From an uncultured Gammaproteobacteria bacterium (lineage in GTDB: Bacteria; Patescibacteriota; Patescibacteriia; UBA9934; CAZDDW01), in assembly GCA_965231015.1 (NCBI GenBank), contig OZ246408.1, positions 280,158 to 344,157 of the forward strand: a stretch of DNA of 64,000 nucleotides, read 5' to 3'. Position 1 is the stretch's first letter. Every line of letters starts with the position of its first letter. The translations under genes were made by a program, and so were the position numbers. Of this stretch, positions 1-64,000 are shown one piece after another. The notes under the pieces were generated by a model. That model was not told where the DNA came from. It saw nothing but the letters and a program-made list of their open reading frames with translations, and made no database searches.

Positions 1-254
1 ATGAACAAATGATTAATGAAGGAATTGCTGCCAGTGTAGAGGTGAATTTCTTCCCGTTTTTCTTGAATAAAGTACCAGGGCTGAAAGACCATATTGAGAT
101 TAATGTGCAAGAACCATAAATTGAATTGCTGAAATTACTCCAACTGCTGCGTCATGGGAGCCCGATAACTTAGTCAACGTACGTTTAGTACGTATCCTCG
201 TTATCACCCCATTCCTTGAATTTGAGGTTTTTTAATAATTTTATAATTTGACAG

Positions 255-452
255 CTGAGATAATAGTGATAAGATGATTTTAGTTGCAGTGAAAGGGAGT
301 ACCGCCCCTGGAGCGACTCGCTGGCTTGCGTAAAGCCGAAATTGAGTGGTGTTTGACCGGAGAAAAGGCAAACACAATTCGGGTGGAACCACCTCGCGTC
401 ACAGCGGGGTCCCGAGAACTTCACGTTTGTGAGGTTCTTTTGTCTCTTAACC
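255..452 (+). promoter_or_regulatory. Candidate T-box leader upstream of thrS. A T-box-like motif AATTCGGGTGGAACCACCTCGCG lies at 376-398 and an ACC (Thr) codon at about 301. A terminator hairpin GAACTTCAC/GTGAGGTTC followed by TTTTG lies at 415-442.
   Basis: Seen in sequence: similarity to the AAUUAGGGUGGNACCGCG T-box consensus, and an intrinsic terminator directly before the thrS RBS/ATG at 460. aaRS genes are classic T-box targets. Confidence 0.4.
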
Positions 453-459
453 AATATTT

Positions 460-2244
460 ATGAAAAAGAATAACGAAAAATTAGACATGATGCGGCATTC
501 AGCGGCTCATGTTCTAGCCGCTGCGGTGGTCGAGCTTTGGCCGGACGCCAAATTTGGAGTTGGTCCAGTAATTGAAAATGGTTTCTATTATGACATTCTT
601 ACCAAGAAACCAATCAGTGAAGAAGACCTTCCGAAAATCGAGGACAAGATGTCTGAAATCATCAAACGTGATGAAAAGTTTTTGCGTGAAGAAATGCCGA
701 TTGATGAGGCCATTAAACTGTTTGAGGGAATGAGCCAGGACTTCAAAGTTGAATTACTTACTGATCTAAAAGAAAAGGGTAGTACTAAGATCTCGGAAGA
801 AGAGGCTCAAGACGTGGGGGAAAAACCGAATGAAGCTTCAGTTTACAAGACCGGTGAGTTTGTTGATTTGTGTCGTGGTCCGCACATGAAGTCAGCTGGG
901 AAGATCGGACCGTTTAAGTTGCTTTCGGTTGCCGGGGCTTATTGGCGGGGCAGTGAAGAAAATCAGATGTTAACTCGCATCTACGGAACCGCCTTCCAAA
1001 AACAAAAGGAATTGGACGAACACTTGGCCATGCTCGAGGCGGCTAAAGAACGTGATCACCGCAAGATCGGGAAAGATCAAGAGTTGTTTTTGATTGATCC
1101 TGAAGTTGGGCTTGGTTTACCGCTATGGTTCCCCAAAGGTGCTCGAATTTGGCGCATCATTGAGGATTTCTGGTATGAGCAGCATTACGCACATGGTTAT
1201 GAGTTAGTTCGCTCACCACATATTGGAAATGTTGAGTTGTGGGAAACCTCAGGACATACTCAGTTTTACAAGGATGATATGTATTCGGAAATTACTGTTG
1301 ATGATGAACGATACTTGTTAAAACCAATGAACTGTCCTTTTCATGTAAAACTTTATAACTCTCGGCCTCATTCCTACCGAGAAATGCCTTTGCGGTGGGC
1401 TGAGTGTGCTACAGTTTATCGATATGAAAAGTCTGGTCAGTTGTCAGGATTGACTCGCGTTCGAGGTTTTACGCAGGATGATGCACATATTATTTGTCGA
1501 AAAGAGCAGGTTGAAGATGAACTGCGTGCCGTTGTTGATTTTATTCAGGAATACTTTAAAGCTTTTGGATTGACCGAGTACAACGTGTATCTATCACTAC
1601 GGGATCCAAACAATAAGGAGAAGTATGCGGGCGATGATGCTGGTTGGGAGTTTACTGAGGGGATTCTTAGGAAGATAGCAGAGGAGTCTGGTATGGATTA
1701 TGAATCTGAAGAAGGTGAAGCGGCTTTTTATGGTCCAAAACTGGATTTCAAATTTAAAGATATGTTGGGAAGAGAGTGGCAGTGTCCAACCCTGCAGTTT
1801 GATTTCAACTTACCTGAACGTTTTGATATGACTTTTATTAATGAGAAAGGTAAGGAAGAACGTCCATACATGTTACACCGAACAATCATGGGCTCATTTG
1901 AGCGTTTCCTGGCAGTGTTAATGGAACACTACAATGGAGCTTGGCCAATGTGGCTGGCGCCGGTGCAGGTGCAATTGATTAGTGTTGGGGAAGGGCATAT
2001 TGAGTTTGCTCAAGAAATTGAAGCTGAATTGAAAGCGGCCGGTGTTCGAGCCGAAGTTGATGCCGGGGACGATACTGTTGGAAACAAGATTCGCAAAGCT
2101 GCTAAAGAAAAAATCCCTTGGACTATTGTGCTTGGCGATAAAGAGGTTGGCGGTGAACCGTTCAAGGTTCGAGTCTTTGGACAAGAAGATGAACTCGAGA
2201 TAAAACGGGAAGAGTTGGTTGATCGGATCAAACAAGAGGTATAA
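460..2244 (+). CDS. thrS: Threonyl-tRNA synthetase (short form starting at the editing/N2 domain)
   Basis: The 594-aa ORF has the HSAAHVL editing motif, class II catalytic core motifs and a C-terminal anticodon-binding region. Confidence 0.9.
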   Translation: MKKNNEKLDMMRHSAAHVLAAAVVELWPDAKFGVGPVIENGFYYDILTKKPISEEDLPKIEDKMSEIIKRDEKFLREEMPIDEAIKLFEGMSQDFKVELLTDLKEKGSTKISEEEAQDVGEKPNEASVYKTGEFVDLCRGPHMKSAGKIGPFKLLSVAGAYWRGSEENQMLTRIYGTAFQKQKELDEHLAMLEAAKERDHRKIGKDQELFLIDPEVGLGLPLWFPKGARIWRIIEDFWYEQHYAHGYELVRSPHIGNVELWETSGHTQFYKDDMYSEITVDDERYLLKPMNCPFHVKLYNSRPHSYREMPLRWAECATVYRYEKSGQLSGLTRVRGFTQDDAHIICRKEQVEDELRAVVDFIQEYFKAFGLTEYNVYLSLRDPNNKEKYAGDDAGWEFTEGILRKIAEESGMDYESEEGEAAFYGPKLDFKFKDMLGREWQCPTLQFDFNLPERFDMTFINEKGKEERPYMLHRTIMGSFERFLAVLMEHYNGAWPMWLAPVQVQLISVGEGHIEFAQEIEAELKAAGVRAEVDAGDDTVGNKIRKAAKEKIPWTIVLGDKEVGGEPFKVRVFGQEDELEIKREELVDRIKQEV

Positions 2245-2251
2245 TCGAATA

Positions 2252-2286
2252 ATAAAAAAGAGTGGGTTTAACCCGCTCTTTTTGTC
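2252..2286. terminator. Bidirectional intrinsic terminator between convergent thrS and the 2294-3157 ORF
   Basis: AAAAAGAGTGGGTTTAACCCGCTCTTTTT: 8-10 bp stem with a G.U pair, flanked by A-run and T-run. Confidence 0.5.
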
Positions 2287-2293
2287 TCTCAAT

Positions 2294-3157
2294 TTATTTA
2301 CCTCCAAACAGTCCTCGAAGGAATCCCATAATTCCCCCCGTTTTCTTTGTTGGTTCCTTTTTTGCTGAGACCACCTCGCCGGTTTTTGGCAGACGGTTCG
2401 TTTTCGGATCATCTTCATTCTCAGATTCTGTCAATACCCCACTTGTTTTGGTTTTACCAATACCTCCTTGACGCACATCTTCCAAAAACGCTTCGTGAAC
2501 AGCAATAGCATTGGCTTCCGCCTTGCCATCATTGAAAAATTTTTCTGAGTTGGAAAGCATTTGTGCTTGTTCTTCCGGGGTACTGCTTTGGTATTGCTCG
2601 ATTAGATTTCCGTAAGCCTTGGCATGATCAACGAAGTCCTTGTCTCGCATCATATCCAGTAACTTGGCGGTAGCGTCAGCTTCAGGGGCGGCTTGGCGAG
2701 CCAAAGCATTCTTACGCTCCAGCATAGCTTTTTTCCAGTAATTCATTTCCAGTCCATCAAGACCCAACTCGTCACCGATTTCATCTACTGAAGATTCAAC
2801 AACATGTTCGTATGAACGAAGTTTGCTTTCAGGAATTGATTCTCCAGTGACATCTCGTCCATGAAGCTCGGCGATTAAGGTTGCGCCTGGTTTTTTGGTT
2901 TCCAGAGCCTTGGCAATAATCTTGTCTTTATAGGCCTGCATGGTCTCTCTATATTTTTCAGCCTGCTGACCTTCAAGACCAAGCTCATGAGCGGCCTCCT
3001 CAATAGTTTCGTCAAACATTTCCTCCAAGGCTTTTTCCTCACTACCGATTTCACTTGCCATTTGTTCTAATTCAGATTCAAATTTTGTATCTTCTGGACT
3101 TACTTTTGGTGCTTCCGCACCTTTATTTTTTGCCATAAATTTATGAATATTTAGCAT
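2294..3157 (-). CDS. Hypothetical acidic, largely helical protein (287 aa)
   Basis: Long ORF with host-like composition, Glu/Ala/Lys-rich. No recognisable motifs. Confidence 0.55.
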   Translation of the reverse strand: MLNIHKFMAKNKGAEAPKVSPEDTKFESELEQMASEIGSEEKALEEMFDETIEEAAHELGLEGQQAEKYRETMQAYKDKIIAKALETKKPGATLIAELHGRDVTGESIPESKLRSYEHVVESSVDEIGDELGLDGLEMNYWKKAMLERKNALARQAAPEADATAKLLDMMRDKDFVDHAKAYGNLIEQYQSSTPEEQAQMLSNSEKFFNDGKAEANAIAVHEAFLEDVRQGGIGKTKTSGVLTESENEDDPKTNRLPKTGEVVSAKKEPTKKTGGIMGFLRGLFGGK

Positions 3158-3192
3158 GGTTAACCCTTAAATCGTAGTAAAAATAGGCATTT

Positions 3193-3236
3193 TTGTCAAT
3201 TTGGAGGTTGACAAATTTATTTTTTTCGGCTAATCT
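3193..3236 (+). promoter_or_regulatory. Sigma-70-like promoter (TTGACA at 3208-3213, 17-bp spacer, TAATCT at 3231-3236) overlapped by the inverted repeat TTGTCAA-N8-TTGACAA (candidate operator)
   Basis: Read directly. It sits ahead of a strong RBS (AGGAGG) and the ATG at 3281. Confidence 0.45.
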
Positions 3237-3280
3237 GAGGTCTTCTTCTGGATATCAGCGGAAGAGGAGAAGGAGGCGGT

Positions 3281-3751
3281 ATGGTGGCAACAGTGAGTCC
3301 GCTCGTAGGTCAAGACAGCAGTGTCGAACACACACTCGCGTGTACGCTTCAGGGGAACGACATCCTGGTCGACTACTTGGCCACGGAGCTGGTCGCGATC
3401 GGCGCTGGCAGTGAGGCGGCCGTGGTGATCCTGAACGTGATCGGGCGTTCGATCGGTTCGTCCGTGATTCGGGTGATGCCGAGCGACCTCGGTCGTCTGG
3501 CATCGCTGGACGATCAGGAGGCCATGACAAGGCTCAAGAGCCACCTGTATGACAGGCACCCCGATTTCGGACGTGCTTTCATGCAGTGTCTACTGGCTTT
3601 GAAGATGTGTGGTCCGGCTGACCAGATCGCTGCTGGCATCGAGGAACCGGAGGATGCCAGGGTCAGCGCGTATCGACCGCTACTCGACATCTTCACGGTC
3701 GCCTACGCACTGCTCGCCGGCTGCTCCTTCGACGCGCGCAGTAACGACTGA
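3281..3751 (+). CDS. Hypothetical protein (156 aa), first gene of a GC-rich island
   Basis: Strong promoter, RBS and downstream terminator. About 60% GC versus about 45% for the flanks. No recognisable domain. Confidence 0.5.
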   Translation: MVATVSPLVGQDSSVEHTLACTLQGNDILVDYLATELVAIGAGSEAAVVILNVIGRSIGSSVIRVMPSDLGRLASLDDQEAMTRLKSHLYDRHPDFGRAFMQCLLALKMCGPADQIAAGIEEPEDARVSAYRPLLDIFTVAYALLAGCSFDARSND

Positions 3752-3769
3752 GCGCCATCCACTTCTACG

Positions 3770-3808
3770 ACGGACAGAACCCCCTCGGGTCCTGTCCGTT
3801 TTTGTTTT
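3770..3808 (+). terminator. Intrinsic terminator after the 3281-3751 ORF
   Basis: ACGGACAG/CTGTCCGT 8-bp stem followed by TTTTTGTTTT. Confidence 0.55.
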
Positions 3809-3850
3809 GGTAAAAGTAAGACCGGCCATTCATTGGGCCGGTCTGAGAGG
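3805..3850 (-). terminator. Intrinsic terminator for the minus-strand helicase gene
   Basis: AGACCGGCC/GGCCGGTCT 9-bp stem. On the minus strand it is followed by a T-rich stretch. Confidence 0.4.
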
Positions 3851-3869
3851 TGTGTTTTATGAGGTGGGA

Positions 3870-4915
3870 CTACTTTTTCTTCTTGTTGGCGGTGCCGAGG
3901 AACTCCAGCCAGCTGATCCAGTCCTCCTTGTAGTACGAGTTGGGGTTCGAGGGGAGTCGTGGATCATCTGTCTTACGGTTACCCTTGTACTGCCCGACAG
4001 CTTTGTACCCAAGTGACCGAGTGGCGGTTCGGGCTTCCTGGTAAGTAGAATACAGTTCTGGGCTTGTTGGTCTTTCTAAGAACTCATCCCAGCTGACCCA
4101 ATCGGAAGCGTACTTTTGCTGCGGGTGACCAGGGAGTCTTGGGTCAGTATTACGACCTTGGAGATATCCTGGATATGTTGTTATCCCGAGAGCACGAACA
4201 GCAGCTCGAGCTTCTTGGTAGGTGGCATACAGTTGAGATTTATTCTTCCTTCCGAGGAAGTCATCCCAACTAACCCAGGTTGCCTTATAGGTCTGCCTTG
4301 GTTCTGAAGGCAATCTTGGGTCGATCCGACGTTTATTCGTATATTCTTTGCTTGTTTGCACTCCGAGCCTCTGTACCGCTGCTCGAGCTTTTTCGTACGA
4401 TTCATACAACGGCAGCTTGGCAGTTCTTCCCAGAAAGTCATCCCAGCTGATCCAAGATTCGTAGAAGGAGTTGGGGTTGGAAGGAAGTAAGGGATCCTCG
4501 TTATACCGCTTTCCATATTCAGTGGTGTTGGTAACACCACCAAGAGCTTGGACAGCAGCACGAGCCTCTTCATAGGTTTTGTAGAAGGTCTTTTTTTGAG
4601 TTCCTAGGAAGTCATCACCGCTGACCCATTCATTCGCATATTTTTTATATGGACTTGCCGGAAGACGAGGGTCTTGTTTGTATCCCGCCTTGTATTCCTT
4701 CATGTCCTTGAACCCGAGGGCCTGTGCGGCAGCCTGAGCCTCAGCGTAGGTGGGGTATTTTATCCGTTTGTTTTCAGTCCCCAAGTAGTCAGGCCAATTT
4801 GTCCAATCGGATGGATATGCCATGCGAGGGGAACACGGAAGTTTGGGATCAGTTTTATATAGAGATTGATACTCCATACAATTTTTTGGTCCCAGCGCTT
4901 GCGCAGCAGCTTGAG
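3870..4915 (-). repeat. Six imperfect tandem repeats of about 175 bp encoding the helicase C-terminal repeat module
   Basis: Periodic recurrence of GTCATCCCAGCTGA[CT]CCA-like cores at about 180-bp spacing (near 4085, 4262, 4440, 4620, 4800) and of the protein motif. Confidence 0.7.
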
Positions 4916-6176
4916 CCTCTTCGTAAGTCTCATAAGGTGTGGTGTTGAGCCGGTCAAGTACCTTCAGGAGGTCCAGGATCTCGGTGGTGAAACCGAGCTT
5001 GAACTGGTTACTCGTGATGTCGATCGTCTTAGGCTTGTCGTCACCTCCACCGTAGTGGGTGACGTCGAGGCCGAGTTCATGAACCGCCAGAATGCGGTCG
5101 CAGTTGGCCACGAAGTCGAGGACCGTGACGTTCAGCTTTTCGGCAGTGCGGCGCAGGCCGCGGCCGAGTTGCTGAAGCCAGATGGTCTTCGAGTCCGTTG
5201 CCCGCAGGAACACGATCAGTTCCGCGTCCGGGATGTCGATACCCTCGTTGAACTTGTCGATAACGAGGAGGGTCTTCAGCTTTCCGGAACGGAAATCGCG
5301 CATCCGTTGCTCGAGGCCACTCTTTCCCACCTTGGAGTGGTACTGACGAGCCTCGGGCATGAGCTTGGCAACACGCCGGGCGTGCTTGATCGAACGACAG
5401 AAGATGATGGTCTTCTTGCAAGCCCTACCGGGCTGTCGTTGATGCTCACGGATGATCCGGACCTGCTCTTCCATCCTCTCCTTAAGGAAGATAGTGTCGT
5501 CTAGCTGCTTGCGCGAAACTGTGCGGTCACCATCTCCAACTCGTCGAATCAGTTCGTGGAGCTGTCGGATATCCAGGTTGTCGGTCAAAAGGTGATAGTC
5601 CACCCGCGCCAGCCATTCATCAGCCGCGATTGCCTTGGCGAGGTCATAGGTGTAAACCTCGTCGCCGAAGATATCGCGAATGTCTCGACCGTCCGCACGT
5701 TCACGTGTGGCGGTCAGGCCAACGAGAAGCAGAGGGTCGAAGTGTCGGATAGCAGGCTCGTAGGTCACAGCCTTGCCGTGATGAGCTTCATCTACCACGA
5801 TGAGATCGAACATGTCGGCCGGGAGGCTCTTGTAGGCAGTGCGCATGGTCTGTAGAGTCGTGAAGACCACTTCAGCACCATTGCAGCGCGCCTGGAAGTT
5901 GTTGGATCCGATGACCACGTGGGTCTCGTGTCCGTGCTCTTCCAAGCTCTCCTTGAACTCGTCGGCATTCTGGGTCGTGATGTCGAGACTATCGACCATG
6001 CACAGAACGCGGTTGATCCCCTCGTTGTGATTGAGAAGCAGTTCAGTAACATGGCTCGCGAGCACGGTCTTACCGAGCCCGGTGGCCATAACGATGAGGG
6101 CCTTGCTAAGACCCTCACTAACCGTCCGCCACAGATTATCTGCAGCTTCTTGCTGGTAGGGTCGTAGAGTTTTCAT
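3870..6176 (-). CDS. SF2 (DEAD/DEAH, SSL2/type-III-res-like) helicase fused to six C-terminal tandem 58-aa aromatic repeats. The ORF extends to 6251, but the likely start is the Met at 6176 (MKTLRPYQ).
   Basis: Motif I GLGKT, motif II VVDEAHH, motif VI QQLGRGLRR. Six repeats follow with consensus Y-x-[ST]-Y-[EQ]-E-A-[RQ]-A-A-[VA]-x-x-L-G ... DPRLP-x-x-P ... W-[VI]-S-W-D-[DE]-F-L-G. Confidence 0.8.
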   Translation of the reverse strand: MKTLRPYQQEAADNLWRTVSEGLSKALIVMATGLGKTVLASHVTELLLNHNEGINRVLCMVDSLDITTQNADEFKESLEEHGHETHVVIGSNNFQARCNGAEVVFTTLQTMRTAYKSLPADMFDLIVVDEAHHGKAVTYEPAIRHFDPLLLVGLTATRERADGRDIRDIFGDEVYTYDLAKAIAADEWLARVDYHLLTDNLDIRQLHELIRRVGDGDRTVSRKQLDDTIFLKERMEEQVRIIREHQRQPGRACKKTIIFCRSIKHARRVAKLMPEARQYHSKVGKSGLEQRMRDFRSGKLKTLLVIDKFNEGIDIPDAELIVFLRATDSKTIWLQQLGRGLRRTAEKLNVTVLDFVANCDRILAVHELGLDVTHYGGGDDKPKTIDITSNQFKLGFTTEILDLLKVLDRLNTTPYETYEEAQAAAQALGPKNCMEYQSLYKTDPKLPCSPRMAYPSDWTNWPDYLGTENKRIKYPTYAEAQAAAQALGFKDMKEYKAGYKQDPRLPASPYKKYANEWVSGDDFLGTQKKTFYKTYEEARAAVQALGGVTNTTEYGKRYNEDPLLPSNPNSFYESWISWDDFLGRTAKLPLYESYEKARAAVQRLGVQTSKEYTNKRRIDPRLPSEPRQTYKATWVSWDDFLGRKNKSQLYATYQEARAAVRALGITTYPGYLQGRNTDPRLPGHPQQKYASDWVSWDEFLERPTSPELYSTYQEARTATRSLGYKAVGQYKGNRKTDDPRLPSNPNSYYKEDWISWLEFLGTANKKKK

Positions 6177-6296
6177 TGTGTAGCCCTTTTGTTGTTTGTT
6201 AAATTGTGAAGAACAAGGGCGTAATTTAGTATAAAAATGGCTTATTGTCAATGGTCTATTGTAATTTTAGCCAAATTTTGATATTATCCTGTCATT

Positions 6297-7619
6297 ATGG
6301 AGCCAAAGAAATACCACATCATCACTTACGGGTGCCAAATGAACAAAAACGATTCAGAACGGATCGCGAGTTTGTTATCGGATCTTGGAATGGAATGTAC
6401 GGATGATGAGCACAAGGCTGATCTGGTTCTGTTGAATTCTTGTTCGGTAAGACAGACTGCAGAGGATAGAGTTATGGGAAAGGTTCGAACTTTGAATAAA
6501 GCTCGAAAAAAGAAGCCCGAGCTTGTGATTAGTGTGACTGGCTGTATGGCCGGGCGGGATAAAGACGGCAAGCTCAAGAAGAAAGTTCAGGGGGCTGATT
6601 TGTGGTTTGCCACGGCTGACGCAGTCAACTTGCCACGTTGGATCGCCGAGCTCAGGCCGGGTTGGGTAAAAGCCACTGAATCGGTTGAAGAATTTTTAAA
6701 GCTCAAGCCACATTATCACTCAAACAAGCAGGCCTTTGTGACCATTCAAACCGGATGCAGTAATTTTTGTACTTACTGTGTGGTCCCATCAGCGCGAGGA
6801 ATGGAAGAGAATCGGCCGCTGGCTGATATCATGAATGAGATTCGCGAACTCGCAACAAACGGTTGTCTCGAGATCACTTTGCTCGGTCAGGTGGTAAATG
6901 CCTATGTGGCCCCGGATCCTGAAAACTTTTCCAAAGACAATCCGTATCAGGATCATTTTGCGGCCTTACTGTGGGAGATAAATCAGATTGACGGACTTGA
7001 ACGAATTCACTTTACTGCCCCGCACCCTCGCCACATGACCGACGAGCAGATCGATGCCCTGGCTTTGTCGAAACAGCTAAACTTTTTACATCTTCCAGTT
7101 CAGTCAGGCTCGAACGAGATCTTGGCTCGCATGAATCGTAAACACACCCGTGAGGAGTATCTTGAACTCATCAAAAAGATCAAGGCTCGGGTTCCTGGAA
7201 TTGCCCTGGGGACAGATTTGATCGTAGGGTTTTGTGGTGAAACAAAAGAACAGTTTGAGGAAACCGTGAGTTTGTATAAGGAAGTCGAGTTTGATATTAG
7301 CTACACCGCGCAGTATTCGGAGCGTTCAGGAACGGTGGCGGACAAGGTGTTTAATGATGACGTGACTCGAGAAGAAAAAAAGCGGCGTTGGGAAGTGATA
7401 CAGGATTTGATGGAAGGAATTACCCTCAAAAAGAACCAAGCCTATCTTGATCAGGTTGTCTCGGTCATGGTTGAAGGGTGCAATAACGGTATATGTTTTG
7501 GAAACTCGCGCGAAATGAAAGTAGTCAAATTTCCAGGGGGCGAAAAAATAGTAGGAACCATTCAAGATGTAAAAATATCTGAAGTACAAACTTGGATTTT
7601 GAAAGGAGAAAAAATATGA
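6297..7619 (+). CDS. miaB: tRNA methylthiotransferase (radical SAM, MiaB/RimO family; probably MiaB)
   Basis: N-terminal MTTase Cys motif, radical-SAM CxxxCxxC (CSNFCTYC), C-terminal TRAM region. Located upstream of miaA. Confidence 0.8.
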   Translation: MEPKKYHIITYGCQMNKNDSERIASLLSDLGMECTDDEHKADLVLLNSCSVRQTAEDRVMGKVRTLNKARKKKPELVISVTGCMAGRDKDGKLKKKVQGADLWFATADAVNLPRWIAELRPGWVKATESVEEFLKLKPHYHSNKQAFVTIQTGCSNFCTYCVVPSARGMEENRPLADIMNEIRELATNGCLEITLLGQVVNAYVAPDPENFSKDNPYQDHFAALLWEINQIDGLERIHFTAPHPRHMTDEQIDALALSKQLNFLHLPVQSGSNEILARMNRKHTREEYLELIKKIKARVPGIALGTDLIVGFCGETKEQFEETVSLYKEVEFDISYTAQYSERSGTVADKVFNDDVTREEKKRRWEVIQDLMEGITLKKNQAYLDQVVSVMVEGCNNGICFGNSREMKVVKFPGGEKIVGTIQDVKISEVQTWILKGEKI

Positions 7620-8548
7620 AACCAAAAATAGTTGCGGTGCTTGGACCAACCGCGTCCGGAAAAACTAGTACAGCTATTGCTCTGGCTAAAGAATTTAACG
7701 GCGAGGTGATTAGTGTTGACTCGCGTCAGATTTATAAAGGAATGGATATTGGTACTGCCAAAGAACCGGGGCAGTGGCAAGAGTATGAGGGTGATCGGGT
7801 TCTAATGATCGAAGGGATTCCGCACTGGGGGATCGATTTAGTAGAACCGAATAAAGAAATGAGTGTGGCCGAGTTTAAAGAATATGCCGAGGGCAAGATT
7901 GATGAAATTATTGCTCGAGGCAAATTGCCGATTTTGGCCGGTGGTACTGGTTTTTGGGTTCAGGCGATTGTTGAAAATCTGAAGATTCCTGAAGTTGAAC
8001 CGGACATTGTTTTACGAAAAACCTTAGAAAACAAATCTGTTGACGAATTATTTGCCATGTATCGGGAAAAAGATCCAGTCGGAGCCGAAGCGATCGATCA
8101 AAACAACAAAGCTCGGTTGGTTCGCGCTCTTGAGGTTTGTTTTAAAACCGGACACCCATTCTCCGAACAACAAAAAAAAGGAGAACCAAAATATGATACC
8201 CTGCAGTTGGCAATTGAAGTTGATCGGGATGTGTTATACGACCGGATTAATACCCGGGTCGAACAAATGATTGAAGAAGGGCTGGTCGAAGAGGTTAAAG
8301 GGTTAATTGAAAAATATGGTTCTGTACCAATTGCCATGACCGGCATTGGCTACCGGCAAATAATTGAACATCTAGAAACCGTAGGGGAAAATCATGCTGT
8401 TTCCCTGCAAGACGCGATTGAGAAAATCAAAAAGGACACCCGGAATTACGCTAAGCGTCAGGTGTCCTGGTTTCGTCGTGATGAATCGATTAAATGGGTT
8501 AAGGATGTCGATGAGGCACGGGAAATCTGTAGGGATTACCGCAGGTAA
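7616..8548 (+). CDS. miaA: tRNA dimethylallyltransferase
   Basis: P-loop GPTASGKT followed by the SVDSRQIYKGMDIGTAK motif. RBS AAAGGAG before the ATG at 7616. The ORF-track start 7592 is an upstream extension. Confidence 0.9.
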   Translation: MKPKIVAVLGPTASGKTSTAIALAKEFNGEVISVDSRQIYKGMDIGTAKEPGQWQEYEGDRVLMIEGIPHWGIDLVEPNKEMSVAEFKEYAEGKIDEIIARGKLPILAGGTGFWVQAIVENLKIPEVEPDIVLRKTLENKSVDELFAMYREKDPVGAEAIDQNNKARLVRALEVCFKTGHPFSEQQKKGEPKYDTLQLAIEVDRDVLYDRINTRVEQMIEEGLVEEVKGLIEKYGSVPIAMTGIGYRQIIEHLETVGENHAVSLQDAIEKIKKDTRNYAKRQVSWFRRDESIKWVKDVDEAREICRDYRR

Positions 8549-8557
8549 TCCCTACGA
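8528..8557. terminator. Perfect 12-bp inverted repeat hairpin (GTAGGGATTACC gca GGTAATCCCTAC) covering the convergent stop codons of miaA and gatB
   Basis: Read directly. No strong U-tract on either side, so it may act as a stabiliser or an inefficient terminator. Confidence 0.4.
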
Positions 8558-10078
8558 GTTTAATTTTACTCCCAAAATATTTTTAGCAGTACCAGCGTCG
8601 GCGTTGCCCTCGGTTTCCTTCATGACCATGCCGATGAAAAATTGCATTAGTTCAGTTTTGCCGTCCTTGTAGCGAGCCACCTCATCCGGGTGGTTTTTGA
8701 TTACGGTATCAACTGCGGCCGCAATAGCGTCTTCATCATCCAGTTTGCCTAGTCGCTTGTCTTCCATAATATGGCTTGGGTCAGCCCCGGCTTCTAACAT
8801 TTCTTCAAGTACTGGTAGGCCGTTTTTGGTTGATAGTTTACCCTTAGCAATTAAAGTAATAAACTCGGCAAAGTTCTCTGGAGTAATTTTAATGATTCGA
8901 ATATCAATACTCTTAGCTTTCATAAGTCCACCAAGTTTTGAAAGTAACCATCCAGAAACCAGTTTAGCCAGTTTGGCTCGTTCTTTGTATAGAGCCTCCA
9001 TTTCGGCTTCAGCAATCTCCGGTTGAGCCTCGAGCCAAGCTAACAGTTCTGAAAAAACATGTTCCAGATAGTCGGCTAGGGCAGGGTCTTCACAGACTTG
9101 CTTAGCGTCCAATGGTTTCATTTTATACTCATCAACAAAACGACGACGACGGGCATCCGGCAGCTCTGGAATTTTATTTCGTAACTCGTCGGTCATAGCG
9201 GTCAGATCAAGCACAGGTAAATCCGGATCAGGGAAGTAGCGGTAGTCACTTGATTCTTCTTTAACGCGCTGCTCAACCGTCACTTGCTTGTTATCATCCC
9301 AACCGCGAGTGGTTTGTTTATCCGGTAGAGTACCGGCTTCCCATAGCTTGGTTTGCCGCTGAATCTCGTGCTCTAGTGCCCTTTCCACCATTTTAAACGA
9401 GTTCAGGTTCTTGATCTCAGTCTTCGGGTTTAAATTAGCACTCTTGTAGTTTCCGTCCTCGTCTAACTCTCGGAGTGAAATATTGGCGTCACAGCGCAAG
9501 TGCCCTTTTTCCATATCAGCATCAGATATTCCAAGATACCGCGCAATCAATCGAAGCTCCTGCAAGAATACCTTGGCTTCGGACGGAGTTCGTAAATCCG
9601 GATCTGTCACAATTTCCACGAGTGGGGTTCCGCCACGGTTGAAATCAACGTAGGTCTTTCCGTTGTCTGCGTGTACATTCTTAGCAGCATCTTCTTCCAA
9701 GTGCAAACGGGTTATTCCGATTTCTACATTTGGTCGCGGACCGTCTGGAACATGAATAACTAAACTGCCACGCTCCATAACCGGCATATCAAACTGGGAG
9801 ATTTGGTATCCCTTAGGTAGGTCAGGGTAAAAATAATTTTTGCGATCGAATTTACTGTTAGTGGCAATTTGACCTCGTAAAGCAAGACCAGTCAGAATAG
9901 CCCAACGTACAGCTTGCTCGTTTGGAACCGGAAGCGAGCCCGGGTGACCCATGCACACTGGGCAGATGTTGGTGTTCGGCGCGACCGCACTGTTGTGTGT
10001 GGCACAACTGCAAAACATTTTGGTCTTGGTTTTCAGTTGGATATGGATTTCTAATCCAATGACCGGTTCCAATTTCAT
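8552..10078 (-). CDS. gatB: Asp-tRNA(Asn)/Glu-tRNA(Gln) amidotransferase subunit B
   Basis: N-terminus MKLEPVIGLEIHIQL...CSC...CPVCMG is typical of GatB. Length 508 aa. Confidence 0.9.
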   Translation of the reverse strand: MKLEPVIGLEIHIQLKTKTKMFCSCATHNSAVAPNTNICPVCMGHPGSLPVPNEQAVRWAILTGLALRGQIATNSKFDRKNYFYPDLPKGYQISQFDMPVMERGSLVIHVPDGPRPNVEIGITRLHLEEDAAKNVHADNGKTYVDFNRGGTPLVEIVTDPDLRTPSEAKVFLQELRLIARYLGISDADMEKGHLRCDANISLRELDEDGNYKSANLNPKTEIKNLNSFKMVERALEHEIQRQTKLWEAGTLPDKQTTRGWDDNKQVTVEQRVKEESSDYRYFPDPDLPVLDLTAMTDELRNKIPELPDARRRRFVDEYKMKPLDAKQVCEDPALADYLEHVFSELLAWLEAQPEIAEAEMEALYKERAKLAKLVSGWLLSKLGGLMKAKSIDIRIIKITPENFAEFITLIAKGKLSTKNGLPVLEEMLEAGADPSHIMEDKRLGKLDDEDAIAAAVDTVIKNHPDEVARYKDGKTELMQFFIGMVMKETEGNADAGTAKNILGVKLNS

Positions 10079-10080
10079 AA

Positions 10081-10953
10081 CTATTTTTCTTTAGAAGCTT
10101 TAGCACTTTCAAAGACCAGATAATCAGCTGTTAAAACCAGAGGGTTAATGAGAGCAGTAACCACAATTACAATTACAGCATTTGAGATGCGGAGTAATTT
10201 TTCTGCTATTTCTATGTTTAGTCCAGCCGCTCCAGTGACAACATAATTAATAATTAGAGTGATAAAAAATTGTAGCAGGGCAAAGGCAGAGAAGAAAACT
10301 AGTTTTGGAATCACCAGTCGCCAGAACACTGGCCAGAATCGTCCTTTGACAAGATCAGAACTGTGACGGAAAGCCTTTTTGCCTTTTTCGTTTTCAAGCA
10401 CTACCGAATAACCGATGAAGAAGTATTTAATTGCCCACCAGATCACAAGGATTAATAGAGTAATAGTACCCGCTACAGCCAGGATTGAGCCGAGCAAACC
10501 AAGAATTGGTACAGTAGGAGCTAATATGGACATCAGGAGACCTGGCAGAACCAATAGTATCGGGGCCAGAATCAGTAAAGTGAACAAAATATTAACAATC
10601 AACAACGGCCAGAAGTATTTCCAGCTACCCATGGCGATTTCTTTCAAGTCAACCTTTTTTTCTTTCATTTCCGCATCAATTAGTTTGACGAGGGTAATGA
10701 AAAGCCAGATTCCGAGCACGGGTCCAACAATAAAGGAGCTAAACATGGCCAGGTATATTCCGATGTTTTCCATGGTTGAAAGTTCAACACCGGTGACCAA
10801 GTCCAAGGTGGTGGGGTAGAGCAGGAAACTGATGGTGTAGAGGGCGGCCAGAATCAGAAACCAGGCTGAGATACTCACGAGCTCTACAAAGTGCTTGCGG
10901 TAGTGTTCCCAGGCAATATCAATAATCTGTCCGACAGATAACATTTGTTTCAT
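10081..10953 (-). CDS. Polytopic membrane protein (hypothetical)
   Basis: 290 aa with at least 6 hydrophobic helices. Confidence 0.55.
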   Translation of the reverse strand: MKQMLSVGQIIDIAWEHYRKHFVELVSISAWFLILAALYTISFLLYPTTLDLVTGVELSTMENIGIYLAMFSSFIVGPVLGIWLFITLVKLIDAEMKEKKVDLKEIAMGSWKYFWPLLIVNILFTLLILAPILLVLPGLLMSILAPTVPILGLLGSILAVAGTITLLILVIWWAIKYFFIGYSVVLENEKGKKAFRHSSDLVKGRFWPVFWRLVIPKLVFFSAFALLQFFITLIINYVVTGAAGLNIEIAEKLLRISNAVIVIVVTALINPLVLTADYLVFESAKASKEK

Positions 10954-10961
10954 ATTTTTGT

Positions 10962-11672
10962 TTAAATAAGTTTTTCTAAAAGTTTTATAAAATTGATTGT
11001 CATGGCTTGTTTTGGTATTCGAGTATCGAAAGTGTGAACTGAGGTTCCTTGTTTGAAAAAGATCTCGGAGTACCAGTCGGATCTATATCTTTCGGCTACT
11101 TTTTTCAAGAACTCAAGATTTTCGAAAACACCTTTTGAATCATCATCTCTGTTTTTGATGCGCTCGATAATAGCTTCTGGATCAAGGTCTGTCAGAACAA
11201 GTAAGTCAGGTTTATTTTCGAGGGCTAGCTTGTTGCCAGGCAGATTCATGACTTCGTCGAGAGTGATTGTCTCATCCATGATTGGTTGGTAGGCGATTGA
11301 AGTGGATACTGATCGGTCTTGGATGATAATTTTGTTGTCTACAAGTGCCGGCAAGATCAATCTTTTGTACATAATTAGCCGGTCGAGGGAAAGGGCTTGG
11401 GCAAGAACAATGCCCGGATACGGGTCGTCTGTTCTTGAAAGTTCGTAACGAATTGCGGCACCAGTCCATGCTTTATTTGGTTCAAAAGTGAAATAAATGT
11501 CGTAGTCTTTTACCTGGTCGTAAGTTGGTGGCTCGACGTGATCTTTGTTCCACTCAAGCAGATCAAAAATTTTATAGTCCCGCGATTCAGCCCAAAATTT
11601 AGCTGCTTTCATCAATGTTGATTTGCCTGATCCGGCAATTCCGTCAATGACAACAAATTTACTCTCTTTCAT
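10962..11672 (-). CDS. P-loop nucleotide kinase, thymidylate-kinase-like
   Basis: The VIDGIAGSGKST P-loop resembles Tmk or deoxynucleoside kinases. Context is the dut/folA/thyA cluster. Confidence 0.5.
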   Translation of the reverse strand: MKESKFVVIDGIAGSGKSTLMKAAKFWAESRDYKIFDLLEWNKDHVEPPTYDQVKDYDIYFTFEPNKAWTGAAIRYELSRTDDPYPGIVLAQALSLDRLIMYKRLILPALVDNKIIIQDRSVSTSIAYQPIMDETITLDEVMNLPGNKLALENKPDLLVLTDLDPEAIIERIKNRDDDSKGVFENLEFLKKVAERYRSDWYSEIFFKQGTSVHTFDTRIPKQAMTINFIKLLEKLI

Positions 11673-11689
11673 AGCCTAATTATAGCAAA

Positions 11690-12115
11690 TTATCCGGTAG
11701 TTCCGAAGCCGCCGCGGTTAGGGCCGGTCATTTCTTGAACTTCCTCGAATTCGGCGACTGAAATCGGAACAAACAGGCCTTGTCCAAGTCTCTCGTAAGC
11801 CTCAACTGTGTAGGGTTCACTACCGTGGTTGTGTAAAGCAAGTCGGAGCTCGTCTTCCGGTCCGCAATAGTCTTGATCAATCACCCCGACTCCGTTACCA
11901 AACGAGATTTGTTTTTTTGCGTTTGATGATCGAGGGAATAGGAGCAAGGCATGTCCTTCCGGAACGGTCATAACATAGCCAGTTTTGACGAGCTTGCTTT
12001 CGCCCGGCTCGATCGTCACTGCTTCTCGAACATGCAAATCAAAAGCAACTGAACCCGGAGTTTTGTACTCGGGCATGGGGACGTTTGGATCGATTCTTTT
12101 TATCTTTACCCTCAT
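11690..12115 (-). CDS. dut: dUTP diphosphatase (trimeric dUTPase)
   Basis: Motifs GVIDQDYCG and C-terminal GGFGTTG. Confidence 0.85.
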   Translation of the reverse strand: MRVKIKRIDPNVPMPEYKTPGSVAFDLHVREAVTIEPGESKLVKTGYVMTVPEGHALLLFPRSSNAKKQISFGNGVGVIDQDYCGPEDELRLALHNHGSEPYTVEAYERLGQGLFVPISVAEFEEVQEMTGPNRGGFGTTG

Positions 12116-12585
12116 ACTTTTTTATAAGTCACAAATTTATATCCGTCGTAGATGTCTTCTTCGGTCACTTCCCATCTCTCAGGATCGATAGTAGGGAAGT
12201 AAGTGTCACCTGCGTATTCATTATCAAGGTGAGTGATCTCGAGTTCGTCGGCCAAGTTCATACTAGCCTGATAAATTGAAGCGCCGCCGATGATAAAGAT
12301 GTGCTCGTTTTTGTGTTTGGCAACTGCGTCTTCAATGCTACTGTGTACGCGGCAACCGTTCGGGACCGGATAATCGGTTTGACGAGTTATGACGAGGCTA
12401 GTTCGATTAGGGAGTGGTTTACCAAGTCGATCCATGATCGACTCGAACGTCTTTCGGCCCATCAATACTGTATTTCCAGTGGTCAGTTTTTTGAACCGCT
12501 TCAAGTCTTCTGGTAAATGCCAGGGCAGATCATTATCTTTTCCAATAACATTATTTTTTGCTATTGCGGCAATAATCGTGATCAT
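12112..12585 (-). CDS. folA: Dihydrofolate reductase
   Basis: IIAAIAKNNVIGKDNDLPWHLPEDLKRFKKLT matches the classic DHFR N-terminal region. Confidence 0.85.
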   Translation of the reverse strand: MITIIAAIAKNNVIGKDNDLPWHLPEDLKRFKKLTTGNTVLMGRKTFESIMDRLGKPLPNRTSLVITRQTDYPVPNGCRVHSSIEDAVAKHKNEHIFIIGGASIYQASMNLADELEITHLDNEYAGDTYFPTIDPERWEVTEEDIYDGYKFVTYKKV

Positions 12586-13454
12586 ACTGCGATGTCAAAT
12601 TCAATCTTTGGATAAGATTCGTAACCAACCAGCTTAGTATTTAGTGGTTTCCAATCAAAGATCGATGTGAAGTTCTCGGTTTCAAGACGCGGGTTCGAAT
12701 ACCTTTCAGGGTCCCGAGTCAATTGCTCCTTAGCACCGTCAAGATGGTTTTCGTAAATGTGTGTATCAGCCAAGAAACCAACCAACTTTCCTTCTTCAAA
12801 GCCGGATTCTTTAGCGAGCAAGTGCAAAAGTAGGGCGTAAGAAGCAATGTTGAACGGAAGGCCGAGCATGGTATCGACTGAGCGTTGGTTCCAAAGCAAG
12901 TTAAGCTTGCCGTTGATGACGGTCACTTGGAAGGCATAGTGGCACGGAGGCAGAGCCATTTCATGTAAAAACGATGGGTTCCAGGCTGAGACGATCATGC
13001 GTCGGTCGTGCGGATTCTTCTTCAACATGTCGACCATGTTTTGTAATTGATCAACCCCTTTACCGGTATGGTCAACATTATGTCCTTCATATTCGCCATT
13101 AAAATTTCGCCATTGAAAACCGTAAATCGGACCCAGATCTCGTTCCTCCATCATGCGACGTTTTGATTCCTCGTCGTGCCCATACGGTGCTTTCTTTGGT
13201 GTTGCCCATTCATCCCAAATATGATTTTTCCGTTTTTGTAACCAGTGTTTATCCGTAATGCCATTGATAAAAAAAGCCAGCTCTGTGGCAATACATTTGA
13301 ACGGCATCTTTTTTGTAGTCAAAAGTGGGAAGCCTTCGGACATGTCATGTTCAAACATGGCTCCGGCTACGGCCATGGTGTCGATTCCGGTGCGATTTTC
13401 TTTACGTTCCCCCTTTTCTAGGACAGTTTTAACAATGTCTAGGTATCCTTTCAT
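12582..13454 (-). CDS. thyA: Thymidylate synthase (ThyA). The likely start is the internal Met (MKGYLDIV).
   Basis: RTG(I/T)DT and the catalytic PPCH motif (LPPCHYAFQ). The ORF-track start 13517 adds 21 aa upstream. Confidence 0.85.
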   Translation of the reverse strand: MKGYLDIVKTVLEKGERKENRTGIDTMAVAGAMFEHDMSEGFPLLTTKKMPFKCIATELAFFINGITDKHWLQKRKNHIWDEWATPKKAPYGHDEESKRRMMEERDLGPIYGFQWRNFNGEYEGHNVDHTGKGVDQLQNMVDMLKKNPHDRRMIVSAWNPSFLHEMALPPCHYAFQVTVINGKLNLLWNQRSVDTMLGLPFNIASYALLLHLLAKESGFEEGKLVGFLADTHIYENHLDGAKEQLTRDPERYSNPRLETENFTSIFDWKPLNTKLVGYESYPKIEFDIAV

Positions 13455-13567
13455 AGCAATTTTATTACATATAACGTCCTTACAATTTAGCAGAAAACGG
13501 CTCTGAAAACAAACCAAAAAACCACAGGTTTTACACCTATGGTTTTGGTTTATTTTTAGGTAAATAT

Positions 13568-14173
13568 TTATTTCGCCACCTGTATTTCTCCAGCTTCGAT
13601 CTTGGCAATAAATTCGGCAATTTTGGTTTGGTATTCTTCAAGCGTGCCGTCGTTCACGATATAGTAATCTGCCATAGCAATCGGCCCGCCTTTTTCAATG
13701 TTCTCAATTTCAGCCTTGTCTCGGGCTTTGGCTTCGTCGCGTGAAAATTTCCGGTTTCTCAGGTCTGGATCATCTGCTCCTGAAACGCGAGCCTCGAGCC
13801 GTTGATACCGCAGTTCTGGCGGAGTTGCGATCGCGACCACAATCATGTTCTCGCCATACTTTTCTCGCAAAACTTTGTACTCTGACCAGCTGTAGAGCCC
13901 ATCACCAACCACATTGCCTTTTTCAAGTTCGGCATCAAACTTCGGCATGTTCAGAATTGCAAAAGCGGCCATGCCATGTTCAGCTCGGAATCCCTCACGA
14001 ATCTCTTTTTCAAGGGCCTCACTTGGTTCTTCACCCCTGCGCTTTACCTCATCGAGTGTGATTTGCCCAAAACGAATAAACTCAAATCCTTTTTCAACTA
14101 ACGCATCAGCCAGAACACTTTTTCCAGCCCCACACATTCCGACAATACAAACTAACTTATTCATATTATTCAA
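13568..14173 (-). CDS. P-loop (d)NMP kinase-like protein
   Basis: GMCGAGKS P-loop, adenylate/dNMP-kinase-like size (201 aa). It lies between thyA and dCMP deaminase. Confidence 0.45.
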   Translation of the reverse strand: MNNMNKLVCIVGMCGAGKSVLADALVEKGFEFIRFGQITLDEVKRRGEEPSEALEKEIREGFRAEHGMAAFAILNMPKFDAELEKGNVVGDGLYSWSEYKVLREKYGENMIVVAIATPPELRYQRLEARVSGADDPDLRNRKFSRDEAKARDKAEIENIEKGGPIAMADYYIVNDGTLEEYQTKIAEFIAKIEAGEIQVAK

Positions 14174-14642
14174 CCGGTTTTAGTTCCTTAGATTCATATT
14201 GGTGGTACTTGACTCCAGCCATGTCGAGCATGCGTCGTGAGGCCTGACAGATTTCAGTATCATGATATTTGTCACTGGCGTAAATTACCTCTGTGATTCC
14301 ATTCTGAATAATAGTTTTAGTGCATTCGTTGCAGGGGAACAATGTGCAGTAGATTTTACAACCGTTAGTTTTTGCATTTGAGTTATAAATGGCATTTTCT
14401 TCTGCGTGACAAACGTAGGCGTACTTGGTTTCTAAAAATCCCCCTTCGCGAGACCATGGTAATTCGTCGTCTGAACAACCTCGTGGAAAACCGTTGTAGC
14501 CGAGCCCGACAACCACTTGATCTGGGTTAACCACGACTGCACCGGCCTGGGTACTTGGATCTTTTGATCGATCCGCCATTACGTGGGCAATTCGCATGAA
14601 GCATTCGTCCCATGAGATGTAATCTTGTCTTTTTTCATTCAT
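14166..14642 (-). CDS. dCMP deaminase (cytidine/deoxycytidylate deaminase family)
   Basis: Zinc-binding HAEENAI ... PCNECTK motifs. Confidence 0.85.
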   Translation of the reverse strand: MNEKRQDYISWDECFMRIAHVMADRSKDPSTQAGAVVVNPDQVVVGLGYNGFPRGCSDDELPWSREGGFLETKYAYVCHAEENAIYNSNAKTNGCKIYCTLFPCNECTKTIIQNGITEVIYASDKYHDTEICQASRRMLDMAGVKYHQYESKELKPVE

Positions 14643-14751
14643 AGCAATTGTTTAATTCTCCTCTAATTTAACAGATTAGGCGGGGAGAGGCAAATCAAAA
14701 GACCCGCCGTTTAAGCGAGTCCCTGATCCTTTATACTTTGTCCGCTGTCCT

Positions 14752-15429
14752 TTATTCAACCTCGAGCTTGATACTTGGTCCCATGCTGGTGGTAAGATAC
14801 ATTGCCTTGAGGTAGATCCCCTTGGCTGTGGCTGGTTTGGCCTTTTTAACAGCGTCCATCATGGCATCGAAGTTGGCTTTGATTTCACCTTCATCCTGTG
14901 AGACCTTTCCGATTTTCACATGCAGGTTGCCGCCGTTGTCATTACGGAAACTCAACTTTCCGGCCTTCTGCTCCTTGATCATTTTTTCCAGGTCGTCACT
15001 GACGGTATCAGTCTTTGGATTTGGCATTAATCCTTTTGGGCCCAATACTCTTGCCGCTTTGGCAACTTTTGGCATCATGCTTGGTGTTGCTACCATGACA
15101 TCGAAGTCAGCTTTTCCTGTTTTAACAATCTCGTTGATAATATCTTCACCACCAGCCATATCAGCTCCGGCCTTTTTGGCAGCATTTACTTTATCGTCTT
15201 CTACGATAGCGGCTACACGTTTACTCTCACCTTTCATGTGGGGAAGAGCAATAGTACCACGAACGATCTGGTCGGTTTTTTCAACATCGATTCCGAGTCG
15301 AATATGTAGTTCGATTGAGGCATCAAACTTCACGGTGGAAGTTTCTTTGGAGAGCTTAATCGCTTCATCAATGGCGTAATTTTTGTCCTCTTCAAGTTTA
15401 GCCTTGGCCTCCTTGATTCGCTTTGACAT
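14752..15429 (-). CDS. rplA: 50S ribosomal protein L1
   Basis: Full-length similarity to uL1 (KFDASIELHIRLGIDVEKTDQIVRGT...). Confidence 0.9.
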   Translation of the reverse strand: MSKRIKEAKAKLEEDKNYAIDEAIKLSKETSTVKFDASIELHIRLGIDVEKTDQIVRGTIALPHMKGESKRVAAIVEDDKVNAAKKAGADMAGGEDIINEIVKTGKADFDVMVATPSMMPKVAKAARVLGPKGLMPNPKTDTVSDDLEKMIKEQKAGKLSFRNDNGGNLHVKIGKVSQDEGEIKANFDAMMDAVKKAKPATAKGIYLKAMYLTTSMGPSIKLEVE

Positions 15430-15444
15430 ATGTTTTGTGGTGCA

Positions 15445-15580
15445 GTCGACCTAAACGGCCTCCCACAGGTTAATTTTCAATTTTGCAATTTTCAATTTTC
15501 AGTTTTCATTGAATTTTCAAATCCCATTTTCAATTTGGTCATTGGATATTCAATCGAAAATTGTAAAATTAAACATTGTA
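15445..15580. repeat. AT-rich intergenic array of TTTTCAATTTT-like units between rplK and rplA
   Basis: At least six degenerate copies of AATTTTCAATTTTCA. The same motif recurs at 51795-51815. Confidence 0.4.
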
Positions 15581-15582
15581 AA

Positions 15583-16002
15583 TTATTTCACCTCCACTCC
15601 CATCTGACGAGCGGTTCCGGCAATAATTTTAGCGCCTTGCTCCAGGTCGTCGGTGTTAAGGTCTGGCATCTTCTTTTCAGCGATTTCTTTAGCTTGATCC
15701 CAAGTAATTGAGCCAACTTTATCTGAAAGTGGCTTTCCCGAACCCTTTTTAAGTCCAGCCGCTTTCATGATGAGAGCTGAAGCCGGAGGGGTCTTGGTGA
15801 CAAAACTAAATGATCGATCTTCATACACGGTAATCACTACCGGCACAATATCCCCCTTTTTGTCCTGGGTTGCAGCATTAAACTGAGTACAGAAATCCTG
15901 AATGTTCAGTCCATGCTGACCAAGAGCTGGTCCAACAGGTGGTGCTGGGTTAGCTCCGCCGGCTGGAATCTGTAATTTGATTTGGGTTAGTACTTTTGGC
16001 AT
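15583..16002 (-). CDS. rplK: 50S ribosomal protein L11
   Basis: The [22 protein letters not shown] motif is typical of uL11. Confidence 0.9.
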
Positions 16003-16033
16003 AGAATAGATTTAATATGCGTAACAGCTCAAA

Positions 16034-16579
16034 TTAAATCTTTTTAATCTGTAAGAAGTCGAGTTCCACCGGAGTCTCACGACCAAACATACTGACGAGA
16101 ACCTTGATCTTGCCGCGGGCTTCATCGATTTCATCAACCTTGCCCTCGAAGTTCTTAAACGGTCCGTCAATGATGTTGACCGGGTCGCCCGGTTCGACAT
16201 CAACTTTATATTCTGGTTCCTCAACACCCATTCGCTTCTGAAGTGAAGCAATTTCTTCAGGGGCGAGCGGTGTTGGAATGGTTCCAGTTCCAATGAATCC
16301 AGTTACGTTTGGTGTATTTCGCACCACGTACCAAGAGTCATCGGTTACTACCATCTCCACCAGCACGTAGCCGGGGAAGATTTTTTCTTCAACAATCTTT
16401 CGCTTTCCGTTTCGAATCTTAATCTTTTTTTCCTTCGGGATCAAAACATTAAAAATTTTATCCTCCATGTCCATGGATTCAATACGTTGGTGTAAGTTTT
16501 CTGAAACGTTTTCTTCGTATCCTGAGTAGGTGTGAATGGCATACCAACGTCGGCCTTGTTTTGCTGTTTGTTTTGGCAT
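16034..16579 (-). CDS. nusG: Transcription antitermination factor NusG
   Basis: NGN domain (WYAIHTYSGYE) and C-terminal KOW region. Confidence 0.9.
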   Translation of the reverse strand: MPKQTAKQGRRWYAIHTYSGYEENVSENLHQRIESMDMEDKIFNVLIPKEKKIKIRNGKRKIVEEKIFPGYVLVEMVVTDDSWYVVRNTPNVTGFIGTGTIPTPLAPEEIASLQKRMGVEEPEYKVDVEPGDPVNIIDGPFKNFEGKVDEIDEARGKIKVLVSMFGRETPVELDFLQIKKI

Positions 16580-16584
16580 ATGTG

Positions 16585-16660
16585 TAGGGCGCGTCGCACG
16601 TTGCTCGTGGCACGTCGTCTCAGAACGACGAGCGATTTGCGACGAGCGATTTGCTAAATA
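16585..16660. repeat. Intergenic copy of a GC-rich repeat element (GCGTCGCACGT...TCAGAACGACGAGCGA...GCGATTTGC). Related copies lie inside queA (30172-30245) and dinB (50330-50360).
   Basis: Shares a 16-bp exact core TCAGAACGACGAGCGA plus the CGCACGT and GCGATTTGC parts with the queA copy. Confidence 0.5.
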
Positions 16661-16851
16661 TTTATCAATGCGTTCAGACCCTGGTTAAACAACCAGTCCA
16701 GAACGAAAAAGAAAACCCCAACTGCCAAACTAATCCCAATAACCATCAGGGAGTAGCGGGTGGTATCTTTGCGGTTTGGCCAGGTAACTTTACTAAGTTC
16801 CTGCTTTGACTCACTAAAGTATGAGACAATTTTTTGGGCAAAATTAGCCAT
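16654..16851 (-). CDS. secE: Preprotein translocase subunit SecE
   Basis: 65 aa with a single C-terminal TM helix, conserved position upstream of nusG, KVTWP motif. Confidence 0.75.
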   Translation of the reverse strand: MANFAQKIVSYFSESKQELSKVTWPNRKDTTRYSLMVIGISLAVGVFFFVLDWLFNQGLNALINI

Positions 16852-17030
16852 AAATACAGTTTTTTCTATCTTAAAACCCCCTTCGGGGGGTCAGTTGCAC
16901 GTAAACTATAATATATATACGATTTTTTGGCAAGTTTCAGATCAATATCCACATTTCGTACACAACGAGCTTAAGCTTCCCGTGTTATACTTTAAGCACA
17001 AGGACAAAACGCTAAGCAAGGAGGGATCCT

Positions 17031-17420
17031 GTGCTGGCTCTGCTCATTGAACGCATAGAACGCACAACCGAGGAGTGTCTGACGCTTTCGAGCGATCCGG
17101 ACTCTGAAGAAGAGCTGCCTTTCACTCGGGTGATCATCAACAACGAGCCCACCAGGAATATGGTGGAGGGGATTGGTGGATTTATCGCGGAAAAAACCGG
17201 TCAAGAGCCCCAGATCGTCAGACCCGACAGTAAAACCTGGTTCGGGTTCACCTTTCCTGACGAGGAAGCCATCAACATTCGGGAGCTGTATCAGCAGTTT
17301 CGGACGGCCTTCCCCCCGGATGGGAAGTACAGCATCAGAATGATCGAACTCGACATGGCAACCCCAGAGGAAATCTCATTGAGTCTTTCACAGGGAATCG
17401 ATCTTGATCTTGGGGCGTGA
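17031..17420 (+). CDS. Hypothetical protein (129 aa, GTG start)
   Basis: RBS AAGGAGG 6 nt upstream of the GTG. Downstream terminator. Slightly raised GC. Confidence 0.45.
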   Translation: MLALLIERIERTTEECLTLSSDPDSEEELPFTRVIINNEPTRNMVEGIGGFIAEKTGQEPQIVRPDSKTWFGFTFPDEEAINIRELYQQFRTAFPPDGKYSIRMIELDMATPEEISLSLSQGIDLDLGA

Positions 17421-17427
17421 TGCGTCG

Positions 17428-17482
17428 TAAAGAGTGATGTTAGGAGGACGTCTGCATTACTCTTTTTTGTTTTTGAACAACC
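17428..17482 (+). terminator. Intrinsic terminator after the 17031-17420 ORF
   Basis: AAGAGTGATG/CATTACTCTT stem followed by TTTTTTGTTTTT. Confidence 0.5.
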
Positions 17483-17491
17483 CTTTGGTTT

Positions 17492-18319
17492 CTAGTACAC
17501 AACAATACTGCCACAGGTGTGAGTTTCCGGAGCAGTGGTGTCGGTTGCGTTGTGGCAAGAGTAGTGATAAAAACCCATTTCTGAAAATTTAATTACCCAG
17601 TCAGCCCCACCTTCAATCACTCCACTGCCCCAGGTTCCAGAGTCTCCGGTCAGAACTACCTCAGGTATCCAGTCAGATGAGTTGTTTATAAAATGAACCG
17701 GTTCCCCAACCTTAACGGAAACATAATTATTTGAAACATATATGTTTCGAGTTTCTTCCTGAGTTAGAATTTCCACTTGTTCTGGAGAAAGCAAATTCTT
17801 GTCTTCATCAATTGATTTTGCGGTTTCATCATCAAATTCTAAGTTGGGATTGAAGATGTCAACCGGAATACCAATAGTATACCCGGCAAAAACCGTATCC
17901 GGTAAATCAATGATTCGGTCAGCCCAATTGTCTCCTCCAAGAGACTCGGCCGCTGCTTCAGTGGGAATCCAGTGCAAAAAACCACCATTTGAAACAGCAT
18001 AGACTTTTGGATCGGATTGAATTTTAACCCAGGTTTCACCGTCAGGGTTCACGGTGACCAGACCGCCGATTGGTGTTTGGTTAATGATTTCATTTTCAAC
18101 CGAGACCACGTTATCAAAATCATCGTACCAACTTAAAAAAGTGGCTTCGTTTGGAAAAATATAACGATGGTAGTCTTCGCCAAGGTAGAAGAGCGAAGAC
18201 GAATTATCAGTTTGGTAAACAGTACCTGGGATTAATATTTCGTCAAAGGCGAGGGTGGTGCTTGGGGCGAGCATTAGCAAAACAAAAATTAAGCCTGTAA
18301 CGGTTTTTATTACGTGCAT
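17492..18319 (-). CDS. Secreted or membrane-anchored hypothetical protein. The likely start is MHVIKTV, followed by a signal peptide.
   Basis: Hydrophobic N-terminal segment ending AFD. The ORF-track start 18385 would overlap gyrB. Confidence 0.55.
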   Translation of the reverse strand: MHVIKTVTGLIFVLLMLAPSTTLAFDEILIPGTVYQTDNSSSLFYLGEDYHRYIFPNEATFLSWYDDFDNVVSVENEIINQTPIGGLVTVNPDGETWVKIQSDPKVYAVSNGGFLHWIPTEAAAESLGGDNWADRIIDLPDTVFAGYTIGIPVDIFNPNLEFDDETAKSIDEDKNLLSPEQVEILTQEETRNIYVSNNYVSVKVGEPVHFINNSSDWIPEVVLTGDSGTWGSGVIEGGADWVIKFSEMGFYHYSCHNATDTTAPETHTCGSIVVY

Positions 18320-18323
18320 ATTA

Positions 18324-20417
<2,094 letters not shown>

Positions 20418-20499
20418 CTAAAAAATTCCACGTATTTTTCAAATTTAAACTGACCTTATTTTACCATGAATCAATGTTTCTGGGAAGGGGTGTTAGTAC

Positions 20500-20528
20500 T
20501 TGACATAAGGACGGTTTTCTGGTTAAAT
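20500..20528 (+). promoter_or_regulatory. Sigma-70-like promoter (TTGACA, 17-bp spacer, TTAAAT)
   Basis: Read directly upstream of the RBS GGAGG and the ATG at 20562. Confidence 0.4.
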
Positions 20529-20561
20529 ATCTTCTTCATGTAAGGGATAGGAGGCTCCAAG

Positions 20562-20921
20562 ATGGAGTTCAAATATATTGATAAGTTTTACCATTCTTTC
20601 GAAGAAACCAGGCTGAAGACGACCCTGTCAGGTGACGAGCGTGGTTTGCACCTGTTGAATCGGATGGGGAGTTTGGCCGAGGGTATCGTTCGGGACAACT
20701 TGTCTCACGGCATGTCGGGGCTACTCGATACTCCGCATGACACCTCGGCCAGTCAGGGTCGGATCAACCAGTTCTTGGAGATCATTCTTTGTGTCAAGGA
20801 TCATTTTGGCTCTTCGGCTCCGGCTTTGGTGGCCCATCTTGATTCAAGCGACACAAGGGGTTTGGCCGACCTGGTTTACACACTCGATCGCGGATCATTA
20901 GGTCCGCGTCGGAATCTCTAG
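20562..20921 (+). CDS. Hypothetical protein (119 aa)
   Basis: ORF with RBS and promoter. No recognisable motifs. Confidence 0.45.
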   Translation: MEFKYIDKFYHSFEETRLKTTLSGDERGLHLLNRMGSLAEGIVRDNLSHGMSGLLDTPHDTSASQGRINQFLEIILCVKDHFGSSAPALVAHLDSSDTRGLADLVYTLDRGSLGPRRNL

Positions 20922-20961
20922 CGGATCGCTTTCTTTACAAGCGGTCCGCTCTTTCGTATCA

Positions 20962-21603
20962 TTGATATGTATGAGAAAAGAAGGTCAATTTGAACAAGTG
21001 GTCGATAATTTTAAGGAAACTCCCCGTGTTTTGGTTAGACACCTAACCAGTGTCATTGATCAGGTTAAATCAATCAACCCATCTCAAGACGCCACCGGGG
21101 AAGAACGAAGGGAATTGCAAAAGATGAAAGAAGATTTTTTTAAATCTGTGCATGATGCAATTATGGCCGCGAAAAATTATGGTCAGGCTAAAGCACAACA
21201 TGTCCATGATGTTCAGTATTACCGATATTTGTTGAATGAGCCGGGGCCGGAAGCTCGGTCGAGGTATAAAAAACACATCACAAATGCTGATTCTCGTCGT
21301 CGCACAGCGCATGAAAGAATGATGAGCGAGTTTAATCGTGCCAACCGTTTAGCTAAATTGTTTTTTGATGCCTCAGTTGATCCGGATGAAATTCCTGAAC
21401 AATTTTCTAAAATTAAAGATAGGGTCTTGGAGACTGATTTTGAGAGAGTGGGTTTGCCAAAGAATATTTTTACCCCAAATTCAATCGGCTTAACAACACG
21501 TGAACGCTATGCAGAGGTTGCTGACGGATTAATTGAGGGCTTGGTGGATAAAGAAGAATTATTTGAAAATTTGAAAAAGGGGATTGAGAAGCAAGATCTG
21601 TGA
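20962..21603 (+). CDS. Hypothetical protein (213 aa)
   Basis: ORF with host-like composition. Confidence 0.5.
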   Translation: MICMRKEGQFEQVVDNFKETPRVLVRHLTSVIDQVKSINPSQDATGEERRELQKMKEDFFKSVHDAIMAAKNYGQAKAQHVHDVQYYRYLLNEPGPEARSRYKKHITNADSRRRTAHERMMSEFNRANRLAKLFFDASVDPDEIPEQFSKIKDRVLETDFERVGLPKNIFTPNSIGLTTRERYAEVADGLIEGLVDKEELFENLKKGIEKQDL

Positions 21604-21634
21604 TTGCTCGGTCAAACCTAGACTGCTATAATGC

Positions 21635-22534
21635 TTGCGTATGCCAAACGGAGGTTTTTTAGATTACAAGACCCCAGAATACAAACAAACCGAAAAGCGG
21701 TATAAGCTTTCGGTCTGGTGGGTTAACAACCGGGCTCTCTTAAAGAAGATCGGGCTAATTATTTGGGCGGTGATTGATGCGGTCTTGATTTTGTTTGCCC
21801 TTTGGGTAGTGGTTGATACTTATTTAATCAGTTATGAAAACGAGCGAGCCCTCTCATTTGGTTTTGGAATCAATCAGGAAACCAGGAGGGCGGTGAATGA
21901 GTTAAGTGCTCCGGAACCGGTGATTGTTTCTTCTGACGTTTCAGTTTTTTCCACCGGAGATGGACGATATGATTTTTACGGAACCATTGAGAACACCAAT
22001 GATGATTATTGGATGGAGTTTACATATCATTTTTCTTATTCAGGTGGTCAAACAGATATCCAAACCGGTTTTGTCTATCCGCTTGAGCAAAAACCGGTCA
22101 TAGAGCTCGCTTATGAAAGTGAGTCTCGACCAACTTCAGCAACCTTAGTAATAGAGGACTATGATTGGAACTTTATCGATCCACATGAGATTGCCGACTT
22201 TGATTCCTGGCGCGCGGAACGGATTGATTTTGACGTGTCAGACTCTGAATACACTACGGCTCTTGATCTTGAGGAAGTGGTGGGGCGAAGCACTTTTACG
22301 ATTTTAAATGACAGTGCTTACAGTTATTGGGAGCCGGAGTTTTATGTGTTGCTTTACCGGGGCGGGTCGGTTGTGGCAGTGACCAAGACGGCGATTCCGG
22401 AATGTATAGCCGGGGAAAGCCGAACTATTGATCAAAATTGGTTTGGTTCGATTTCGTCGGTTACCAAGGTTGAGGTGGTTCCGGAGATTCAGCTTTTTGA
22501 TTTTTCCGCGTACATGAGCCCGCCAACTCGATGA
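21635..22534 (+). CDS. Membrane-anchored hypothetical protein (299 aa)
   Basis: Single N-terminal TM segment followed by an extracytoplasmic domain. Confidence 0.5.
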   Translation: MRMPNGGFLDYKTPEYKQTEKRYKLSVWWVNNRALLKKIGLIIWAVIDAVLILFALWVVVDTYLISYENERALSFGFGINQETRRAVNELSAPEPVIVSSDVSVFSTGDGRYDFYGTIENTNDDYWMEFTYHFSYSGGQTDIQTGFVYPLEQKPVIELAYESESRPTSATLVIEDYDWNFIDPHEIADFDSWRAERIDFDVSDSEYTTALDLEEVVGRSTFTILNDSAYSYWEPEFYVLLYRGGSVVAVTKTAIPECIAGESRTIDQNWFGSISSVTKVEVVPEIQLFDFSAYMSPPTR

Positions 22535-22556
22535 CAATCCGGTCTTGAGAAAAAGA

Positions 22557-22585
22557 CAACCGCTCGACAGCGAGCGGTTTTTGCA
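22557..22585 (+). terminator. Intrinsic terminator
   Basis: CCGCTCG acag CGAGCGG followed by TTTTT. Confidence 0.5.
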
Positions 22586-22600
22586 TTAATCTCAAAGTAC

Positions 22601-23719
22601 ATGAATCGATTATCAAGTTATTGGCGACAATTTGATTGGCCGTTATTCGTAGCGGTTTTTGCTCTTATTGCCATGGGTTTGGCCGCAATTTATTCTGTGG
22701 CTTTATCTCAAGAAAGCACTAATTTTCTATTTGTTAAAAAACAATTGGTGGCTCTGGCTCTCGGAGTACTTGTCTTTGGAGTGTTGGCTTTTAGTAATTA
22801 TCGATTTCTTCGTAGTTATAGTTTGGTACTGTATGTTTTTGCTATTTTATTACTGGTAGCGGTCTTGTTTTTTGGTGCCACCTTGCGAGGCACTACGGGA
22901 TGGTTCACCCTGTTTGGCTTTAGCTTCCAACCTGTTGAGTTGGTTAAGTTTATTTTGGTGATTGTTTTAGCTCGGTATTTTGCTGAACGTGCACGACGCA
23001 GAATTGGAATACGTGAGATTATTGAAAGCGGGATCATTGCCTTGGTGCCGGCGAGCCTGGTTCTGTTACAACCAGACCTTGGGTCAGCCATGGTGCTTGT
23101 GGTTGCATGGGCTCTGATGCTTTTAGTGACTGGGGTCAAGAAGAGTCATTTGATTGCCTTAGCAGCTATAGCAGTTCTGGTAGCCGGACTCGGGTGGTTT
23201 TTTGTGTTGGCGGATTATCAGAAAGAACGATTAGTAACTTTTGTGGATCCGGCCAGTGATCCGCTTGATCAAGGTTATAATGTGACTCAGGCCATGATTG
23301 CCATTGGTTCAGGTCAGTGGTTTGGCAGAGGGCTTGGTTTTGGATCCCAAAGCCAGCTAAAGTTTTTACCCGCAGCCCAGACTGATTTTATTTTTGCTGT
23401 TATTGCCGAAGAGCTTGGCTTTTTAGGGGTCATGTTAGTGCTTGTGGCCTTTGGACTATTGTTTTTTAGAATTTGGCGTTTAGCCAAGTTGGCCATGGAC
23501 GATTTTACGACTTATATACTGCTTGGGTTTGGTTTTGTGTTACTTTTTGAATTTGTGGTGAACGTGGGTATGAACCTAGGCCTTATGCCTGTTACCGGGA
23601 TTGCTCTTCCACTGGTCAGCTACGGTGGATCATCTCTGCTTGTCACTTTGGCCATGCTTGGGATTATTGAGAGCATTGCCCTGCGTACCCGGTCTACCAA
23701 AGCTCGTCTGGCATCGTAG
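22601..23719 (+). CDS. SEDS-family peptidoglycan glycosyltransferase (RodA/FtsW)
   Basis: 10-TM protein with the conserved GSGQWFGRGLG and PAAQTDFIFAVIAEELGF motifs. Confidence 0.85.
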   Translation: MNRLSSYWRQFDWPLFVAVFALIAMGLAAIYSVALSQESTNFLFVKKQLVALALGVLVFGVLAFSNYRFLRSYSLVLYVFAILLLVAVLFFGATLRGTTGWFTLFGFSFQPVELVKFILVIVLARYFAERARRRIGIREIIESGIIALVPASLVLLQPDLGSAMVLVVAWALMLLVTGVKKSHLIALAAIAVLVAGLGWFFVLADYQKERLVTFVDPASDPLDQGYNVTQAMIAIGSGQWFGRGLGFGSQSQLKFLPAAQTDFIFAVIAEELGFLGVMLVLVAFGLLFFRIWRLAKLAMDDFTTYILLGFGFVLLFEFVVNVGMNLGLMPVTGIALPLVSYGGSSLLVTLAMLGIIESIALRTRSTKARLAS

Positions 23720-23804
23720 AAGGTGGTATAATTTAGGGGTCAAAAATGCAAAAATATGATTGGTGAGCAAAATAACCATCTCTCTGATAAAGGATTAAAA
23801 GTAA

Positions 23805-24094
23805 TGTCACGTTGCCCGATTTGTCATACCGCCTATGACCAGATTGAGGCTAGAATTCTTGGAGAAGATGCTGATACACGTTTGATTCATTTAACATGTC
23901 ATGAATGTTCTAATGCCTTACTGGCTTTGGTGCTTGTCACACCGGCTGGAATCAGTTCAGTGGGACTGTTAACTGATTTAAGCTATGATGACGTGCTTCG
24001 TTTTGGCCAATCAAGTGTTATCACTACGAATGACGTAATTTTAGCTCATCAGGAATTAAAGGAGGCGGGGTTCTTGACAAAATTGCCCCATTAA
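23805..24094 (+). CDS. Small hypothetical protein with a CxxC...CxxC zinc-ribbon-like pair
   Basis: CPICH ... CHEC. The start is uncertain (23756 or 23805). Confidence 0.35.
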
Positions 24095-24126
24095 GGCAAA
24101 ATACTGCCGTTATTGAATTACGAAAT

Positions 24127-24843
24127 ATGGCAACAATTACTCTAAAAGCTGAACCAAGGGAGGTAAAAGGGCGCGCCACCCACGGGTTGCGCGAGGCCGG
24201 CCTAGTGCCGGTGGTGGTTTATGGACCCAAAACTGAACCAACCATGGCTACAGTTAATGAAAACGAACTTAGGTCTGCGCTAAAAGAGGCCGGCCACAGT
24301 TCTTTGGTTGATCTTGTAATTGAAGGACAAGATCCAGTAAAAGTGATTATTCAAGATTTGCAAGAAGATCCGGTCAAGGATGAATTTTTGCACGCTGACT
24401 TGTATCAGGTGGATATGACTAAAAAGGTTGGTGCTACCGTGAAACTTGTTTTTTCAGGTATCGCTCCAGCGGTAAAAGAGCTTGGGGGAACTTTGGTTAA
24501 GGCTCGCACCACGGTAGAGGTAAAAGGTTTACCCGATAAACTGGTTCCATCTTTAGAAGTTGATTTGACCAAACTGGCCACCTTTGATGATGTGATTCAT
24601 ATTAAAGATATTACTCTTCCGGAAGGATTAGAGTGGGGTGTTGACGCTGAACGATCAGTAGCTGTGGTAAACCCACCACGAACTGAAGAAGAAATGGCTG
24701 CCCTTGATGAGGTTCCTGAAGAAGGAGAATTACCAGAAGGGGCTGAGGAAGATAAAGAAGGTGAAGAGGGTGAGGAAGGTGAAGAGAAAAAGTCTGAAGA
24801 TGGTGAAGGGGATAAAAATAAAGAAGAGGAAAAGTCTGAATAA
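24127..24843 (+). CDS. rplY: 50S ribosomal protein L25/general stress protein Ctc with an acidic C-terminal tail
   Basis: N-terminal bL25 fold sequence (TLKAEPREVKGRATHGLREAG..PVVVYG). The E/G/K-rich tail is encoded by GAAGGT-type repeats. Confidence 0.8.
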   Translation: MATITLKAEPREVKGRATHGLREAGLVPVVVYGPKTEPTMATVNENELRSALKEAGHSSLVDLVIEGQDPVKVIIQDLQEDPVKDEFLHADLYQVDMTKKVGATVKLVFSGIAPAVKELGGTLVKARTTVEVKGLPDKLVPSLEVDLTKLATFDDVIHIKDITLPEGLEWGVDAERSVAVVNPPRTEEEMAALDEVPEEGELPEGAEEDKEGEEGEEGEEKKSEDGEGDKNKEEEKSE

Positions 24844-24865
24844 GAATCACATGCAGGAGGCATAC

Positions 24866-25936
24866 ATGAAAAAAGTGTTAATTGGAGTAGGAGCGGCGAG
24901 TGGAATCATCGCCGTTCTTTTGGTACTTGTTATTTTTCGTGAGCCCATCTTTGGCCAGAATAAGGACTTTGAGTTTGAGCCGTTTGCGGAAAATACTGAA
25001 ACGGAGTTATTGTATCGGCATCCGCTGACTGGTGAGTCCTTAGAACAAGAACTGGCTGACCCACGGGTTTTGGCAGTTATGGTAGAAAATATGGTTGAGG
25101 CTTGGCCGCTTTCTGGGATCGATGAAGCGTATTTGATCATTGAGGCCCCGGTGGAAGCCGCAATTCCTCGCTTAATAGCTTATTTTTACGAAGGACAAGA
25201 GGTGGATGTTGTGGGTCCAGTTCGCTCGGCTCGTCCGTACTATGTTGATTGGGCCGAGGGGCTCGACGCTTTGTATGCCCATGTAGGTGGTTCGCCTGAA
25301 GCTCTGGAGTTGATTGCTTCGCGCGATATCTTGGATCTTAATGAATTTTATAACGGTTGGTACTTCTGGCGCGACGAATCTCGTGGTGCTCCGCATAATG
25401 TTTACACGTCAACTGAATTGTTGTTTGAGGCATATGATGATTATGAAGAACGAAACGGAAATTGGACGGTCGATTATGAAGCATGGCAATTTAGACAGGG
25501 AGAAGCAAGACCGATGCAGGATGGTCAACTTATCAAAATGGAATTTTCACCGACTTACGGAAGACTTTATGAGGCTCGTTGGAAATATGACGCAGGAGAA
25601 AATCGTTATTTACGTTATCAAAATGGTGAATTATTCACCACCGCTCATGGGGAATGGATTTGGGCAGATAACGTAGTAGTGATTGAGACTGAAATTGAAG
25701 TTATAGACGCTATTGGCCGGCGTCATATTGAGACCATTTCAGAGGGTGATGGATTGTTGTTTAAAAACGGGGAACGGATCGAGATTACTTGGAGCAAAGA
25801 GAGTCCAGAAGATCGAATTAAATTTTTAGAAAAAGAAACCGGCGAGGAGATCGCCGTTAATGTTGGTAAAACTTGGATTGAAGTGTTGCCGGACTTAGAA
25901 AGAGTACAGGTTGAGGATCCTATCGAAGAAGAATAG
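24866..25936 (+). CDS. Membrane-anchored hypothetical protein (about 356 aa)
   Basis: RBS GCAGGAGG before the ATG at 24866 (MKKVLIGV), one TM segment. The ORF-track start 24704 overlaps rplY and is rejected. Confidence 0.55.
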   Translation: MKKVLIGVGAASGIIAVLLVLVIFREPIFGQNKDFEFEPFAENTETELLYRHPLTGESLEQELADPRVLAVMVENMVEAWPLSGIDEAYLIIEAPVEAAIPRLIAYFYEGQEVDVVGPVRSARPYYVDWAEGLDALYAHVGGSPEALELIASRDILDLNEFYNGWYFWRDESRGAPHNVYTSTELLFEAYDDYEERNGNWTVDYEAWQFRQGEARPMQDGQLIKMEFSPTYGRLYEARWKYDAGENRYLRYQNGELFTTAHGEWIWADNVVVIETEIEVIDAIGRRHIETISEGDGLLFKNGERIEITWSKESPEDRIKFLEKETGEEIAVNVGKTWIEVLPDLERVQVEDPIEEE

Positions 25937-26857
25937 TTATTTGATTTTAGAAATCACGACCCGATCAAGACCACCAAGGTCTTTTTTGATTTCCGGTTTG
26001 CTTCCAGGAAAATAATGCTGTATCAAAGACACAATGGCTTTACTTTGTTGTGGGTCAATTTCAATGATGGTGTAGGTATTTTTGGGTAGAGTATTTTCAG
26101 CTCGAACCAGATCCTTATACAGCTTCCAATATTCATCTAATCCGTCTGCCCCGGCCACCAGAGCCTCAAGCGGCTCCCAGTCACGAACTTCAGGTTGAGC
26201 TTCAGTCACTTGTTCAGTGGTCAAGTAAGGCAGGTTAGCGGTAATAATGAGATTGTCTGGTAAAAGTCGCGGATCTTTTTCTTGAAGTTTGACCAGTGTT
26301 TTATTGACGGGTTCAAATCCCGGACCGGTTTTAAATTCAATCAGGTCACTGACTTTGTGTTTACGAGCGTTTTGTTTGGCCAGGGTTACAGTCCGTTCGT
26401 TGATATCATTGGCGATTACAGGTTGTCCGGTTTCTGCGGCTATGGTCACAGCAATCGCGCCAGAACCAACCCCGATGTCAGCAAACCAAGTTTCACCCTT
26501 TAGTTCAGACAGAGTATTCAAGGCTGACTCAATCAAGCTTTCTGTTTCTGGGCGGGGAATCAAAACAAATCTGTTCACACTAAAGTCCCGACCATAGAAA
26601 AATTTCCGGCCTGTTATGTAGGCCAACGGTTCGTTTTTGATTCTTCGTTTTATCATTTTACGAAAGGCATCGGCTTTGGCTTCTGGGACGTCATGGTAAA
26701 GATTCGAAAAAAGATAGGCCTTTGGTTGACCTAAGCTAGCCGCCAACATGAGTTCACTATCAAGCATGGGGGCCTCGAGTTTGGCAAAGTCAGGATTAGT
26801 CTCTTGGGCTTCCTTGAGCTTTTTGTTTCCCCATTCCATTAATTCCATGATTTTCAT
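25937..26857 (-). CDS. prmC: Release-factor glutamine N5-methyltransferase-like (PrmC/HemK family)
   Basis: SAM-binding GxGxG (DIGVGSGAIAV) and an NLPY variant of the NPPY motif. Same orientation as prfA nearby. Confidence 0.65.
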   Translation of the reverse strand: MKIMELMEWGNKKLKEAQETNPDFAKLEAPMLDSELMLAASLGQPKAYLFSNLYHDVPEAKADAFRKMIKRRIKNEPLAYITGRKFFYGRDFSVNRFVLIPRPETESLIESALNTLSELKGETWFADIGVGSGAIAVTIAAETGQPVIANDINERTVTLAKQNARKHKVSDLIEFKTGPGFEPVNKTLVKLQEKDPRLLPDNLIITANLPYLTTEQVTEAQPEVRDWEPLEALVAGADGLDEYWKLYKDLVRAENTLPKNTYTIIEIDPQQSKAIVSLIQHYFPGSKPEIKKDLGGLDRVVISKIK

Positions 26858-26884
26858 AACGCCTTGAGATTACCTTAAGTTTTT

Positions 26885-27125
26885 ATTTTTGTAAAAGAAA
26901 AAGGACCACGCCGCTTCGCTCGGGCGGTGGCGATGCCGAGGGGGCGGTGGTCCTTGCGGGGATGAACCGGGTTGACCCCGATGAGGGAATTCAGACGATC
27001 AGGGACTATCCACAGATCGCCGCATTAGCGGGGAGATCAACCCGGTTCAATTTGAGCCGGTAATTCGGCAAGGAAAGAACAGATTTGGAGGGTCGCCTTT
27101 ACTATTTTTAGGTTAGCAAGCCCGT
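26885..27125 (-). ncRNA. Candidate structured ncRNA, or a long terminator element, of unknown family
   Basis: About 62% GC in an AT-rich context. Long-range 12+5 bp pairing GAACCGGGTTGA..CCCCG / CGGGG..TCAACCCGGTTC. On the minus strand it ends in a 50-nt hairpin (GGACCACCGCC...GGCGTGGTCC) followed by TTTTTCTTTT. Confidence 0.3.
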
Positions 27126-27134
27126 TTTTGAGTG

Positions 27135-27809
27135 TCAAACCGTTTTATTGGCTACCTCGAGTTCTTCCTGGGTTCCGACCGGTAACCAAAAATCAGCCTT
27201 TATAACTTTTAACCCACACTCATCAACCATGTGGTTGAAGGTGTGGGGAAGGGAGTATTCGGTCTTACCGTGTACTTTTATCTTTTCAAGAGGGTAGTTG
27301 AAAAATTCTGGAGTGAGCACGTAAGCTCCGGTGTTGCGTAAAATTGGCTCGTCTTCGTCCGGGTTGTGTCGAATACCTAAAAAGCACCCAATGGCATCAG
27401 CCTCAATCGTTGATGGTGCCGGACCTTTTGTTTCAAAAACCAGCATTCCGTTATCCAGATCTATTAATCTCCTTAGGTCGTCTTGGTGATAAAGGTCATC
27501 TCCATTAACAACCAGGAATTTTTCCTCGAGATCATCTTTTAACAGGTGTAAGGCGGCCCCGGTGCCGTTTAGTTTAGGCTGATCAACGTAACGAATTGGT
27601 TTATCTTGAAAGGTGTCTCCCAGGTGATCGATTATTTGCTCTTTCAGATGGTGTACCACAATGATAATCTCATCGACACATTCAGGAAGGGATTCCAGGG
27701 TATGCTCGATTAAGGGCTTGTCTCCAATTGTCACCATGGCCTTGGGGGTGGTTTCAGTTAATGGGCGTAGTCGGAGTCCGGTCCCGGCCGCAAGAATGAT
27801 TGCTTTCAT
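27135..27809 (-). CDS. Sugar-phosphate nucleotidyltransferase (NTP-transferase fold)
   Basis: MKAIILAAGTGLRLRPLT matches the nucleotidyltransferase signature G-x-G-T-R-L. Confidence 0.7.
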   Translation of the reverse strand: MKAIILAAGTGLRLRPLTETTPKAMVTIGDKPLIEHTLESLPECVDEIIIVVHHLKEQIIDHLGDTFQDKPIRYVDQPKLNGTGAALHLLKDDLEEKFLVVNGDDLYHQDDLRRLIDLDNGMLVFETKGPAPSTIEADAIGCFLGIRHNPDEDEPILRNTGAYVLTPEFFNYPLEKIKVHGKTEYSLPHTFNHMVDECGLKVIKADFWLPVGTQEELEVANKTV

Positions 27810-27812
27810 AGT

Positions 27813-28877
27813 TTAAGATAGTTGTTCTTCAATGTTTTTTTGTTTTAGTTCTTCGATGATATCGGCTATATCACCATCCATTATTTTAGGCAGGTCAGAC
27901 CAGTTTTTGTTCACACGATGATCAGTAAGCCTGTCTTGCGGGTAGTTGTAGGTGCGAATTTTTTCGCTCCGACCCCCTGAGCCAATTTGTCCCCGGCGTT
28001 TTTCTTCAAGTTCAGCTCGTCGTTTTTCTTCTTCCATGGCAAAGATTCGGGCTCGAATGATTGAGAGAGCTCGTTCTTTGTTTTGTTTTTGCGAACGTTC
28101 GTCCTGGCAATAAACCATGAGTCCTGATGGAAGGTGGGTAATTCGGATCGCTGAATAGGTGGTGTTGACAGATTGCCCCCCGCTTCCGGTGGACGTAGTA
28201 GCCTCTATTTTTAGGTTTTTTGGATCAATTGTAATTTCAGTTTCTTCGATTTCAGGAAGCACGGCTACGGTTGCGGTGGAGGTGTGAATCCGTCCCTGTT
28301 TTTCCGTTTCCGGAACGCGTTGCACTCGATGCACCCCGGACTCAAATTTCATTTGTCCATAAACTCCATCACCTTGTATGCCAAAGATGACTTCCTTGAA
28401 TCCACCAAGGTCGTTTTGTGAACTTGAGATCAGTTTGGTTTTCCAATTCATCCGCTCTGCATAACGTGAATACATGCGGAACAGGTCTGCGGCAAACAAG
28501 GCGGCCTCGTCCCCGCCCGTTCCGGCGCGTATCTCAATGATCACATCTTTTTTATCAAGTGGGTCCGGTGGAACCAAGGCGATAATTACATCCGCCTCAA
28601 GTTTGGCTATCTTTTCCGAAAGATCAGCAATTTCCGTTTCAGCCAACTCTTTCATTTCTGGATCAGCAGATTCTTCCAGCGTACTTTTGGCCCCTGCCAA
28701 ATCGTGAATCAACTTATCGTATTCATCGATAACTTCCATCTTATCTTTTAAGACAGAGTATTCAGTACTCACTTCCTTCATTTTTTTGGGATCAAAAACC
28801 AGGCTCGGGTCAGCCAGTTTCTGTTCGAGCTCGGCAAAGTGTTTTTTTCTGTTGTCGATTTCTTTTTGGATGTCCAT
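27813..28877 (-). CDS. prfA: Peptide chain release factor 1
   Basis: GGQ motif (SGGQSVNTT) and PxT-type domain. 354 aa. Confidence 0.9.
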
Positions 28878-28935
28878 ATATTACTCAATACAAAAAGCGT
28901 CTTCCGAAAGGGAAGAACGCTCCAATTTTGCGAAT

Positions 28936-29280
28936 CTAATTTTTGGCAACAGCTTTTTTAACGGTTGCCCCTTTGGCTTCTTCAACCTCATACTTAGGGC
29001 CTTTTTCCGCTCGCTTAGCGCGTTTGGCAGCTTTTTTGGCCGCCCTGCTTTGTACAGCATCTGCTGCTTTTTTGGCATCGCGGGCTTTGAATTTTTCAAC
29101 TCGACGAGCCGTGTCCACAATTTTTTGAGTTCCGGTAAAGAAAGGATGACAGGCAGAACAAAGCTCAATTTGAATATCCTGCTTGGTGGAACCGGTTTCG
29201 TATTGGGCTCCGCATGAGCAGGTAATAGTCACATTGTTGTTGTAATCTGGGTGTAGATCTTTTTTCATAAATTTGGGCAA
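28936..29280 (-). CDS. rpmE: 50S ribosomal protein L31 with a Lys/Ala-rich C-terminal extension
   Basis: MKKDLHPDY...C.C...C..CHPF-type bL31 core (about 70 aa) followed by a 40-aa basic extension. Confidence 0.8.
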
Positions 29281-29354
29281 TATCAGTACGGCGGAAGTTT
29301 ATCAAACCGAGTAAAACTTGTCAATCCCTGTAATTTCGCTATGATAAGCGTCGT

Positions 29355-30458
29355 ATGAGTACTTCAACTAGCCAATTTGACTACGATTTACCTCCTGATT
29401 GTATCGCTCAAGAGCCAATTGAACCTAAAGATCAATCGAAATTATTGGTTTTAGATAAGGAAACCGGTGATATTCAACACAGCCATTTTTATAAAATTGG
29501 AAGTTTTTTGCGTGACGATGACGTGCTTGTGTTCAATAAGACCAAAGTTTTTAAAGCTCGGTTACAAGGGAAGGCTTGGAAGGCTCGGAAGGCTCGGAAG
29601 GCCGGGGAGGCTCGGAAGGCTTCTGACGTCGAAGTGTTCCTGTTACGCGCTCGCAATAACGGTTGGGAAGCTATGATTCGTCCTGGGCGGAAGGTGCCGG
29701 TAGGATCGAGTATTGAGCTCGAAAGCATGTCTGGAAAAGTGCTCGAGAAACATGAAAACGGATCTGTGTTAATTGATTTCGGAGTTGGAGTCGACGAGGT
29801 ACTCGAATACTGTGACAAGTATGGGGAAGTTCCGACACCGCCTTACGTCAAACAGGCTACAGATGAGGCAAAGTATCAAACAGTTTATGCTGAAGAGGTC
29901 GGTTCTGTGGCCGCTCCAACGGCCGGGTTTCATTTTACGGATCGGCTAATAGGTGAATTACGGGCCCGAGGGATTCAGATGGAATTTGTGACCTTGCACG
30001 TTGGGATCGGGACGTTTCAGCCGGTGAAAACTGAAACACTTGAAGAGCATGTCATGCATGCGGAGTTTGTAGAGATTGATGCAGGAACCGCTATGCGATT
30101 AAATCAAGTTAAAGAACAGGGAAGACGAGTTGTTGCCGTTGGCACGACAACGACTCGGGCGCTTGAGGGTGCCAGCCGCACGTCGCACGTCGCACGTGGC
30201 AAATCGTTTCAGAACGACGAGCGACGAGCGACATGCGATTTGCAGGCTTTTTCCGGTGACGTGAATATCTTTATCACTCCGGGGTATGATTTTAAAATGA
30301 TCGACGCGCTAATAACCAATTTTCATTTGCCAAAATCAACTTTAATCGCCATGGTTTCAGCCCTGTCAGATCGAAAAAACATCCTCAATGCCTACGAAGA
30401 GGCAAAAAAGCATAATTACCGATTCTATTCTTTCGGCGACGCCATGTTTTTACAATAA
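29355..30458 (+). CDS. queA: S-adenosylmethionine:tRNA ribosyltransferase-isomerase, carrying two in-frame repeat insertions
   Basis: FDYDLP...IAQEP N-terminus, C-terminal ITNFHLPKSTL...FYSFGDAM. Insertions sit at about aa 74-90 (KAR repeats) and about aa 275-296 (repeat element). Confidence 0.85.
   Translation: MSTSTSQFDYDLPPDCIAQEPIEPKDQSKLLVLDKETGDIQHSHFYKIGSFLRDDDVLVFNKTKVFKARLQGKAWKARKARKAGEARKASDVEVFLLRARNNGWEAMIRPGRKVPVGSSIELESMSGKVLEKHENGSVLIDFGVGVDEVLEYCDKYGEVPTPPYVKQATDEAKYQTVYAEEVGSVAAPTAGFHFTDRLIGELRARGIQMEFVTLHVGIGTFQPVKTETLEEHVMHAEFVEIDAGTAMRLNQVKEQGRRVVAVGTTTTRALEGASRTSHVARGKSFQNDERRATCDLQAFSGDVNIFITPGYDFKMIDALITNFHLPKSTLIAMVSALSDRKNILNAYEEAKKHNYRFYSFGDAMFLQ
29572..29628 (+). 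repeat. In-frame 9-bp microsatellite (GGCTCGGAA-like, about 6 units) encoding (K-A-R/W/G)n within queA
   Basis: ggcttggaa ggctcggaa ggctcggaa ggccgggga ggctcggaa ggcttctga. Confidence 0.6.
30172..30245 (+). repeat. Copy of the GC-rich repeat element inserted in-frame in queA ((CGCACGT)x3 - GGCAAATCG - TCAGAACGACGAGCGA - CGATTTGC)
   Basis: Shares its core with the intergenic copy at 16585-16660. Contains an 8-bp inverted repeat GCAAATCG/CGATTTGC. Encodes RTSHVARGKSFQNDERRATCD, which is absent from canonical QueA. Confidence 0.55.
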
Positions 30459-30464
30459 AAATTA

Positions 30465-30502
30465 ACCCCAACAGCGAACGTAGCTCGCGGTCGGGGTTAT
30501 TG
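30465..30502. terminator. Hairpin between convergent queA and the 30497-31288 ORF
   Basis: AACCCC ... GGGGTT stem with a structured loop, followed by ATTGAGTTTT. Confidence 0.35.
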
Positions 30503-31288
30503 AGTTTTGGCTCCCTCAGGGATGTCGTCGAGGAAATCGGTTTCTTCAAGATCTTCTGCGTCCTCTTCGGACAATTCCTCCCAGACAATGAATGATTCAT
30601 CGATTACTTCCAGATCCTCTTCTGCCGGTTCGTCGGGTTTGTCTGGTTTTGGCCGTCTGGCAGGTGAGCTAAGGTCAGTGACAGTGTCTTCAGTTGGTTC
30701 GTCTCCCATGTCATCATCTAAGCTTGAGTGCACTGGCGGAGCCGAGGTCATGTTGGGAGCACGTTCAGCCAGTGGGGTACGCAAGTGGTCAAACACGAGC
30801 TTCAGAGTTCGCTCACTGCAACCAAGAGCCGCATACTCTGTGGCACGCCGCAGGCTTGTGTCGTTGTTTTCTCGGAGCAGTCGTTCGATGGCTCGGTCCA
30901 TTTCCGGCCAACAGTCCATGTTCTCGATTTGCTGGGTTGTTCCACCCAAGGCCTCAATAGCCGCTTCTGCTTCCTGAGGGCTATGGCTTTCACGGAGGGA
31001 CAATTTAAGTAGCCGTTTGATCGCCTCCCATTGGCGCTCTCCCAAAAAACTATGCATTCCAAGCGCTTCGGTGATTTCGCCCTGTCGGGCCAGGCTTCTG
31101 GCACGACTGGACATGTGTTGAGTTCGTGCCGGAGAAAGTGAAAGAGTATTGAAGCGAGCGATCAAGTAATCCCACTCTTCTTGATCGCCGTATAAGACTG
31201 ATAGACTGTCAGCGATCTGCTGCCACAGCCTAATGCGCAGATCAGTTCGCCGCATGCCTTGCTTACCCCTGTTTAGGTTAATTACCAA
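30497..31288 (-). CDS. Hypothetical protein with an acidic disordered C-terminus (263 aa)
   Basis: ORF at about 55% GC. No recognisable motifs. Confidence 0.5.
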   Translation of the reverse strand: MVINLNRGKQGMRRTDLRIRLWQQIADSLSVLYGDQEEWDYLIARFNTLSLSPARTQHMSSRARSLARQGEITEALGMHSFLGERQWEAIKRLLKLSLRESHSPQEAEAAIEALGGTTQQIENMDCWPEMDRAIERLLRENNDTSLRRATEYAALGCSERTLKLVFDHLRTPLAERAPNMTSAPPVHSSLDDDMGDEPTEDTVTDLSSPARRPKPDKPDEPAEEDLEVIDESFIVWEELSEEDAEDLEETDFLDDIPEGAKTQ

Positions 31289-31339
31289 CCGTTTGGTTGG
31301 TATTACTTTTTACCAGTTTTAAGGTTGATTCGTCAAATA

Positions 31340-31368
31340 AGGTTCTTGCTTGACAATTTTTGCCAAGT
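31340..31368 (+). promoter_or_regulatory. Sigma-70-like promoter for rpsB-tsf (TTGACA, 17-bp spacer, TATTAT)
   Basis: Read directly. The roughly 130-nt leader that follows is GC-rich and may be structured. Confidence 0.35.
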
Positions 31369-31500
31369 TTAGTATTATTCTGCGCGTAATTAACACACAG
31401 GTGGTTTAGCAATTTAAGCACAGCGAGGTCCTGCCAATTTGGCCCCTGGCTGATACCACCGAGGCACGTCCGGTCGAATCCGGGCTAAAAGGAACTAAAT

Positions 31501-32340
31501 ATGCCAAATATTCCAAGTTTGGAGGAAATGCTGGCGGCTGGTGTTCATTTTGGACATCGTACCCGCGGATGGCACCCAAAAATGGAGCCGTTTATTTTTA
31601 CGGCTCGTGGTGGGGTGCACATCATTAACCTGGAAAAAACCCAGGAACAACTTAAGGAGGTTTTAGATTATGTGAAGGACATTGCCGCTCGCGGTGGTGT
31701 TGTTTTGTTTGTTGGAACGAAACGACAAGCTCGAAAGGTAATCAAAGAAACAGCTGAAGCGGTAGAGATGCCATACGTTACTGAACGTTGGCTCGGTGGA
31801 ACATTGACCAACTTTGGTGAAATTCGAAAGCGGGTTAAACACTACCTGAAACTAAAAGACATGCAGGAAAAAGGAGAGCTTAAGAAGTATACTAAAAAGG
31901 AACGTTTGATGATTGCTCGTCAGATTGAGGACATGGAAACAAAGTTTTATGGTGTTCGGAATATGGAGGCTAAGCCTGATGCTGTTTTTGTGCTTGACGT
32001 TCGAAAAGAAAAAACCGCTGTTGAAGAGGCCGGTGTCACCAATATTCCTGTAGTAGCGGTTTGTGATACTAATGTAAATCCAACCAAAATTAAGAAAATT
32101 ATTCCGGGAAATGATGACGCTGTAAAATCAATTGAAATGATGGTTGAGCTGGTCGGTGAGGCCATTAAAGAAGGGAAGGCCGAGGGAAATAAATTGACCA
32201 ATGCTGCGGCAAAAAAGGCGGATAAAAAAGATGAAAATTTGTCTGTGGCCGCAAAGTCAAAAGAAGATGTAGAAGAATTGGATTTGCAGATTCACGATGC
32301 TTTAGCTGCTGAGAAGCAAGAACAGGAGAAAAATAAATAA
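31501..32340 (+). CDS. rpsB: 30S ribosomal protein S2
   Basis: LEEMLAAGVHFGHRTRGWHPKM matches the typical uS2 N-terminus. Confidence 0.9.
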   Translation: MPNIPSLEEMLAAGVHFGHRTRGWHPKMEPFIFTARGGVHIINLEKTQEQLKEVLDYVKDIAARGGVVLFVGTKRQARKVIKETAEAVEMPYVTERWLGGTLTNFGEIRKRVKHYLKLKDMQEKGELKKYTKKERLMIARQIEDMETKFYGVRNMEAKPDAVFVLDVRKEKTAVEEAGVTNIPVVAVCDTNVNPTKIKKIIPGNDDAVKSIEMMVELVGEAIKEGKAEGNKLTNAAAKKADKKDENLSVAAKSKEDVEELDLQIHDALAAEKQEQEKNK

Positions 32341-32352
32341 AGAAAACCTATT

Positions 32353-32967
32353 ATGTCAATTGATGCCAAAACTGTGGCCGAGCTTCGCAAAATGACCGGG
32401 GCCGGCATGATGGATGCTAAAAAAGCTTTATCTCAGGCTGATGGTGATTTAGAAAAAGCGGCTGAAGAACTTAGAAAGCAGGGTATTGCCAAGGCGGCAA
32501 AACGTTCTGACCGTGAAGCCCAGGAAGGGTTGGTGCACGCCTATATTCACGCTGGTGGAAAAGTTGGGGCTTTGGTCAAAGTAAACTGTGAAACTGATTT
32601 TGTGGCGCGCAATGATGAGTTTAAAGAACTTTGTAACGATTTGGCCATGCAAGTGGCCGCGGCTGATCCGGAATATCTCAACCCAGAAGACGTGCCAGAA
32701 GATGTAGTGGCCAAAGAAAAAGAATTGTTTTCTGAAGAGCTCAAAAACGAAGGCAAACCTGAAGATATTATTGGGAAGATTGTGGAAGGAAAGATGGAAA
32801 AGTATTACTCGGAAGTGTGCTTGATGAAGCAAGCCTTCATCAAGGATGATAGTGTGATAATTGAAGATTTGGTGAAAGAGAGGAGTGGAACTATTGGAGA
32901 AAAGATTGAGGTAGCTGGATTTTGTCGCATGAATGTGGCTGGGTCTGACGTTGCCTGCGGTGTTTAG
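32353..32967 (+). CDS. tsf: Elongation factor Ts
   Basis: AELRKMTGAGMMDAKKAL N-terminal UBA-like motif. Confidence 0.9.
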   Translation: MSIDAKTVAELRKMTGAGMMDAKKALSQADGDLEKAAEELRKQGIAKAAKRSDREAQEGLVHAYIHAGGKVGALVKVNCETDFVARNDEFKELCNDLAMQVAAADPEYLNPEDVPEDVVAKEKELFSEELKNEGKPEDIIGKIVEGKMEKYYSEVCLMKQAFIKDDSVIIEDLVKERSGTIGEKIEVAGFCRMNVAGSDVACGV

Positions 32968-32983
32968 TTAGAAACAAGATGTA

Positions 32984-33012
32984 GGGGCGGCCCCATGTGG
33001 CCGCCCTTTTTG
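32984..33012 (+). terminator. Intrinsic terminator after tsf
   Basis: GGGCGGCC ccatgt GGCCGCCC followed by TTTTTG. Confidence 0.55.
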
Positions 33013-33034
33013 ATTCCATGCTTGAGGGAGAGGT

Positions 33035-33058
33035 GTGCCAATATTATATTTCCTCGCT
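33035..33058 (+). promoter_or_regulatory. Conserved promoter-like motif GTGCCAATATTATATTTCCTCGCT. Related copies at 46972-46990 (inverted) and 47106-47129.
   Basis: Near-identical 19-24-mer at three loci. It contains a TATAAT-like -10 box. Two copies lie 25-50 nt upstream of gap and of the uvrD-like start. Confidence 0.4.
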
Positions 33059-33108
33059 AAGGAGGGGTGGAATGTGGTAAAATAGGGTCGATATTAAAAA
33101 CAAATTCT

Positions 33109-34125
33109 ATGATTCGAGTGGCAATTAACGGTTTTGGTCGGATTGGGCGCAATACGCTCAAGGCTGGCTGGAATAACAAGAACATAAAGTTCGTGGCAGT
33201 TAATGATTTAACCGAGCCCAAAATTCTGGCTCACCTTTTGAAGTACGATTCAGTTTTTGGTCCGTGGGACAAAGAAGTGAAAGCAACGGACAAGGAGCTG
33301 GTTATTGCTGGCAAGAAACTGCCAGTTTATTCGATCAAAGACCCGGTTGAGATTCCGTGGGATAAACATGATGTTGATGTCGTGATTGAATCAACCGGTT
33401 TTTTTACCAACAAGACAGACGCCAGCAAGCATCTTAAAGCTGGAGCCAAGAAAGTGGTTGTTTCTGCTCCGGCCAAAGAGACCCCGACTTACTTAATGGG
33501 AGTCAATCATAAAAATTTAAAGCCCAAACAACACGTCATCAATAATGCTTCTTGTACTACTAATTCAATTGCTCCAGTGGCTCAGATTATTGATGAAGCC
33601 TTTGGAATTAAAAAAGCCATGATGACCACAATTCATTCGGTCACAGCCGGTCAGAGTACGGTCGATAATGTCCCCAAGCCCCCCAAGAATGATTTACGTC
33701 GCTCTCGCTCCGCTCTTGTTAATATGATTCCAACTACTACGGGTGCGGCCAAGGCGACTTCCAAAGCAATCCCAAAATTAAAAAACAAATTTGATGGAGT
33801 GGCGGTTCGGGTGCCAACCGTGGATGTTTCGCTTTCTGACTTTACTTTTGTGGTGCGCAAGAAAACTACGGTTGAGGATGTTAATAAAGCTTTGAAGAAA
33901 GCCGCGCGACTCGCTCGTTGGAAAGAGATCTTTACTGTTACTGATGAGCCACTGGTCTCTATGGATTTCCGGCAAAATCCTTACTCTTCAGTAGCTGATC
34001 TTGGCATGACTCGTGTAGTTGATGGAGACTTAGTGAAGGTCATGGCTTGGTATGACAACGAGTGGGGGTACTCAGTGCATTTGGTGCAAATGGTAGAAAA
34101 CGTAGCGCGTTTTATCCGAAAGTAG
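33109..34125 (+). CDS. gap: Glyceraldehyde-3-phosphate dehydrogenase
   Basis: INGFGRIGR NAD-binding motif, catalytic SCTTN. The true start is the ATG at 33109 (MIRVAING). Confidence 0.9.
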   Translation: MIRVAINGFGRIGRNTLKAGWNNKNIKFVAVNDLTEPKILAHLLKYDSVFGPWDKEVKATDKELVIAGKKLPVYSIKDPVEIPWDKHDVDVVIESTGFFTNKTDASKHLKAGAKKVVVSAPAKETPTYLMGVNHKNLKPKQHVINNASCTTNSIAPVAQIIDEAFGIKKAMMTTIHSVTAGQSTVDNVPKPPKNDLRRSRSALVNMIPTTTGAAKATSKAIPKLKNKFDGVAVRVPTVDVSLSDFTFVVRKKTTVEDVNKALKKAARLARWKEIFTVTDEPLVSMDFRQNPYSSVADLGMTRVVDGDLVKVMAWYDNEWGYSVHLVQMVENVARFIRK

Positions 34126-34129
34126 TCAC

Positions 34130-35032
34130 ATGAATTACATTTTTGATTTTGTTATACATTTTTTTCTGATCGGAGTAGGGGCGTTCATGATTGAACTGGC
34201 TCTGTCGCTCAAGCAGTGGAAACACAAACGCTTGGGCGTCTTTTTGCTAATTGTTTGTGTTGTTAGCTGGTCAGTTATTTTTTATGGAAGTTTTATTGAG
34301 TCACGGTTGATTGTTCAAAAGACAGTAGAAATTGAATTTGGAAGTGACGGTCAGGAATTAGAGATGGTTGTGGTGGCTGATATTCATAGTGGGCCCTACA
34401 AAAAAGACAAGTGGGTGCAACAGGTGGTTGAAGAAATTAATCAGGTTGATCCAGACATAGTACTGATGATTGGGGATTATGTTTTTGATCATTCTTCACA
34501 AATTAAGTATCTGTCACCGTTAGCTGAAATCAAAGCACCGCTTGGGGTATTCGGAGTGACAGGGAATCACGACTATACTGACGAAAATATTGAGCACGTG
34601 ATTGAGTCTTTGGAAAGTTATGGAGTTCGAATGTTGCAAAACGAGTCGATTGAAGTCGGGATCAATGGTTCCAAAATTGTGATTGCAGGAATGGATGATC
34701 TTTGGAATCAGGGAAGTGCCCTGCTGGCTCTCAAAGGAACAACCGAAGAGGATAATGTTATCCTTCTTTCTCACAATCCAGACGTAGTTATTTCACTTGA
34801 TCCCGGACGAGTGGATTGGGTGTTTTCAGGTCACACTCATGGTGGCCAAATTCGCCTTCCTCTTTTAGGTTCTGTTTCTGAATTACCAACGGTTTTAAAT
34901 CGTCCGTATGATCGATGGTTTAAACAATATGGTGAACAAAATTTGTTCATCACACAGGGAGCCGGAGAAACCGGACCACGAGCCAGATTGTTTTGTCCGC
35001 CGGAAATTGTGGTTGTTGATATAAAGTTATAA
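34130..35032 (+). CDS. Membrane-anchored calcineurin-like metallophosphoesterase
   Basis: Two N-terminal TM segments, then the D-x-H...GDxx...GNHD...GHxH motif series. Confidence 0.7.
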   Translation: MNYIFDFVIHFFLIGVGAFMIELALSLKQWKHKRLGVFLLIVCVVSWSVIFYGSFIESRLIVQKTVEIEFGSDGQELEMVVVADIHSGPYKKDKWVQQVVEEINQVDPDIVLMIGDYVFDHSSQIKYLSPLAEIKAPLGVFGVTGNHDYTDENIEHVIESLESYGVRMLQNESIEVGINGSKIVIAGMDDLWNQGSALLALKGTTEEDNVILLSHNPDVVISLDPGRVDWVFSGHTHGGQIRLPLLGSVSELPTVLNRPYDRWFKQYGEQNLFITQGAGETGPRARLFCPPEIVVVDIKL

Positions 35033-35080
35033 ACCATGCTCGAAAATAAGGCTCCTTTCTGTTAAAATAAGGACACTGCT

Positions 35081-36265
35081 ATGCGTTTAAAAACCTTACC
35101 TGGTTCAACCAATCTTGAAGGAAAAAAGGTCCTGGTTCGGATCGATGCTAACGTGCCTATTAAGCGCGGTCGAGCCGTGGATGGACAAAACGGGCGAATT
35201 GCTAAAGCTGCGGTTGGTTTAGAATGGCTGCGTCAGCGTAAAGCCAAAATAATTGTTATTACTCATCTTGGGCGACCGAAAGGTCGTAAAGTTGCGGCCT
35301 ATTCAACTGCCCCGGTTGCCAAGCGCTTAAAAGAGTTGATGGGTGGAAAGATTAAGCACGTTCGCCACTTAACCGGAAAAATGGTGGAAAAACAGACCAA
35401 AGCTATGGACTCGGGTGATATCTTGGTGCTTGAAAATCTACGTTTTGATCCAGGAGAAAAAAACAATGACGATGAATTAGCCAAAGAATTATCCGGTCTA
35501 GCTGACCTATATATCAACGACGCGTTTTCAAATTGTCACCGTAAACACGCTTCCATGGTTGCAATCACAAAGTTTTTACCAAGCTATGCCAGTCCCAGCC
35601 TGCTTCATGAGGTAATGGTTTTATCTAGTATTTTTGAAAAATCGAAACACCCGTTCATTTTGTTAATGGGAGGATTAAAAGCGGAAGGAAAAATTCCGGT
35701 CATGAAAAAAATGTTTGATCGAGCTGACCATATTGTGGTCGGGGGAGCATTAGCAACCTCTTTTTTAGTAGCCCAAGGTATTGAAGTCGGAAAGTCGGTT
35801 TATGATGAGGAAAGTGTAAGCCTGGCTCGACAAATGTACAGAAAAAAACCAGACAAGTTTTTGTTACCGGTTGATGTGCGGGTCGCGAAAAGTTTACGTA
35901 GTCGCACCCGCTCGGCTATTCGACCAGTAGAAAAATTATTAGAAAGGGATTACATCGTCGATGTGGGACCTAAGACTGTTCGTGAGATCAATCGTTTATT
36001 AAAGAAAGCTAAAATGATTGTTTGGAATGGTCCGTTTGGGCTTTGCGAAGTGGAATGTTTTTGTGCCGGAAGTGAAACGATTGCACGCTCGATTGCCCGT
36101 CGAACCGGAGCGGCCATATCGGTTGTTGGCGGCGGGGATACCATTCCGATAGCCGATAAACTTAACTTGGCTCACCGATACACCCTGCTTTCCACTGGTG
36201 GTGGAGCCATGTTAGAATTTTTGGCCGGCAAAAAGTTGCCTGCTCTTGAGGTTTTGAAAAAATAA
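35081..36265 (+). CDS. pgk: Phosphoglycerate kinase
   Basis: VRIDANVP ... hinge and C-terminal nucleotide-binding motifs. 394 aa. Confidence 0.9.
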   Translation: MRLKTLPGSTNLEGKKVLVRIDANVPIKRGRAVDGQNGRIAKAAVGLEWLRQRKAKIIVITHLGRPKGRKVAAYSTAPVAKRLKELMGGKIKHVRHLTGKMVEKQTKAMDSGDILVLENLRFDPGEKNNDDELAKELSGLADLYINDAFSNCHRKHASMVAITKFLPSYASPSLLHEVMVLSSIFEKSKHPFILLMGGLKAEGKIPVMKKMFDRADHIVVGGALATSFLVAQGIEVGKSVYDEESVSLARQMYRKKPDKFLLPVDVRVAKSLRSRTRSAIRPVEKLLERDYIVDVGPKTVREINRLLKKAKMIVWNGPFGLCEVECFCAGSETIARSIARRTGAAISVVGGGDTIPIADKLNLAHRYTLLSTGGGAMLEFLAGKKLPALEVLKK

Positions 36266-36274
36266 AATTTTTTT

Positions 36275-37537
36275 ATGTCATGTAAAATTGAAACTATTCA
36301 CGCTCATGAAATTTTAGATTCTCGTGGAAATCCGACCTTGTCAGTTGCTGTACTTTTAGAAAATGGTACAACCGGACACGCCATGGTACCATCCGGAGCC
36401 TCCACCGGGGTTCACGAGGCTTTGGAATTACGTGACAAAGACAAGAATCGTTATCACGGTAAGGGTGTTTTGAAGGCTGCCAAGAACGTGAATACAAAAA
36501 TTAATAAACATATTCGCGGCATGCGCGTGACTGAACAAATGAAGATTGATGAGGCCATGATTATGCTGGACGGTACTTTAAATAAAAGCAGGCTTGGGGC
36601 AAATGCTATTCTTGGAGTTTCTTTAGCATGCGCTCATGCAGGAGCTCGGCATAAACGAAAGCCGCTTTATGAATATTTGCGTTGGGTTTATGACATAAAA
36701 CACAAAACTTACAAGATGCCGCTTCCGACCATGAATGTGATGAACGGGGGAGCCCATGCCGGATGGATACTTGACTTTCAAGAGTTCATGATTGTGCCAC
36801 AACAGAAGAAATTCAGTGAACGGGTTCGGTGTGGTTCAGAAATTTTTCACACCCTTGGCAAGCTGCTTAAACAAAAAGGCTTTTCAACGCTCAAGGGTGA
36901 CGAAGGGGGGTATGCCGTGCCGCTTCCAAAGAACGAAGATGCACTCAAAGTGATGTCGCAAGCTGTGAAAAAGGCCGGTTACAAACTCGGCACAGATGTA
37001 GCTTTTGCCATGGATCCGGCGACCAGTGAGTTTTATGATAAAAAGACCAAGAAATATAATCTAAAGGTAGAAGATAAAACGCTAACCTCGAGTCAGATGG
37101 TTAAGCTTTTTGAAACTTGGGTGAAAAAGTATCCGATCATTTCTATTGAGGACGGTTTAGATCAAGATGATTGGACCGGGTGGCAGGAGCTTACTAAGAA
37201 GCTTGGTAAAAAGATTGCTCTGGTTGGCGATGACTTATTTGTGACTAATGTTGATCGCTTACAAAATGGAATCGATGAAAAAGTGGGAAACGCAATTTTG
37301 ATCAAAGTCAATCAAATTGGGACTCTTACCGAAGCCGTGCAAGCAATACGTTTGGCACAAATGAATGGTTATCAGATTTCTGTTTCTCACCGTTCAGGTG
37401 AAACATCAGACACTACAATTGCAGATCTTGCTGTGGCGGTTAATGCCGAGTACATAAAATCCGGGTCCTTATCTAGATCCGAACGCTTGGCAAAATATAA
37501 TCGTTTAATGGAAATTGAAGAGGAGGTAAAAGGGTAG
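36275..37537 (+). CDS. eno: Enolase
   Basis: [11 protein letters not shown]-terminus, SHRSGETED-type catalytic motif ([10 protein letters not shown]). Confidence 0.9.
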
Positions 37538-37562
37538 GGCAAAAATAAGCTTAAAACTGGGT

Positions 37563-37600
37563 CCGGCCATTGACAAATGGCCGGATTTGTTTTAAATTAA
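37563..37600 (+). terminator. Strong intrinsic terminator after eno
   Basis: TCCGGCCATT gaca AATGGCCGGA 10-bp stem followed by TTTGTTTT. Confidence 0.6.
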
Positions 37601-37750
37601 GCCTCCAGTGAGGTTGAATAGGTCAACCTTGTACCGTGCGCGGCGGTAACCGCGCCAGGCCCGTTTGGCGGGCCGAGTTTCTGTCCCAGGGTTACCAAAG
37701 CGCTGGCCGTCAGGCTGTCGCAAGGATCCCCAAGGATGGAGGGTTTTGGA

Positions 37751-38464
37751 ATGTCAGATTTGTTCAACGTGGGCCACGCGGCCCAACTGCATGAGATACA
37801 GAAGGCGCGCTTGGCGCGCAACGAGCCCGGGATCGGGCCGGAGGTGGAGGAGCTCATCCGGCGCTTGACCTCGGGCGGCGTGGCCGGCAAGGTCGTGGAT
37901 GACATCCGGCTGATCCAGGCCAAGCGGTTCTTCGACCGCGGCTTCGGCCGCGAGCTTGGCCTCAAGGACTTCGCGGCCTACCTCGCGACCATCCCGACCG
38001 TGCCCGAGACGCTCCTCGCGGACGACCCGAACTTCCCGCTCCTCGTCCTCGGCGAGCCCCGCCTCGGCCTTACTCGCGCTTGCGAGCTCATCGGCCTGCG
38101 CTACACGGGCAGCGACCAGACGCTAGTCCCGTTCGACAAGCGTCACGCCGAACCGACCAAGCCGTGGTGGTTCAGCATGCACGACGGCCGGCGCAACCGT
38201 AACCGCAAGCCGAGCGACTGCCGCACGAGCCTCGGTGCAAACGAGATCAGCGCCACGGCTTTGCGTGGAGTCTGCACCTTCCTGCACCACCCGGGCGTGA
38301 TCGTGCAGGGGGAACACTGTGTGGATCTGCCCGGCTCGGTCGACGCCGAGTACCGCGGCTACAACGCCGACCTCGGCATTTGGCGCGACGAGCCGAGGCT
38401 CTACAGAAGCATGAGCGGTTTCGCCGACCTGGACTACGGTTCGGCCTCCTGCCGGGAGTGCTGA
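37751..38464 (+). CDS. DGR target (variable) protein, GC-rich, no signal peptide. The C-terminal approximately 40 aa are encoded by the VR.
   Basis: About 62% GC ORF with RBS GGAGGG. Its 3' 122 bp align to the TR with mismatches confined to TR adenines. Confidence 0.7.
   Translation: MSDLFNVGHAAQLHEIQKARLARNEPGIGPEVEELIRRLTSGGVAGKVVDDIRLIQAKRFFDRGFGRELGLKDFAAYLATIPTVPETLLADDPNFPLLVLGEPRLGLTRACELIGLRYTGSDQTLVPFDKRHAEPTKPWWFSMHDGRRNRNRKPSDCRTSLGANEISATALRGVCTFLHHPGVIVQGEHCVDLPGSVDAEYRGYNADLGIWRDEPRLYRSMSGFADLDYGSASCREC
38338..38459 (+). repeat. DGR variable repeat (VR), 3' end of the target gene
   Basis: 122-bp alignment to 38781-38902. About 27 differences, essentially all at positions where the TR has A (for example TR AAC/AAG/AAC against VR GAC/GAG/CGC). 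The 3' 25 bp are identical, consistent with an IMH-like anchor. Confidence 0.75.
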
Positions 38465-38492
38465 ATCTCGATCCTGGTTCTCTTGTATCTTT

Positions 38493-38533
38493 CCGCCCCC
38501 AAGGCTAACCTCGGGGGCGGTATCTTTTTTCTT
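38493..38533 (+). terminator. Intrinsic terminator after the target gene
   Basis: CCGCCCCC aaggctaacct CGGGGGCGG followed by TATCTTTTTTCTT. Confidence 0.6.
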
Positions 38534-38780
38534 AAAACTTTGTTCAAATTTATTTGAAAGTAGGGTAATGAATTGCAGATTAAGGTTCGCAGTCCCCGAA
38601 ATCCTCGAAAGAGTTATCGCCAGAGTCATGTATTTTACGGAATACATGGGCGCGCGATTCGGACGAGTCACTCCTTGCTGAATTCTAGCGGGGATATGCC
38701 CCGGAATGAAATACAACAGCAACCTTCCCGGTGAAAGAAGCTGTGGTGAATGCGGGTGAGATTCAGCAATAAGTGAGGGC

Positions 38781-38902
38781 GGTCAACGCCAAGTACCGCG
38801 ACGACTGCGCCTACCTCAACATTTGGAACGACGAGCCGAAGCTCAACAGCAACAGGAACGACAACGCCAACCCGAACTACGGTTCGGCCTCCTGCCGGGA
38901 GT
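38781..38902 (+). repeat. DGR template repeat (TR), non-coding and adenine/AAC-rich
   Basis: Read in the VR frame it gives VNAKYRDDCAYLNIWNDEPKLNSNRNDNANPNYGSASCRE with many AAC codons. No ORF covers it. Confidence 0.75.
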
Positions 38903-38914
38903 AACTTGATCCGG

Positions 38915-38944
38915 AAAACGCTCCAAACAAGGGCGTTTTTTTAA
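38915..38944. terminator. Bidirectional intrinsic terminator between the TR and the 3' end of avd
   Basis: AAAACGC(T)CC aaacaa GGGCGTTTT, with A/T tracts on both sides. Confidence 0.5.
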
Positions 38945-39289
38945 CTATAATGACCGTTGCCAGCCGCCAAGCATTTGGCCGATTTTCTGCAGCCGTTCTT
39001 CAAAGTCAAGATATTGTTTTTCGGTTATGATCTTGATTTCGAAAGCCAGACGAAATAGCACTTTAAGGAGGTTATTTTTCAGAATAGCCTGTTTGATCGG
39101 CGCGATTTTGAACTCGCGCTTGGCGTTTCCGGCTTCGATGATTGAGACGAGCATATTTAGCACGGTTTCCTCGATCTTGCTGCCCAAGGTGTATTTTTCA
39201 GCCTTAGGGAATTTGGCGCGGATGAGATGAAAATCCTTGAGCAGGTCGAACGCCAGCTGAAAGACTGGCGCTTCATTGATTGAATACAT
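38945..39289 (-). CDS. avd: Avd-like accessory variability determinant (four-helix-bundle / 23S rRNA IVS protein family)
   Basis: 114 aa, helical. FPKAEKYTLGSKIEETVLNMLVSIIEAGN ... GGWQRSL matches the family pattern (FPK.E.Y.L..Q..R...SI..NIAEG ... GGW). Its start codon abuts the RT start on the opposite strand (CAT|ATG). Confidence 0.6.
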   Translation of the reverse strand: MYSINEAPVFQLAFDLLKDFHLIRAKFPKAEKYTLGSKIEETVLNMLVSIIEAGNAKREFKIAPIKQAILKNNLLKVLFRLAFEIKIITEKQYLDFEERLQKIGQMLGGWQRSL

Positions 39290-40279
39290 ATGTTTGAACA
39301 GATTATTTCTTCAGAGAATATGTTTTCCGCTTGGCGCGAATTCCGCCGCGGCAAGAGGGGGCGAAGAGACGTTGCCGAGTTTGAGTGTAGCCTTGAAGAT
39401 AACATCTTTGCTTTGCGTGAAGATTTGGCGAGTGGTCGGTACAAGCACGGGCCGTATCAGCGGTTCCATATTTTTGATCCCAAGCACCGCATTATTCATA
39501 AAGCCAGTGTGCGCGATCGGCTGGTGCACCATGCAGTTTATCGAGTCCTGTATCCTATCTTTGAACAATCTTTCATTTACGACAGTTATTCCTGTAGGAT
39601 CGGTAAAGGTACACATGCAGCTGTGAGCAGACTTCAGACCTTTGTTCGTAAAGTAAGCAAGAACTACACTAGTCCGTGTTGGGCCTTGAAGTTCGATATC
39701 AAAAAGTTCTTTGATTCCGTTGATCATAATATTTTGCTCAATGTGCTTAAACAAAAAATCTCCTGCCCTAAGACAAACCGTCTGTTGGCGGAGATCGTGA
39801 ACAGTTACTTAAGTTCAAATTCCGTTGGGGGGGGGGCGATACTTAGAACCATTCGCGCGAAAGGTCTACCGATAGGAAACCTAACTTCTCAATTATTTGC
39901 CAATGTTTATTTAAATGCATTTGACCATTTTATCAAAGAAACAGTCAGAACCAAGTATTGTCTAAGATACACTGATGACGCTCTTATCATCCACCAAGAT
40001 CCCCAATACCTCAAACTCCTCATCCCCTTCATCCAACACTGGCTTTGGCAAGAGAGAAGATTATGCTTGCACCCAAATAAAACCTCTGTCCGAAAATTAT
40101 CTCAAGGTATTGATTTCTTAGGTTATGTCACTATGCCACACTATAGAGTATTAAGGACTAAAACAAAAAGACGGATGTTAAACATTATTTGTGAGGATAA
40201 TTTGGTGTCGTATGCTGGCCTTCTCAAGCATTGCTCGGGGCATGAATTGATCAAGACAATTTATGGTATAATATCGTAG
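39290..40279 (+). CDS. Diversity-generating-retroelement reverse transcriptase
   Basis: N-terminus MFEQIISSENMFSAWREFRRGKRGR. RT motifs FIYDSYSCRIGKGTHAA, LPIGNLTSQLFANVYLN (DGR-specific SQ variant), the catalytic RYTDDALI box and QGIDFLGY. Confidence 0.85.
   Translation: MFEQIISSENMFSAWREFRRGKRGRRDVAEFECSLEDNIFALREDLASGRYKHGPYQRFHIFDPKHRIIHKASVRDRLVHHAVYRVLYPIFEQSFIYDSYSCRIGKGTHAAVSRLQTFVRKVSKNYTSPCWALKFDIKKFFDSVDHNILLNVLKQKISCPKTNRLLAEIVNSYLSSNSVGGGAILRTIRAKGLPIGNLTSQLFANVYLNAFDHFIKETVRTKYCLRYTDDALIIHQDPQYLKLLIPFIQHWLWQERRLCLHPNKTSVRKLSQGIDFLGYVTMPHYRVLRTKTKRRMLNIICEDNLVSYAGLLKHCSGHELIKTIYGIIS
39827..39836 (+). repeat. G10 homopolymer inside the RT ORF (encodes VGGGA)
   Basis: ccgttGGGGGGGGGGcgat, counted directly. 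Confidence 0.6.
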
Positions 40280-40281
40280 TT

Positions 40282-41871
40282 ATGAATATGGAAAACGAAC
40301 GTCCAAAACCAGTTGTGCTTTGTGTGGTAGATGGTTTTGGAGTTGCTCCGCCAAGTGACGGTAATGCTATAACCCGGGCCAATGCTCCAAACCTTCTCCG
40401 TTTTGTTCAGCACTACCCGGTTTTGACTCTTCGAGCGTCCGGAGAAGAGGTTGGTTTAAGTTGGGGTGAAATGGGAAATTCAGAGGTTGGGCATCTGGCG
40501 ATTGGAGCAGGGCGAGTTTATTATCAAACACTTCCGCGAATAAATAAGGAAATCGAAACAGGGGCTTTTTTTGAAAATGAAAAGTTATTACATGCAATCG
40601 AGTATGCGAAAAATAGTGGTGGAGCCCTGCACTTAGTTGGTTTAGTCAGTGAAGGCGGGATTCACTCCATGGATAAACACTGTTATGCCTTGTTAGAGAT
40701 GGCCGCACAACACAAATTAAAAAATGTGTATGTCCACGCCATTCTTGATGGTCGAGATACTTTGTATAACGCGGGGGTTGATTTTATTTCGAATTTACAA
40801 GAAAAAATTAAGGAGCTTAAAGTCGGACAGATAGCAACATTAGCCGGACGGTATTGGGCTATGGATCGTGATAAGCGTTGGGACAGAACGGAAAAAGCTT
40901 ATCAGGCTATGGTTTATGGTGAGGCTGATGAAAAGTGTGAGGACCCGATCGAAGCCATTAAGGCATCTTACGAAAATGAGGTGTATGACGAACAACTGGT
41001 TCCCACTGTTATCACTCAAAAAGGTGAACCGGTTGCTACTGTCACGAATGGAGATGCGGTTATCTTTTTCAATTTTCGCCCAGACCGAGCTCGTCAATTG
41101 ACCAAGGCTTTTGTCCTCCCGACTTTTGATAAGTTTGAACGTGGGTACATGAAGGACTTGGAATTTGTGACCATGACCGAGTATGAATCCGGCTTACCGG
41201 TTGAGGTGGCCTATCCACCGGTGGTACTAAACAACACTTTGGCGGAAGTGGTTTCAGAAGCTGGTTTAACCCAATTGCATATTGCTGAAACAGAAAAGTA
41301 TGCCCACATAACCTTTTTTATGAACGGTACCCGAGAGGATCCTTTTCTTGGTGAGGAACGGGTAATTATTCCGTCGCCCAGGGTATCCAGTTATGATGAA
41401 ACACCGGCTATGAGCTCTAAAGAGTTGACTGATAGGGTAGTAAAAGAAATAAAGGCAGACAAGTTTGATCTTGTGATTATGAACTTTGCTAATCCGGACA
41501 TGGTTGGTCACACCGGAAATTTACAGGCGACTATTAATGCGGTTGAAGCAGTTGATGAACAAGTGGGTCGAATTGCCGAGGCGGTGCTAGCTAAAGACGG
41601 GGTAATGTTTATCACGGCTGACCACGGAAACGCAGAGGAGCTTTTGAATGTTTCAACCGGAGAAATGAGCAAGGAACACTCCACAAATCCAGTTCCGCTT
41701 TATGTTATTGGTCGGCAGTTTGAAGGCACGAGTTCGCCAGCCGGTGAGGTTCCAGGTGGGGATTTATCATTATTACCCCCGATAGGAATGTTGGCTGATA
41801 TTGCCCCGACCGTCCTTAAAGTTATGAACTTACCGCAACCAGAAGAAATGACGGGGCAACCGTTAATATAA
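40282..41871 (+). CDS. gpmI: 2,3-bisphosphoglycerate-independent phosphoglycerate mutase
   Basis: VVLCVVDGFG ... SEVGHL N-terminus, C-terminal metal-binding ADHGNAE. Confidence 0.9.
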   Translation: MNMENERPKPVVLCVVDGFGVAPPSDGNAITRANAPNLLRFVQHYPVLTLRASGEEVGLSWGEMGNSEVGHLAIGAGRVYYQTLPRINKEIETGAFFENEKLLHAIEYAKNSGGALHLVGLVSEGGIHSMDKHCYALLEMAAQHKLKNVYVHAILDGRDTLYNAGVDFISNLQEKIKELKVGQIATLAGRYWAMDRDKRWDRTEKAYQAMVYGEADEKCEDPIEAIKASYENEVYDEQLVPTVITQKGEPVATVTNGDAVIFFNFRPDRARQLTKAFVLPTFDKFERGYMKDLEFVTMTEYESGLPVEVAYPPVVLNNTLAEVVSEAGLTQLHIAETEKYAHITFFMNGTREDPFLGEERVIIPSPRVSSYDETPAMSSKELTDRVVKEIKADKFDLVIMNFANPDMVGHTGNLQATINAVEAVDEQVGRIAEAVLAKDGVMFITADHGNAEELLNVSTGEMSKEHSTNPVPLYVIGRQFEGTSSPAGEVPGGDLSLLPPIGMLADIAPTVLKVMNLPQPEEMTGQPLI

Positions 41872-41873
41872 AT

Positions 41874-42701
41874 ATGCCTGAATTACCAGAAGTTGAAACA
41901 ATTCGTCGCCAGCTTGATAAGGCCATCGTTAATAAAAAAATTAACGATGTTGTTGTCAGATGGGGGAAAAGACTTGAGCCGAGTAAGACAAAGTTTGTCA
42001 ATATGGCCCAGGGTCGAACGGTAAAATCTATCGAACGGCGCGGTAAGTTGCTTCGAATTAATCTCAGCGGCGGTTGGTCCATTTTTGTGCATTTAAAAAT
42101 GACCGGTAAGCTCATGATTAAGCCCAAAGGATCTGTTCCAACTAAACATACCCATGTCATTTTTGTGTTGAGCGGAAAGCATGATTTGCACTGGGAAGAC
42201 GTCAGGAAGTTTGGTTTTCTCAAGTTGCTCTCGAGTAAGGGGGCCGATGAATATGTTGAGTCTTGGCACTTTGGACCCGAGCCGCTTGATCCGAATTTTA
42301 CTTTTGACAAATTTAAAATGTGTCTCGCGGCTTATCCAAAGGCCAAAATTAAACCCAAGTTACTTGAACAAACTTGTATTGCCGGAATTGGAAATATTTA
42401 TGCTGTGGAGTCACTCTGGTCAGCCAAGATCCATCCTTTGGCTCGCATCAAAGATATTCCTGAAGCAAAACTTAAAAAATTATTTCAGGATTTAAAACGG
42501 ATTTTAAAAACTGCTATAGCCGATGGTGGTACTTCAGCTGACAATTATTTTGATGCTTTTGGCGGCGAAGGAAAATATGTACACAAATTAAAGGCCTACA
42601 AACAAGAAGGGAAACCGTGCAAACATTGTCAAACTAAACTAGTCAAAGAAAGGATTGGGGGTCGTGGAACTGTATTTTGCCCCAAGTGTCAAAAAGTATG
42701 A
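41874..42701 (+). CDS. mutM: Formamidopyrimidine-DNA glycosylase
   Basis: MPELPEVE N-terminus, helix-two-turn-helix region and C-terminal CxxC...CxxC zinc finger. Confidence 0.85.
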   Translation: MPELPEVETIRRQLDKAIVNKKINDVVVRWGKRLEPSKTKFVNMAQGRTVKSIERRGKLLRINLSGGWSIFVHLKMTGKLMIKPKGSVPTKHTHVIFVLSGKHDLHWEDVRKFGFLKLLSSKGADEYVESWHFGPEPLDPNFTFDKFKMCLAAYPKAKIKPKLLEQTCIAGIGNIYAVESLWSAKIHPLARIKDIPEAKLKKLFQDLKRILKTAIADGGTSADNYFDAFGGEGKYVHKLKAYKQEGKPCKHCQTKLVKERIGGRGTVFCPKCQKV

Positions 42702-43204
42702 ATGATAAAACCGTTGAAAAAGCATTTATAAAATTTGCTTCATCTGGTGTGTTAACCAGGGGGGTGAGTATTTTTGCCGCCCGGTTTTTACTTATCATTA
42801 TGGTAGTCCTGCTGCTGTGTTTTGTGGTTTTGCGGTCTGAAAATTGGTTTTGGCAGGCAGCTTTGGTTTTCGGTGTTTTACTTGTAACCTGGGGTATGAC
42901 CACCCTGATGCAATTTTTCTTTGCTCGACACCGACCTTTTGATGCTGGTTTTAAACCTTTGATCAAACCCTGGATCACCTCACCTTCATTCCCCTCAAAT
43001 CACAGTAGCATCTCTTTTGCGGCGGCTACCTATGGGACATTAATGGTTCCGGAATGGGGATTTTGGCTTTTCCCTCTGGCAACCGTAATTGCACTTTCAA
43101 GAATCGCGGTTGGCGTACATTATTTAAGCGATATTGTTGTTGGGGCTGGATTTGGGGTCACGGTTGCCATTGTTGTCAAAATCATGTTAAATCTAGGTAC
43201 ATGA
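42698..43204 (+). CDS. PAP2-family phosphatase (undecaprenyl-diphosphatase-like) membrane protein
   Basis: KxxxxxxRP, PSNH(S) and SRxxxxxHxxxD PAP2 motifs (RHRPF, PSNHSS, SRIAVGVHYLSD). Confidence 0.6.
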   Translation: MNDKTVEKAFIKFASSGVLTRGVSIFAARFLLIIMVVLLLCFVVLRSENWFWQAALVFGVLLVTWGMTTLMQFFFARHRPFDAGFKPLIKPWITSPSFPSNHSSISFAAATYGTLMVPEWGFWLFPLATVIALSRIAVGVHYLSDIVVGAGFGVTVAIVVKIMLNLGT

Positions 43205-44286
43205 AAGCAGTAATTTTAGCAGGTGGTGGAGGAACCAGACTTTGGCCAATTAGCCGAAAGCAAAGACCAAAGCAATTTTTTAGTTTGATTTCTAAAGAAC
43301 CGCTTGTTCGGGACACTTACCGTCGCCTTTTGCGGAAGTTTTCGAGCGAAGACATTTATTTTGCCGTGAGTCCCGATTTTGTGGAAATGCTCCGTGAGGC
43401 TTTCCCAGAAATTGAGGACGATCACATTATAGTTGAGCCGGCAAAACGTGATACTGGTCCGGCCATGGGATACGCTGCAGCTATTTTAGAGCTCACGGCT
43501 CCGGATGAACCTTTTGTTTTCATTCCTTCAGACCATTGGATCGGGGATGAAGAAAAGTTTCTAAGATCTTTTGATATAGCGGATGACTTGATTAAAAAGA
43601 CAGGCAAGATGTTAGATATTGCCATTGCACCTAACTTTCCTTCGACTGTAGTAGGATACACGAAAATTGGAGAATTAAATCAACAAACAGCCGACGGGAT
43701 TGAGGTTTTTGAGTTTGCCGGACATGTTGAAAAGCCGGACTATGAAACTGCCAAACAATTTTTAGAAGATGGTTCATATCTTTGGCACGCCAATTACTAC
43801 ATGTGGACGCCAAAGTTGTTTATGAATTCATTGGAAGATCATGCACCCAACATTGGTCGCGTTTTACGACATATTCAAACTCGATTGAAAGACGGGGACA
43901 AGGCTGGAGCCGCAGAGCTTTTTGAAGATATCCCGGCCATTTCCATTGACTATGCCATGACTGAAAAAATGGATCCGAAAAACGTATTGATCATAAAAGG
44001 AGATTTTGGCTGGAGTGATATTGGAGCTTGGGATACACTCCATGACCAACTCAAGGGTGAAGCGGATGAATCAGATAATGTAACCCGTGGGCAAGTGGTT
44101 AGTGTTGAATCAAAGAATAATTTGTTTTTTGCTTCAGACGGTAGAATGATTGGTGCGGTAGGAGTTTCTGATTTAGTGGTGGTAGATGAAGGAGATGCAG
44201 TTTTAGTTTGTCCACGGTGTGAAGCACAAAAAGTCAAAGAACTCTTAAGCGCTATTCGTAAAAGTGGCCGCGAAGATCTATTATGA
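43201..44286 (+). CDS. Mannose-1-phosphate guanylyltransferase-like NDP-sugar pyrophosphorylase
   Basis: MKAVILAGGGGTRLWP N-terminus. The upstream part of the track ORF (from 43054) overlaps the PAP2 gene and is rejected. Confidence 0.7.
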   Translation: MKAVILAGGGGTRLWPISRKQRPKQFFSLISKEPLVRDTYRRLLRKFSSEDIYFAVSPDFVEMLREAFPEIEDDHIIVEPAKRDTGPAMGYAAAILELTAPDEPFVFIPSDHWIGDEEKFLRSFDIADDLIKKTGKMLDIAIAPNFPSTVVGYTKIGELNQQTADGIEVFEFAGHVEKPDYETAKQFLEDGSYLWHANYYMWTPKLFMNSLEDHAPNIGRVLRHIQTRLKDGDKAGAAELFEDIPAISIDYAMTEKMDPKNVLIIKGDFGWSDIGAWDTLHDQLKGEADESDNVTRGQVVSVESKNNLFFASDGRMIGAVGVSDLVVVDEGDAVLVCPRCEAQKVKELLSAIRKSGREDLL

Positions 44287-45317
44287 AATTTATCAAACTA
44301 ACTTTATTGGCTGGCTTGTTGGCTTTCGTTGCCTATGTGGCCATTAGCTCGCAAGTGTATTGGCGAAGTTATGATTCGGAAACAGAACCAGTTTTGATCA
44401 ATGTAGAATCTGGATCTAGTCTCACCCAGGTAGCTCAAATATTAAAAGAGGCTGAGGTGATCGACAGTGTCTTTTTGTTTAAGGCCTACGCAAAGTGGCA
44501 AGGGTTGGATGCGTCCATTCAGGCCGGTGAATTTGTACTGTACCCGGGCATGAGTATTACCGGTGCTTTAGACAGTTTAACTCGAGCAGAGGATAAGGAG
44601 CGGTCTTTAACTTTTCTTGAGGGATGGAGTATGCGTGAAATGGGTTTCTATTTAGAAAATCAAGGAATAGAACAGGCCGAAGGGTTATGGGAGACAGTGG
44701 GATTTCCGGCTCAAGTGGCATCAGAAACCGAGTTCGTGGCTGGGTTACGTGATCAATATGATTTTTTGAAAAGCAAACCAACTAATGTGGGACTGGAAGG
44801 ATATCTTTTTCCTGACACCTATCGATTTTTTACTGATGCCACAGTTGATCAGATTGTTATGAAGATGTTAGCTAATTTTGATATTAAATTAACCGAAGAG
44901 TTGCGGACAGAAATTTACCAGCAGGGCAAGACTATTCATGAGGTTATTACCATGGCTTCGATTATAGAACGTGAAGTACGTGGAGAAGAGGACAGAAAGA
45001 TGGTTTCAGATATTTTTTGGAAGCGCTACGAGGTTGGGATGGCTCTGCAAGCTGATTCCACAGTGAATTATGTCACGGGAAAAGATACTCCGGCAATTAG
45101 TTTTGAGGATCGAGATATTGATGACCCATACAATACTTATCAATACCCAGGATTACCTCCTGGACCAATATCTAATCCAAGCCTTGAAGCGATCGAGGCT
45201 GCTGTTTATCCAACGGACAATGACTATTGGTATTTTTTAACAGACCCGGAAGGGACCGTTTATTATGCTTCAACAAATGATGAGCACGCCACTAATAAGG
45301 CGTTGTATCTTCGCTAG
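44283..45317 (+). CDS. mltG: Endolytic murein transglycosylase MltG (YceG family)
   Basis: N-terminal TM segment followed by a YceG-like domain (LTFLEGWSMREM ... YNTYQYPGLPPGPISNP). Confidence 0.8.
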   Translation: MKFIKLTLLAGLLAFVAYVAISSQVYWRSYDSETEPVLINVESGSSLTQVAQILKEAEVIDSVFLFKAYAKWQGLDASIQAGEFVLYPGMSITGALDSLTRAEDKERSLTFLEGWSMREMGFYLENQGIEQAEGLWETVGFPAQVASETEFVAGLRDQYDFLKSKPTNVGLEGYLFPDTYRFFTDATVDQIVMKMLANFDIKLTEELRTEIYQQGKTIHEVITMASIIEREVRGEEDRKMVSDIFWKRYEVGMALQADSTVNYVTGKDTPAISFEDRDIDDPYNTYQYPGLPPGPISNPSLEAIEAAVYPTDNDYWYFLTDPEGTVYYASTNDEHATNKALYLR

Positions 45318-46962
45318 CGCTTTGCTGGCACTACTAGTTTTACCAACTCAAGTTGCTCAAGCTCAAGATTATTCCTTTGATGATTTTCGAGTAGGGATTG
45401 TTGTTAACGAAGACGGATCCATGAACGTGACTGAGCAGATTCGGGTTCAATTTTGGGCGGAACGTCATGGAATTTTTAGAGAAATTCCTGTTAAATATGA
45501 CGGCCGGTTTGGTAGTCGCGTCAGCATTGACCTGGAGGTTATTTCGGTTACGGATGATACGGGTAAAGAATGGAATTATGAAACTTATAAAGAAGGGAAC
45601 AATCAGGTAATCAAAATAGGAGATGCTGATACGTTGATTTACGGAACTCAAGAATACAACATTAAGTATCGGGTTGATCGAGCCCTTCTTTTCTTTGATG
45701 ACCATGACGAGCTTTACTGGAACGTGACCGGGACAGATTGGGGTGTGACCATTCCGCGCTCCTCGGTTGCTATTCAGCTTCCGGAGAGTATAAAAAGTGG
45801 AGTTCAAGTTATTTGCTTTACTGGCAGTTATGGAGCAACTACAGAGGGGTGCGATAAAGCGGCCATTGGAAATCTGGTCACGGTAAGCGCAGAAGATAAT
45901 TTAACCGTGGCTGTTTCTTTTCCCAAAGGCCATGTTCAGGAACCGGCTGTTTGGGAAATTATTTTTTGGTTTTTAATTATGAATTGGATTATTTGTGTGC
46001 CGCTTGTGGTTGGCGCAGTTTTACTCTGGTATTGGTGGAAGCATGGACGTGATGAAAGTGGGCGCAAGACAATCATTCCAGAATATGATGCACCCAAAGA
46101 TTTAGGGCCAATGGAGATGGGGACCCTGGTTGATGGAAAGGTACACCCAAGAGATATCTCGTCGGGGGTGGTCAGTTTAGCTGTTAAGGGTTATCTCAAA
46201 ATCAAAGAAGAAGAAAAGAAGAAACTTGTTGGGAAGAAAACAGAATTCAGTTTTGAAAAGTTGAAACCGGCCGATGATAAGTTGAGTTCAATAGAAAAAG
46301 AATTGTTTTCAGGGATTTTTGGAAAAAAGGATCAAGTTGATCTTGATGATCTAAAAACATCTTTTTATAAGACCAAGAATGAAATCCAAAGACAGCTTTA
46401 CAAAGAGATGGCGACTAAGAAATATTTTGTCAAAAATCCAAATACAGTACGGACTACTTTTTTGGTGATTGGCTTGGTCTGTATTTTCGGTTCCTTTATG
46501 ACAGGAGTTTTTGGACTGCCATTTGTTGCTTCCATGATTTTGACAGGAGTGTTGTTCATTGGTTTTGGAGTAATCATGCCCAAGAAAACCAAGTCAGGAA
46601 CACTTGCATACGAGCACGCCAAAGGGTTTAAGATGTTTTTAGAAAAAGCTGAGCGGTATCGAATTCAGTGGCAGGAGCGTCAGAATATGTTTGAAGAGTA
46701 CTTACCTTACGCTATGGTTTTTGGAGTGGCAGATAAGTGGGTCAAGGCTTTCAGCGACAAGCTTTCACAGAGTCCTGATTGGTACGAAGGAAATGTTTCA
46801 ACGTTTAATGCCGCAACATTTGCTAGTTCACTAAACAGTTTCACAAACAATATGAACACCACTACCAGACCCCCAAGTTCAGGAGCGTCTGGCGGGTCAT
46901 CCGGATTTAGTGGTGGGTTTTCCGGTGGTGGATTTGGAGGTGGAGGAGGCGGATCTTGGTAA
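45265..46962 (+). CDS. DUF2207-like membrane protein with a Gly-rich C-terminal tail
   Basis: Signal/TM segment, extracytoplasmic domain, 3 TM segments, then C-terminal GFSGGFSGGGFGGGGGGSW. Confidence 0.6.
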   Translation: MLQQMMSTPLIRRCIFASALLALLVLPTQVAQAQDYSFDDFRVGIVVNEDGSMNVTEQIRVQFWAERHGIFREIPVKYDGRFGSRVSIDLEVISVTDDTGKEWNYETYKEGNNQVIKIGDADTLIYGTQEYNIKYRVDRALLFFDDHDELYWNVTGTDWGVTIPRSSVAIQLPESIKSGVQVICFTGSYGATTEGCDKAAIGNLVTVSAEDNLTVAVSFPKGHVQEPAVWEIIFWFLIMNWIICVPLVVGAVLLWYWWKHGRDESGRKTIIPEYDAPKDLGPMEMGTLVDGKVHPRDISSGVVSLAVKGYLKIKEEEKKKLVGKKTEFSFEKLKPADDKLSSIEKELFSGIFGKKDQVDLDDLKTSFYKTKNEIQRQLYKEMATKKYFVKNPNTVRTTFLVIGLVCIFGSFMTGVFGLPFVASMILTGVLFIGFGVIMPKKTKSGTLAYEHAKGFKMFLEKAERYRIQWQERQNMFEEYLPYAMVFGVADKWVKAFSDKLSQSPDWYEGNVSTFNAATFASSLNSFTNNMNTTTRPPSSGASGGSSGFSGGFSGGGFGGGGGGSW

Positions 46963-46986
46963 AGGGCGCTCGGAAATATAATATTG

Positions 46987-47022
46987 GCACCGTTCGGTCC
47001 GGACGGTGCTTTTGTTTTTTGA
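46987..47022 (+). terminator. Intrinsic terminator after the DUF2207 gene
   Basis: GCACCGT tcggtccgg ACGGTGC followed by TTTTGTTTTTT. Confidence 0.55.
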
Positions 47023-47155
47023 TGGTGTCAGACCTCACTCATACGTCGACCAAACAAGACCGAATTAGTTAATCAACGATTGATCTGGCAGTTTGGTCTC
47101 CGAATGTGCCTATAATATATTTCCTCGCTTGTGGGGATAGGTGAGGTGAGTTATA

Positions 47156-49276
47156 ATGAGCTCCACTATGGCCAAGGAATTTGTTATAAAAAAGAGTGGA
47201 CCGGCGAGCTCGAAAGTTGATTATGCGACCGAGTTAAATCCGGCGCAGCTAGAAGCAGTCAGGGGAGGGGACGGCCCTTGTTTAGTTTTGGCAGGCGCTG
47301 GTTCAGGTAAAACCAGAACAATCACATACCGAGTTGCATATTTAATCGAACACGGTGTTGATCCGTCGAATATCCTACTACTGACTTTCACGAACAAAGC
47401 CGCGAACGAAATGCTTTCCCGAGTCGAGCAGTTGCTCGAAACTTATCCGGCTGACCTTTGGGGTGGAACATTTCATTCAGTAGCCAATCGAATTTTAAGG
47501 AAATATGCCAAGAAGATCGGATACGATTCTAATTTTACAATTTTGGATCAAGAAGACAGTAAAGATTTGATTAAAGTGTGTATCAAAGATCTCAAAATCG
47601 ATACCAAGGCTAAGCGTTTTCCGTCCCCGGCCGTGATTCAGGGTTTAATCAGCTTTTCTCGCAATGCTTCGGTCTCTCTCGAGCAAGCTATTGAGAAAAA
47701 GCAGCCGAACTTTATCGAGCTCACCGAAACAATTGGTCGGGTAGCTGATTTATACGCTGAGCGAAAGAAACAGGCTAACGCCATGGATTTTGATGACATG
47801 CTCTTGAATTTGCTCGAGTTGTTACGTGAACATGAAGAAGTAAAAGCTAAACTCTCGGAACAGTTCAAGTATATTTTAGTTGATGAGTTTCAGGATACCA
47901 ACACCGTGCAGGCTGAGATTGTGAAACACTTGGCATCGAAGCACCAGAATATTCTTGTGGTCGGAGACGATGCTCAGAGTATTTACTCGTTCCGTGCAGC
48001 AGAGATTCGCAATATTCTAGATTTCCCAAAAAGTTTCGAAGACACTAAAACATATCGGCTTACCACCAACTATCGTTCTACCCCCCAAGTTCTTAAAGTA
48101 GCTAACGCGGTCATCAAACAAAACGCGAATCAGTTTCAAAAAGATCTTGAGGCTGTGGTCGATAATTTCGAAAAGCCAAACCTGGTCCCAACTTCGAACG
48201 CGAAACAAGAGGCAGAATATATTGCTGAACAATTGCTCAGGCTACGGGATGAAGGGGTGCAACTTTCTGATATGGCGGTCTTATTTCGAGCTGCCTTTCA
48301 TTCGCAGGCTTTAGAAATGGAGCTTATGAAGCGTGACGTTCCGTATGAATATCGGGGAGGACTCAAGTTTTTCGAGCGGGCTCATGTTAAAGACGTGGTG
48401 GCACACCTCAAGCTTTACTCGAATCCAAAGGATGAAACTGCCTGGATGAGAGTGCTTGGTCATCAGCCGGGTATTGGACTTGTGACTGCGGGCAAGATCA
48501 TTAATCTTGTAAAAGGACATGACAGTTTGAAGGAAATTGTTCAGGCCGAGATTGACTCCCAGTTGCCAGCTCGAGCCGCTTCGGGTTGGCTCGGGCACAC
48601 ACGTATTGCTAGAAAGCTTGCTTTTGCTAACCCTATGCCGGCTGATCTGATTAGGGCCATCGCGGCGTCAGATTACTACCTGTATCTTGAAGCCGAATAT
48701 CCTGATTATAAAGATCGGTTAGATGACATTGAGCAGATGGCAGTTTATGCAGAAGGGTATGATGATCTTGGAAAGTTCTTGCAAGAGGTAACGTTGAAAG
48801 ATGATTATGGGACAGTGCGAGAAAAGGAAGTTTATGATGATGAATGCCTGGTGTTGTCCACAATCCATCAGGCTAAAGGCTTAGAGTGGAACGCGGTTTT
48901 TATTATGAATCTGACGCAAGGAGGGTTTCCGAATCAACGGGCCATGAATGAGGATAAAGGAGTAGAGGAAGAACGGCGGTTATTTTATGTAGCAGCTACT
49001 CGTGCCCGCAAACATCTATTTTTCACCTATCCTTTAACGAGCGGATATGATACTCTGGTCTTAAACCAGCCTTCCATGTTTTTGGGCGAGATTCCAGAGG
49101 ATTTAATCGAGCAAGTGAAAGTAAAAGAAGAGTTCAGCACATCACGAAGTACGAATAAAGGGTTCAGTAGAAGCGCAGATGATTGGGATGAACCAACCAT
49201 TGTTTTGGATGATGATGGGGAGCGGGTTTCCAAGCCAGTGCCAACTTCATTTTTAAGAGATGTTGATGAGTTATGA
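47156..49276 (+). CDS. UvrD/PcrA/Rep-family SF1 DNA helicase
   Basis: LNPAQLEAV ... AGAGSGKTRTIT (motif I), DEFQDTN (motif II), C-terminal motifs. 706 aa. Confidence 0.85.
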   Translation: MSSTMAKEFVIKKSGPASSKVDYATELNPAQLEAVRGGDGPCLVLAGAGSGKTRTITYRVAYLIEHGVDPSNILLLTFTNKAANEMLSRVEQLLETYPADLWGGTFHSVANRILRKYAKKIGYDSNFTILDQEDSKDLIKVCIKDLKIDTKAKRFPSPAVIQGLISFSRNASVSLEQAIEKKQPNFIELTETIGRVADLYAERKKQANAMDFDDMLLNLLELLREHEEVKAKLSEQFKYILVDEFQDTNTVQAEIVKHLASKHQNILVVGDDAQSIYSFRAAEIRNILDFPKSFEDTKTYRLTTNYRSTPQVLKVANAVIKQNANQFQKDLEAVVDNFEKPNLVPTSNAKQEAEYIAEQLLRLRDEGVQLSDMAVLFRAAFHSQALEMELMKRDVPYEYRGGLKFFERAHVKDVVAHLKLYSNPKDETAWMRVLGHQPGIGLVTAGKIINLVKGHDSLKEIVQAEIDSQLPARAASGWLGHTRIARKLAFANPMPADLIRAIAASDYYLYLEAEYPDYKDRLDDIEQMAVYAEGYDDLGKFLQEVTLKDDYGTVREKEVYDDECLVLSTIHQAKGLEWNAVFIMNLTQGGFPNQRAMNEDKGVEEERRLFYVAATRARKHLFFTYPLTSGYDTLVLNQPSMFLGEIPEDLIEQVKVKEEFSTSRSTNKGFSRSADDWDEPTIVLDDDGERVSKPVPTSFLRDVDEL

Positions 49277-49854
49277 GACGTATTCAAAGTTATAAGGGGA
49301 TGAGTCGTCCAAAAAAGAAAAAATTGCCATGGTACTATTTGGTAATTGCTTTAGGAGTTGTTTTGTTTGTGATCGGTTTTGTTTGGTTGCGTTCCGGTGA
49401 CAGAAAACAAGATGTGATTGACGAAATGACAGATGATTTATTCGCCGGTTCAACCGAAACCTTGGAAACTGATATTGAGCCTTCTGTACCAACCATGGAA
49501 GCAAAAGAAACCATTGATTTAGAGGATGTCACCGGAGGAGATTCAGTTGGTATTGCTACTCGAGAAATTCAAGATGGACTATTTAGACATACTGTAAAAG
49601 CAACTTTACCAGATTCAGCTGAAGACGAGTTTTACGAGGGGTGGTTGGTTCGAGGTACACCGTTTGATTTCTTTTCTACCGGTGATATGGTTACAATTTC
49701 AACCGGAGAGTATGTTTTAGAGTGGTTTTCCGGCGAAGCCGGACCAGGCTCTGCCTGGGGTGAATACGCGGACTACACGCAAGTTGTGATTACTTTAGAG
49801 CCGGACGACGGTGACCCAGCTCCGGCCGCCCATGTACTCGAAGGTGAGTTTTAA
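49273..49854 (+). CDS. Membrane-anchored hypothetical protein (193 aa)
   Basis: Basic N-terminus, one TM segment, acidic extracytoplasmic region. Confidence 0.5.
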   Translation: MRRIQSYKGMSRPKKKKLPWYYLVIALGVVLFVIGFVWLRSGDRKQDVIDEMTDDLFAGSTETLETDIEPSVPTMEAKETIDLEDVTGGDSVGIATREIQDGLFRHTVKATLPDSAEDEFYEGWLVRGTPFDFFSTGDMVTISTGEYVLEWFSGEAGPGSAWGEYADYTQVVITLEPDDGDPAPAAHVLEGEF

Positions 49855-51071
49855 GCCCAGTCGTCAAAGTGAAAGCCGCTGGAGCGTTCCTTGAACTCGA
49901 CTTTAAGTAAAGAGGCCCGAGTCCAGGAATGGTTGCCGTACCGAGTTTGAATTTTATCCAATGCAGAAACAACCTTCTGCATTTTTTGGTCTTTGGGGAA
50001 CAGATGTATTTGTTCCGGGCCTTGAGTTAGTCGTCCAGCCGTGAGTCCGAGTAGACGAACCGGTTTATTAGGATCTCGAAATTTAGAAATAAGTGACCAA
50101 GCAATTTGAAACAATCTAAGCCCATCGCTTATGGGTGCCGAAAAGCGTTTTATTTGTCCACTACCGGTGAAATCAGCGTAACGCACGTAGGCCGCAATTT
50201 CTCGGCAAAAATAACCTTCACGACGCAGCCGCCACCCAACTTTGTCAGCCAGTCCAAGCAAATTTCGTTTCATCTCGAGCGGATCCCACACGTCGCTCGG
50301 CAGAGTGTAAGAGTGCCCCATGGATTTGGGCTCGTCGCACGTCGCACGTCGCACGTCGATCGGGGCATCATCTCGCCCGTGCGCGGCTTCATGTAACCAA
50401 AAACCGTAACTTTTAAATTCGGATACAAGATCATTGAGCGGATAAGCTCGCAACTGCTCGACCGAGTATATGCCGAGCATATGTAAACGCCTCTCGATCT
50501 TTCGTCCGATTCCACAAAAGTCACTAAGCTCGACCGAATCGAGTAGTTTGGGTACGTCACGCGGTTTGACCACGATTAGTCCGTCCGGTTTTTCTATTTC
50601 TGAGGCCAGCTTGGCAATTAGCTTGTTTGGTCCAATTCCAACCGAGCAGGTGACACGAACTCCACATTCTTCACGGATTCGAGCTTTAATCATCCTGGCT
50701 ATTAATGTTGCACCCATATAATCATGAGCCTGGTGTGTGACGTCGAGAAAAGCTTCATCAACAGAAAATTGTTCAACCTGATCAGTGAACTCGTGAAAGA
50801 TATTGAGAAACGTATTCGTGATGTGGTAGTACTTACTCGAGTCTCCGGAAACCAAAATAAGACTCGGAATAATTTTTCGCGCTTCCCAGTTACTCATGGC
50901 AGTTTTTACACCCATTCGTTTAGCCTCGATTGAGGCCGCTGCTACCACCGCTCGGGACTCTCGTTTCCCGGTGACACCAATAGGTTTTCCACGCAAAAAC
51001 GGATTCGCTTGTTGCTCTACACTCGCGAAGTAACTATTCATATCCACATGCATAATTATCCGTTCATTCAT
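49851..51071 (-). CDS. dinB: DNA polymerase IV (Y-family), carrying an in-frame repeat insertion
   Basis: IMHVDMNSYFASVE N-terminus, SIDEAFLD catalytic motif. The (CGCACGT)x3 repeat at 50335-50355 encodes VRRATCD. The start is probably at MNERII. Confidence 0.85.
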   Translation of the reverse strand: MNERIIMHVDMNSYFASVEQQANPFLRGKPIGVTGKRESRAVVAAASIEAKRMGVKTAMSNWEARKIIPSLILVSGDSSKYYHITNTFLNIFHEFTDQVEQFSVDEAFLDVTHQAHDYMGATLIARMIKARIREECGVRVTCSVGIGPNKLIAKLASEIEKPDGLIVVKPRDVPKLLDSVELSDFCGIGRKIERRLHMLGIYSVEQLRAYPLNDLVSEFKSYGFWLHEAAHGRDDAPIDVRRATCDEPKSMGHSYTLPSDVWDPLEMKRNLLGLADKVGWRLRREGYFCREIAAYVRYADFTGSGQIKRFSAPISDGLRLFQIAWSLISKFRDPNKPVRLLGLTAGRLTQGPEQIHLFPKDQKMQKVVSALDKIQTRYGNHSWTRASLLKVEFKERSSGFHFDDWA

Positions 51072-51134
51072 ATCTGTGTGTTCATATCTGCCCACTGAAG
51101 CTTTAGCGAGGGTGGGTCGATGTGCATGATGATT

Positions 51135-51383
51135 CTATCCATCCGTGTATAGTTCCACAATTCGCCATTCTAAAAATTCCGGGTCGAAACGAAGTTTAAA
51201 ATAATTAGTTAGATCTGAAACCGAGAAATAAAAAACTCGCTTAGTGCCTTCGCGAGCGTGGTGCACCATGTTGACCTGCTTAACTTGATATTTTTTTCCA
51301 TTCCATTTAAAAACTCGCGGGGCAACACGTTTACCCGCAAATATAACAGATACATCGATTGGGTCATTGATTATTTCGTACAT
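51135..51383 (-). CDS. Small hypothetical protein (82 aa), first gene of the dinB operon
   Basis: ORF directly upstream of dinB on the same strand. Confidence 0.45.
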   Translation of the reverse strand: MYEIINDPIDVSVIFAGKRVAPRVFKWNGKKYQVKQVNMVHHAREGTKRVFYFSVSDLTNYFKLRFDPEFLEWRIVELYTDG

Positions 51384-51608
51384 GTGATGTAGGGGTTAAT
51401 TGCATTAACCCTTTAGACACAGAAACCGCAGATAAAAGATCTACGATTTCGTGTTACCCCTGTCCGACCGGTTTTGCCGGGCGGAAGAAAGTCCGTCATC
51501 ATGTTCTGGTCCAGACCCAAGTGGGAGGAGATGAACCCGGGCAGAACAAGAGATAACAGACTTCCTCCCGCCCTCAATAAATGACTTTATTGGCGGAGGC
51601 TCCCAAGA

Positions 51609-51767
51609 TTAAAAAGAACGAGTGAGCAAAGTACGGGTCATTTGTTTAAAACGACGTCGACTCAGCCGAACATTCATGCGACGGCGCACGCGTTCTGCTT
51701 TACGGACACTGCGCAAGGGCATAAAGGACATGGTGGCGTCATAATGACGCATGGTAGTGGATGACAT
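51609..51767 (-). CDS. Unannotated small basic protein (52 aa, MSSTTMRHYDATMSFMPLRSVRKAERVRRRMNVRLSRRRFKQMTRTLLTRSF)
   Basis: Perfect RBS AGGAGG 5 nt upstream of the ATG. Below the 60-aa cutoff of the ORF track. Arg-rich. Confidence 0.4.
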   Translation of the reverse strand: MSSTTMRHYDATMSFMPLRSVRKAERVRRRMNVRLSRRRFKQMTRTLLTRSF

Positions 51768-51883
51768 AGGCCTCCTAAATTAATTATCAATTTACAAATT
51801 TTCAATTTTCAATGAAGGTGGGTGGCTTTAAACAACCGTGAGTGCTCGGAAATCTCAACAGTTATTAATTTTTAATTATTAGT

Positions 51884-52525
51884 TTACACGGTTGCGAATT
51901 TACGAATCACAGCGCGGACAATTCCTTGAATGTTTAGGTCACCCTTAACAATAATCGGTTGCATGGTTGAATTAGCCGGTTGTAAACGAATACTGTTGCC
52001 TTCTCGGTAAAATCTTTTTAAAGTTGCGTAAGCATTATCAAGAAGAGCAACGACAACGTCTCCGTTTTTTGGTGATGGATTACGTTCAATGACTACATAA
52101 TCGCCATCAAAAATTCCGTCTTCGATCATGGAGCGACCCTTTACCTTTAAAACATATGAATTGTCAGAATCAACCACGAAATCACTTGGTACGGCCATGG
52201 CTTCCTTATCTTCAATCGCTTCAATCGGTTCACCCGCAGTAATTATGCCAGCCAAAGGAAGCATTAGGGCTGGAGCTGTGTTGGTTGCAGCTTTGCTTTC
52301 TGGATTTTCATCAACTATTTCCAGATTACGGGCACAACCGTCTGCACTGGCCTCGAGAACACCTTTTTCGCAAAGGGCTTGAACATGTTGGTGAATGGTT
52401 GATGGGGAAGAGACACCAATGTTGGTAGCGATTTCTCGGTATGATGGAGCGTACCCGCGGTCTTCACTGTATTTTTTAATAAAGTCCAGAACCTCTTTTT
52501 GTTTTTTAGTAAGTGGGGGAGTCAT
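51884..52525 (-). CDS. lexA: LexA repressor
   Basis: N-terminal winged HTH (LTKKQKEVLDFI), Ala-Gly cleavage region, S24 peptidase Ser/Lys (VKGRSM ... KRF). Confidence 0.85.
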   Translation of the reverse strand: MTPPLTKKQKEVLDFIKKYSEDRGYAPSYREIATNIGVSSPSTIHQHVQALCEKGVLEASADGCARNLEIVDENPESKAATNTAPALMLPLAGIITAGEPIEAIEDKEAMAVPSDFVVDSDNSYVLKVKGRSMIEDGIFDGDYVVIERNPSPKNGDVVVALLDNAYATLKRFYREGNSIRLQPANSTMQPIIVKGDLNIQGIVRAVIRKFATV

Positions 52526-52569
52526 ATGTTTTTTTGATTATTTCTTAGGGGTCAAAGAAATACGGCTTG

Positions 52570-52610
52570 TTCGCCTTATGTTCGTATGATAACACGAACA
52601 AAAACCGAAC
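52570..52610. promoter_or_regulatory. Candidate SOS operator: palindrome TGTTCG-N10-CGAACA (52579-52600) plus flanking TTCG/CGAAC half-sites upstream of lexA
   Basis: GTTCGTATGATAACACGAAC is a perfect 5-6-bp-arm palindrome in the lexA promoter region. Gram-positive-type LexA boxes are CGAAC-N4-GTTCG, so this would be a spacing variant. Confidence 0.35.
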
Positions 52611-52639
52611 ACAAGAGGTTGGTTTTAAGCTTAAAATGT

Positions 52640-52680
52640 GGATAAGTTTTAAAGAAAAAACCTCTAATGCATAAAGCGAT
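52640..52680 (-). terminator. Intrinsic terminator after the dipeptidase gene
   Basis: AACCTCTA ... TAGAGGTT stem. On the minus strand it is followed by TTTTTCTTT. Confidence 0.45.
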
Positions 52681-52689
52681 AGAGGTTGT

Positions 52690-53619
52690 TCAGAGAAGAT
52701 TGGCTCGCAGGACTCGTTCCCAGTTGCCGCAGGCGATAAGGTCAAGTTCATGCTCTCTCAGGCCCCGTCGTTCCAGGGTATAGAGCAAGAGGTCAAGTTC
52801 CTCAACCCGGCTGGCGCGTGGAATCAGCTGTTTAGATTCAATACCGCCGAAATCCGAACCAAGAGCAACGTGTTGTAAACCAATCAGGTCAATCACGTAC
52901 ATGATATGGTCGGCAAAATCATCAAGATTTGGTAGGCGGTTTTTGAGTACAAAGCCGGGTACCAAAGAGATTCCGATCAATCCACCATGGTCAGCCAAAA
53001 TCCGTAGTTGGTCATTAGTGTAGTTGCGGCGTCGATTGGATTTTGCTCGAGCGTTGCCGTGGCTGATTACAGGAGGCTTGGTGACCACGTTTATTATATC
53101 GAAGAAGGTTTCAGGATTGGCGTGTGCCAGATCAACGATCATTTGGTTGCGGTTCATCCAGTGTATTACGTCACGGCCGAGTGGGGTGAGGCGACCATAA
53201 TCTTTACATCCACCACCAAGGCGATTACTCTCATTACCAACAATGCCAGCACTCAAGACTCCGTACATACGCCAGATGACAAGCTGATCCTGCCAGTTGT
53301 CTTGATTCAGACAGCAAAGCCCTTCGAGGTGCAGCACGAGTCCGGTTTGATCACCTTGGTGCATAACTCGATCAAAGTCTCCGAAGGTCTTGATCAGAAC
53401 CAGGGTCGGATGCGTGTAAGTTAAATGTTGGTAGGCATGAATATCCCGCTCAACATAACCGCACTTTTTTCGTTCATTCGGATCATCCGTGAAGATGCTG
53501 GCAAAGAGGGCTCTGACCTGGCTTCGATCGAGCTGGCGTGGAGAAGTCTGGTACACCTTCGGTTTTTTCCTCAGGTGGTCCAGTAGATCCTGATGGCCAT
53601 CCATTATTTGAAAGGACAT
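52690..53619 (-). CDS. Membrane dipeptidase (peptidase M19 family)
   Basis: DGHQDL N-terminus, DLAHANPETF, ALGSDFGG motifs. About 58% GC. Confidence 0.7.
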   Translation of the reverse strand: MSFQIMDGHQDLLDHLRKKPKVYQTSPRQLDRSQVRALFASIFTDDPNERKKCGYVERDIHAYQHLTYTHPTLVLIKTFGDFDRVMHQGDQTGLVLHLEGLCCLNQDNWQDQLVIWRMYGVLSAGIVGNESNRLGGGCKDYGRLTPLGRDVIHWMNRNQMIVDLAHANPETFFDIINVVTKPPVISHGNARAKSNRRRNYTNDQLRILADHGGLIGISLVPGFVLKNRLPNLDDFADHIMYVIDLIGLQHVALGSDFGGIESKQLIPRASRVEELDLLLYTLERRGLREHELDLIACGNWERVLRANLL

Positions 53620-53731
53620 TGGTTAATCCTCCGTGAGCGATCTTAGCGCAATTACGTAATTTTGGCCAGAAAAAGAAAAACCGCTCGCCTTGGGAGTTAC
53701 CCATTAGCAAGCGGCCGCGTTGGGTGTCGAT

Positions 53732-54214
53732 TTAGCTGTCACTACGACTGATCGGAACCACATCCGAGTTGGCGTCCCTCATATCCATGCACACATCGTG
53801 CATTGTTTTCAATATATCAAATGCGTGACTTCGCCCTTCTCGGTTGTAGTAGAACTGGCCAGGCTTCCAGCTAACGTGGAAGCTGAATCGGTTCATGGGC
53901 GTTTCTTTGTCCAGATCGATCCAGTCAGGTTTCTCATCCTTGGGTTCGATCTTGCCGCCCCAGCTCCTGACTTCCTGGAGTGCGGTCAGGAAGAGTGTTT
54001 CTCTCCAAGAAACGAACCGTTCCGTTCCAATCAGTTCGGCCAACCTCTTCAGGTTCACGCATACCCGTTCCTGTTCACAGAATTCCCCTCGTATCTGTCG
54101 AAAAGCAACCTGGACAGCCACTCCCTCCGTGATCCAGTCACCTGGTTCCGGTTTCGGATTACCCGGTCCCATTGGAACTATTGCTTCAGCTTTTCTGGCT
54201 GCATCAGCGATCAT
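53732..54214 (-). CDS. Hypothetical protein (160 aa)
   Basis: Same strand as its neighbours, GAGGGGG RBS. The overlapping plus-strand ORF is judged spurious (GC-rich region). Confidence 0.4.
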   Translation of the reverse strand: MIADAARKAEAIVPMGPGNPKPEPGDWITEGVAVQVAFRQIRGEFCEQERVCVNLKRLAELIGTERFVSWRETLFLTALQEVRSWGGKIEPKDEKPDWIDLDKETPMNRFSFHVSWKPGQFYYNREGRSHAFDILKTMHDVCMDMRDANSDVVPISRSDS

Positions 54215-54368
54215 GACGTTTTGGCCCCCTCTCTCAAACAGCTTTTAGAACGAACTGATGCGGATTTTATCAATTATGTTTAAGTATGTCAAGATGAATG
54301 CTTTTTAAACTAAATCCCGCTGGCGGCCGAGTGGCTACCAGCGGGGTTTTTGGTTTGGAGGGAAAGGG

Positions 54369-55889
54369 CTAGAGGAGGGGGAGGACCCACTCGGGTACGT
54401 GACCGATCTGGAGCGGGGTACAGGCGAACTCGGCCATTTCCGCGTAGCGGTTGCGGTAGTTTAGGCTCACTTTCTGGCAGACCCGACGGAGAACACGCTT
54501 GATCTCGTCCATGTCCTCGTCAGTGAGGCTTGGAACGCGGTCGCGTAGTTCAGTTTCCGAGTTCAAGAGTAAATCAGCCCAGATCCAGATGCCGGCCTGG
54601 TCGAGCTTGATTTCGACCTCCGGACTCGGGTGGTCGGATCGTTGAGCATCGTGGCGGTGGCACCGGCAGGTCAGCGAGCTCTTGAGTACGCGCCAGGCCA
54701 GCAAGTCCTCCACGAACATCGTAGGCAGGTTCATGCCCAATGATAGACCGAGCTCGGCCAAGATATCCTTGAGCTCGTTCAAGCTCTTGCGGCCAAAATT
54801 TTTGGTGCGCAACATGTCAGCCTCGCGGCGGATCACCACTTCGAAGAGGAACATGACGTTCTGGTTCTCGAGGCAGTTATGGGTGCGTCGCGAGAGTTCG
54901 AGGCCACTGACCGGCTTCATCAGGTTCTGGATTATGGCCGGATCGAGGTTGACCTTGGGAGTGGACACGGTCCGGCCGGGCTGCCACAGCTCGAGGCGCA
55001 GAACCTGTTGTTCCAGCTTCTCAACCTGTGCCCGGGTCTGATCCAGGCTCCAGCGCAGGCTTCGCATCTCGTTCGGCTCCGGCGTCCACCACAGGTCCTC
55101 AAAGTGCTGCTTGTCCGTTGGACGGCGCAGCTTGCGCAAAGCCTTGGCCCGGAACTGCCGGACGCGCTCGCTCGAGTAGTTCATTTCGCGAGCGAGCTCG
55201 CTCTGCTTCGTGGGTGGGTTGCCGTCGAGGCCGTAGAGCTCGGTGATCACAATGAATTCCCGCGGCGTCAGTCTCGAGCGGAGGCACTCATCGATCCACT
55301 CGTGGTCGTCGATCCGCCAGTGCGGACAGATCTTGCTGCCCGCCATCAGATCATGATCTTCCTTGACGATCAGGTCCTTCAGCTCGATGACGTTGATTGG
55401 GCTCGGGTACTCGCCGAGCTCGATGGCCCGCAGGACCATGTCGAGCAGGTCCGGAGCGGGTTCGTTCTCAAGATTGATCCCGAGCACCGCGGCCACGAGG
55501 GGCACGTACGGCTCCTGCTCCGGGTACACCCGCGGACGCAGGAAGGGCCGCAAGCCCCGGGTCACACCGTGCGCGAAGTCGACCATACCGAGCTCCTCGA
55601 AGACGTACTCCTGAAGGGCGCAGAACAGCTTGGCCTCGACGCTGTCGACCGCGGGAGTCTCGACCGTGAACTTGGCCAGACGCTGCACGATACCCGTGAG
55701 GCGTTCACTTTTGCCCGGTCGGTCCGGGAAGCACTTGGTCATGCCGCCACGGGCCTGAACGTCGTTGCGGATCGCTCCATCCGACCAGCCGACGTACTTG
55801 GCGGTCTCCGGATAGGTGAAGCCCAGCTTAACGAGTTCGTGAACCAGAGGCCAGCGCTCGCGGCGATTCTGATGGTAATCTCGTCTCAT
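54369..55889 (-). CDS. Transcription-factor-like protein combining a sigma-70 region-4 HTH and an RNAP alpha-subunit C-terminal-domain-like (alpha-CTD) segment
   Basis: LTPREFIVITELYGLDGNPPTKQSELAREMNYSSERVRQFRAKALRKLR matches sigma region 4. LELSRRTHNCLENQNVMFLFEVVIRREADMLRTKNFGRKSLNELKDILAELGLSLG matches the alpha-CTD HhH. About 58% GC. Confidence 0.55.
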   Translation of the reverse strand: MRRDYHQNRRERWPLVHELVKLGFTYPETAKYVGWSDGAIRNDVQARGGMTKCFPDRPGKSERLTGIVQRLAKFTVETPAVDSVEAKLFCALQEYVFEELGMVDFAHGVTRGLRPFLRPRVYPEQEPYVPLVAAVLGINLENEPAPDLLDMVLRAIELGEYPSPINVIELKDLIVKEDHDLMAGSKICPHWRIDDHEWIDECLRSRLTPREFIVITELYGLDGNPPTKQSELAREMNYSSERVRQFRAKALRKLRRPTDKQHFEDLWWTPEPNEMRSLRWSLDQTRAQVEKLEQQVLRLELWQPGRTVSTPKVNLDPAIIQNLMKPVSGLELSRRTHNCLENQNVMFLFEVVIRREADMLRTKNFGRKSLNELKDILAELGLSLGMNLPTMFVEDLLAWRVLKSSLTCRCHRHDAQRSDHPSPEVEIKLDQAGIWIWADLLLNSETELRDRVPSLTDEDMDEIKRVLRRVCQKVSLNYRNRYAEMAEFACTPLQIGHVPEWVLPLL

Positions 55890-56065
55890 GACTCCCTAGT
55901 CCTTTCCTGGGTTGTGTTTTTGGGAAGGAGCAAGACTGTAAAGACTAGCAATTTCAAGCTTAGTTGTCAAGGTTTTTAGCTGTCTTCAGCCTAATATCTT
56001 GACAAAAGCTTGTTTTTTGTGTAGGTTGTTTTCTTGCCAAATGACTGGCAAAACCAGGGTGAACC

Positions 56066-56314
56066 ATGGGAAAAGTAAGTCAGGTTCGCAGAAGAGTGAG
56101 GGTTCGTTTGAATGATGGACGGTCCCTGTTCGTCTACAGAATGGACTACAGCAGTCTGGACTATGCCTGGAAGATGCTCAGACATCTGCAAAAGACACAC
56201 CCGGATGATCTGGTCAACTTGAGCCAGGGCTGGGACCATGGTTCGGAAGAGTTCCAATACAAAGATATCGACCTTTCTTCCAAGGACGACTTCATGGCAC
56301 TCAACGCTATGTAG
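56066..56314 (+). CDS. Small hypothetical protein (82 aa)
   Basis: ORF divergent from the sigma/alpha-CTD gene. Weak RBS. Confidence 0.35.
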   Translation: MGKVSQVRRRVRVRLNDGRSLFVYRMDYSSLDYAWKMLRHLQKTHPDDLVNLSQGWDHGSEEFQYKDIDLSSKDDFMALNAM

Positions 56315-56393
56315 TCATGACATCACACTCTCGGGGTACGAAAGTTTTTCGTACCTTTTTAGTTTCTCTTTGATCGTGATAGAATACATAAGT

Positions 56394-57158
56394 ATGAATC
56401 CCATGCGATCAACTTTGGTGGTTTTTGTAACCCTGCTTGTTTTAATTGGTACGGTCTTTTTGACGTTTACTCGTCTGCCTGAAGAACAGTTTGTTATTTC
56501 CGAGGACGGAATATTCAGCATAGAAGCCATGACCGGCAGTGACGTAACCATTGACGTTACAGAAGCCGGGGTAGGGCGCGAGGCCGGTGCGGCCGTGATA
56601 GGCAATGTTTATTATGTGACCCCATCGGAAGCCCGATTGTCTGAAGTGGCCACCATTCGAATTCGCTACACCGAGGAGCAGGTTAAGGAGTTGAATTTGT
56701 CTAATCTCTCCATTGCTTATTATGATTTGGATGTTGAGGCCTGGCACAGGGTTCCAACCAGCCTAGACCGTACTCGACAAATATTTTCAGCTGAAACCGG
56801 GCACCTATCCAGTTGGGCTCTGATCCAGACTCACCAAATTGTTAAACCAAACCTGGTTAATGATGCGGCATCTCGTTTGCGCGAATTGCCTCCCTCTGGC
56901 GCTACTGGATATGTGATGGAGTTGGCATATTCAATTGAGGGCGATGATTATATATTGCTTGAGGAAACTATAACAAGCGGTGGGTGCGGTGGAATATATC
57001 AGGTGGGTGAGCATACCGCACAAACCGATGATTCTTTTACCACAACCGCCCAGGTGGATGGAGTTGATCAAGAAGTAGAATTTAAACTGGTGGCTACCTG
57101 GGAGATTGGGCAAGGTTGTGTAGAGGATGCTCCACTTAGTCCAACTTCAACTCGGTAG
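56394..57158 (+). CDS. Secreted hypothetical protein (about 255 aa)
   Basis: Start at MNPMRSTLVVFVTLLVLIG (signal/TM). The track ORF start 56238 is an upstream extension. Confidence 0.5.
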   Translation: MNPMRSTLVVFVTLLVLIGTVFLTFTRLPEEQFVISEDGIFSIEAMTGSDVTIDVTEAGVGREAGAAVIGNVYYVTPSEARLSEVATIRIRYTEEQVKELNLSNLSIAYYDLDVEAWHRVPTSLDRTRQIFSAETGHLSSWALIQTHQIVKPNLVNDAASRLRELPPSGATGYVMELAYSIEGDDYILLEETITSGGCGGIYQVGEHTAQTDDSFTTTAQVDGVDQEVEFKLVATWEIGQGCVEDAPLSPTSTR

Positions 57159-57214
57159 CCTTGCCAGTGGCAAATTATTAAGATAAAATAGAATTGTTTT
57201 AAAGGAGGAAAAAT

Positions 57215-57442
57215 ATGCCAACCAAAAAAACTGCTAAAAAGAAACCAGCTAAAAGAAAGACTAAAACAAAGTCGCCTGACTGTTTTCATTGTGACCATTT
57301 GCCGTTAAAAAGCGGTGAGTTGGTGGCAATTCTTGTTTGTCTGGTTGTGTCACTGTCTGCGGTTTTGCTGACTTCAATGACCATTATAGAGGATCAGCAA
57401 CATCAAATTGCTCAATATCAAGAACTATTCACACGACGATAA
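57215..57442 (+). CDS. Small basic membrane protein (75 aa)
   Basis: RBS AAAGGAGG. Lys-rich N-terminus, CxxC pair, one TM segment. Confidence 0.4.
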   Translation: MPTKKTAKKKPAKRKTKTKSPDCFHCDHLPLKSGELVAILVCLVVSLSAVLLTSMTIIEDQQHQIAQYQELFTRR

Positions 57443-57443
57443 T

Positions 57444-58079
57444 ATGAAATACACTGTAGCTTTTCTGGCTCTTTTTATTTTTCTTGGAGCCGGCTGTGCC
57501 AACTCTTTTGATGACACTGTAAGTATGGAGGACGTATCATTACCAAGCGGAAAAGAAGCCGCTTCTGATTTAGAAAGTGAAACTAAGACAACTGAACCTA
57601 TGACCCAAACCTGGACTTTCCCGGGAGTTCTACCGGATGAAGAAATTAAAAATAAACAAATTCGAATCAAGACCGACAAGGGTGATATTGTGTTTGATCT
57701 GTTTGCTGACACAGCCCCAATGACCGTTTCCAACTTCGTATACTTGACTTCAGGTGGGTACTACAACGGTTTGACCTTTCACCGTCGAGAAGAAGGATTC
57801 GTAATTCAAGGAGGTGATCCTAACGGGAACGGAACCGGTGGTCCAGGATATAAGTTTGAAGATGAACTTGATGATGAGTATGGTTATGACCGTGGGATTG
57901 TGGCTATGGCCAACTCCGGAGCTAACACCAATGGTAGTCAGTTTTTTGTGATGCTTGAAGACACACCATTGCCTAAAGCTTATACGATTTTTGGTCGCGT
58001 GACCGAGGGAATTGATGTAGTGGATCAGATCATGGTAGGTGACACCATGACCGAAGTGGTGGTCGAAGACAAGGAATAA
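57444..58079 (+). CDS. Cyclophilin-type peptidyl-prolyl cis-trans isomerase, lipoprotein
   Basis: Lipobox LGAGC, then cyclophilin motifs (FHRREEGFVIQGGD, MANSGANTNGSQFF). Confidence 0.8.
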   Translation: MKYTVAFLALFIFLGAGCANSFDDTVSMEDVSLPSGKEAASDLESETKTTEPMTQTWTFPGVLPDEEIKNKQIRIKTDKGDIVFDLFADTAPMTVSNFVYLTSGGYYNGLTFHRREEGFVIQGGDPNGNGTGGPGYKFEDELDDEYGYDRGIVAMANSGANTNGSQFFVMLEDTPLPKAYTIFGRVTEGIDVVDQIMVGDTMTEVVVEDKE

Positions 58080-58081
58080 CC

Positions 58082-58303
58082 ATGATTTCAAAAGGGATCT
58101 ACAAACACTATAAAGGAGGGGAGTATGAGGTGATGAGAGTTGGTCGTGACTCAGAGAATTTAGAGCTCGTAGTTATCTACCGAGCTCTTTATGAATCTGA
58201 AGAATTCGGTCCAAATGCCATTTGGGTTCGTCCTTTAAAGATGTTTGAGGAAAAGGTGGTCGTGGACGGGGTCAAACAACCACGTTTTCGTAAGGTTGAT
58301 TGA
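58082..58303 (+). CDS. Small conserved protein (DUF1653-like)
   Basis: GIYKHYKGGEYEV motif. 73 aa. Confidence 0.45.
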   Translation: MISKGIYKHYKGGEYEVMRVGRDSENLELVVIYRALYESEEFGPNAIWVRPLKMFEEKVVVDGVKQPRFRKVD

Positions 58304-58435
58304 ATTTTTGTGCTATAATAGGCACATGCTCGGTAGTCCAACCTTAATGAAACCAAACAAGTTTTGATTAGTTTTATTGAGTAGATAACTATTGGGTTGA
58401 TATTATAGATTCTCTTTTAAGTTGTACTATCGAGT

Positions 58436-59848
58436 ATGCCGAAGTTAACTGAAAAACATTTTTTTAAGTACGCCAAATGTCCGCTTTGGTTATATTTTGA
58501 TGAGCATGAGGAAGAACAGAAGCTTGTTGATCCTCTTATCGACAAATTGGCTGATGATGGTTTGATTCCGGAAATCGAACTCGAGATTCTAAAAAGGACA
58601 AAGGATAAAGGACAAGGTATTAAAGAAATCGAGATCGAAGATATCGAAGAGGCTTTTCGCGAAACGCTCGAAGCAATGCGTGAAGGTGTACAAACTATTT
58701 ATCACGGTGTACTTGTGAACGGTCACTGGGTAGCGCGGCCGGATTTGCTTGAACGAGTAGAAGGCAAGTCTCGGTTTGGTGATTATTATTATGTAGCGTG
58801 TGACGTTAAGCGTGGTCGTAAAGTAACCCGTGAGTATATGTTCCAGGGTTCGTTTTATGCCGAGTTGTTAATGTTGATACAAGGAATTCGTCCGGTACGT
58901 GGATATGTGATTGATCCGGATGGTGTAACTCGAGATTATTTGCTCGAAGACTATCGTTCCCGGTTCCATCTTTCGCTCGATGAAATTGAACGCATCATGG
59001 CCGGTAAACGCCCGGCTCACTTTATGACGGCCGGGTGCAAGCATTCTCCCTGGTTTGACGAGTGCAAGCTTGAGGCGGAAAGTTGTGATGACGTGTCGCT
59101 TTTAAACAGGATCTACGCTCGCGAAGTGACTGCCTTGCGCGAGGCAGGGTATGGCACCATTTCTCGTTTAGCAAACACTGGTTTACTGGAGCTCGAAGCT
59201 GAGGTCTCCTCGGTTTCAGGTGAGAGACTGATGATGCTCCACAATCAAGCCAAGTCCATTATTGAAGATAAGATTGTGGTTAAAGACGTTATGGATTTTC
59301 CTGAATCCGAGACCGAGCTTTATTTTGATATTGAGTCAGACCCGTTGCGTGATTTGGATTATCTGTTTGGTGTACTTGAAGTGAAAAAAGGAAAAGAAAA
59401 GTACCATGCCTTTGTGGCCAAGAAACCGGAAGACGAACAAAAAGCCTTTGAACAATTCCTGAAGTTCATGGGCAAACATCCGGACGTTCCGGTTTACCAC
59501 TACGGTTGGTATGAGGTCGAGGTGTTGCGTCGGCTCGGGGAGAAGTACGATGTTGATCCGGTAGTCGTCGCAAAAATTGAATCGCAAATGATCGATCTTA
59601 TGGTTATTTTGCGTGATAACGTAATTTTCCCGTTGTATTTTTACTCGCTCAAAGATCTGGCTAAGCACCTCGGGTTCAAGTGGAGAAATGCTGACGCTAC
59701 GGGAATTCAATCTGTGCTTTGGTATGAAGAATATTTGCAAAATCGGCGCAAAAAGTCTAAATTAGATGAAATTCTTAAATATAACGAAGACGATGTGTTA
59801 GCCACTAAATTTTTAAAAGAGTGGGCGACTAAACAAGACACTACTTAA
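58436..59848 (+). CDS. Putative RecB-family/RNase-H-like nuclease (TM0106-like)
   Basis: N-terminal Cys-containing region, central acidic LYFDIESDP motif, about 470 aa. Family assignment is tentative. Confidence 0.4.
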   Translation: MPKLTEKHFFKYAKCPLWLYFDEHEEEQKLVDPLIDKLADDGLIPEIELEILKRTKDKGQGIKEIEIEDIEEAFRETLEAMREGVQTIYHGVLVNGHWVARPDLLERVEGKSRFGDYYYVACDVKRGRKVTREYMFQGSFYAELLMLIQGIRPVRGYVIDPDGVTRDYLLEDYRSRFHLSLDEIERIMAGKRPAHFMTAGCKHSPWFDECKLEAESCDDVSLLNRIYAREVTALREAGYGTISRLANTGLLELEAEVSSVSGERLMMLHNQAKSIIEDKIVVKDVMDFPESETELYFDIESDPLRDLDYLFGVLEVKKGKEKYHAFVAKKPEDEQKAFEQFLKFMGKHPDVPVYHYGWYEVEVLRRLGEKYDVDPVVVAKIESQMIDLMVILRDNVIFPLYFYSLKDLAKHLGFKWRNADATGIQSVLWYEEYLQNRRKKSKLDEILKYNEDDVLATKFLKEWATKQDTT

Positions 59849-59849
59849 T

Positions 59850-60782
59850 ATGTTTCGGAGATTATTTCCAATTTTTTTATTCTTTCTGATCATCGGAGGA
59901 GTTTATGCTTACATGAACCGAATTCAGATTGCTGAAATGTTAATGGGTGAAGAGCAGGTGGATGTACCGGCTTTTACTTTTGCTGAGATTCAGGGAACTT
60001 CTAATGAAGTCGAAGAAGAAGAACCGGAAAGTCATGTGGTCAGGGAAGAAGGGAGCATGGTGGCCGGAGAAATTGAGGTTGATAATGAAGTACGAGACGA
60101 AGAGAATATAGCAGATCCGGGTGATACGGATCAAGTAACAGAGATTAGAGGAACAGATTCTTCAGATGAAGCTGACATTGTTGATACTGCAGAGGTTGAC
60201 GTTGCAGAATATGATGAATGGAATTTGGCGATTCCATGGACCACTCAAGCCCCATTTGCTAATTGGGATGAAACTCATGAAGATACCTGCGAAGAAGCTT
60301 CGGTTTACATGGCCTATTTATACTTTGAGGGATATCCGGAAGGATTGGTTGATCCTACCACTGCTGATGAGGCCTTGCTTGAAATGGTGCGTGAGCAAAA
60401 TGAATATTTTGGTTTTTTCAAAGACACCACGGCCGCTCAAACCGCAGACTTTGTAAAACAATTTTACAATCTTGACTATGATTTGATTTATAATCCGTCC
60501 GTAGAGGATATGAAAGAAGCAATTGTGCAGGGGTACCCGGTAGTAGCTCCGATGGCTGGGCAGATCTTGGCGAACCCTTACTTTACTCCACCCGGGCCGG
60601 ATTATCACATGTTAATTGTGAAGGGCTTTACCAGCGAGGGCTTTATCACCAATGATCCAGGAACGCGGCACGGAGAAAATTGGTTATATAAATACGATCA
60701 TTTTATGGATTCAATTCATGATTATAACGCCGGAAATGTTGAGACCGGACAGAAAGTTATAATTGTGTTTAAACCTTTGTAA
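59850..60782 (+). CDS. Secreted papain-like (C39-like) peptidase-domain protein
   Basis: N-terminal TM segment, acidic linker, then a Cys (DTCEEASVYMA) and a His (DYHMLIVKGF) in papain-like order. Tentative. Confidence 0.4.
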   Translation: MFRRLFPIFLFFLIIGGVYAYMNRIQIAEMLMGEEQVDVPAFTFAEIQGTSNEVEEEEPESHVVREEGSMVAGEIEVDNEVRDEENIADPGDTDQVTEIRGTDSSDEADIVDTAEVDVAEYDEWNLAIPWTTQAPFANWDETHEDTCEEASVYMAYLYFEGYPEGLVDPTTADEALLEMVREQNEYFGFFKDTTAAQTADFVKQFYNLDYDLIYNPSVEDMKEAIVQGYPVVAPMAGQILANPYFTPPGPDYHMLIVKGFTSEGFITNDPGTRHGENWLYKYDHFMDSIHDYNAGNVETGQKVIIVFKPL

Positions 60783-60783
60783 T

Positions 60784-61245
60784 ATGGATTTTTGGCTTGG
60801 GGCTTCTTTGGCCGGGTTGGCTGCCTTTGCTCTATCGATTCCAGCTATTGTGGTTGAGCTAGCTGACCGTCAACATAAAATAAACCTGCCACTGCTCGTT
60901 GATGTGCGAGAGATTTTTGGTCGCAAGATTGCTCCTACAGAAATGTTTTGGATTGCCTTGTTGGTACATCTGGTGCTTGGAACCTTGTTTGGACTTGCTT
61001 ATGAGGTTTTTGTAGGACTTGGTTGGATTGAACCTTATACAGTTCCTTCAATGTTGATCTTTGTTGTGTTATTTTGGCTTGTGGTTGGTGCGGTTTTATT
61101 TCCGCTGATTGGATTTGGAATTTTTGCCGTTAAAGAAGGAAGATGGGTCTGGCTCGAAGTTCTGATTACGTATTTGTTGATTGGAACAATCATGTTTCTT
61201 GGCATCGATTGGTTCCGACCGTTTTTCTTTGCCTTACCAGTATAA
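60784..61245 (+). CDS. Small polytopic membrane protein
   Basis: 4 predicted TM helices. Confidence 0.45.
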   Translation: MDFWLGASLAGLAAFALSIPAIVVELADRQHKINLPLLVDVREIFGRKIAPTEMFWIALLVHLVLGTLFGLAYEVFVGLGWIEPYTVPSMLIFVVLFWLVVGAVLFPLIGFGIFAVKEGRWVWLEVLITYLLIGTIMFLGIDWFRPFFFALPV

Positions 61246-61261
61246 ATTCTTTGTGGTGGAT

Positions 61262-61335
61262 ATGTCCCGATCGGACTTTTTTCACCACGAATTTAAGCTT
61301 AAAGTAGATACATTTTTGTCCCGATCGGGACGTTT
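61262..61335. repeat. Two copies about 48 bp apart of TGTCCCGATCGG(G)AC..TTTT, containing the 14-bp perfect palindrome GTCCCGATCGGGAC
   Basis: Read directly between convergent genes. Confidence 0.4.
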
Positions 61336-61352
61336 TATCACCAAAGAAAAAA

Positions 61353-61392
61353 AACCCGGAGCTGACGAGTGCCAGCTCCGGGTTTTGGAGTA
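61353..61392. terminator. Bidirectional intrinsic terminator
   Basis: AAAAAAAA CCCGGAGCTG acgagtgc CAGCTCCGGG TTTTGG. Confidence 0.6.
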
Positions 61393-61408
61393 GTAGGAGT
61401 TAGGGGGT

Positions 61409-62554
61409 CTAGAGGTATTCGCCGATCTCGGAGTCCTCCTCGATCCTCTGGATGATCTCGCGGATGCGGACCGCTTCCACGTCCCAGTTGTCCGTGACGT
61501 GGAACCCGGCCTCGATCAAGCGCTCTTGCAGCGCCTTGATGATCTCGTCCGGAATGTCCCAGCAGGTCTGAGCAGATTCGCGATCACTGCGCAGCAACGC
61601 CAGGCCCATGACCGTGTGGCAGGTTCGTTTCAAATGGATGATGTACACAGGGCCGATCTTGAGCCGAATGAACAGCTGCTTGACCGTCGTCTCATTCTTC
61701 ATCAGTTGCTCGACAAGTTCTCGCTGCAGATTTTTCCGCCGTTCGATCCGGTCGACTTCGCGCTGGCGCTCGTGCTCCGCGGCCAGCTTCACGGCCTCGT
61801 GGTAGCTCTCGGGCGGCTCGCTCGGCAGGGACTCGACGAGCCCCGGCGGCACCAGCACGCAGGCGTGCAGGTCGTACTCACCACTGTACTGCTGCTTGCG
61901 CACCGCTTTCTCGCTCCAGAGCTTTCCGGATTTTTGAACTTCTTGCTCGAACGGACCTTTGCGTCGGTTCCACTCGATGAACTGAGCGATGTAGTACACG
62001 TCGTACTCCTCACCCATCATCACGATCCACCCGGCGTCGTCATATGTAATAGCCCCGGAATCCTGACAAACATCCCACTGAGCGAGCGGCAGGCGCATGA
62101 TGCGCCGGAACTTCGGGTCGCTCCAGTACACCGGCTGGACCAAGTCGAAGTCGATGTTCATATCCCGCGGCAGTCCCAGATGTTCGTTCAGGAAGCTGCG
62201 GATGGCCTCGACCGTCTTGAAGCTCTTCGAGAAGCACACCACGTACCACTCGATGACGTACTTGATGCCGTACTTGCGGCAGAAAGTCTTGGCACGCTTC
62301 GGGAGCGGCAGGTCATCGAACTTGAGGTTCACGAGCTCCTGCAGCTTCTCGTGGCTGAGCTCGGTTCCGGGCTCATTGCGCTCGATCACCGCACCCAGGC
62401 GGTTCTCCTTGAACATCTGGAGCGCTCTCACCAGCACCTCAATCATCTCGACCGAACGCTTGCCGCGCTCGATCAGGCCGTAGGCGTAGGCGTACAGACT
62501 CGCCATTCTTTTCAGAAGCTTGGTCATCTTGGCCTTGCCGGTCTTAGCGGTCAT
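61409..62554 (-). CDS. Hypothetical protein (381 aa), GC-rich
   Basis: About 60% GC. The overlapping plus-strand ORFs are judged spurious. Confidence 0.5.
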   Translation of the reverse strand: MTAKTGKAKMTKLLKRMASLYAYAYGLIERGKRSVEMIEVLVRALQMFKENRLGAVIERNEPGTELSHEKLQELVNLKFDDLPLPKRAKTFCRKYGIKYVIEWYVVCFSKSFKTVEAIRSFLNEHLGLPRDMNIDFDLVQPVYWSDPKFRRIMRLPLAQWDVCQDSGAITYDDAGWIVMMGEEYDVYYIAQFIEWNRRKGPFEQEVQKSGKLWSEKAVRKQQYSGEYDLHACVLVPPGLVESLPSEPPESYHEAVKLAAEHERQREVDRIERRKNLQRELVEQLMKNETTVKQLFIRLKIGPVYIIHLKRTCHTVMGLALLRSDRESAQTCWDIPDEIIKALQERLIEAGFHVTDNWDVEAVRIREIIQRIEEDSEIGEYL

Positions 62555-62727
62555 GGCTTTCTCCTAGAAATGGAAGGTTCTGTTTCACACTGTGGTGCTA
62601 GCACAGCGAGTTTCCCCAGGCTCAGCATATGCCGGTATTCGCAGTCATATTAAAGCTGAACACGAGTAAGTCAACCCCCATGGTTAACTGCCGTAGCGTA
62701 GCTTATATAAGCTATTTTGTCAAGCAA

Positions 62728-62765
62728 TACAAAAGACAGGACTGATTGGCCCTGTCTTTTAGTTT
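62728..62765 (-). terminator. Intrinsic terminator after the peptidase gene
   Basis: AAGACAGG ... CCTGTCTT stem. On the minus strand it is followed by TTTTGTATT. Confidence 0.45.
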
Positions 62766-62783
62766 TATTGCTGATCAGCTGTT

Positions 62784-64000
62784 TTACATAATCATCAGAG
62801 CCTCGACCTGCACCTCGCTTGACCAATCACCCTCACCTTCGTCGTTTACGCCACGCACTTGAAAAATCAGGTCTGAGCCAAGATACGGGAAGTCATTGAT
62901 CTGCATCAAGTGTTCGCCGGTGTTATCTCCTTCGGCCGTAAAACTGCTGTAGGTGGTTCCATCTCCCTCGTCCCACCGGTAGCGGATTTCATAGTTCTTG
63001 GCCTCAGGTACCGGACTCCAGTTGACCGTAAAGGCCATGTGCTGCAAGACCGGATCCGTCACCACCACGTTTTCCACCTGTGGTGGCACGTCATTCTCTT
63101 CCGGCCAGAGTTCCAGGCTGTATTCCCAGTTGGCAAACGGTACGGCCACGTTTTCCGGGGTCGAATCCCAAGTATCATGCACAATCACCCAGTCCTGCTC
63201 CCCATTGCCATCTCCGGCATCGTAGCCAATCAGGTAGCCGACCACGGTCACGGCATGGCCCACGTCGCCGCTGGCCCAAACTTCGTACGGCGCTTCCATG
63301 GTGGCGTCACCCGAGTTACTGATGCTCGGACCCCAGCCGTAAAAGTGCACAGTCTCGCCGTCCGGCGCCTCTTCGTTTACACCAAGGTCCCGCGGGTTCC
63401 AATAGGTGAACGCCATTACCAGCGGATGCTCGTCATCCACCGCGTCCACGGCGTGATCCCAGGCGTCTTCATCGCTAGTGTCACTCCAGAAATGCTCTTC
63501 AGCTCCCCAGTTGTTGTAGCTGGTTTTGCCGGCCAGGTTAGCCGGTACGCTAAATCCGTAATCGCTCGGGTCATTACCTCCCCAGGTTAGGAACTCGTCC
63601 AGCCCCGGAAAAATATCCCAGTGAATAGTACCGCTCATGCCGGAATTGCCCCGAGCCGTACTACCGACGTTATTGGTATCCATGAACCATCCCAGGTAAT
63701 CGGAAATCACAGCCTCGTTATTGCCGGCGGTAACTCCGTTCGTGTAATCCTCGTTGGCATCTTCCCAGTACTCCAGCACATTGGCCGTGGCCAGCGGAGT
63801 GCACCAGTTGCCGACGTTGGCGGAAGCCAAAGTATTGGGCGGCGGCTGGACGCCGTTTGGCACTTTACGGGTCATTTTCATGTAAGGGTGCACGGTAATT
63901 TCCTCAACATTGCTCCAGTCACCCTCAGTGCTACCCTCGAGTGCTTTAACCCGATAATGATAAGTGGTGGAGATTTTGACGTATTTAACAAAACCAGTGT
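62784..64000 (-). CDS. Large secreted multidomain protein fragment (continues beyond the window end): papain-like cysteine peptidase domain flanked by FN3-like domains
   Basis: Cys motif NVGNWCTPLATANVLEYW, His motif GHAVTVVGY, DWVIVHDTWD, C-terminal FN3-like module. The reading frame stays open upstream of the listed GTG start to position 64000. Confidence 0.5.
   Translation of the reverse strand, partial: TGFVKYVKISTTYHYRVKALEGSTEGDWSNVEEITVHPYMKMTRKVPNGVQPPPNTLASANVGNWCTPLATANVLEYWEDANEDYTNGVTAGNNEAVISDYLGWFMDTNNVGSTARGNSGMSGTIHWDIFPGLDEFLTWGGNDPSDYGFSVPANLAGKTSYNNWGAEEHFWSDTSDEDAWDHAVDAVDDEHPLVMAFTYWNPRDLGVNEEAPDGETVHFYGWGPSISNSGDATMEAPYEVWASGDVGHAVTVVGYLIGYDAGDGNGEQDWVIVHDTWDSTPENVAVPFANWEYSLELWPEENDVPPQVENVVVTDPVLQHMAFTVNWSPVPEAKNYEIRYRWDEGDGTTYSSFTAEGDNTGEHLMQINDFPYLGSDLIFQVRGVNDEGEGDWSSEVQVEALMIM

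Follow-up and report, generated by a model that had tools for sequence, protein, structure and literature searches.

A complete diversity-generating retroelement of a Patescibacteria chromosome with a conserved folded RNA domain on the 5′ side of its template repeat

Between eno (upstream) and gpmI (downstream), the analysed stretch of 64,000 nucleotides (hereafter the window) carries a genuine, complete diversity-generating retroelement (DGR) of a type frequently found in ultra-small (CPR) bacteria. It is a cellular element located on the chromosome, its host belongs to the Patescibacteria, and all protein parts of the DGR are intact. Genes and repeats follow one another as target gene with variable repeat (VR), template repeat (TR), avd on the reverse strand, and reverse transcriptase (RT). 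This is the order TR-(avd)-RT with reverse-strand avd of architecture B3, to which 90% of CPR DGRs belong (Wu et al. 2018, PMC5758913). A preliminary description, made from the sequence, had already proposed a complete DGR inserted at this place. We arrive at the same conclusion from the RT, whose best solved relative is bRT, from a bAvd match, from the adenine bias of the VR/TR mismatches and from the location of the VR on a C-type-lectin fold. The features of the locus are as follows.

37751-38464, plus strand: target (variable protein) gene, 237 aa; N-terminal helical region, then a C-type-lectin-fold domain with the VR
38337-38459, plus strand: VR, the last ~41 codons of the target gene (start 38337/8)
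38455-38460, plus strand: VR junction site GGAGTG (IMH-like), a perfect Watson-Crick complement of CACUCC, straddling the end of VR/TR homology
38493-38520: GC-rich hairpin followed by a T-run, downstream of the VR
38541-38549, plus strand: promoter-like extended -10 box (TGT-TCAAAT), a consensus match 6 nt upstream of the conserved 5′ end of the RNA
38556-38777, plus strand: conserved structured 5′ domain of the DGR RNA, 222 nt, with P1, P2, the primer-like strand and P3 with P3a and P3b
38563-38597, plus strand: helix P1 of this domain
38617-38657, plus strand: helix P2 of this domain
38661-38674, plus strand: strand a, the proposed primer strand, ending in CACUCC (38669-38674) immediately 5′ of P3
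38675-38769, plus strand: P3 domain, in which helix P3 encloses P3a, GGAAUGAAAUACA, P3b and GGUGAAUGCGGGUGAG
38675-38686 with 38758-38769, plus strand: paired arms of the long-range helix P3
38689-38703, plus strand: hairpin P3a, inside P3
38703-38715, plus strand: conserved single strand GGAAUGAAAUACA, between P3a and P3b
38716-38744, plus strand: hairpin P3b, inside P3
38780-38902, plus strand: TR, non-coding (start 38780/1), with 34 adenines, mostly in AAC/AAG-type triplets
38898-38911, plus strand: strand a′, the TR 3′ end (GGAGU) plus a TR-specific flank (AACUUGAUC), IMH*-like, with a conserved mismatch at position 6
38915-38946: hairpin with U7 right after the TR, predicted fold -15.5 kcal/mol
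38945-39289, minus strand: avd, 114 aa (PF22296 bAvd), start codon abutting the RT start
39290-40279, plus strand: DGR RT, 329 aa, intact, with IGNLTSQ and YTDD (Pfam RVT_1)
39827-39836, plus strand: G10 homopolymer within the RT reading frame, coding for VGGGA

The RT has the position and the IGNLTSQ and YTDD motifs given in the preliminary description, and its proposed assignment to the DGR lineage holds. Its best PDB match is 8ub7 (Bordetella bRT; E 1.3e-49, residues 2-318), compared with E 3e-19 for group II RTs and 3e-17 for retron-type RTs. In the alignment to 8ub7, IGNLTSQLFANVY pairs with IGSLTSQLFANVY and YTDD with YMDD, so that both signatures of the lineage ([I/L]GxxxSQ and YxDD) are present. 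The RTs of two related loci (L008 and L011) are 64% identical to it over the full length. The G10 tract is the only run of G or C of at least 7 in the 64 kb (~0.04 expected); at the equivalent position L011 has G10 and L008 G8, and 11 more distant RTs have none. It could possibly serve as a slipped-strand on/off switch for the RT. The neighboring gene, predicted to be Avd-like, encodes the accessory protein Avd, with 63.1 bits to Pfam PF22296 bAvd (cutoff 40) and 34.3 bits to PF05635 (cutoff 33.8); its best match, the NCBIfam model DivGenRetAVD, scores 69 bits, below the cutoff of 80. It lies on the minus strand with its start adjoining that of the RT as CAT|ATG, as described. This inversion had been called unusual, but it is the published B3 architecture and is present in nearly all of ~60 related loci.

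The target reading frame is borne out (an alternative ATG lies at 37736). The protein has no sequence-level match to any Pfam or PDB entry, and its best homolog is 56-58% identical. A check of the fold of its C-terminus places the VR, at the 3′ end of the coding sequence, on a C-type-lectin scaffold like that of Mtd and TvpA, with the variable codons changing at positions 1 and 2. In agreement with the claim that a signal peptide and transmembrane segment are absent, no hydrophobic segment was found. The suggested intracellular location is plausible given this result and the existence of fusions in which the module follows an MFS transporter at its C-terminus or is joined to a Ser/Thr kinase. 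The target is a small, probably cytoplasmic C-type-lectin-fold protein. The hairpin at 38493-38520 is probably the terminator of the target gene, and may possibly form a cruciform like the Bordetella stem-loop downstream of IMH; relatives that lack a hairpin downstream of the VR have phased CTTG/TTGG repeats in its place.

VR and TR align without gaps at an offset of 443, as first described, and no second VR was found within the 64 kb, also as described. The nature of the mismatches required correction. A recount gives 24 in 122 nt rather than ~27, and instead of falling almost exclusively at TR adenines, 16 are at adenines and 8 at other bases. The bias is nonetheless strong (16/34 adenines versus 8/88 other positions, Fisher p = 9e-6), and 22 of the 24 mismatches change the first or second base of a codon. 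Over its last 27 nt the TR is identical to the VR, after which the two diverge (VR GGAGTG|CTGA, TR GGAGTA|ACTT), forming an IMH-type junction that separates the recipient VR from the donor TR. Because 8 of the 24 mismatches are at non-adenines, the present VR cannot be the direct product of the present TR. Drift after the most recent homing event, an RT of low fidelity or a different TR as the source of the VR would each be compatible with these differences, and their number is inside the range reported for CPR DGRs, in which up to 11 non-A-to-N differences occur, frequently in elements considered functional (PMC5758913). The VR is identical in two assemblies. In close relatives the VRs have diversified: identical TRs are accompanied by different VRs in different samples (L021/L024/L029 and L030/L031/L033).

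The cassette had been described as GC-rich. This is correct for ~37600-38525, which includes the target gene (GC 0.66-0.67, GC3 0.89), and for the TR (0.60, with triplet-periodic GC), but not for the cassette as a whole, since the leader (0.47), avd (GC3 0.58) and the RT (GC3 0.45) resemble the host (GC3 0.39-0.44). The target gene is thus compositionally foreign. Among the alternatives to the reading that we develop below, the one that survives best is that the locus is a recent mosaic, in which a GC-rich target and VR with the matching TR from a high-GC CPR lineage were joined to a resident RNA-avd-RT module. The non-adenine mismatches would then reflect a VR written by the TR of the donor. 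Beyond the contrast in composition between target and TR on one side and RT and host on the other, the same GC discordance recurs in ~9 of 22 cassettes, with at least four unrelated target families and in both directions (L058), and target genes change faster than RT lineages (PMC5758913). In the first cluster of mismatches, the TR keeps the family scaffold (DCAYL; NCAYL in L011), and the VR, with YNADL, departs from it as though its source had been a TR having AAC codons at these places. However, we know of no close donor, the best homolog being as distant as noted above, and a single crossover would not produce the alternation of GC-rich, host-like, GC-rich and host-like segments. The RT reading frame stops 2 nt short of the start of gpmI, a spacing that points to long residence of the RT module. 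We regard a recent mosaic as rather unlikely, although it is compatible with our preferred reading and with the other alternatives.

The preliminary description had supposed that the TR is transcribed separately from the RT, from an upstream region with a promoter-like segment to a bidirectional terminator. The promoter-like box stands, but the conserved structured RNA between the box and the TR was overlooked. A -10-like hexamer is found 6-7 nt upstream of this element in 17 of 29 loci, often as TATAAT or TATACT with an upstream TG. At the other end, the interval between the TR and the avd stop codon measures only 42 nt and folds into the hairpin with its U-run, a bidirectional terminator, as proposed, that the convergent avd gene has in common with the TR. 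Hairpins occur at the same place after the TR in nearly all related loci, and together with the -10-like box they support the idea of a separate transcript. As far as conserved sequence features can indicate, the template belongs to a dedicated RNA unit of ~390 nt consisting of the promoter-like box, the 222-nt domain, the TR and the hairpin/U-run. We infer the ends of this RNA, the priming site and activity at the locus. Of 278 Avd-containing DGRs, 207 are reported to have stem-loops directly after the TR (Handa et al., bioRxiv 10.1101/2023.10.23.563531), and the hairpin at 38915-38946 is a candidate equivalent of this Avd-binding stem-loop.

The new result of the analysis is the conserved folded RNA domain on the 5′ side of the TR. 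RNAalifold predicted 44 pairs, 35 of them compensatory. The covariance-model alignment, itself fitted to the model, has 94.1% of its cells paired, compared with 44-52% when slid, and 42 of 44 pairs show double changes. The corresponding covariance model (R1) matches the domain here with 199 bits (E 1.6e-52), among the best of its 36 matches and the only one in the window. These 36 matches occur one per DGR locus and always immediately 5′ of the TR, including loci with minus-strand TRs (L042/L043); as a negative control, 14 viral DGR loci gave no match to R1. Within the domain, helix P3 has compensatory changes in 11 of 12 pairs (96% of cells paired), and VR/TR homology starts 0-10 nt after its 3′ arm in 19 of 20 loci. 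By analogy with Bordetella, we propose that the P3 domain is a cDNA-stop helix with an RT-binding core. Descriptions of CPR B3 DGRs (PMC5758913, PMC8144416) mention neither a conserved folded RNA on the 5′ side of the TR nor base pairing of such an RNA with TR flank and VR junction, and an earlier description elsewhere is possible.

Immediately 5′ of P3, strand a pairs with 38898-38911 with probabilities of 0.87-0.99 in a single-sequence ensemble based on thermodynamics alone. Across loci, with the register set using the VR site, 79.6% of a/a′ positions are paired, compared with 38-49% when slid, and 11 of 13 pairs are compensatory; none of 500 shuffles and none of 2000 permutations was as good. 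Beyond the hexamer, strand a pairs with the TR flank at 6.86 of 10 positions, with the VR flank at 3.76 and with permuted partners at 4.72 (0/2000). Because strand a pairs with the 3′ end and flank of the TR and the adjoining P3 abuts its 5′ end, the TR becomes a ~118-nt bulge between the two helices in the predicted fold. The predicted first templated base is G38897.

The hexamer CACUCC is near-invariant, and its ACT is the only set of invariant columns in the leader. It is complementary to the VR junction at 6 of 6 positions in 15 of 22 loci (mean 5.50 versus 4.12 for mismatched leaders, 0/2000 permutations), and in 18 of 22 loci the VR complements the hexamer better than the TR does. A G precedes the junction site in 19 of 19 VRs. 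The fit is poor in three loci (L048, L050 and L026), and in some TRs (L003, L008) no more than 3-5 nt pair with the hexamer.

Taken together, these observations are best explained, with somewhat more confidence than doubt, by a CPR B3 DGR that diversifies a lectin-fold protein and whose TR RNA carries a primer-like helix a/a′ and a Stop-like helix P3 in circularly permuted order. Diversification would act on the ligand-binding face of the C-type-lectin fold. By analogy with the Bordetella bRT-Avd-RNA structure, a/a′ would be the template:primer duplex and P3 the 'Stop' duplex. The primer used by RT-Avd for cDNA would be the final C of CACUCC (38674), by its 2′-OH or, after a nick, by a 3′-OH, and the conserved G (38897) would be copied first. 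Copying would run 3′ to 5′ through the TR with misincorporation at adenines, and halt at P3. P3a, the A-rich single strand and P3b may correspond to the Bordetella stem-loop, A-minor/Thumb-Ring segment and RT-binding stem, equivalences that we infer from order and topology. Because CACUCC is fully complementary to GGAGTG and less so to GGAGUA, an RNA still joined to the cDNA would bridge the VR boundary by base pairing, which would give homing its direction. The same idea was put forward for IMH versus IMH* in Bordetella (Naorem et al. 2017, PMC5703328).

A second alternative is that the 222-nt RNA is an RT-Avd scaffold or a regulatory RNA and that a/a′ only closes the TR loop, with priming from the target DNA, the RNA 3′ end or another site. 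The hexamer is internal to an uninterrupted strand and lacks a free 3′ end, the 3′ end of the hexamer pairs with only 3 TR nucleotides in some loci, and the two Bordetella studies differ on priming by a 2′-OH or at a nick (bioRxiv 10.1101/2023.10.23.563531; PMC5703328). Moreover, hexamer and VR bottom strand share one sequence, and a nick in the target could therefore allow priming on the TR in this register. On the other hand, the topology follows Bordetella point for point (primer directly 5′ of the Stop strand, G as next base, TR homology after P3), and cDNA synthesis in Bordetella is independent of the target (PMC5703328). The VR site also tracks the hexamer and not the TR, as a lasting link between RNA and cDNA would predict. 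A role without priming appears unlikely to us.

The weakest alternative is a decaying or dormant DGR whose parts look intact but which has not homed for long, so that VR and TR diverged by ordinary mutation: the fraction of non-adenine mismatches (9% of such positions) is the highest among 23 related cassettes, most of which have none, neither TR nor VR retains the two Trp codons of the NWNWN scaffold that the TRs of L003, L008 and L011 conserve, the VR carries Leu in place of a Pro conserved in the family, and the G10 tract could switch the RT off by slippage, but the RT, Avd and high-scoring RNA scaffold are full-length, the hexamer complements the VR site perfectly, and the identical 27-nt end, the codon-position pattern, the adenine bias and the frequency of non-adenine differences in functional CPR DGRs make this quite improbable.

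A wider proposal, to which we give slightly less than even credence, is that CPR (B3-type) DGRs generally use a circularly permuted RNA. Primer strand, stop helix and RT-binding core would then lie in a separately transcribed 5′ domain, and providing them would be the function of the orphan RT-16-like motif. The hexamer carried by the cDNA would read or even rewrite the 6-nt VR junction, so that an RNA-encoded sequence would set the direction and the 3′ boundary of homing. CPR DGRs are the largest and least understood group of DGRs, and the RNA domain suggests how the whole class may start and stop mutagenic copying.

The closest known systems are the CPR-type B3 DGRs (PMC5758913), whose counterpart in Roux et al. 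2021 (PMC8144416) is DGR clade 2, a clade confined to Patescibacteria. They share with this locus gene order and orientation, a Patescibacteria host, a chromosomal location, multiple non-A-to-N differences and a target without a recognisable Pfam domain, and we found no difference in protein architecture. Among DGR variable proteins with a C-type-lectin fold are Mtd (1yu0), TvpA (2y3c) and the kinase-linked CLec targets of multicellular bacteria (PMC10907252). Compared with these, the target here is a stand-alone protein of 237 aa with no signal peptide or transmembrane segment and an N-terminal helical region.

The closest catalogued RNA is the orphan Rfam motif RT-16 (RF03019), found near RT genes; its description (Weinberg et al. 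2017, PMC5737381) gives it neither a function nor a connection to DGRs, and links RT-10 alone to the Bordetella DGR. The full-length RT-16 model aligns to 38617-38775 with an identical order of elements, namely a hairpin, CUAC, the 5′ arm of a long helix, an inner hairpin, AUAAAAUaCA, a second inner hairpin, GGUg and the 3′ arm of the long helix; RT-16 lacks P1. The match in the window (25.9 bits, E 0.04-0.09) is below the gathering score of 50, which none of 20 related loci reaches. The 222-nt RNA is, to judge from this shared layout, probably a distant relative of RT-16 and not a member as currently defined.

In the Bordetella BPP-1 DGR, the RNA consists of the 3′ segment of avd, the TR and Sp. 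The primer strand Sp53-56 is directly followed by the Stop-duplex strand, the first templated nucleotide is TR G117, and after the Stop strand come a stem-loop, adenosines, the single-stranded Thumb Ring and a bRT-binding stem (bioRxiv 10.1101/2023.10.23.563531, PDB 8ub7). The RNA here has no sequence similarity to it, but resembles it in having a template:primer-type duplex at the TR 3′ end beside a second duplex abutting the TR 5′ end, G as first template base, a stem-loop just downstream of the TR, and, after the Stop strand, a short stem-loop, an A-rich single strand and a stem. In both, the primer strand complements the VR junction more than the TR's own copy. The hexamer ends at 38674 and P3 starts at 38675, which places the proposed primer strand directly 5′ of the Stop-like strand, as in the functional core of Bordetella; both a/a′ and P3 covary. 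The layout differs. In Bordetella the 140-nt Sp on the 3′ side of the TR holds these elements, no more than 20 nt upstream of the TR are required, and the transcript is avd-TR-brt. Here the proposed primer strand, Stop strand and RT-binding elements are 5′ of the TR, with the TR-pairing strand ~225 nt upstream and only a hairpin on the 3′ side, and the RNA appears to be separate, ending before the inverted avd.

Re-examination of the region bore out the ORF and repeat coordinates of the diversity-generating retroelement (DGR) that a preliminary description had placed between eno and gpmI. The genes of the locus and its flanks, in window coordinates, are:

36275-37537, enolase, upstream flanking gene
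37751-38464, + strand, target ORF, 237 aa (alternative ATG at 37736)
38945-39289, - strand, accessory gene avd, 114 aa
39290-40279, + strand, reverse transcriptase (RT) ORF, 329 aa
40282-41871, gpmI, downstream flanking gene

A PDB search with the RT returned the Bordetella phage DGR RT (bRT, 8ub7) as the closest solved structure, with an E-value of 1.3e-49 over residues 2-318; the values for group II intron RTs (3e-19) and retron-type RTs (3e-17) are far weaker. The motifs IGNLTSQLFANVY and YTDD align to those of bRT, and the enzyme is of the DGR type rather than a group II or retron RT, as proposed. It is full-length and intact when compared with two relatives of 64% identity. The public gene call begins 10 codons downstream of the ATG at 39290; we favour this ATG as the start because residues 1-10 are conserved with bRT and with L008 (numbers of this form denote related loci fetched for comparison). 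The proposed Avd identity of the 114-aa protein is confirmed by Pfam bAvd (63 bits against a threshold of 40), and the top NCBIfam match is DivGenRetAVD. PDB sequence searches with the target and Avd gave nothing useful, and Pfam and NCBIfam returned no match for the target either. The target family comprises 87 clusters at 90% identity, all from Patescibacteria where named, and 652 representatives at 50% identity, and its C-terminal ~45 residues are hypervariable. In two related proteins (P0088, 1007 aa; P0140, 800 aa) the module forms the C-terminal part of a fusion, with a Ser/Thr protein kinase (two module copies) and with an MFS transporter, which hints at ligand sensing at the cytoplasmic side.

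Only 2 nt separate the RT stop codon from the start of gpmI (40277-40284), and the divergent avd/RT junction has zero length. The RT is therefore probably co-transcribed with gpmI, with its promoter necessarily inside avd, and this tight packing favours a long residence of the RT module. The RT ORF also contains a G10 homopolymer (39827-39836), the sole G or C run of at least 7 in the 64 kb (~0.04 expected). It is kept as G10 in L011 (~4540) and as G8 in L008 (~4477), the loci of the two closest RTs, is absent from 11 more distant RTs, and sits in an insertion relative to bRT. The tract may switch the RT on and off by slipped-strand phase variation, or it may be prone to sequencing error.

The comparison set consisted of 66 metagenomic loci that carry the RT lineage and 9 genomic loci that carry the target family. 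Among the RT relatives, avd is almost always inverted and immediately upstream of the RT, with a template repeat (TR) 20-77 nt past the avd stop and a variable repeat (VR) 415-570 nt upstream of the TR. The opposite-strand avd, initially regarded as unusual, is thus a trait of the clade, published as architecture B3, 'TR-(avd)-RT', where parentheses denote the reverse strand (Wu et al. 2018, PMC5758913). A cellular DGR clade confined to Patescibacteria has been described (Roux et al. 2021, PMC8144416), and RTs from IMG/VR are only 32-34% identical. We regard it as practically certain that the element is a genuine and complete CPR B3-type DGR; as a DGR, and apart from the RNA model developed below, it is an ordinary member of an already-known class. 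Siblings from separate samples (L021/L024/L029 and L030/L031/L033) carry identical TRs and VRs that differ at TR-adenine positions, so the clade is active in nature.

Some loci depart from this layout. The RNA element and TR are on the strand opposite the RT in L042 and L043, and in L036 the TR precedes the RT by 18 nt and avd does not intervene; all keep the structured RNA domain directly 5' of the TR. Within 6 kb of the target homologs in L001 (6001-6747), L002, L004, L006 and L007, the RT, avd, TR and RNA element are all absent; the homologs of L001 and L002 end in the junction motif GGAGTG and that of L006 in GAAGTT. A DGR located elsewhere in the genome may diversify these orphans in trans, or they may be relics.

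The VR (38337/8-38459, the last 122-123 nt of the target ORF) aligns gap-free with the non-coding TR (38780/1-38902), 443 nt downstream. It is, as first noted, the only VR in the window: a further copy of the repeat is absent from the 64 kb even with TR adenines masked. A recount gave 24 mismatches, not the ~27 claimed, and these do not fall almost exclusively at adenines, as 16 of 34 A positions and 8 of 88 non-A positions differ (38803, 38806, 38807, 38812, 38850, 38855, 38862 and 38873). The adenine bias itself is strong (Fisher p = 9e-6). Substitutions at TR adenines are 12 A>G, 3 A>T and 1 A>C, and codon position 1 or 2 holds 22 of the 24 mismatches.

Activity of this copy is favoured by its intact proteins, an RNA among the best-scoring copies, a perfect match between VR and leader hexamer, 27 nt of VR/TR identity at the 3' end and the adenine bias. 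Against it, the eight non-A differences are the highest fraction among 23 cassettes. The NWNWN tryptophans of related TRs are missing from both the TR and the VR of the window, and Leu replaces a conserved Pro in the VR. Where the mismatches first cluster, the TR encodes the family scaffold, DCAYL (NCAYL in L011), and the VR encodes the deviant YNADL, as if written from a TR with AAC codons there. From this pattern and the non-A differences we infer that the present VR is not a direct product of the present TR. It may have been inherited from another TR, which agrees with the compositional mosaic of the locus; drift since the last homing event and low RT fidelity are also possible. TR self-mutagenesis is a poor explanation, since at the first cluster it is the VR that deviates while the TR matches the L011 scaffold, and most of the non-A mismatches would stay unexplained. 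In one sibling pair (L067 643-760 and L068 2555-2672) the TRs themselves are not identical: at three positions an A in one faces G, G and T in the other. The TR may have mutagenised itself, or assembly from a heterogeneous population may have joined VR and TR into a chimera.

The locus had been called a GC-rich cassette, which holds for the target region and TR and fails for the leader, avd and RT, which resemble the host. The GC-rich stretch (~37600-38525; GC 0.66, GC3 0.89) comprises the target gene, ~150 nt upstream of it and a terminator hairpin, and the TR has a GC of 0.60 with codon-like GC periodicity. Values are host-like at 38526-38779, the leader with the RNA domain (GC 0.47), and at 38945-40279, for avd (GC3 0.58) and RT (GC3 0.45); host genes have a GC3 of 0.39-0.44. 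About 9 of 22 cassettes share a GC discordance between target and module (L035, L039, L050, L053, L055, L058); they span at least four unrelated target families and include both directions, L058 being the reversed case (target 0.50, RT 0.69). GC-richness is not the trait of one target family, given GC3-rich targets in at least four unrelated families, a family member with a GC3 of 0.21 (L027) and the opposite pattern in L058. A3 is below T3 in all nine GC-rich targets and both are low, so a test for strand-specific adenine avoidance in the target gene does not discriminate. The recurrent mosaic suggests exchange of target/TR modules among CPR lineages. Separately, local GC reaches 0.54 at ~30500-31250, with a strongly negative AT skew (-0.26), against a background GC of 0.42-0.46.

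The most distinctive part of the element lies between the VR and TR. This spacer is nearly constant in length (280-450 nt), and when it was aligned across 23 loci the 3' ~225 nt were conserved, with visible compensatory changes and shared motifs (GAAAGUAGG, CCGAAAUC, CAGAGUC, CACUNC, GAAUAAAAUACA, GGUG and ACGGA). RNAalifold found one helix only in a 15-sequence MAFFT alignment; recovering the structure needed a well-aligned subgroup and realignment with a covariance model. The eight best-aligned members gave 44 pairs, 35 of them with compensatory changes (RNAalifold). The covariance model built from this alignment has 36 matches with E<=0.01 in 405 kb, one per DGR locus and always directly 5' of the TR on the TR strand, L042 and L043 included. 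It has no match in the orphan-target loci or in fourteen viral DGR loci. The window contains a single match (38556-38777, 199 bits), within which the following were delineated:

38563-38597, P1
38617-38657, P2
38669-38674, near-invariant hexamer CACUCC, ending an unpaired strand
38675-38686 with 38758-38769, helix P3, enclosing P3a, the conserved single strand GGAAUGAAAUACA, P3b and GGUG...GAG

Across the 36-member alignment, which was fitted to the model, 94.1% of cells are paired, a large margin over column shuffles (59.5%) and slid partners (44-52%). Double changes occur in 42 of 44 pairs, and the covariation score is 0.71 against 0.08-0.16. The RNA structure 5' of the TR is very probably real. 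The promoter-like box earlier noted upstream of the TR stands, and beyond it the region is a conserved, covarying RNA domain. Most relatives have a -10-like box, in many cases TGnTATAAT, whose distance upstream from the first G of the element is 6-7 nt (TGT-TCAAAT at 38541-38549 in the window). After almost all TRs a strong hairpin with a T-run comes within 10-20 nt, directly ahead of the stop codon of the convergent avd (38915-38946 in the window). Together these features support the earlier suggestion of a separately transcribed TR RNA and give its predicted ends.

The strand that ends in the hexamer (a) pairs with the TR 3' end and a TR-specific flank (a', 38898-38911). Outside the hexamer, pairing with the TR flank (6.86 of 10 positions) exceeds that with the VR flank (3.76) and with permuted leader/TR partners (4.72; 0/2000 permutations). 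An ungapped alignment of helix a/a' from 20 loci has 79.6% of cells paired, against 38-49% when slid, compensatory changes in 11 of 13 pairs and a covariation score of 0.51 against 0.13-0.16. ViennaRNA, given the window sequence alone, assigns probabilities of 0.87-0.99 to the a/a' pairs and ~0.75 to P3. VR/TR homology starts 0-10 nt (median 4) past the P3 3' arm in 19 of 20 loci, and the TR is thus predicted to be a bulge between two helices. A G stands immediately 5' of the paired site in 18/19 TRs and 19/19 VRs. One subclade (L017, L024, L030, L034, L050, L055, L075) has 'TTCT(G/A)G' after the TR junction copy; it belongs to strand a', and its conservation exceeds what pairing alone requires.

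The hexamer is also perfectly Watson-Crick complementary to the VR 3' junction in 15 of 22 loci, and matches at 5/6 positions in four more. Mean complementarity is 5.50, against 4.12 for leaders of other loci and 3.95 for shuffled hexamers (0/2000 each). The site always spans the end of VR/TR homology, and the two sides covary (CACUCC/GGAGTG, CACUAC/GTAGTG, CACUUC/GAAGTG, AACUCC/GGAGTT and UACUUG/CAAGTA). Because the reading frame differs among targets, the junction motif is a signal at the level of nucleotides. Complementarity is lower for the TR copy of the site (mean 4.32), with the VR better in 18 of the 22 loci, equal in 3 and worse in 1, and this copy is often degenerate (ATAGTT, ACAGTT, GAAATG, GTTATG, GGAACG) where the VR is perfect. 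When the hexamer is joined to a cDNA copy of the TR sequence that precedes the paired bases, the product is the exact VR antisense across the junction (by hand, for the window and L003); we therefore read the hexamer as a primer strand. It would stay on the cDNA and anneal to the VR boundary, with priming at C38674, G38897 as the first template base and synthesis stopping at helix P3. By analogy with Bordetella, we lean slightly towards these roles in priming, stopping and targeting.

On the target side, phased CTTG/TTGG repeats with ~7-8 nt spacing occur clade-wide in the 80 nt after the VR (L016, L017, L026, L035, L039, L055 and others; mean 3.96 vs 0.85 per 80 nt) and may be an alternative recognition or DNA-bending element. 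They are not a feature of the window locus, which has one, or of L011, which has none; a GC-rich hairpin is found there instead.

At gathering threshold, Rfam detected no RNA gene, tRNA included, in the whole 64 kb, and no RT motif in 20 related loci. The full RT-16 model (RF03019), run in E-value mode, matches 38617-38775 with 25.9 bits (gathering score 50; E 0.04-0.09), and the two layouts agree from P2 through to the 3' arm of P3. RT-1 to RT-19 are motifs found near RT genes, of which only RT-10, the Bordetella Sp region 3' of the TR, has been tied to a DGR, with the speculation that others serve other DGRs (Weinberg et al. 2017, PMC5737381). The literature searched, with incomplete coverage, describes for CPR DGRs neither a structured domain 5' of the TR nor a permuted DGR RNA nor a relation between hexamer and VR. 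The covarying RNA domain and the model of a circularly permuted DGR RNA with an RNA-encoded junction match thus appear to be previously undescribed.

DGRs reach their greatest abundance in the 'nano' microbes of the CPR and DPANN and, to our knowledge, their mechanism is known only from the Bordetella phage element, in which the RNA elements are 3' of the template. A search for Bordetella-type elements in other taxa covered only 40 nt upstream and 100 nt downstream of TRs (bioRxiv 10.1101/2023.10.23.563531), so a 222-nt 5' domain was invisible to it. In the Bordetella bRT-Avd-RNA complex, Sp53-56 and TR118-121 form the template:primer duplex, with A56 as primer and TR G117 as the first templated base. 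Two nucleotides further, the 'cPRT Stop' duplex, at which the cDNA ends, joins Sp59-70 to the stretch directly upstream of the TR. Onward lie a short stem-loop, adenosines in A-minor contacts, the single-stranded 'Thumb Ring' and a stem that binds bRT; a stem-loop that binds Avd is found just downstream of the TR (bioRxiv 10.1101/2023.10.23.563531).

The CPR RNA has the same two-helix junction and, after the Stop strand, the same order of elements: P3a, an A-rich conserved single strand and P3b. The difference is in chain connection. In the CPR RNA internal elements close the Stop helix, which leaves the free ends 5' of the primer strand and 3' of the TR flank, whereas in Bordetella Sp1-52 closes the primer duplex and the free ends fall upstream of the TR and at the end of Sp. 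The CPR connection is a circular permutation of the Bordetella RNA, and from this topology we infer, by analogy, the functions given to its individual elements. If true, the permuted RNA model explains how B3 works with avd inverted directly after the TR, since permutation would allow function with only ~40 nt between them. It would also give a function to an orphan Rfam-type motif, make precise and testable predictions for priming, first template base and stop, and define a compact stand-alone 'dgrRNA' unit, possibly useful for engineered targeted mutagenesis. Finally, it would support RNA-to-target pairing as what sets homing direction in a lineage far from Bordetella.

What the first reader, a model, noticed from the sequence alone, without database searches (positions are those of the whole stretch)
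39827..39836. G10 homopolymer inside the DGR reverse transcriptase gene: possible slipped-strand on/off switch
A run of ten G (encoding Gly-Gly-Gly in ...SNSVGGGAILRT...) lies between RT motifs in an otherwise ordinary-composition gene. Homopolymers of 9 or more nucleotides are mutational hot spots. A +/-1 change would truncate the RT upstream of its catalytic YTDD box and would reversibly switch diversification off.
Basis: partly seen in the sequence, partly recalled or inferred. Interest (0 to 1): 0.5.

Follow-up and report, generated by a model that had tools for sequence, protein, structure and literature searches.

The report
Conserved poly-G frameshift switch in DGR reverse transcriptase
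The run of ten G's is real. It is the in-frame ("on") state of a slippage-prone tract kept at the same spot in the reverse transcriptase of many ultra-small (CPR) bacteria, where related genomes carry it at lengths that break the gene, so it very likely turns their targeted-mutation system on and off.

Summary
G10 sits at 39827-39836 (GTT GGG GGG GGG GCG) in the DGR reverse transcriptase gene (39290-40279). It is the only G/C run longer than 6 in 64 kb. G9 and G11 truncate the protein at 194 and 185 aa, before motif 4 and YTDD.

- **Conservation:** all 10 independently retrieved relatives (about 57-69% aa identity) carry G8-G11 at this spot. Synonymous sites compared between lineages of this clade (pS 0.8-0.9) are saturated. 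The run persists across codon phases (CGG GGG GGG; TTG GGG GGG GGA).
- **Natural off alleles:** a frame-blind metagenome scan found 36 loci. Twenty-five are out of frame with tract length as the only lesion; 3 are clearly in frame.
- **Polymorphism:** near-identical contigs differ only in tract length. Protein clusters at 90% identity hold full-length and truncated alleles in all three frames.
- **Off loci are not decaying:** they keep adenine-specific TR/VR pairs, and dN/dS is 0.06-0.17 in both gene halves.
- **Second repeat type:** other clades carry a polymorphic (GA)n repeat in the same disordered loop.

Best reading: a contingency locus gating DGR mutagenesis. I found no paper describing it. 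The window strain's own read-level heterogeneity and reversibility are untested.

The parts
39827..39836 (+). G10 homopolymer (simple-sequence repeat), in-frame 'on' length; codons GGG GGG GGG plus the first base of GCG
   Evidence: Homologous G8-G11 runs in 10 of 10 relatives. Lengths G8-G14 and frameshifted alleles in metagenomes.
39290..40279 (+). DGR reverse transcriptase gene (329 aa) that contains the tract
   Evidence: Pfam RVT_1, E 1e-25. Best solved relative is the DGR-type RT 8ub7_A, E 1e-49. AF2 model has mean pLDDT 91.
39821..39850 (+). Codons 178-187 (SVGGGAILRT): the only disordered loop of the RT model, within a larger segment (about residues 177-188/191) that is an insertion relative to the solved DGR RT. 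It hosts the repeat.
   Evidence: pLDDT is below 50 only at residues 178-187. The segment is gapped in the alignment with 8ub7_A. The loop varies in length in alignment A1.
39844..39846 (+). TAG stop reached when the tract is one G longer (G11; also G8): product of 185 aa
   Evidence: read.
39873..39875 (+). TAG stop reached when the tract is one G shorter (G9; also G12): product of 194 aa
   Evidence: read.
39863..39904 (+). RT motif 4 (GLPIGNLTSQLFAN), lost in out-of-frame alleles
39968..39979 (+). Catalytic YTDD box (motif 5), lost in out-of-frame alleles
38945..39289 (-). avd accessory gene (114 aa), divergent from the RT start and abutting it
   Evidence: Pfam bAvd, E 4e-17. The same arrangement occurs in relatives.
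38780..38902 (+). Template repeat (TR)
   Evidence: 123 nt, 80% identical to the VR; 16 of 24 mismatches are at TR adenines.
38337..38459 (+). Variable repeat (VR) at the 3' end of the target gene
37736..38464 (+). DGR target gene (242 aa; 66-69% GC in a genome of about 43% GC; no Pfam hit)

Best explanation
The G10 tract is the in-frame allele of a simple-sequence contingency locus built into the DGR reverse transcriptase gene of a large group of CPR/Patescibacteria.

Shown: the run of G's is conserved as nucleotides, not merely as Gly codons, in a disordered, lineage-specific loop just before RT motif 4. Its length differs between otherwise identical genomes. Most natural alleles are out of frame, with tract length as the only lesion.

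Inferred: replication slippage adds or removes G's. At G10 (or G7, G13) the full 329-aa RT is made and the DGR can copy the TR into the VR with adenine mutagenesis. At G9 or G11 translation stops after 194 or 185 aa, before motifs 4-7 and YTDD. No cDNA is made and the current VR variant is frozen. A further slip restores the frame. The population therefore hedges between a 'diversify' and a 'keep' state.

Other clades use a (GA)n repeat in the same loop, apparently to the same effect.
For: (a) Nucleotide-level conservation. All 10 protein-retrieved lineages carry G8-G11 at the homologous site. These relatives are about 57-69% aa identical, their RT genes are 33-60% GC, and they come from NCBI, JGI, ENA and Logan. 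In the tract, 27 of 29 Gly codons are GGG, against 45 of 140 elsewhere in the same genes. One RT uses no GGG in its other 11 Gly codons. The run survives an amino-acid change (V-R-G-G = GTT CGG GGG GGG) and a change of codon phase (TTG GGG GGG GGA). Synonymous sites compared between lineages of the window's clade (e.g. L001/L088, L086/L105) are saturated (pS 0.8-0.9). The eight G columns are the only invariant block in a 160-nt alignment.

(b) Frame-blind census. Of 36 metagenome loci with G>=8 before motif 4, 25 (about 21 lineages) have the N- and C-halves in different frames. A change of tract length alone rebuilds a full ORF in these. Three are clearly in frame.

(c) Hypermutability.
- L087 G10 vs L095 G11: 3063 nt with 2 mismatches and one further 6-nt indel besides the tract.
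- L097 G10 vs L116 G11: 4206 nt, 4 mismatches.
- L107 G8 vs L115 G10: 972 nt, 0 mismatches.
- L122 G8 (on) vs L109 G9 (off): 98.4% over 2879 nt, the tract is the only gap, and 15 of 44 substitutions cluster in the VR.

(d) On and off alleles within 90% clusters, in all three frames.
- P0250 (on) with 'QGGVVT*' and 'QGGGRYLK..*'.
- P0266 (on) with two off frames.
- Uhrbacteria: P0244, 348 aa (on), vs P0163/P0241, a split gene.

(e) Off alleles are not decaying.
- TR/VR mismatches are 85-100% at adenines in nine off loci.
- dN/dS is 0.06-0.17 in both halves for off-off pairs.

(f) Convergence. (GA)n repeats of 10-21 nt sit in the same loop, alone or fused to the G run. (RE)n-type clusters show repeat-number polymorphism and on/off pairs.

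(g) The N-terminal-half search returned 120 of 120 truncated RT fragments ending just after the G-run or (RE)n peptide, many on contigs up to 1 Mb.

(h) The loop is dispensable in the solved DGR RT and is disordered in the model.
Against: No read-level or clonal data exist, so the switching rate and reversibility are inferred. The window strain is sampled once and is G10 in both assemblies. None of its predicted off products is on record.

Off alleles outnumber on alleles by more than the 2:1 expected from neutral slippage. Alleles that would be repaired by removing one G predominate (17 of 25 loci). Three off-off pairs share that state. This could also point to recoding.

The scan needed G>=8, so it cannot see G7 alleles. 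The N-terminal protein search appears length-biased, so no on:off ratio can be taken from it.

The window's own TR/VR pair is less clean than its relatives (16 of 24 mismatches at adenines), so its DGR may not have been recently active even though it is 'on'.

The (GA)n case rests mostly on protein sequences.
Confidence: 0.66

Rival explanations
1. Programmed recoding. The out-of-frame genomic state is the normal one, and full-length RT is made at low level by RNA-polymerase slippage on the G run or by +1 ribosomal slippage of tRNA-Gly on GGG-G. On this reading the tract is an expression attenuator rather than a DNA switch.
For: - Off alleles are the majority in the frame-blind sample: 25 off, 3-5 on.
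- Seventeen of the 25 would be repaired by removing one G.
- Three moderately diverged off-off pairs (L104/L111, L087/L103, L090/L097) share that state and show strong purifying selection on the downstream half (dN/dS 0.11-0.17).
- Off loci keep clean adenine-specific VRs.
- Precedent: the Quimbyvirus DGR RT is encoded in three frames, with an apparently active DGR (PMC8008677).
Against: - All three frames, including in-frame alleles, occur inside single 90%-identity clusters.
- Identical genomes carry G10 and G11, two different off frames.
- The on allele of the L088 lineage is G11, not G8, so the direction is not fixed.
- A (GA)n repeat, which offers no tRNA re-pairing, plays the same part in other clades.
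- No conserved stimulatory RNA structure flanks the tract.
- Transcriptional slippage on top of DNA switching is not excluded.
Confidence: 0.17
2. A tolerated mutational hot spot with no adaptive role. A flexible loop accepts low-complexity insertions made by slippage, and the frameshifted copies are ordinary loss-of-function mutations of DGRs on their way to decay.
For: - The loop is disordered and absent from the solved DGR RT.
- Its length and sequence vary widely among CPR RTs.
- About 72 of 80 sampled genome-derived RTs have neither repeat in the loop.
Against: - A costly homopolymer would be erased by synonymous changes. Instead it is invariant where synonymous sites are saturated, and it uses the rarest Gly codon.
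- It persists through changes of amino acid and codon phase.
- Off loci have no second lesion, keep clean TR/VR pairs and show low dN/dS in both halves.
- Two different repeat types occupy the same site.
- The tract occurs in at least 3 separate RT clades.
Confidence: 0.08
3. An RNA- or DNA-level element unrelated to frame, such as a protein-binding site, a pairing partner or a G-quadruplex component.
For: The conservation is at nucleotide level. An 18-nt, 78% complementary match exists between the tract region and the hairpin downstream of the VR (I14).
Against: - No conserved pairing or covariation: consensus energy is -3 kcal/mol.
- The fold z-score is -0.86.
- There is no Rfam hit in the window.
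- No C run of 7 or more occurs in any locus.
- Tract length is variable, and a single G run cannot form an intramolecular quadruplex.
- The I14 partner was not examined in relatives.
Confidence: 0.04
4. Sequencing or assembly error in homopolymer length.
For: Long G runs are harder to call. Several contigs have low coverage (2-5x in their names).
Against: - The same length is recovered in five replicate assemblies, including two off states (L088=L092, L102=L110).
- The tract is the only lesion in 25 loci.
- On and off alleles are seen across NCBI, JGI, ENA and Logan.
- NCBI annotation shows adjacent split genes (HBR80836/HBR80835).
- The sequencing platform of each sample was not checked.
Confidence: 0.03

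Closest known systems
Intragenic poly-G contingency loci of Campylobacter jejuni, Neisseria and Helicobacter (simple-sequence-repeat phase variation)
   Same: - A G8-G11 run inside an ORF.
- Length changes shift the frame and truncate the product.
- The tract is kept at the same position across lineages but differs in length among close strains.
- On and off alleles coexist.
   Different: - The gene controlled is the reverse transcriptase of a DGR (a targeted mutator), not a surface-structure or restriction-modification gene.
- The hosts are uncultured CPR bacteria.
- No switching rate or phenotype has been measured.
- A (GA)n repeat substitutes for the G run in sister clades.
Quimbyvirus (gut phage) DGR RT encoded by overlapping ORFs in three frames (Benler et al. 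2021, PMC8008677)
   Same: A DGR RT gene interrupted by frameshifts while the VR still shows adenine-specific variation.
   Different: That case was interpreted as two fixed programmed frameshifts in a phage. Here there is a single site, it is a polymorphic simple repeat, and in-frame and both out-of-frame alleles occur in the same lineage.
Bordetella phage BPP-1 type DGR (RT, Avd, TR, VR). The solved RT 8ub7 is, from my memory, this enzyme or a close relative.
   Same: - RT with the IGxxxSQ motif 4 and YxDD.
- An Avd accessory protein.
- A TR/VR pair with adenine-directed differences.
- The VR lies at the 3' end of the target gene.
   Different: - The solved RT lacks the pre-motif-4 insertion that holds the repeat.
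- avd is here on the opposite strand, abutting the RT start.
- The target has no Pfam match and is 13-24 GC points richer than its surroundings.
Phasevarions (phase-variable DNA methyltransferases)
   Same: A simple repeat switches a gene whose product in turn changes many downstream traits, giving a two-tier source of variation.
   Different: The downstream effect here is sequence hypermutation of one target gene, not epigenetic regulation. This comparison rests on my own knowledge.
Contingency loci in coliphages T2/T4 (bioRxiv 2025, PMC12633550)
   Same: A recent extension of slippage-based bet-hedging to new kinds of genomes.
   Different: The genes and hosts differ, and no link to DGRs is made. 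Only the abstract was seen.

Membership tests
Diversity-generating retroelement (DGR) | Reverse transcriptase of the DGR type (RVT_1 domain, motif 4 with ...IGxxxSQ..., YxDD) | tested here: met
   Pfam RVT_1, E 1e-25. The best PDB relative is a DGR-type RT, 8ub7_A, at E 1e-49, well ahead of group II intron RTs at 1e-19. GLPIGNLTSQLFAN and YTDD are present.
Diversity-generating retroelement (DGR) | TR/VR repeat pair whose differences lie at TR adenines, with the VR at the 3' end of a target ORF | tested here: inconclusive
   The pair 38780-38902 / 38337-38459 is 123 nt and 80% identical, and the VR ends 5 nt before the target's stop. Only 16 of 24 mismatches are at TR adenines. Relatives show 85-100%.
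Diversity-generating retroelement (DGR) | Accessory variability determinant (Avd) | tested here: met
   The 114-aa ORF 38945-39289 (-) matches Pfam bAvd at E 4e-17.
Diversity-generating retroelement (DGR) | Target protein with a C-type-lectin or other known variable-protein fold | not tested
   No Pfam family matched at E<=0.01. The structure was not predicted.
Simple-sequence-repeat contingency locus (phase-variable gene) | A repeat with a unit not divisible by three, long enough to slip (about 8 or more for G/C), inside the ORF or promoter | tested here: met
   G10 inside the ORF.
Simple-sequence-repeat contingency locus (phase-variable gene) | A one-unit length change abolishes the product | tested here: met
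   G9 gives 194 aa and G11 gives 185 aa. Both lack motifs 4-7.
Simple-sequence-repeat contingency locus (phase-variable gene) | Tract-length polymorphism among closely related genomes, with on and off alleles | tested here: met
   Met for relatives: four near-identical pairs differ in tract length, and on/off alleles coexist within 90% clusters. Not testable for the window's own strain, which has one sample that is G10.
Simple-sequence-repeat contingency locus (phase-variable gene) | The repeat is conserved at the same site across lineages beyond what coding requires | tested here: met
   Ten of 10 lineages carry it. In the tract 27 of 29 Gly codons are GGG, against 32% elsewhere. It persists through changes of codon phase and residue and with synonymous sites saturated.
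Simple-sequence-repeat contingency locus (phase-variable gene) | High-frequency, reversible switching in a clonal population, with a phenotype | not testable with these tools
   This needs reads, cultures or a reporter assay.
Programmed frameshift / transcriptional slippage gene | A fixed out-of-frame gene arrangement conserved across relatives | tested here: not met
   In-frame and both out-of-frame states occur within single lineages.
Programmed frameshift / transcriptional slippage gene | A slippery site with a conserved stimulatory element (downstream structure, upstream SD, hungry or stop codon) | tested here: inconclusive
   A G run is itself slippery. No conserved RNA structure was found. 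Stops follow the tract within 3-14 codons in the window, but that is expected in any wrong frame.
Programmed frameshift / transcriptional slippage gene | Full-length product made from the out-of-frame gene | not testable with these tools
   This needs proteomics or a reporter.

The most novel reading that the evidence does not exclude
A stochastic DNA switch has been built into the mutator itself. Across a large part of the Patescibacteria, DGR reverse transcriptases carry a selected simple repeat (G8-14 or (GA)n) in a dedicated disordered loop. As a result most cells in nature hold a silenced but intact DGR, and rare slippage revertants restart targeted hypermutation. This would be a two-tier bet-hedging system, possibly with transcriptional slippage adding a low basal level. 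It would also mean that DGR surveys relying on intact RT ORFs undercount these elements or mislabel them as inactive.
Probability: 0.55. Interest if true: 0.85.

Novelty: new variant of a known kind. Interest (0 to 1): 0.8.

Why it matters
How DGR activity is controlled is largely open. Uncontrolled mutagenesis of a working binding protein is costly. A conserved slippage tract inside the RT gives a concrete answer that can be tested directly: diversification is gated at population level by a reversible frameshift.

It links two classic sources of programmed variation, contingency loci and DGRs, in one hierarchy. It does so in CPR bacteria, whose episymbiotic life depends on surface recognition.

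There are practical consequences.
- Many CPR DGR RTs in public data are split into two "hypothetical" or "partial RT" ORFs. At least 120 such N-terminal fragments were verified here, and 1128 candidates were scored.
- Annotation pipelines and DGR censuses that require a full RT ORF probably miss them or call them dead.
- The on/off ratio of the tract could serve as a read-out of DGR state in metagenomes.

Tried and rejected
- **Exact look-up of the 329-aa window ORF:** not on record, because the gene call starts at Met11. It was found as P0001.
- **Genome-contig scan with alignment A1:** None has the G tract, so it was useful only as an outgroup.
- **Viral-contig scan with the tract + motif 4 pattern:** 0 hits.
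- **RNA-element idea:** no Rfam hit in the window, no conserved structure, and an unremarkable fold. Rejected.
- **Inverted match I14** between the tract and the hairpin downstream of the VR: treated as chance, not examined in relatives.
- **N-terminal-half protein search:** returned only short proteins and omitted the identical full-length P0001. Its retrieval seems length-biased, so I did not use it for an on:off ratio.
- **DNA of the second RT paralogue (P0135):** could not be fetched.
- **Predicted off products of the window strain (G8, G9, G11, G12; two start codons):** not in the collection.
- **Literature:** six searches and four papers searched for key terms gave no description of a repeat or phase variation in a DGR RT. 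The main CPR DGR paper (Paul et al. 2017) is not held, so prior mention there cannot be excluded.
- **Consensus promoter/terminator scan:** added nothing.
Full report
**Observation.** The sequence at 39827-39836 is ten G's on the + strand, read as GTT GGG GGG GGG GCG (V-G-G-G-A, residues 179-183) in the 329-aa ORF 39290..40279. It lies between RT motif 3 (FFDSVDH) and motif 4 (GLPIGNLTSQLFAN), upstream of YTDD. It is the only G or C run longer than 6 in 64 kb; run counts fall 481, 116, 22, 3 for G3-G6 and then jump to one G10, against an iid expectation of 0.04. GGG is the rarest Gly codon in the window (17.6%). Of 14 Gly-Gly-Gly tripeptides in the window's ORFs, only this one uses GGG three times. 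G9 gives a 194-aa product and G11 a 185-aa product, both without motifs 4-7. A Logan assembly of SRR7048225 is identical over 6960 nt, including G10.

**Context.** The gene belongs to a DGR cassette.
- The target ORF is 37736-38464, with the VR at 38337-38459.
- The TR is 38780-38902: 123 nt, 80% identical to the VR, with 16 of 24 mismatches at TR adenines.
- avd is on the minus strand at 38945-39289 (Pfam bAvd).
- The RT has Pfam RVT_1, and its best solved relative is a DGR-type RT, 8ub7_A, at E 1e-49.
- The flanking genes are pgk, eno, gpmI and mutM.
- The same protein sits on a 1,002,985-bp contig, and all relatives come from Patescibacteria/CPR records. I therefore infer a CPR genome.

**The tract is conserved as DNA.** The nearest RT homologues are only 57-69% identical, yet they show V/L/I-G-G-G at this place. 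I fetched the DNA of ten lineages chosen by protein similarity alone, from NCBI, JGI, ENA and Logan. All carry a pure G run at the site: G10, G9 (six lineages), G11, G8 (two lineages).
- In the tract, 27 of 29 Gly codons are GGG, against 45 of 140 elsewhere in the same RT genes.
- One RT with 37% GC uses no GGG in its other 11 Gly codons.
- Where the peptide reads V-R-G-G or L-R-G-G the DNA is CGG GGG GGG. In another lineage the run sits in a different codon phase (TTG GGG GGG GGA).
- Neighbouring synonymous sites vary freely, and synonymous sites compared between lineages of the window's clade are saturated (pS 0.8-0.9).
- In a 160-nt alignment the eight G columns are the only invariant block.

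Selection therefore acts on the run of G's itself.

**The loop.** Relative to the solved DGR RT, the segment SNSVGGGAILRT... is an insertion directly before motif 4. In an AlphaFold model (mean pLDDT 91), residues 178-187 are the only stretch below 50. The loop varies in length and sequence among CPR RTs.

**Natural alleles are mostly out of frame, and only at the tract.** I scanned the metagenome collection with a frame-blind DNA pattern (G>=8, 10-40 nt, then motif 4). It matched all five known loci and none of 80 outgroup loci, and it found 36 loci.
- By tblastn with the two RT halves, and by replacing the tract in silico, 25 loci (about 21 lineages) have the halves in different frames.
- In those 25, a change of tract length alone restores an ORF of about 190-260 codons upstream and 135-157 codons downstream of motif 4. 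In five short contigs the restored ORF runs to the contig edge.
- Three loci are clearly in frame (L093, L108, L114). Two are in frame at the tract but incomplete upstream. Six are unclear.
- Tract lengths run from G8 to G14.
- Seventeen off loci would be repaired by -1 or +2, and eight by +1 or -2.

**Hypermutability.** Contigs from different samples that are otherwise identical differ in the tract.
- L087 G10 vs L095 G11: 3063 nt with 2 mismatches and one further 6-nt indel.
- L097 G10 vs L116 G11: 4206 nt, 4 mismatches.
- L107 G8 vs L115 G10: 972 nt, 0 mismatches.
- L122 (G8, on) vs L109 (G9, off): 98.4% identical over 2879 nt. The tract is the only gap, and 15 of 44 substitutions are packed into the VR, so the VR diversified and the switch flipped within one lineage.

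Replicate assemblies give the same length five times, including two off states (L088=L092, L102=L110). This argues against assembly noise.

**On and off alleles inside protein clusters.** A search with the N-terminal 179 residues returned 120 of 120 short proteins (148-252 aa; 1128 scored at E<=1e-10). They end 0-50 residues after a G-run peptide (at least 59) or after an (RE)n peptide (at least 25), and many lie on contigs up to 1 Mb. The retrieval looks length-biased, so it gives no on:off ratio. Within 90%-identity clusters, full-length and truncated forms coexist.
- *Uhrbacteria lineage of L088:* P0163 (220 aa) and P0241 (178 aa) are adjacent NCBI proteins, a split gene. P0244 is a full 348 aa reading RGGGLEEI. 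That is G11 against G9 in L088.
- *P0150 cluster:* an on form (QGGGSLLE...) and both off frames (QGGVVT*, QGGGRYLKL...*).
- *P0221 cluster:* likewise an on form and two off frames.

All three frames in one lineage fit DNA slippage and do not fit a fixed programmed frameshift.

**Off alleles are not decaying genes.** Nine off loci have TR/VR pairs with 85-100% of mismatches at TR adenines. Pairs in which both members are off have dN/dS of 0.06-0.17 in the N-half and also in the C-half, which lies downstream of the shift. The downstream half has therefore been translated through most of its history.

**A second repeat type at the same site.**
- Other CPR RT clades carry a (GA)n repeat of 10-21 nt in this loop: L002, L003 and L030 are in frame.
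- L100, L118 and L120 have (GA)n fused to the G run and are off.
- Protein clusters of the (RE)n type show (RE)1-3 in two off frames (P0215 cluster).
- They also show on/off pairs: P0152 vs P0276, and P0154 vs P0277.
- On a rough NJ tree of 114 RTs, the G tract occurs in at least three separate clades.

Two unrelated slippage-prone repeats in one dispensable loop point to selection for mutability.

**Mechanism.** *Shown:* nucleotide-level conservation, length polymorphism between identical backgrounds, frame loss with tract length as the only lesion, coexistence of on and off alleles, and intact DGRs in off genomes. *Inferred:* replication slippage toggles the frame. In frame, the RT is made and the DGR can rewrite the VR. 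Out of frame, a 185-194-aa stub lacking the active site is made and the VR is frozen. A further slip reverts the state. The window carries the on length. The same 1.0-Mb genome appears to encode a second RT paralogue that is off (P0135...SNSVGGGDATWNHS...*), but its DNA could not be fetched.

**Rivals.**
- *Recoding* (transcriptional or +1 ribosomal slippage) is the serious rival. Off alleles exceed the neutral 2:1, the class repaired by removing one G predominates, off-off pairs share it, and there is a phage precedent (PMC8008677). Against it stand the three-frame clusters, the G10/G11 pairs, the G11 on allele of a G9 lineage, the (GA)n equivalents and the lack of a conserved stimulatory structure. 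A contribution of RNA-polymerase slippage on top of DNA switching is not excluded.
- *A neutral hot spot* fits neither the conservation nor the purifying selection.
- *An RNA or DNA structural element* lacks a partner or covariation.
- *Sequencing error* does not fit the reproducibility or the single-lesion pattern, although sample platforms were not checked.

**Novelty.** Six full-text searches and four papers searched for key terms found nothing that links DGR RTs with simple repeats or phase variation. Two large DGR surveys do not mention frameshifted RT genes. The 2017 CPR DGR paper is not held. I rate this a new variant of a known kind: classic repeat-based phase variation applied to the enzyme of a DGR.

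**Limits.** No reads were available, so the heterogeneity of the window strain's own tract is untested. The metagenome scan could not see G7 alleles. The (GA)n case is mostly protein-based. The tree is crude.

Noticed in passing
window 37736-38464 (also L083, L122, L124, L126, L127 targets): The DGR target gene is 66-69% GC in a genome of about 43% GC. In seven related loci the target is 13-24 GC points richer than the RT and its flanks. The cause is unknown; it could be adenine depletion or co-transfer with the TR.
   Followed up: partly
window 38337-38459 vs 38780-38902: The window's TR/VR pair has 8 of 24 mismatches at non-adenine positions (for example TR GAC GAC TGC GCC TAC vs VR GGC TAC AAC GCC GAC). 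Relatives, including those with the RT off, show 85-100% of mismatches at adenines. The window's VR may not have been rewritten recently, or its TR has drifted.
   Followed up: partly
L002 (GA)10, L003 (AG)10, L030 (AG)5; L100, L118, L120 with (GA)n fused to the G run; proteins P0129, P0134, P0137, P0152, P0154, P0159, P0215 cluster: Other CPR DGR RT clades carry a (GA)n dinucleotide repeat (peptide RERERE) in the same pre-motif-4 loop. Repeat number is polymorphic, and truncated as well as full-length alleles occur within 90% clusters. This is a second contingency repeat at the same site.
   Followed up: partly
outside the window, same 1,002,985-bp contig (protein P0135): The window's genome appears to encode a second DGR RT paralogue, 70% identical over the N-half. 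Its product stops 29 residues after ...SNSVGGG, which is an off allele. Its DNA could not be retrieved.
   Followed up: partly
window 38945-39290: avd lies on the opposite strand, and its start codon abuts the RT start codon with zero spacer. Each gene's promoter must therefore lie inside the other's coding sequence. The arrangement is conserved in relatives (L083, L122, L124, L127).
   Followed up: no
window 38485-38502 vs 39825-39842: An 18-nt, 78% complementary match links the G-tract region to the C-rich arm of the hairpin just downstream of the VR (CCGCCCCC...GGGGGCGG followed by T's). It is probably chance and was not examined in relatives.
   Followed up: no
NCBI proteins HBR80836.1 / HBR80835.1, KKT70459.1, KKU08136.1: Public annotations of Candidatus Uhrbacteria genomes list the two halves of a tract-frameshifted DGR RT as separate proteins ('Reverse transcriptase' and 'hypothetical protein'). 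Such DGRs are easy to miss in surveys.
   Followed up: partly
L122 2373-2379: A second G7 run sits in the 147-aa ORF downstream of the RT in the P0005 lineage. It was not examined.
   Followed up: no
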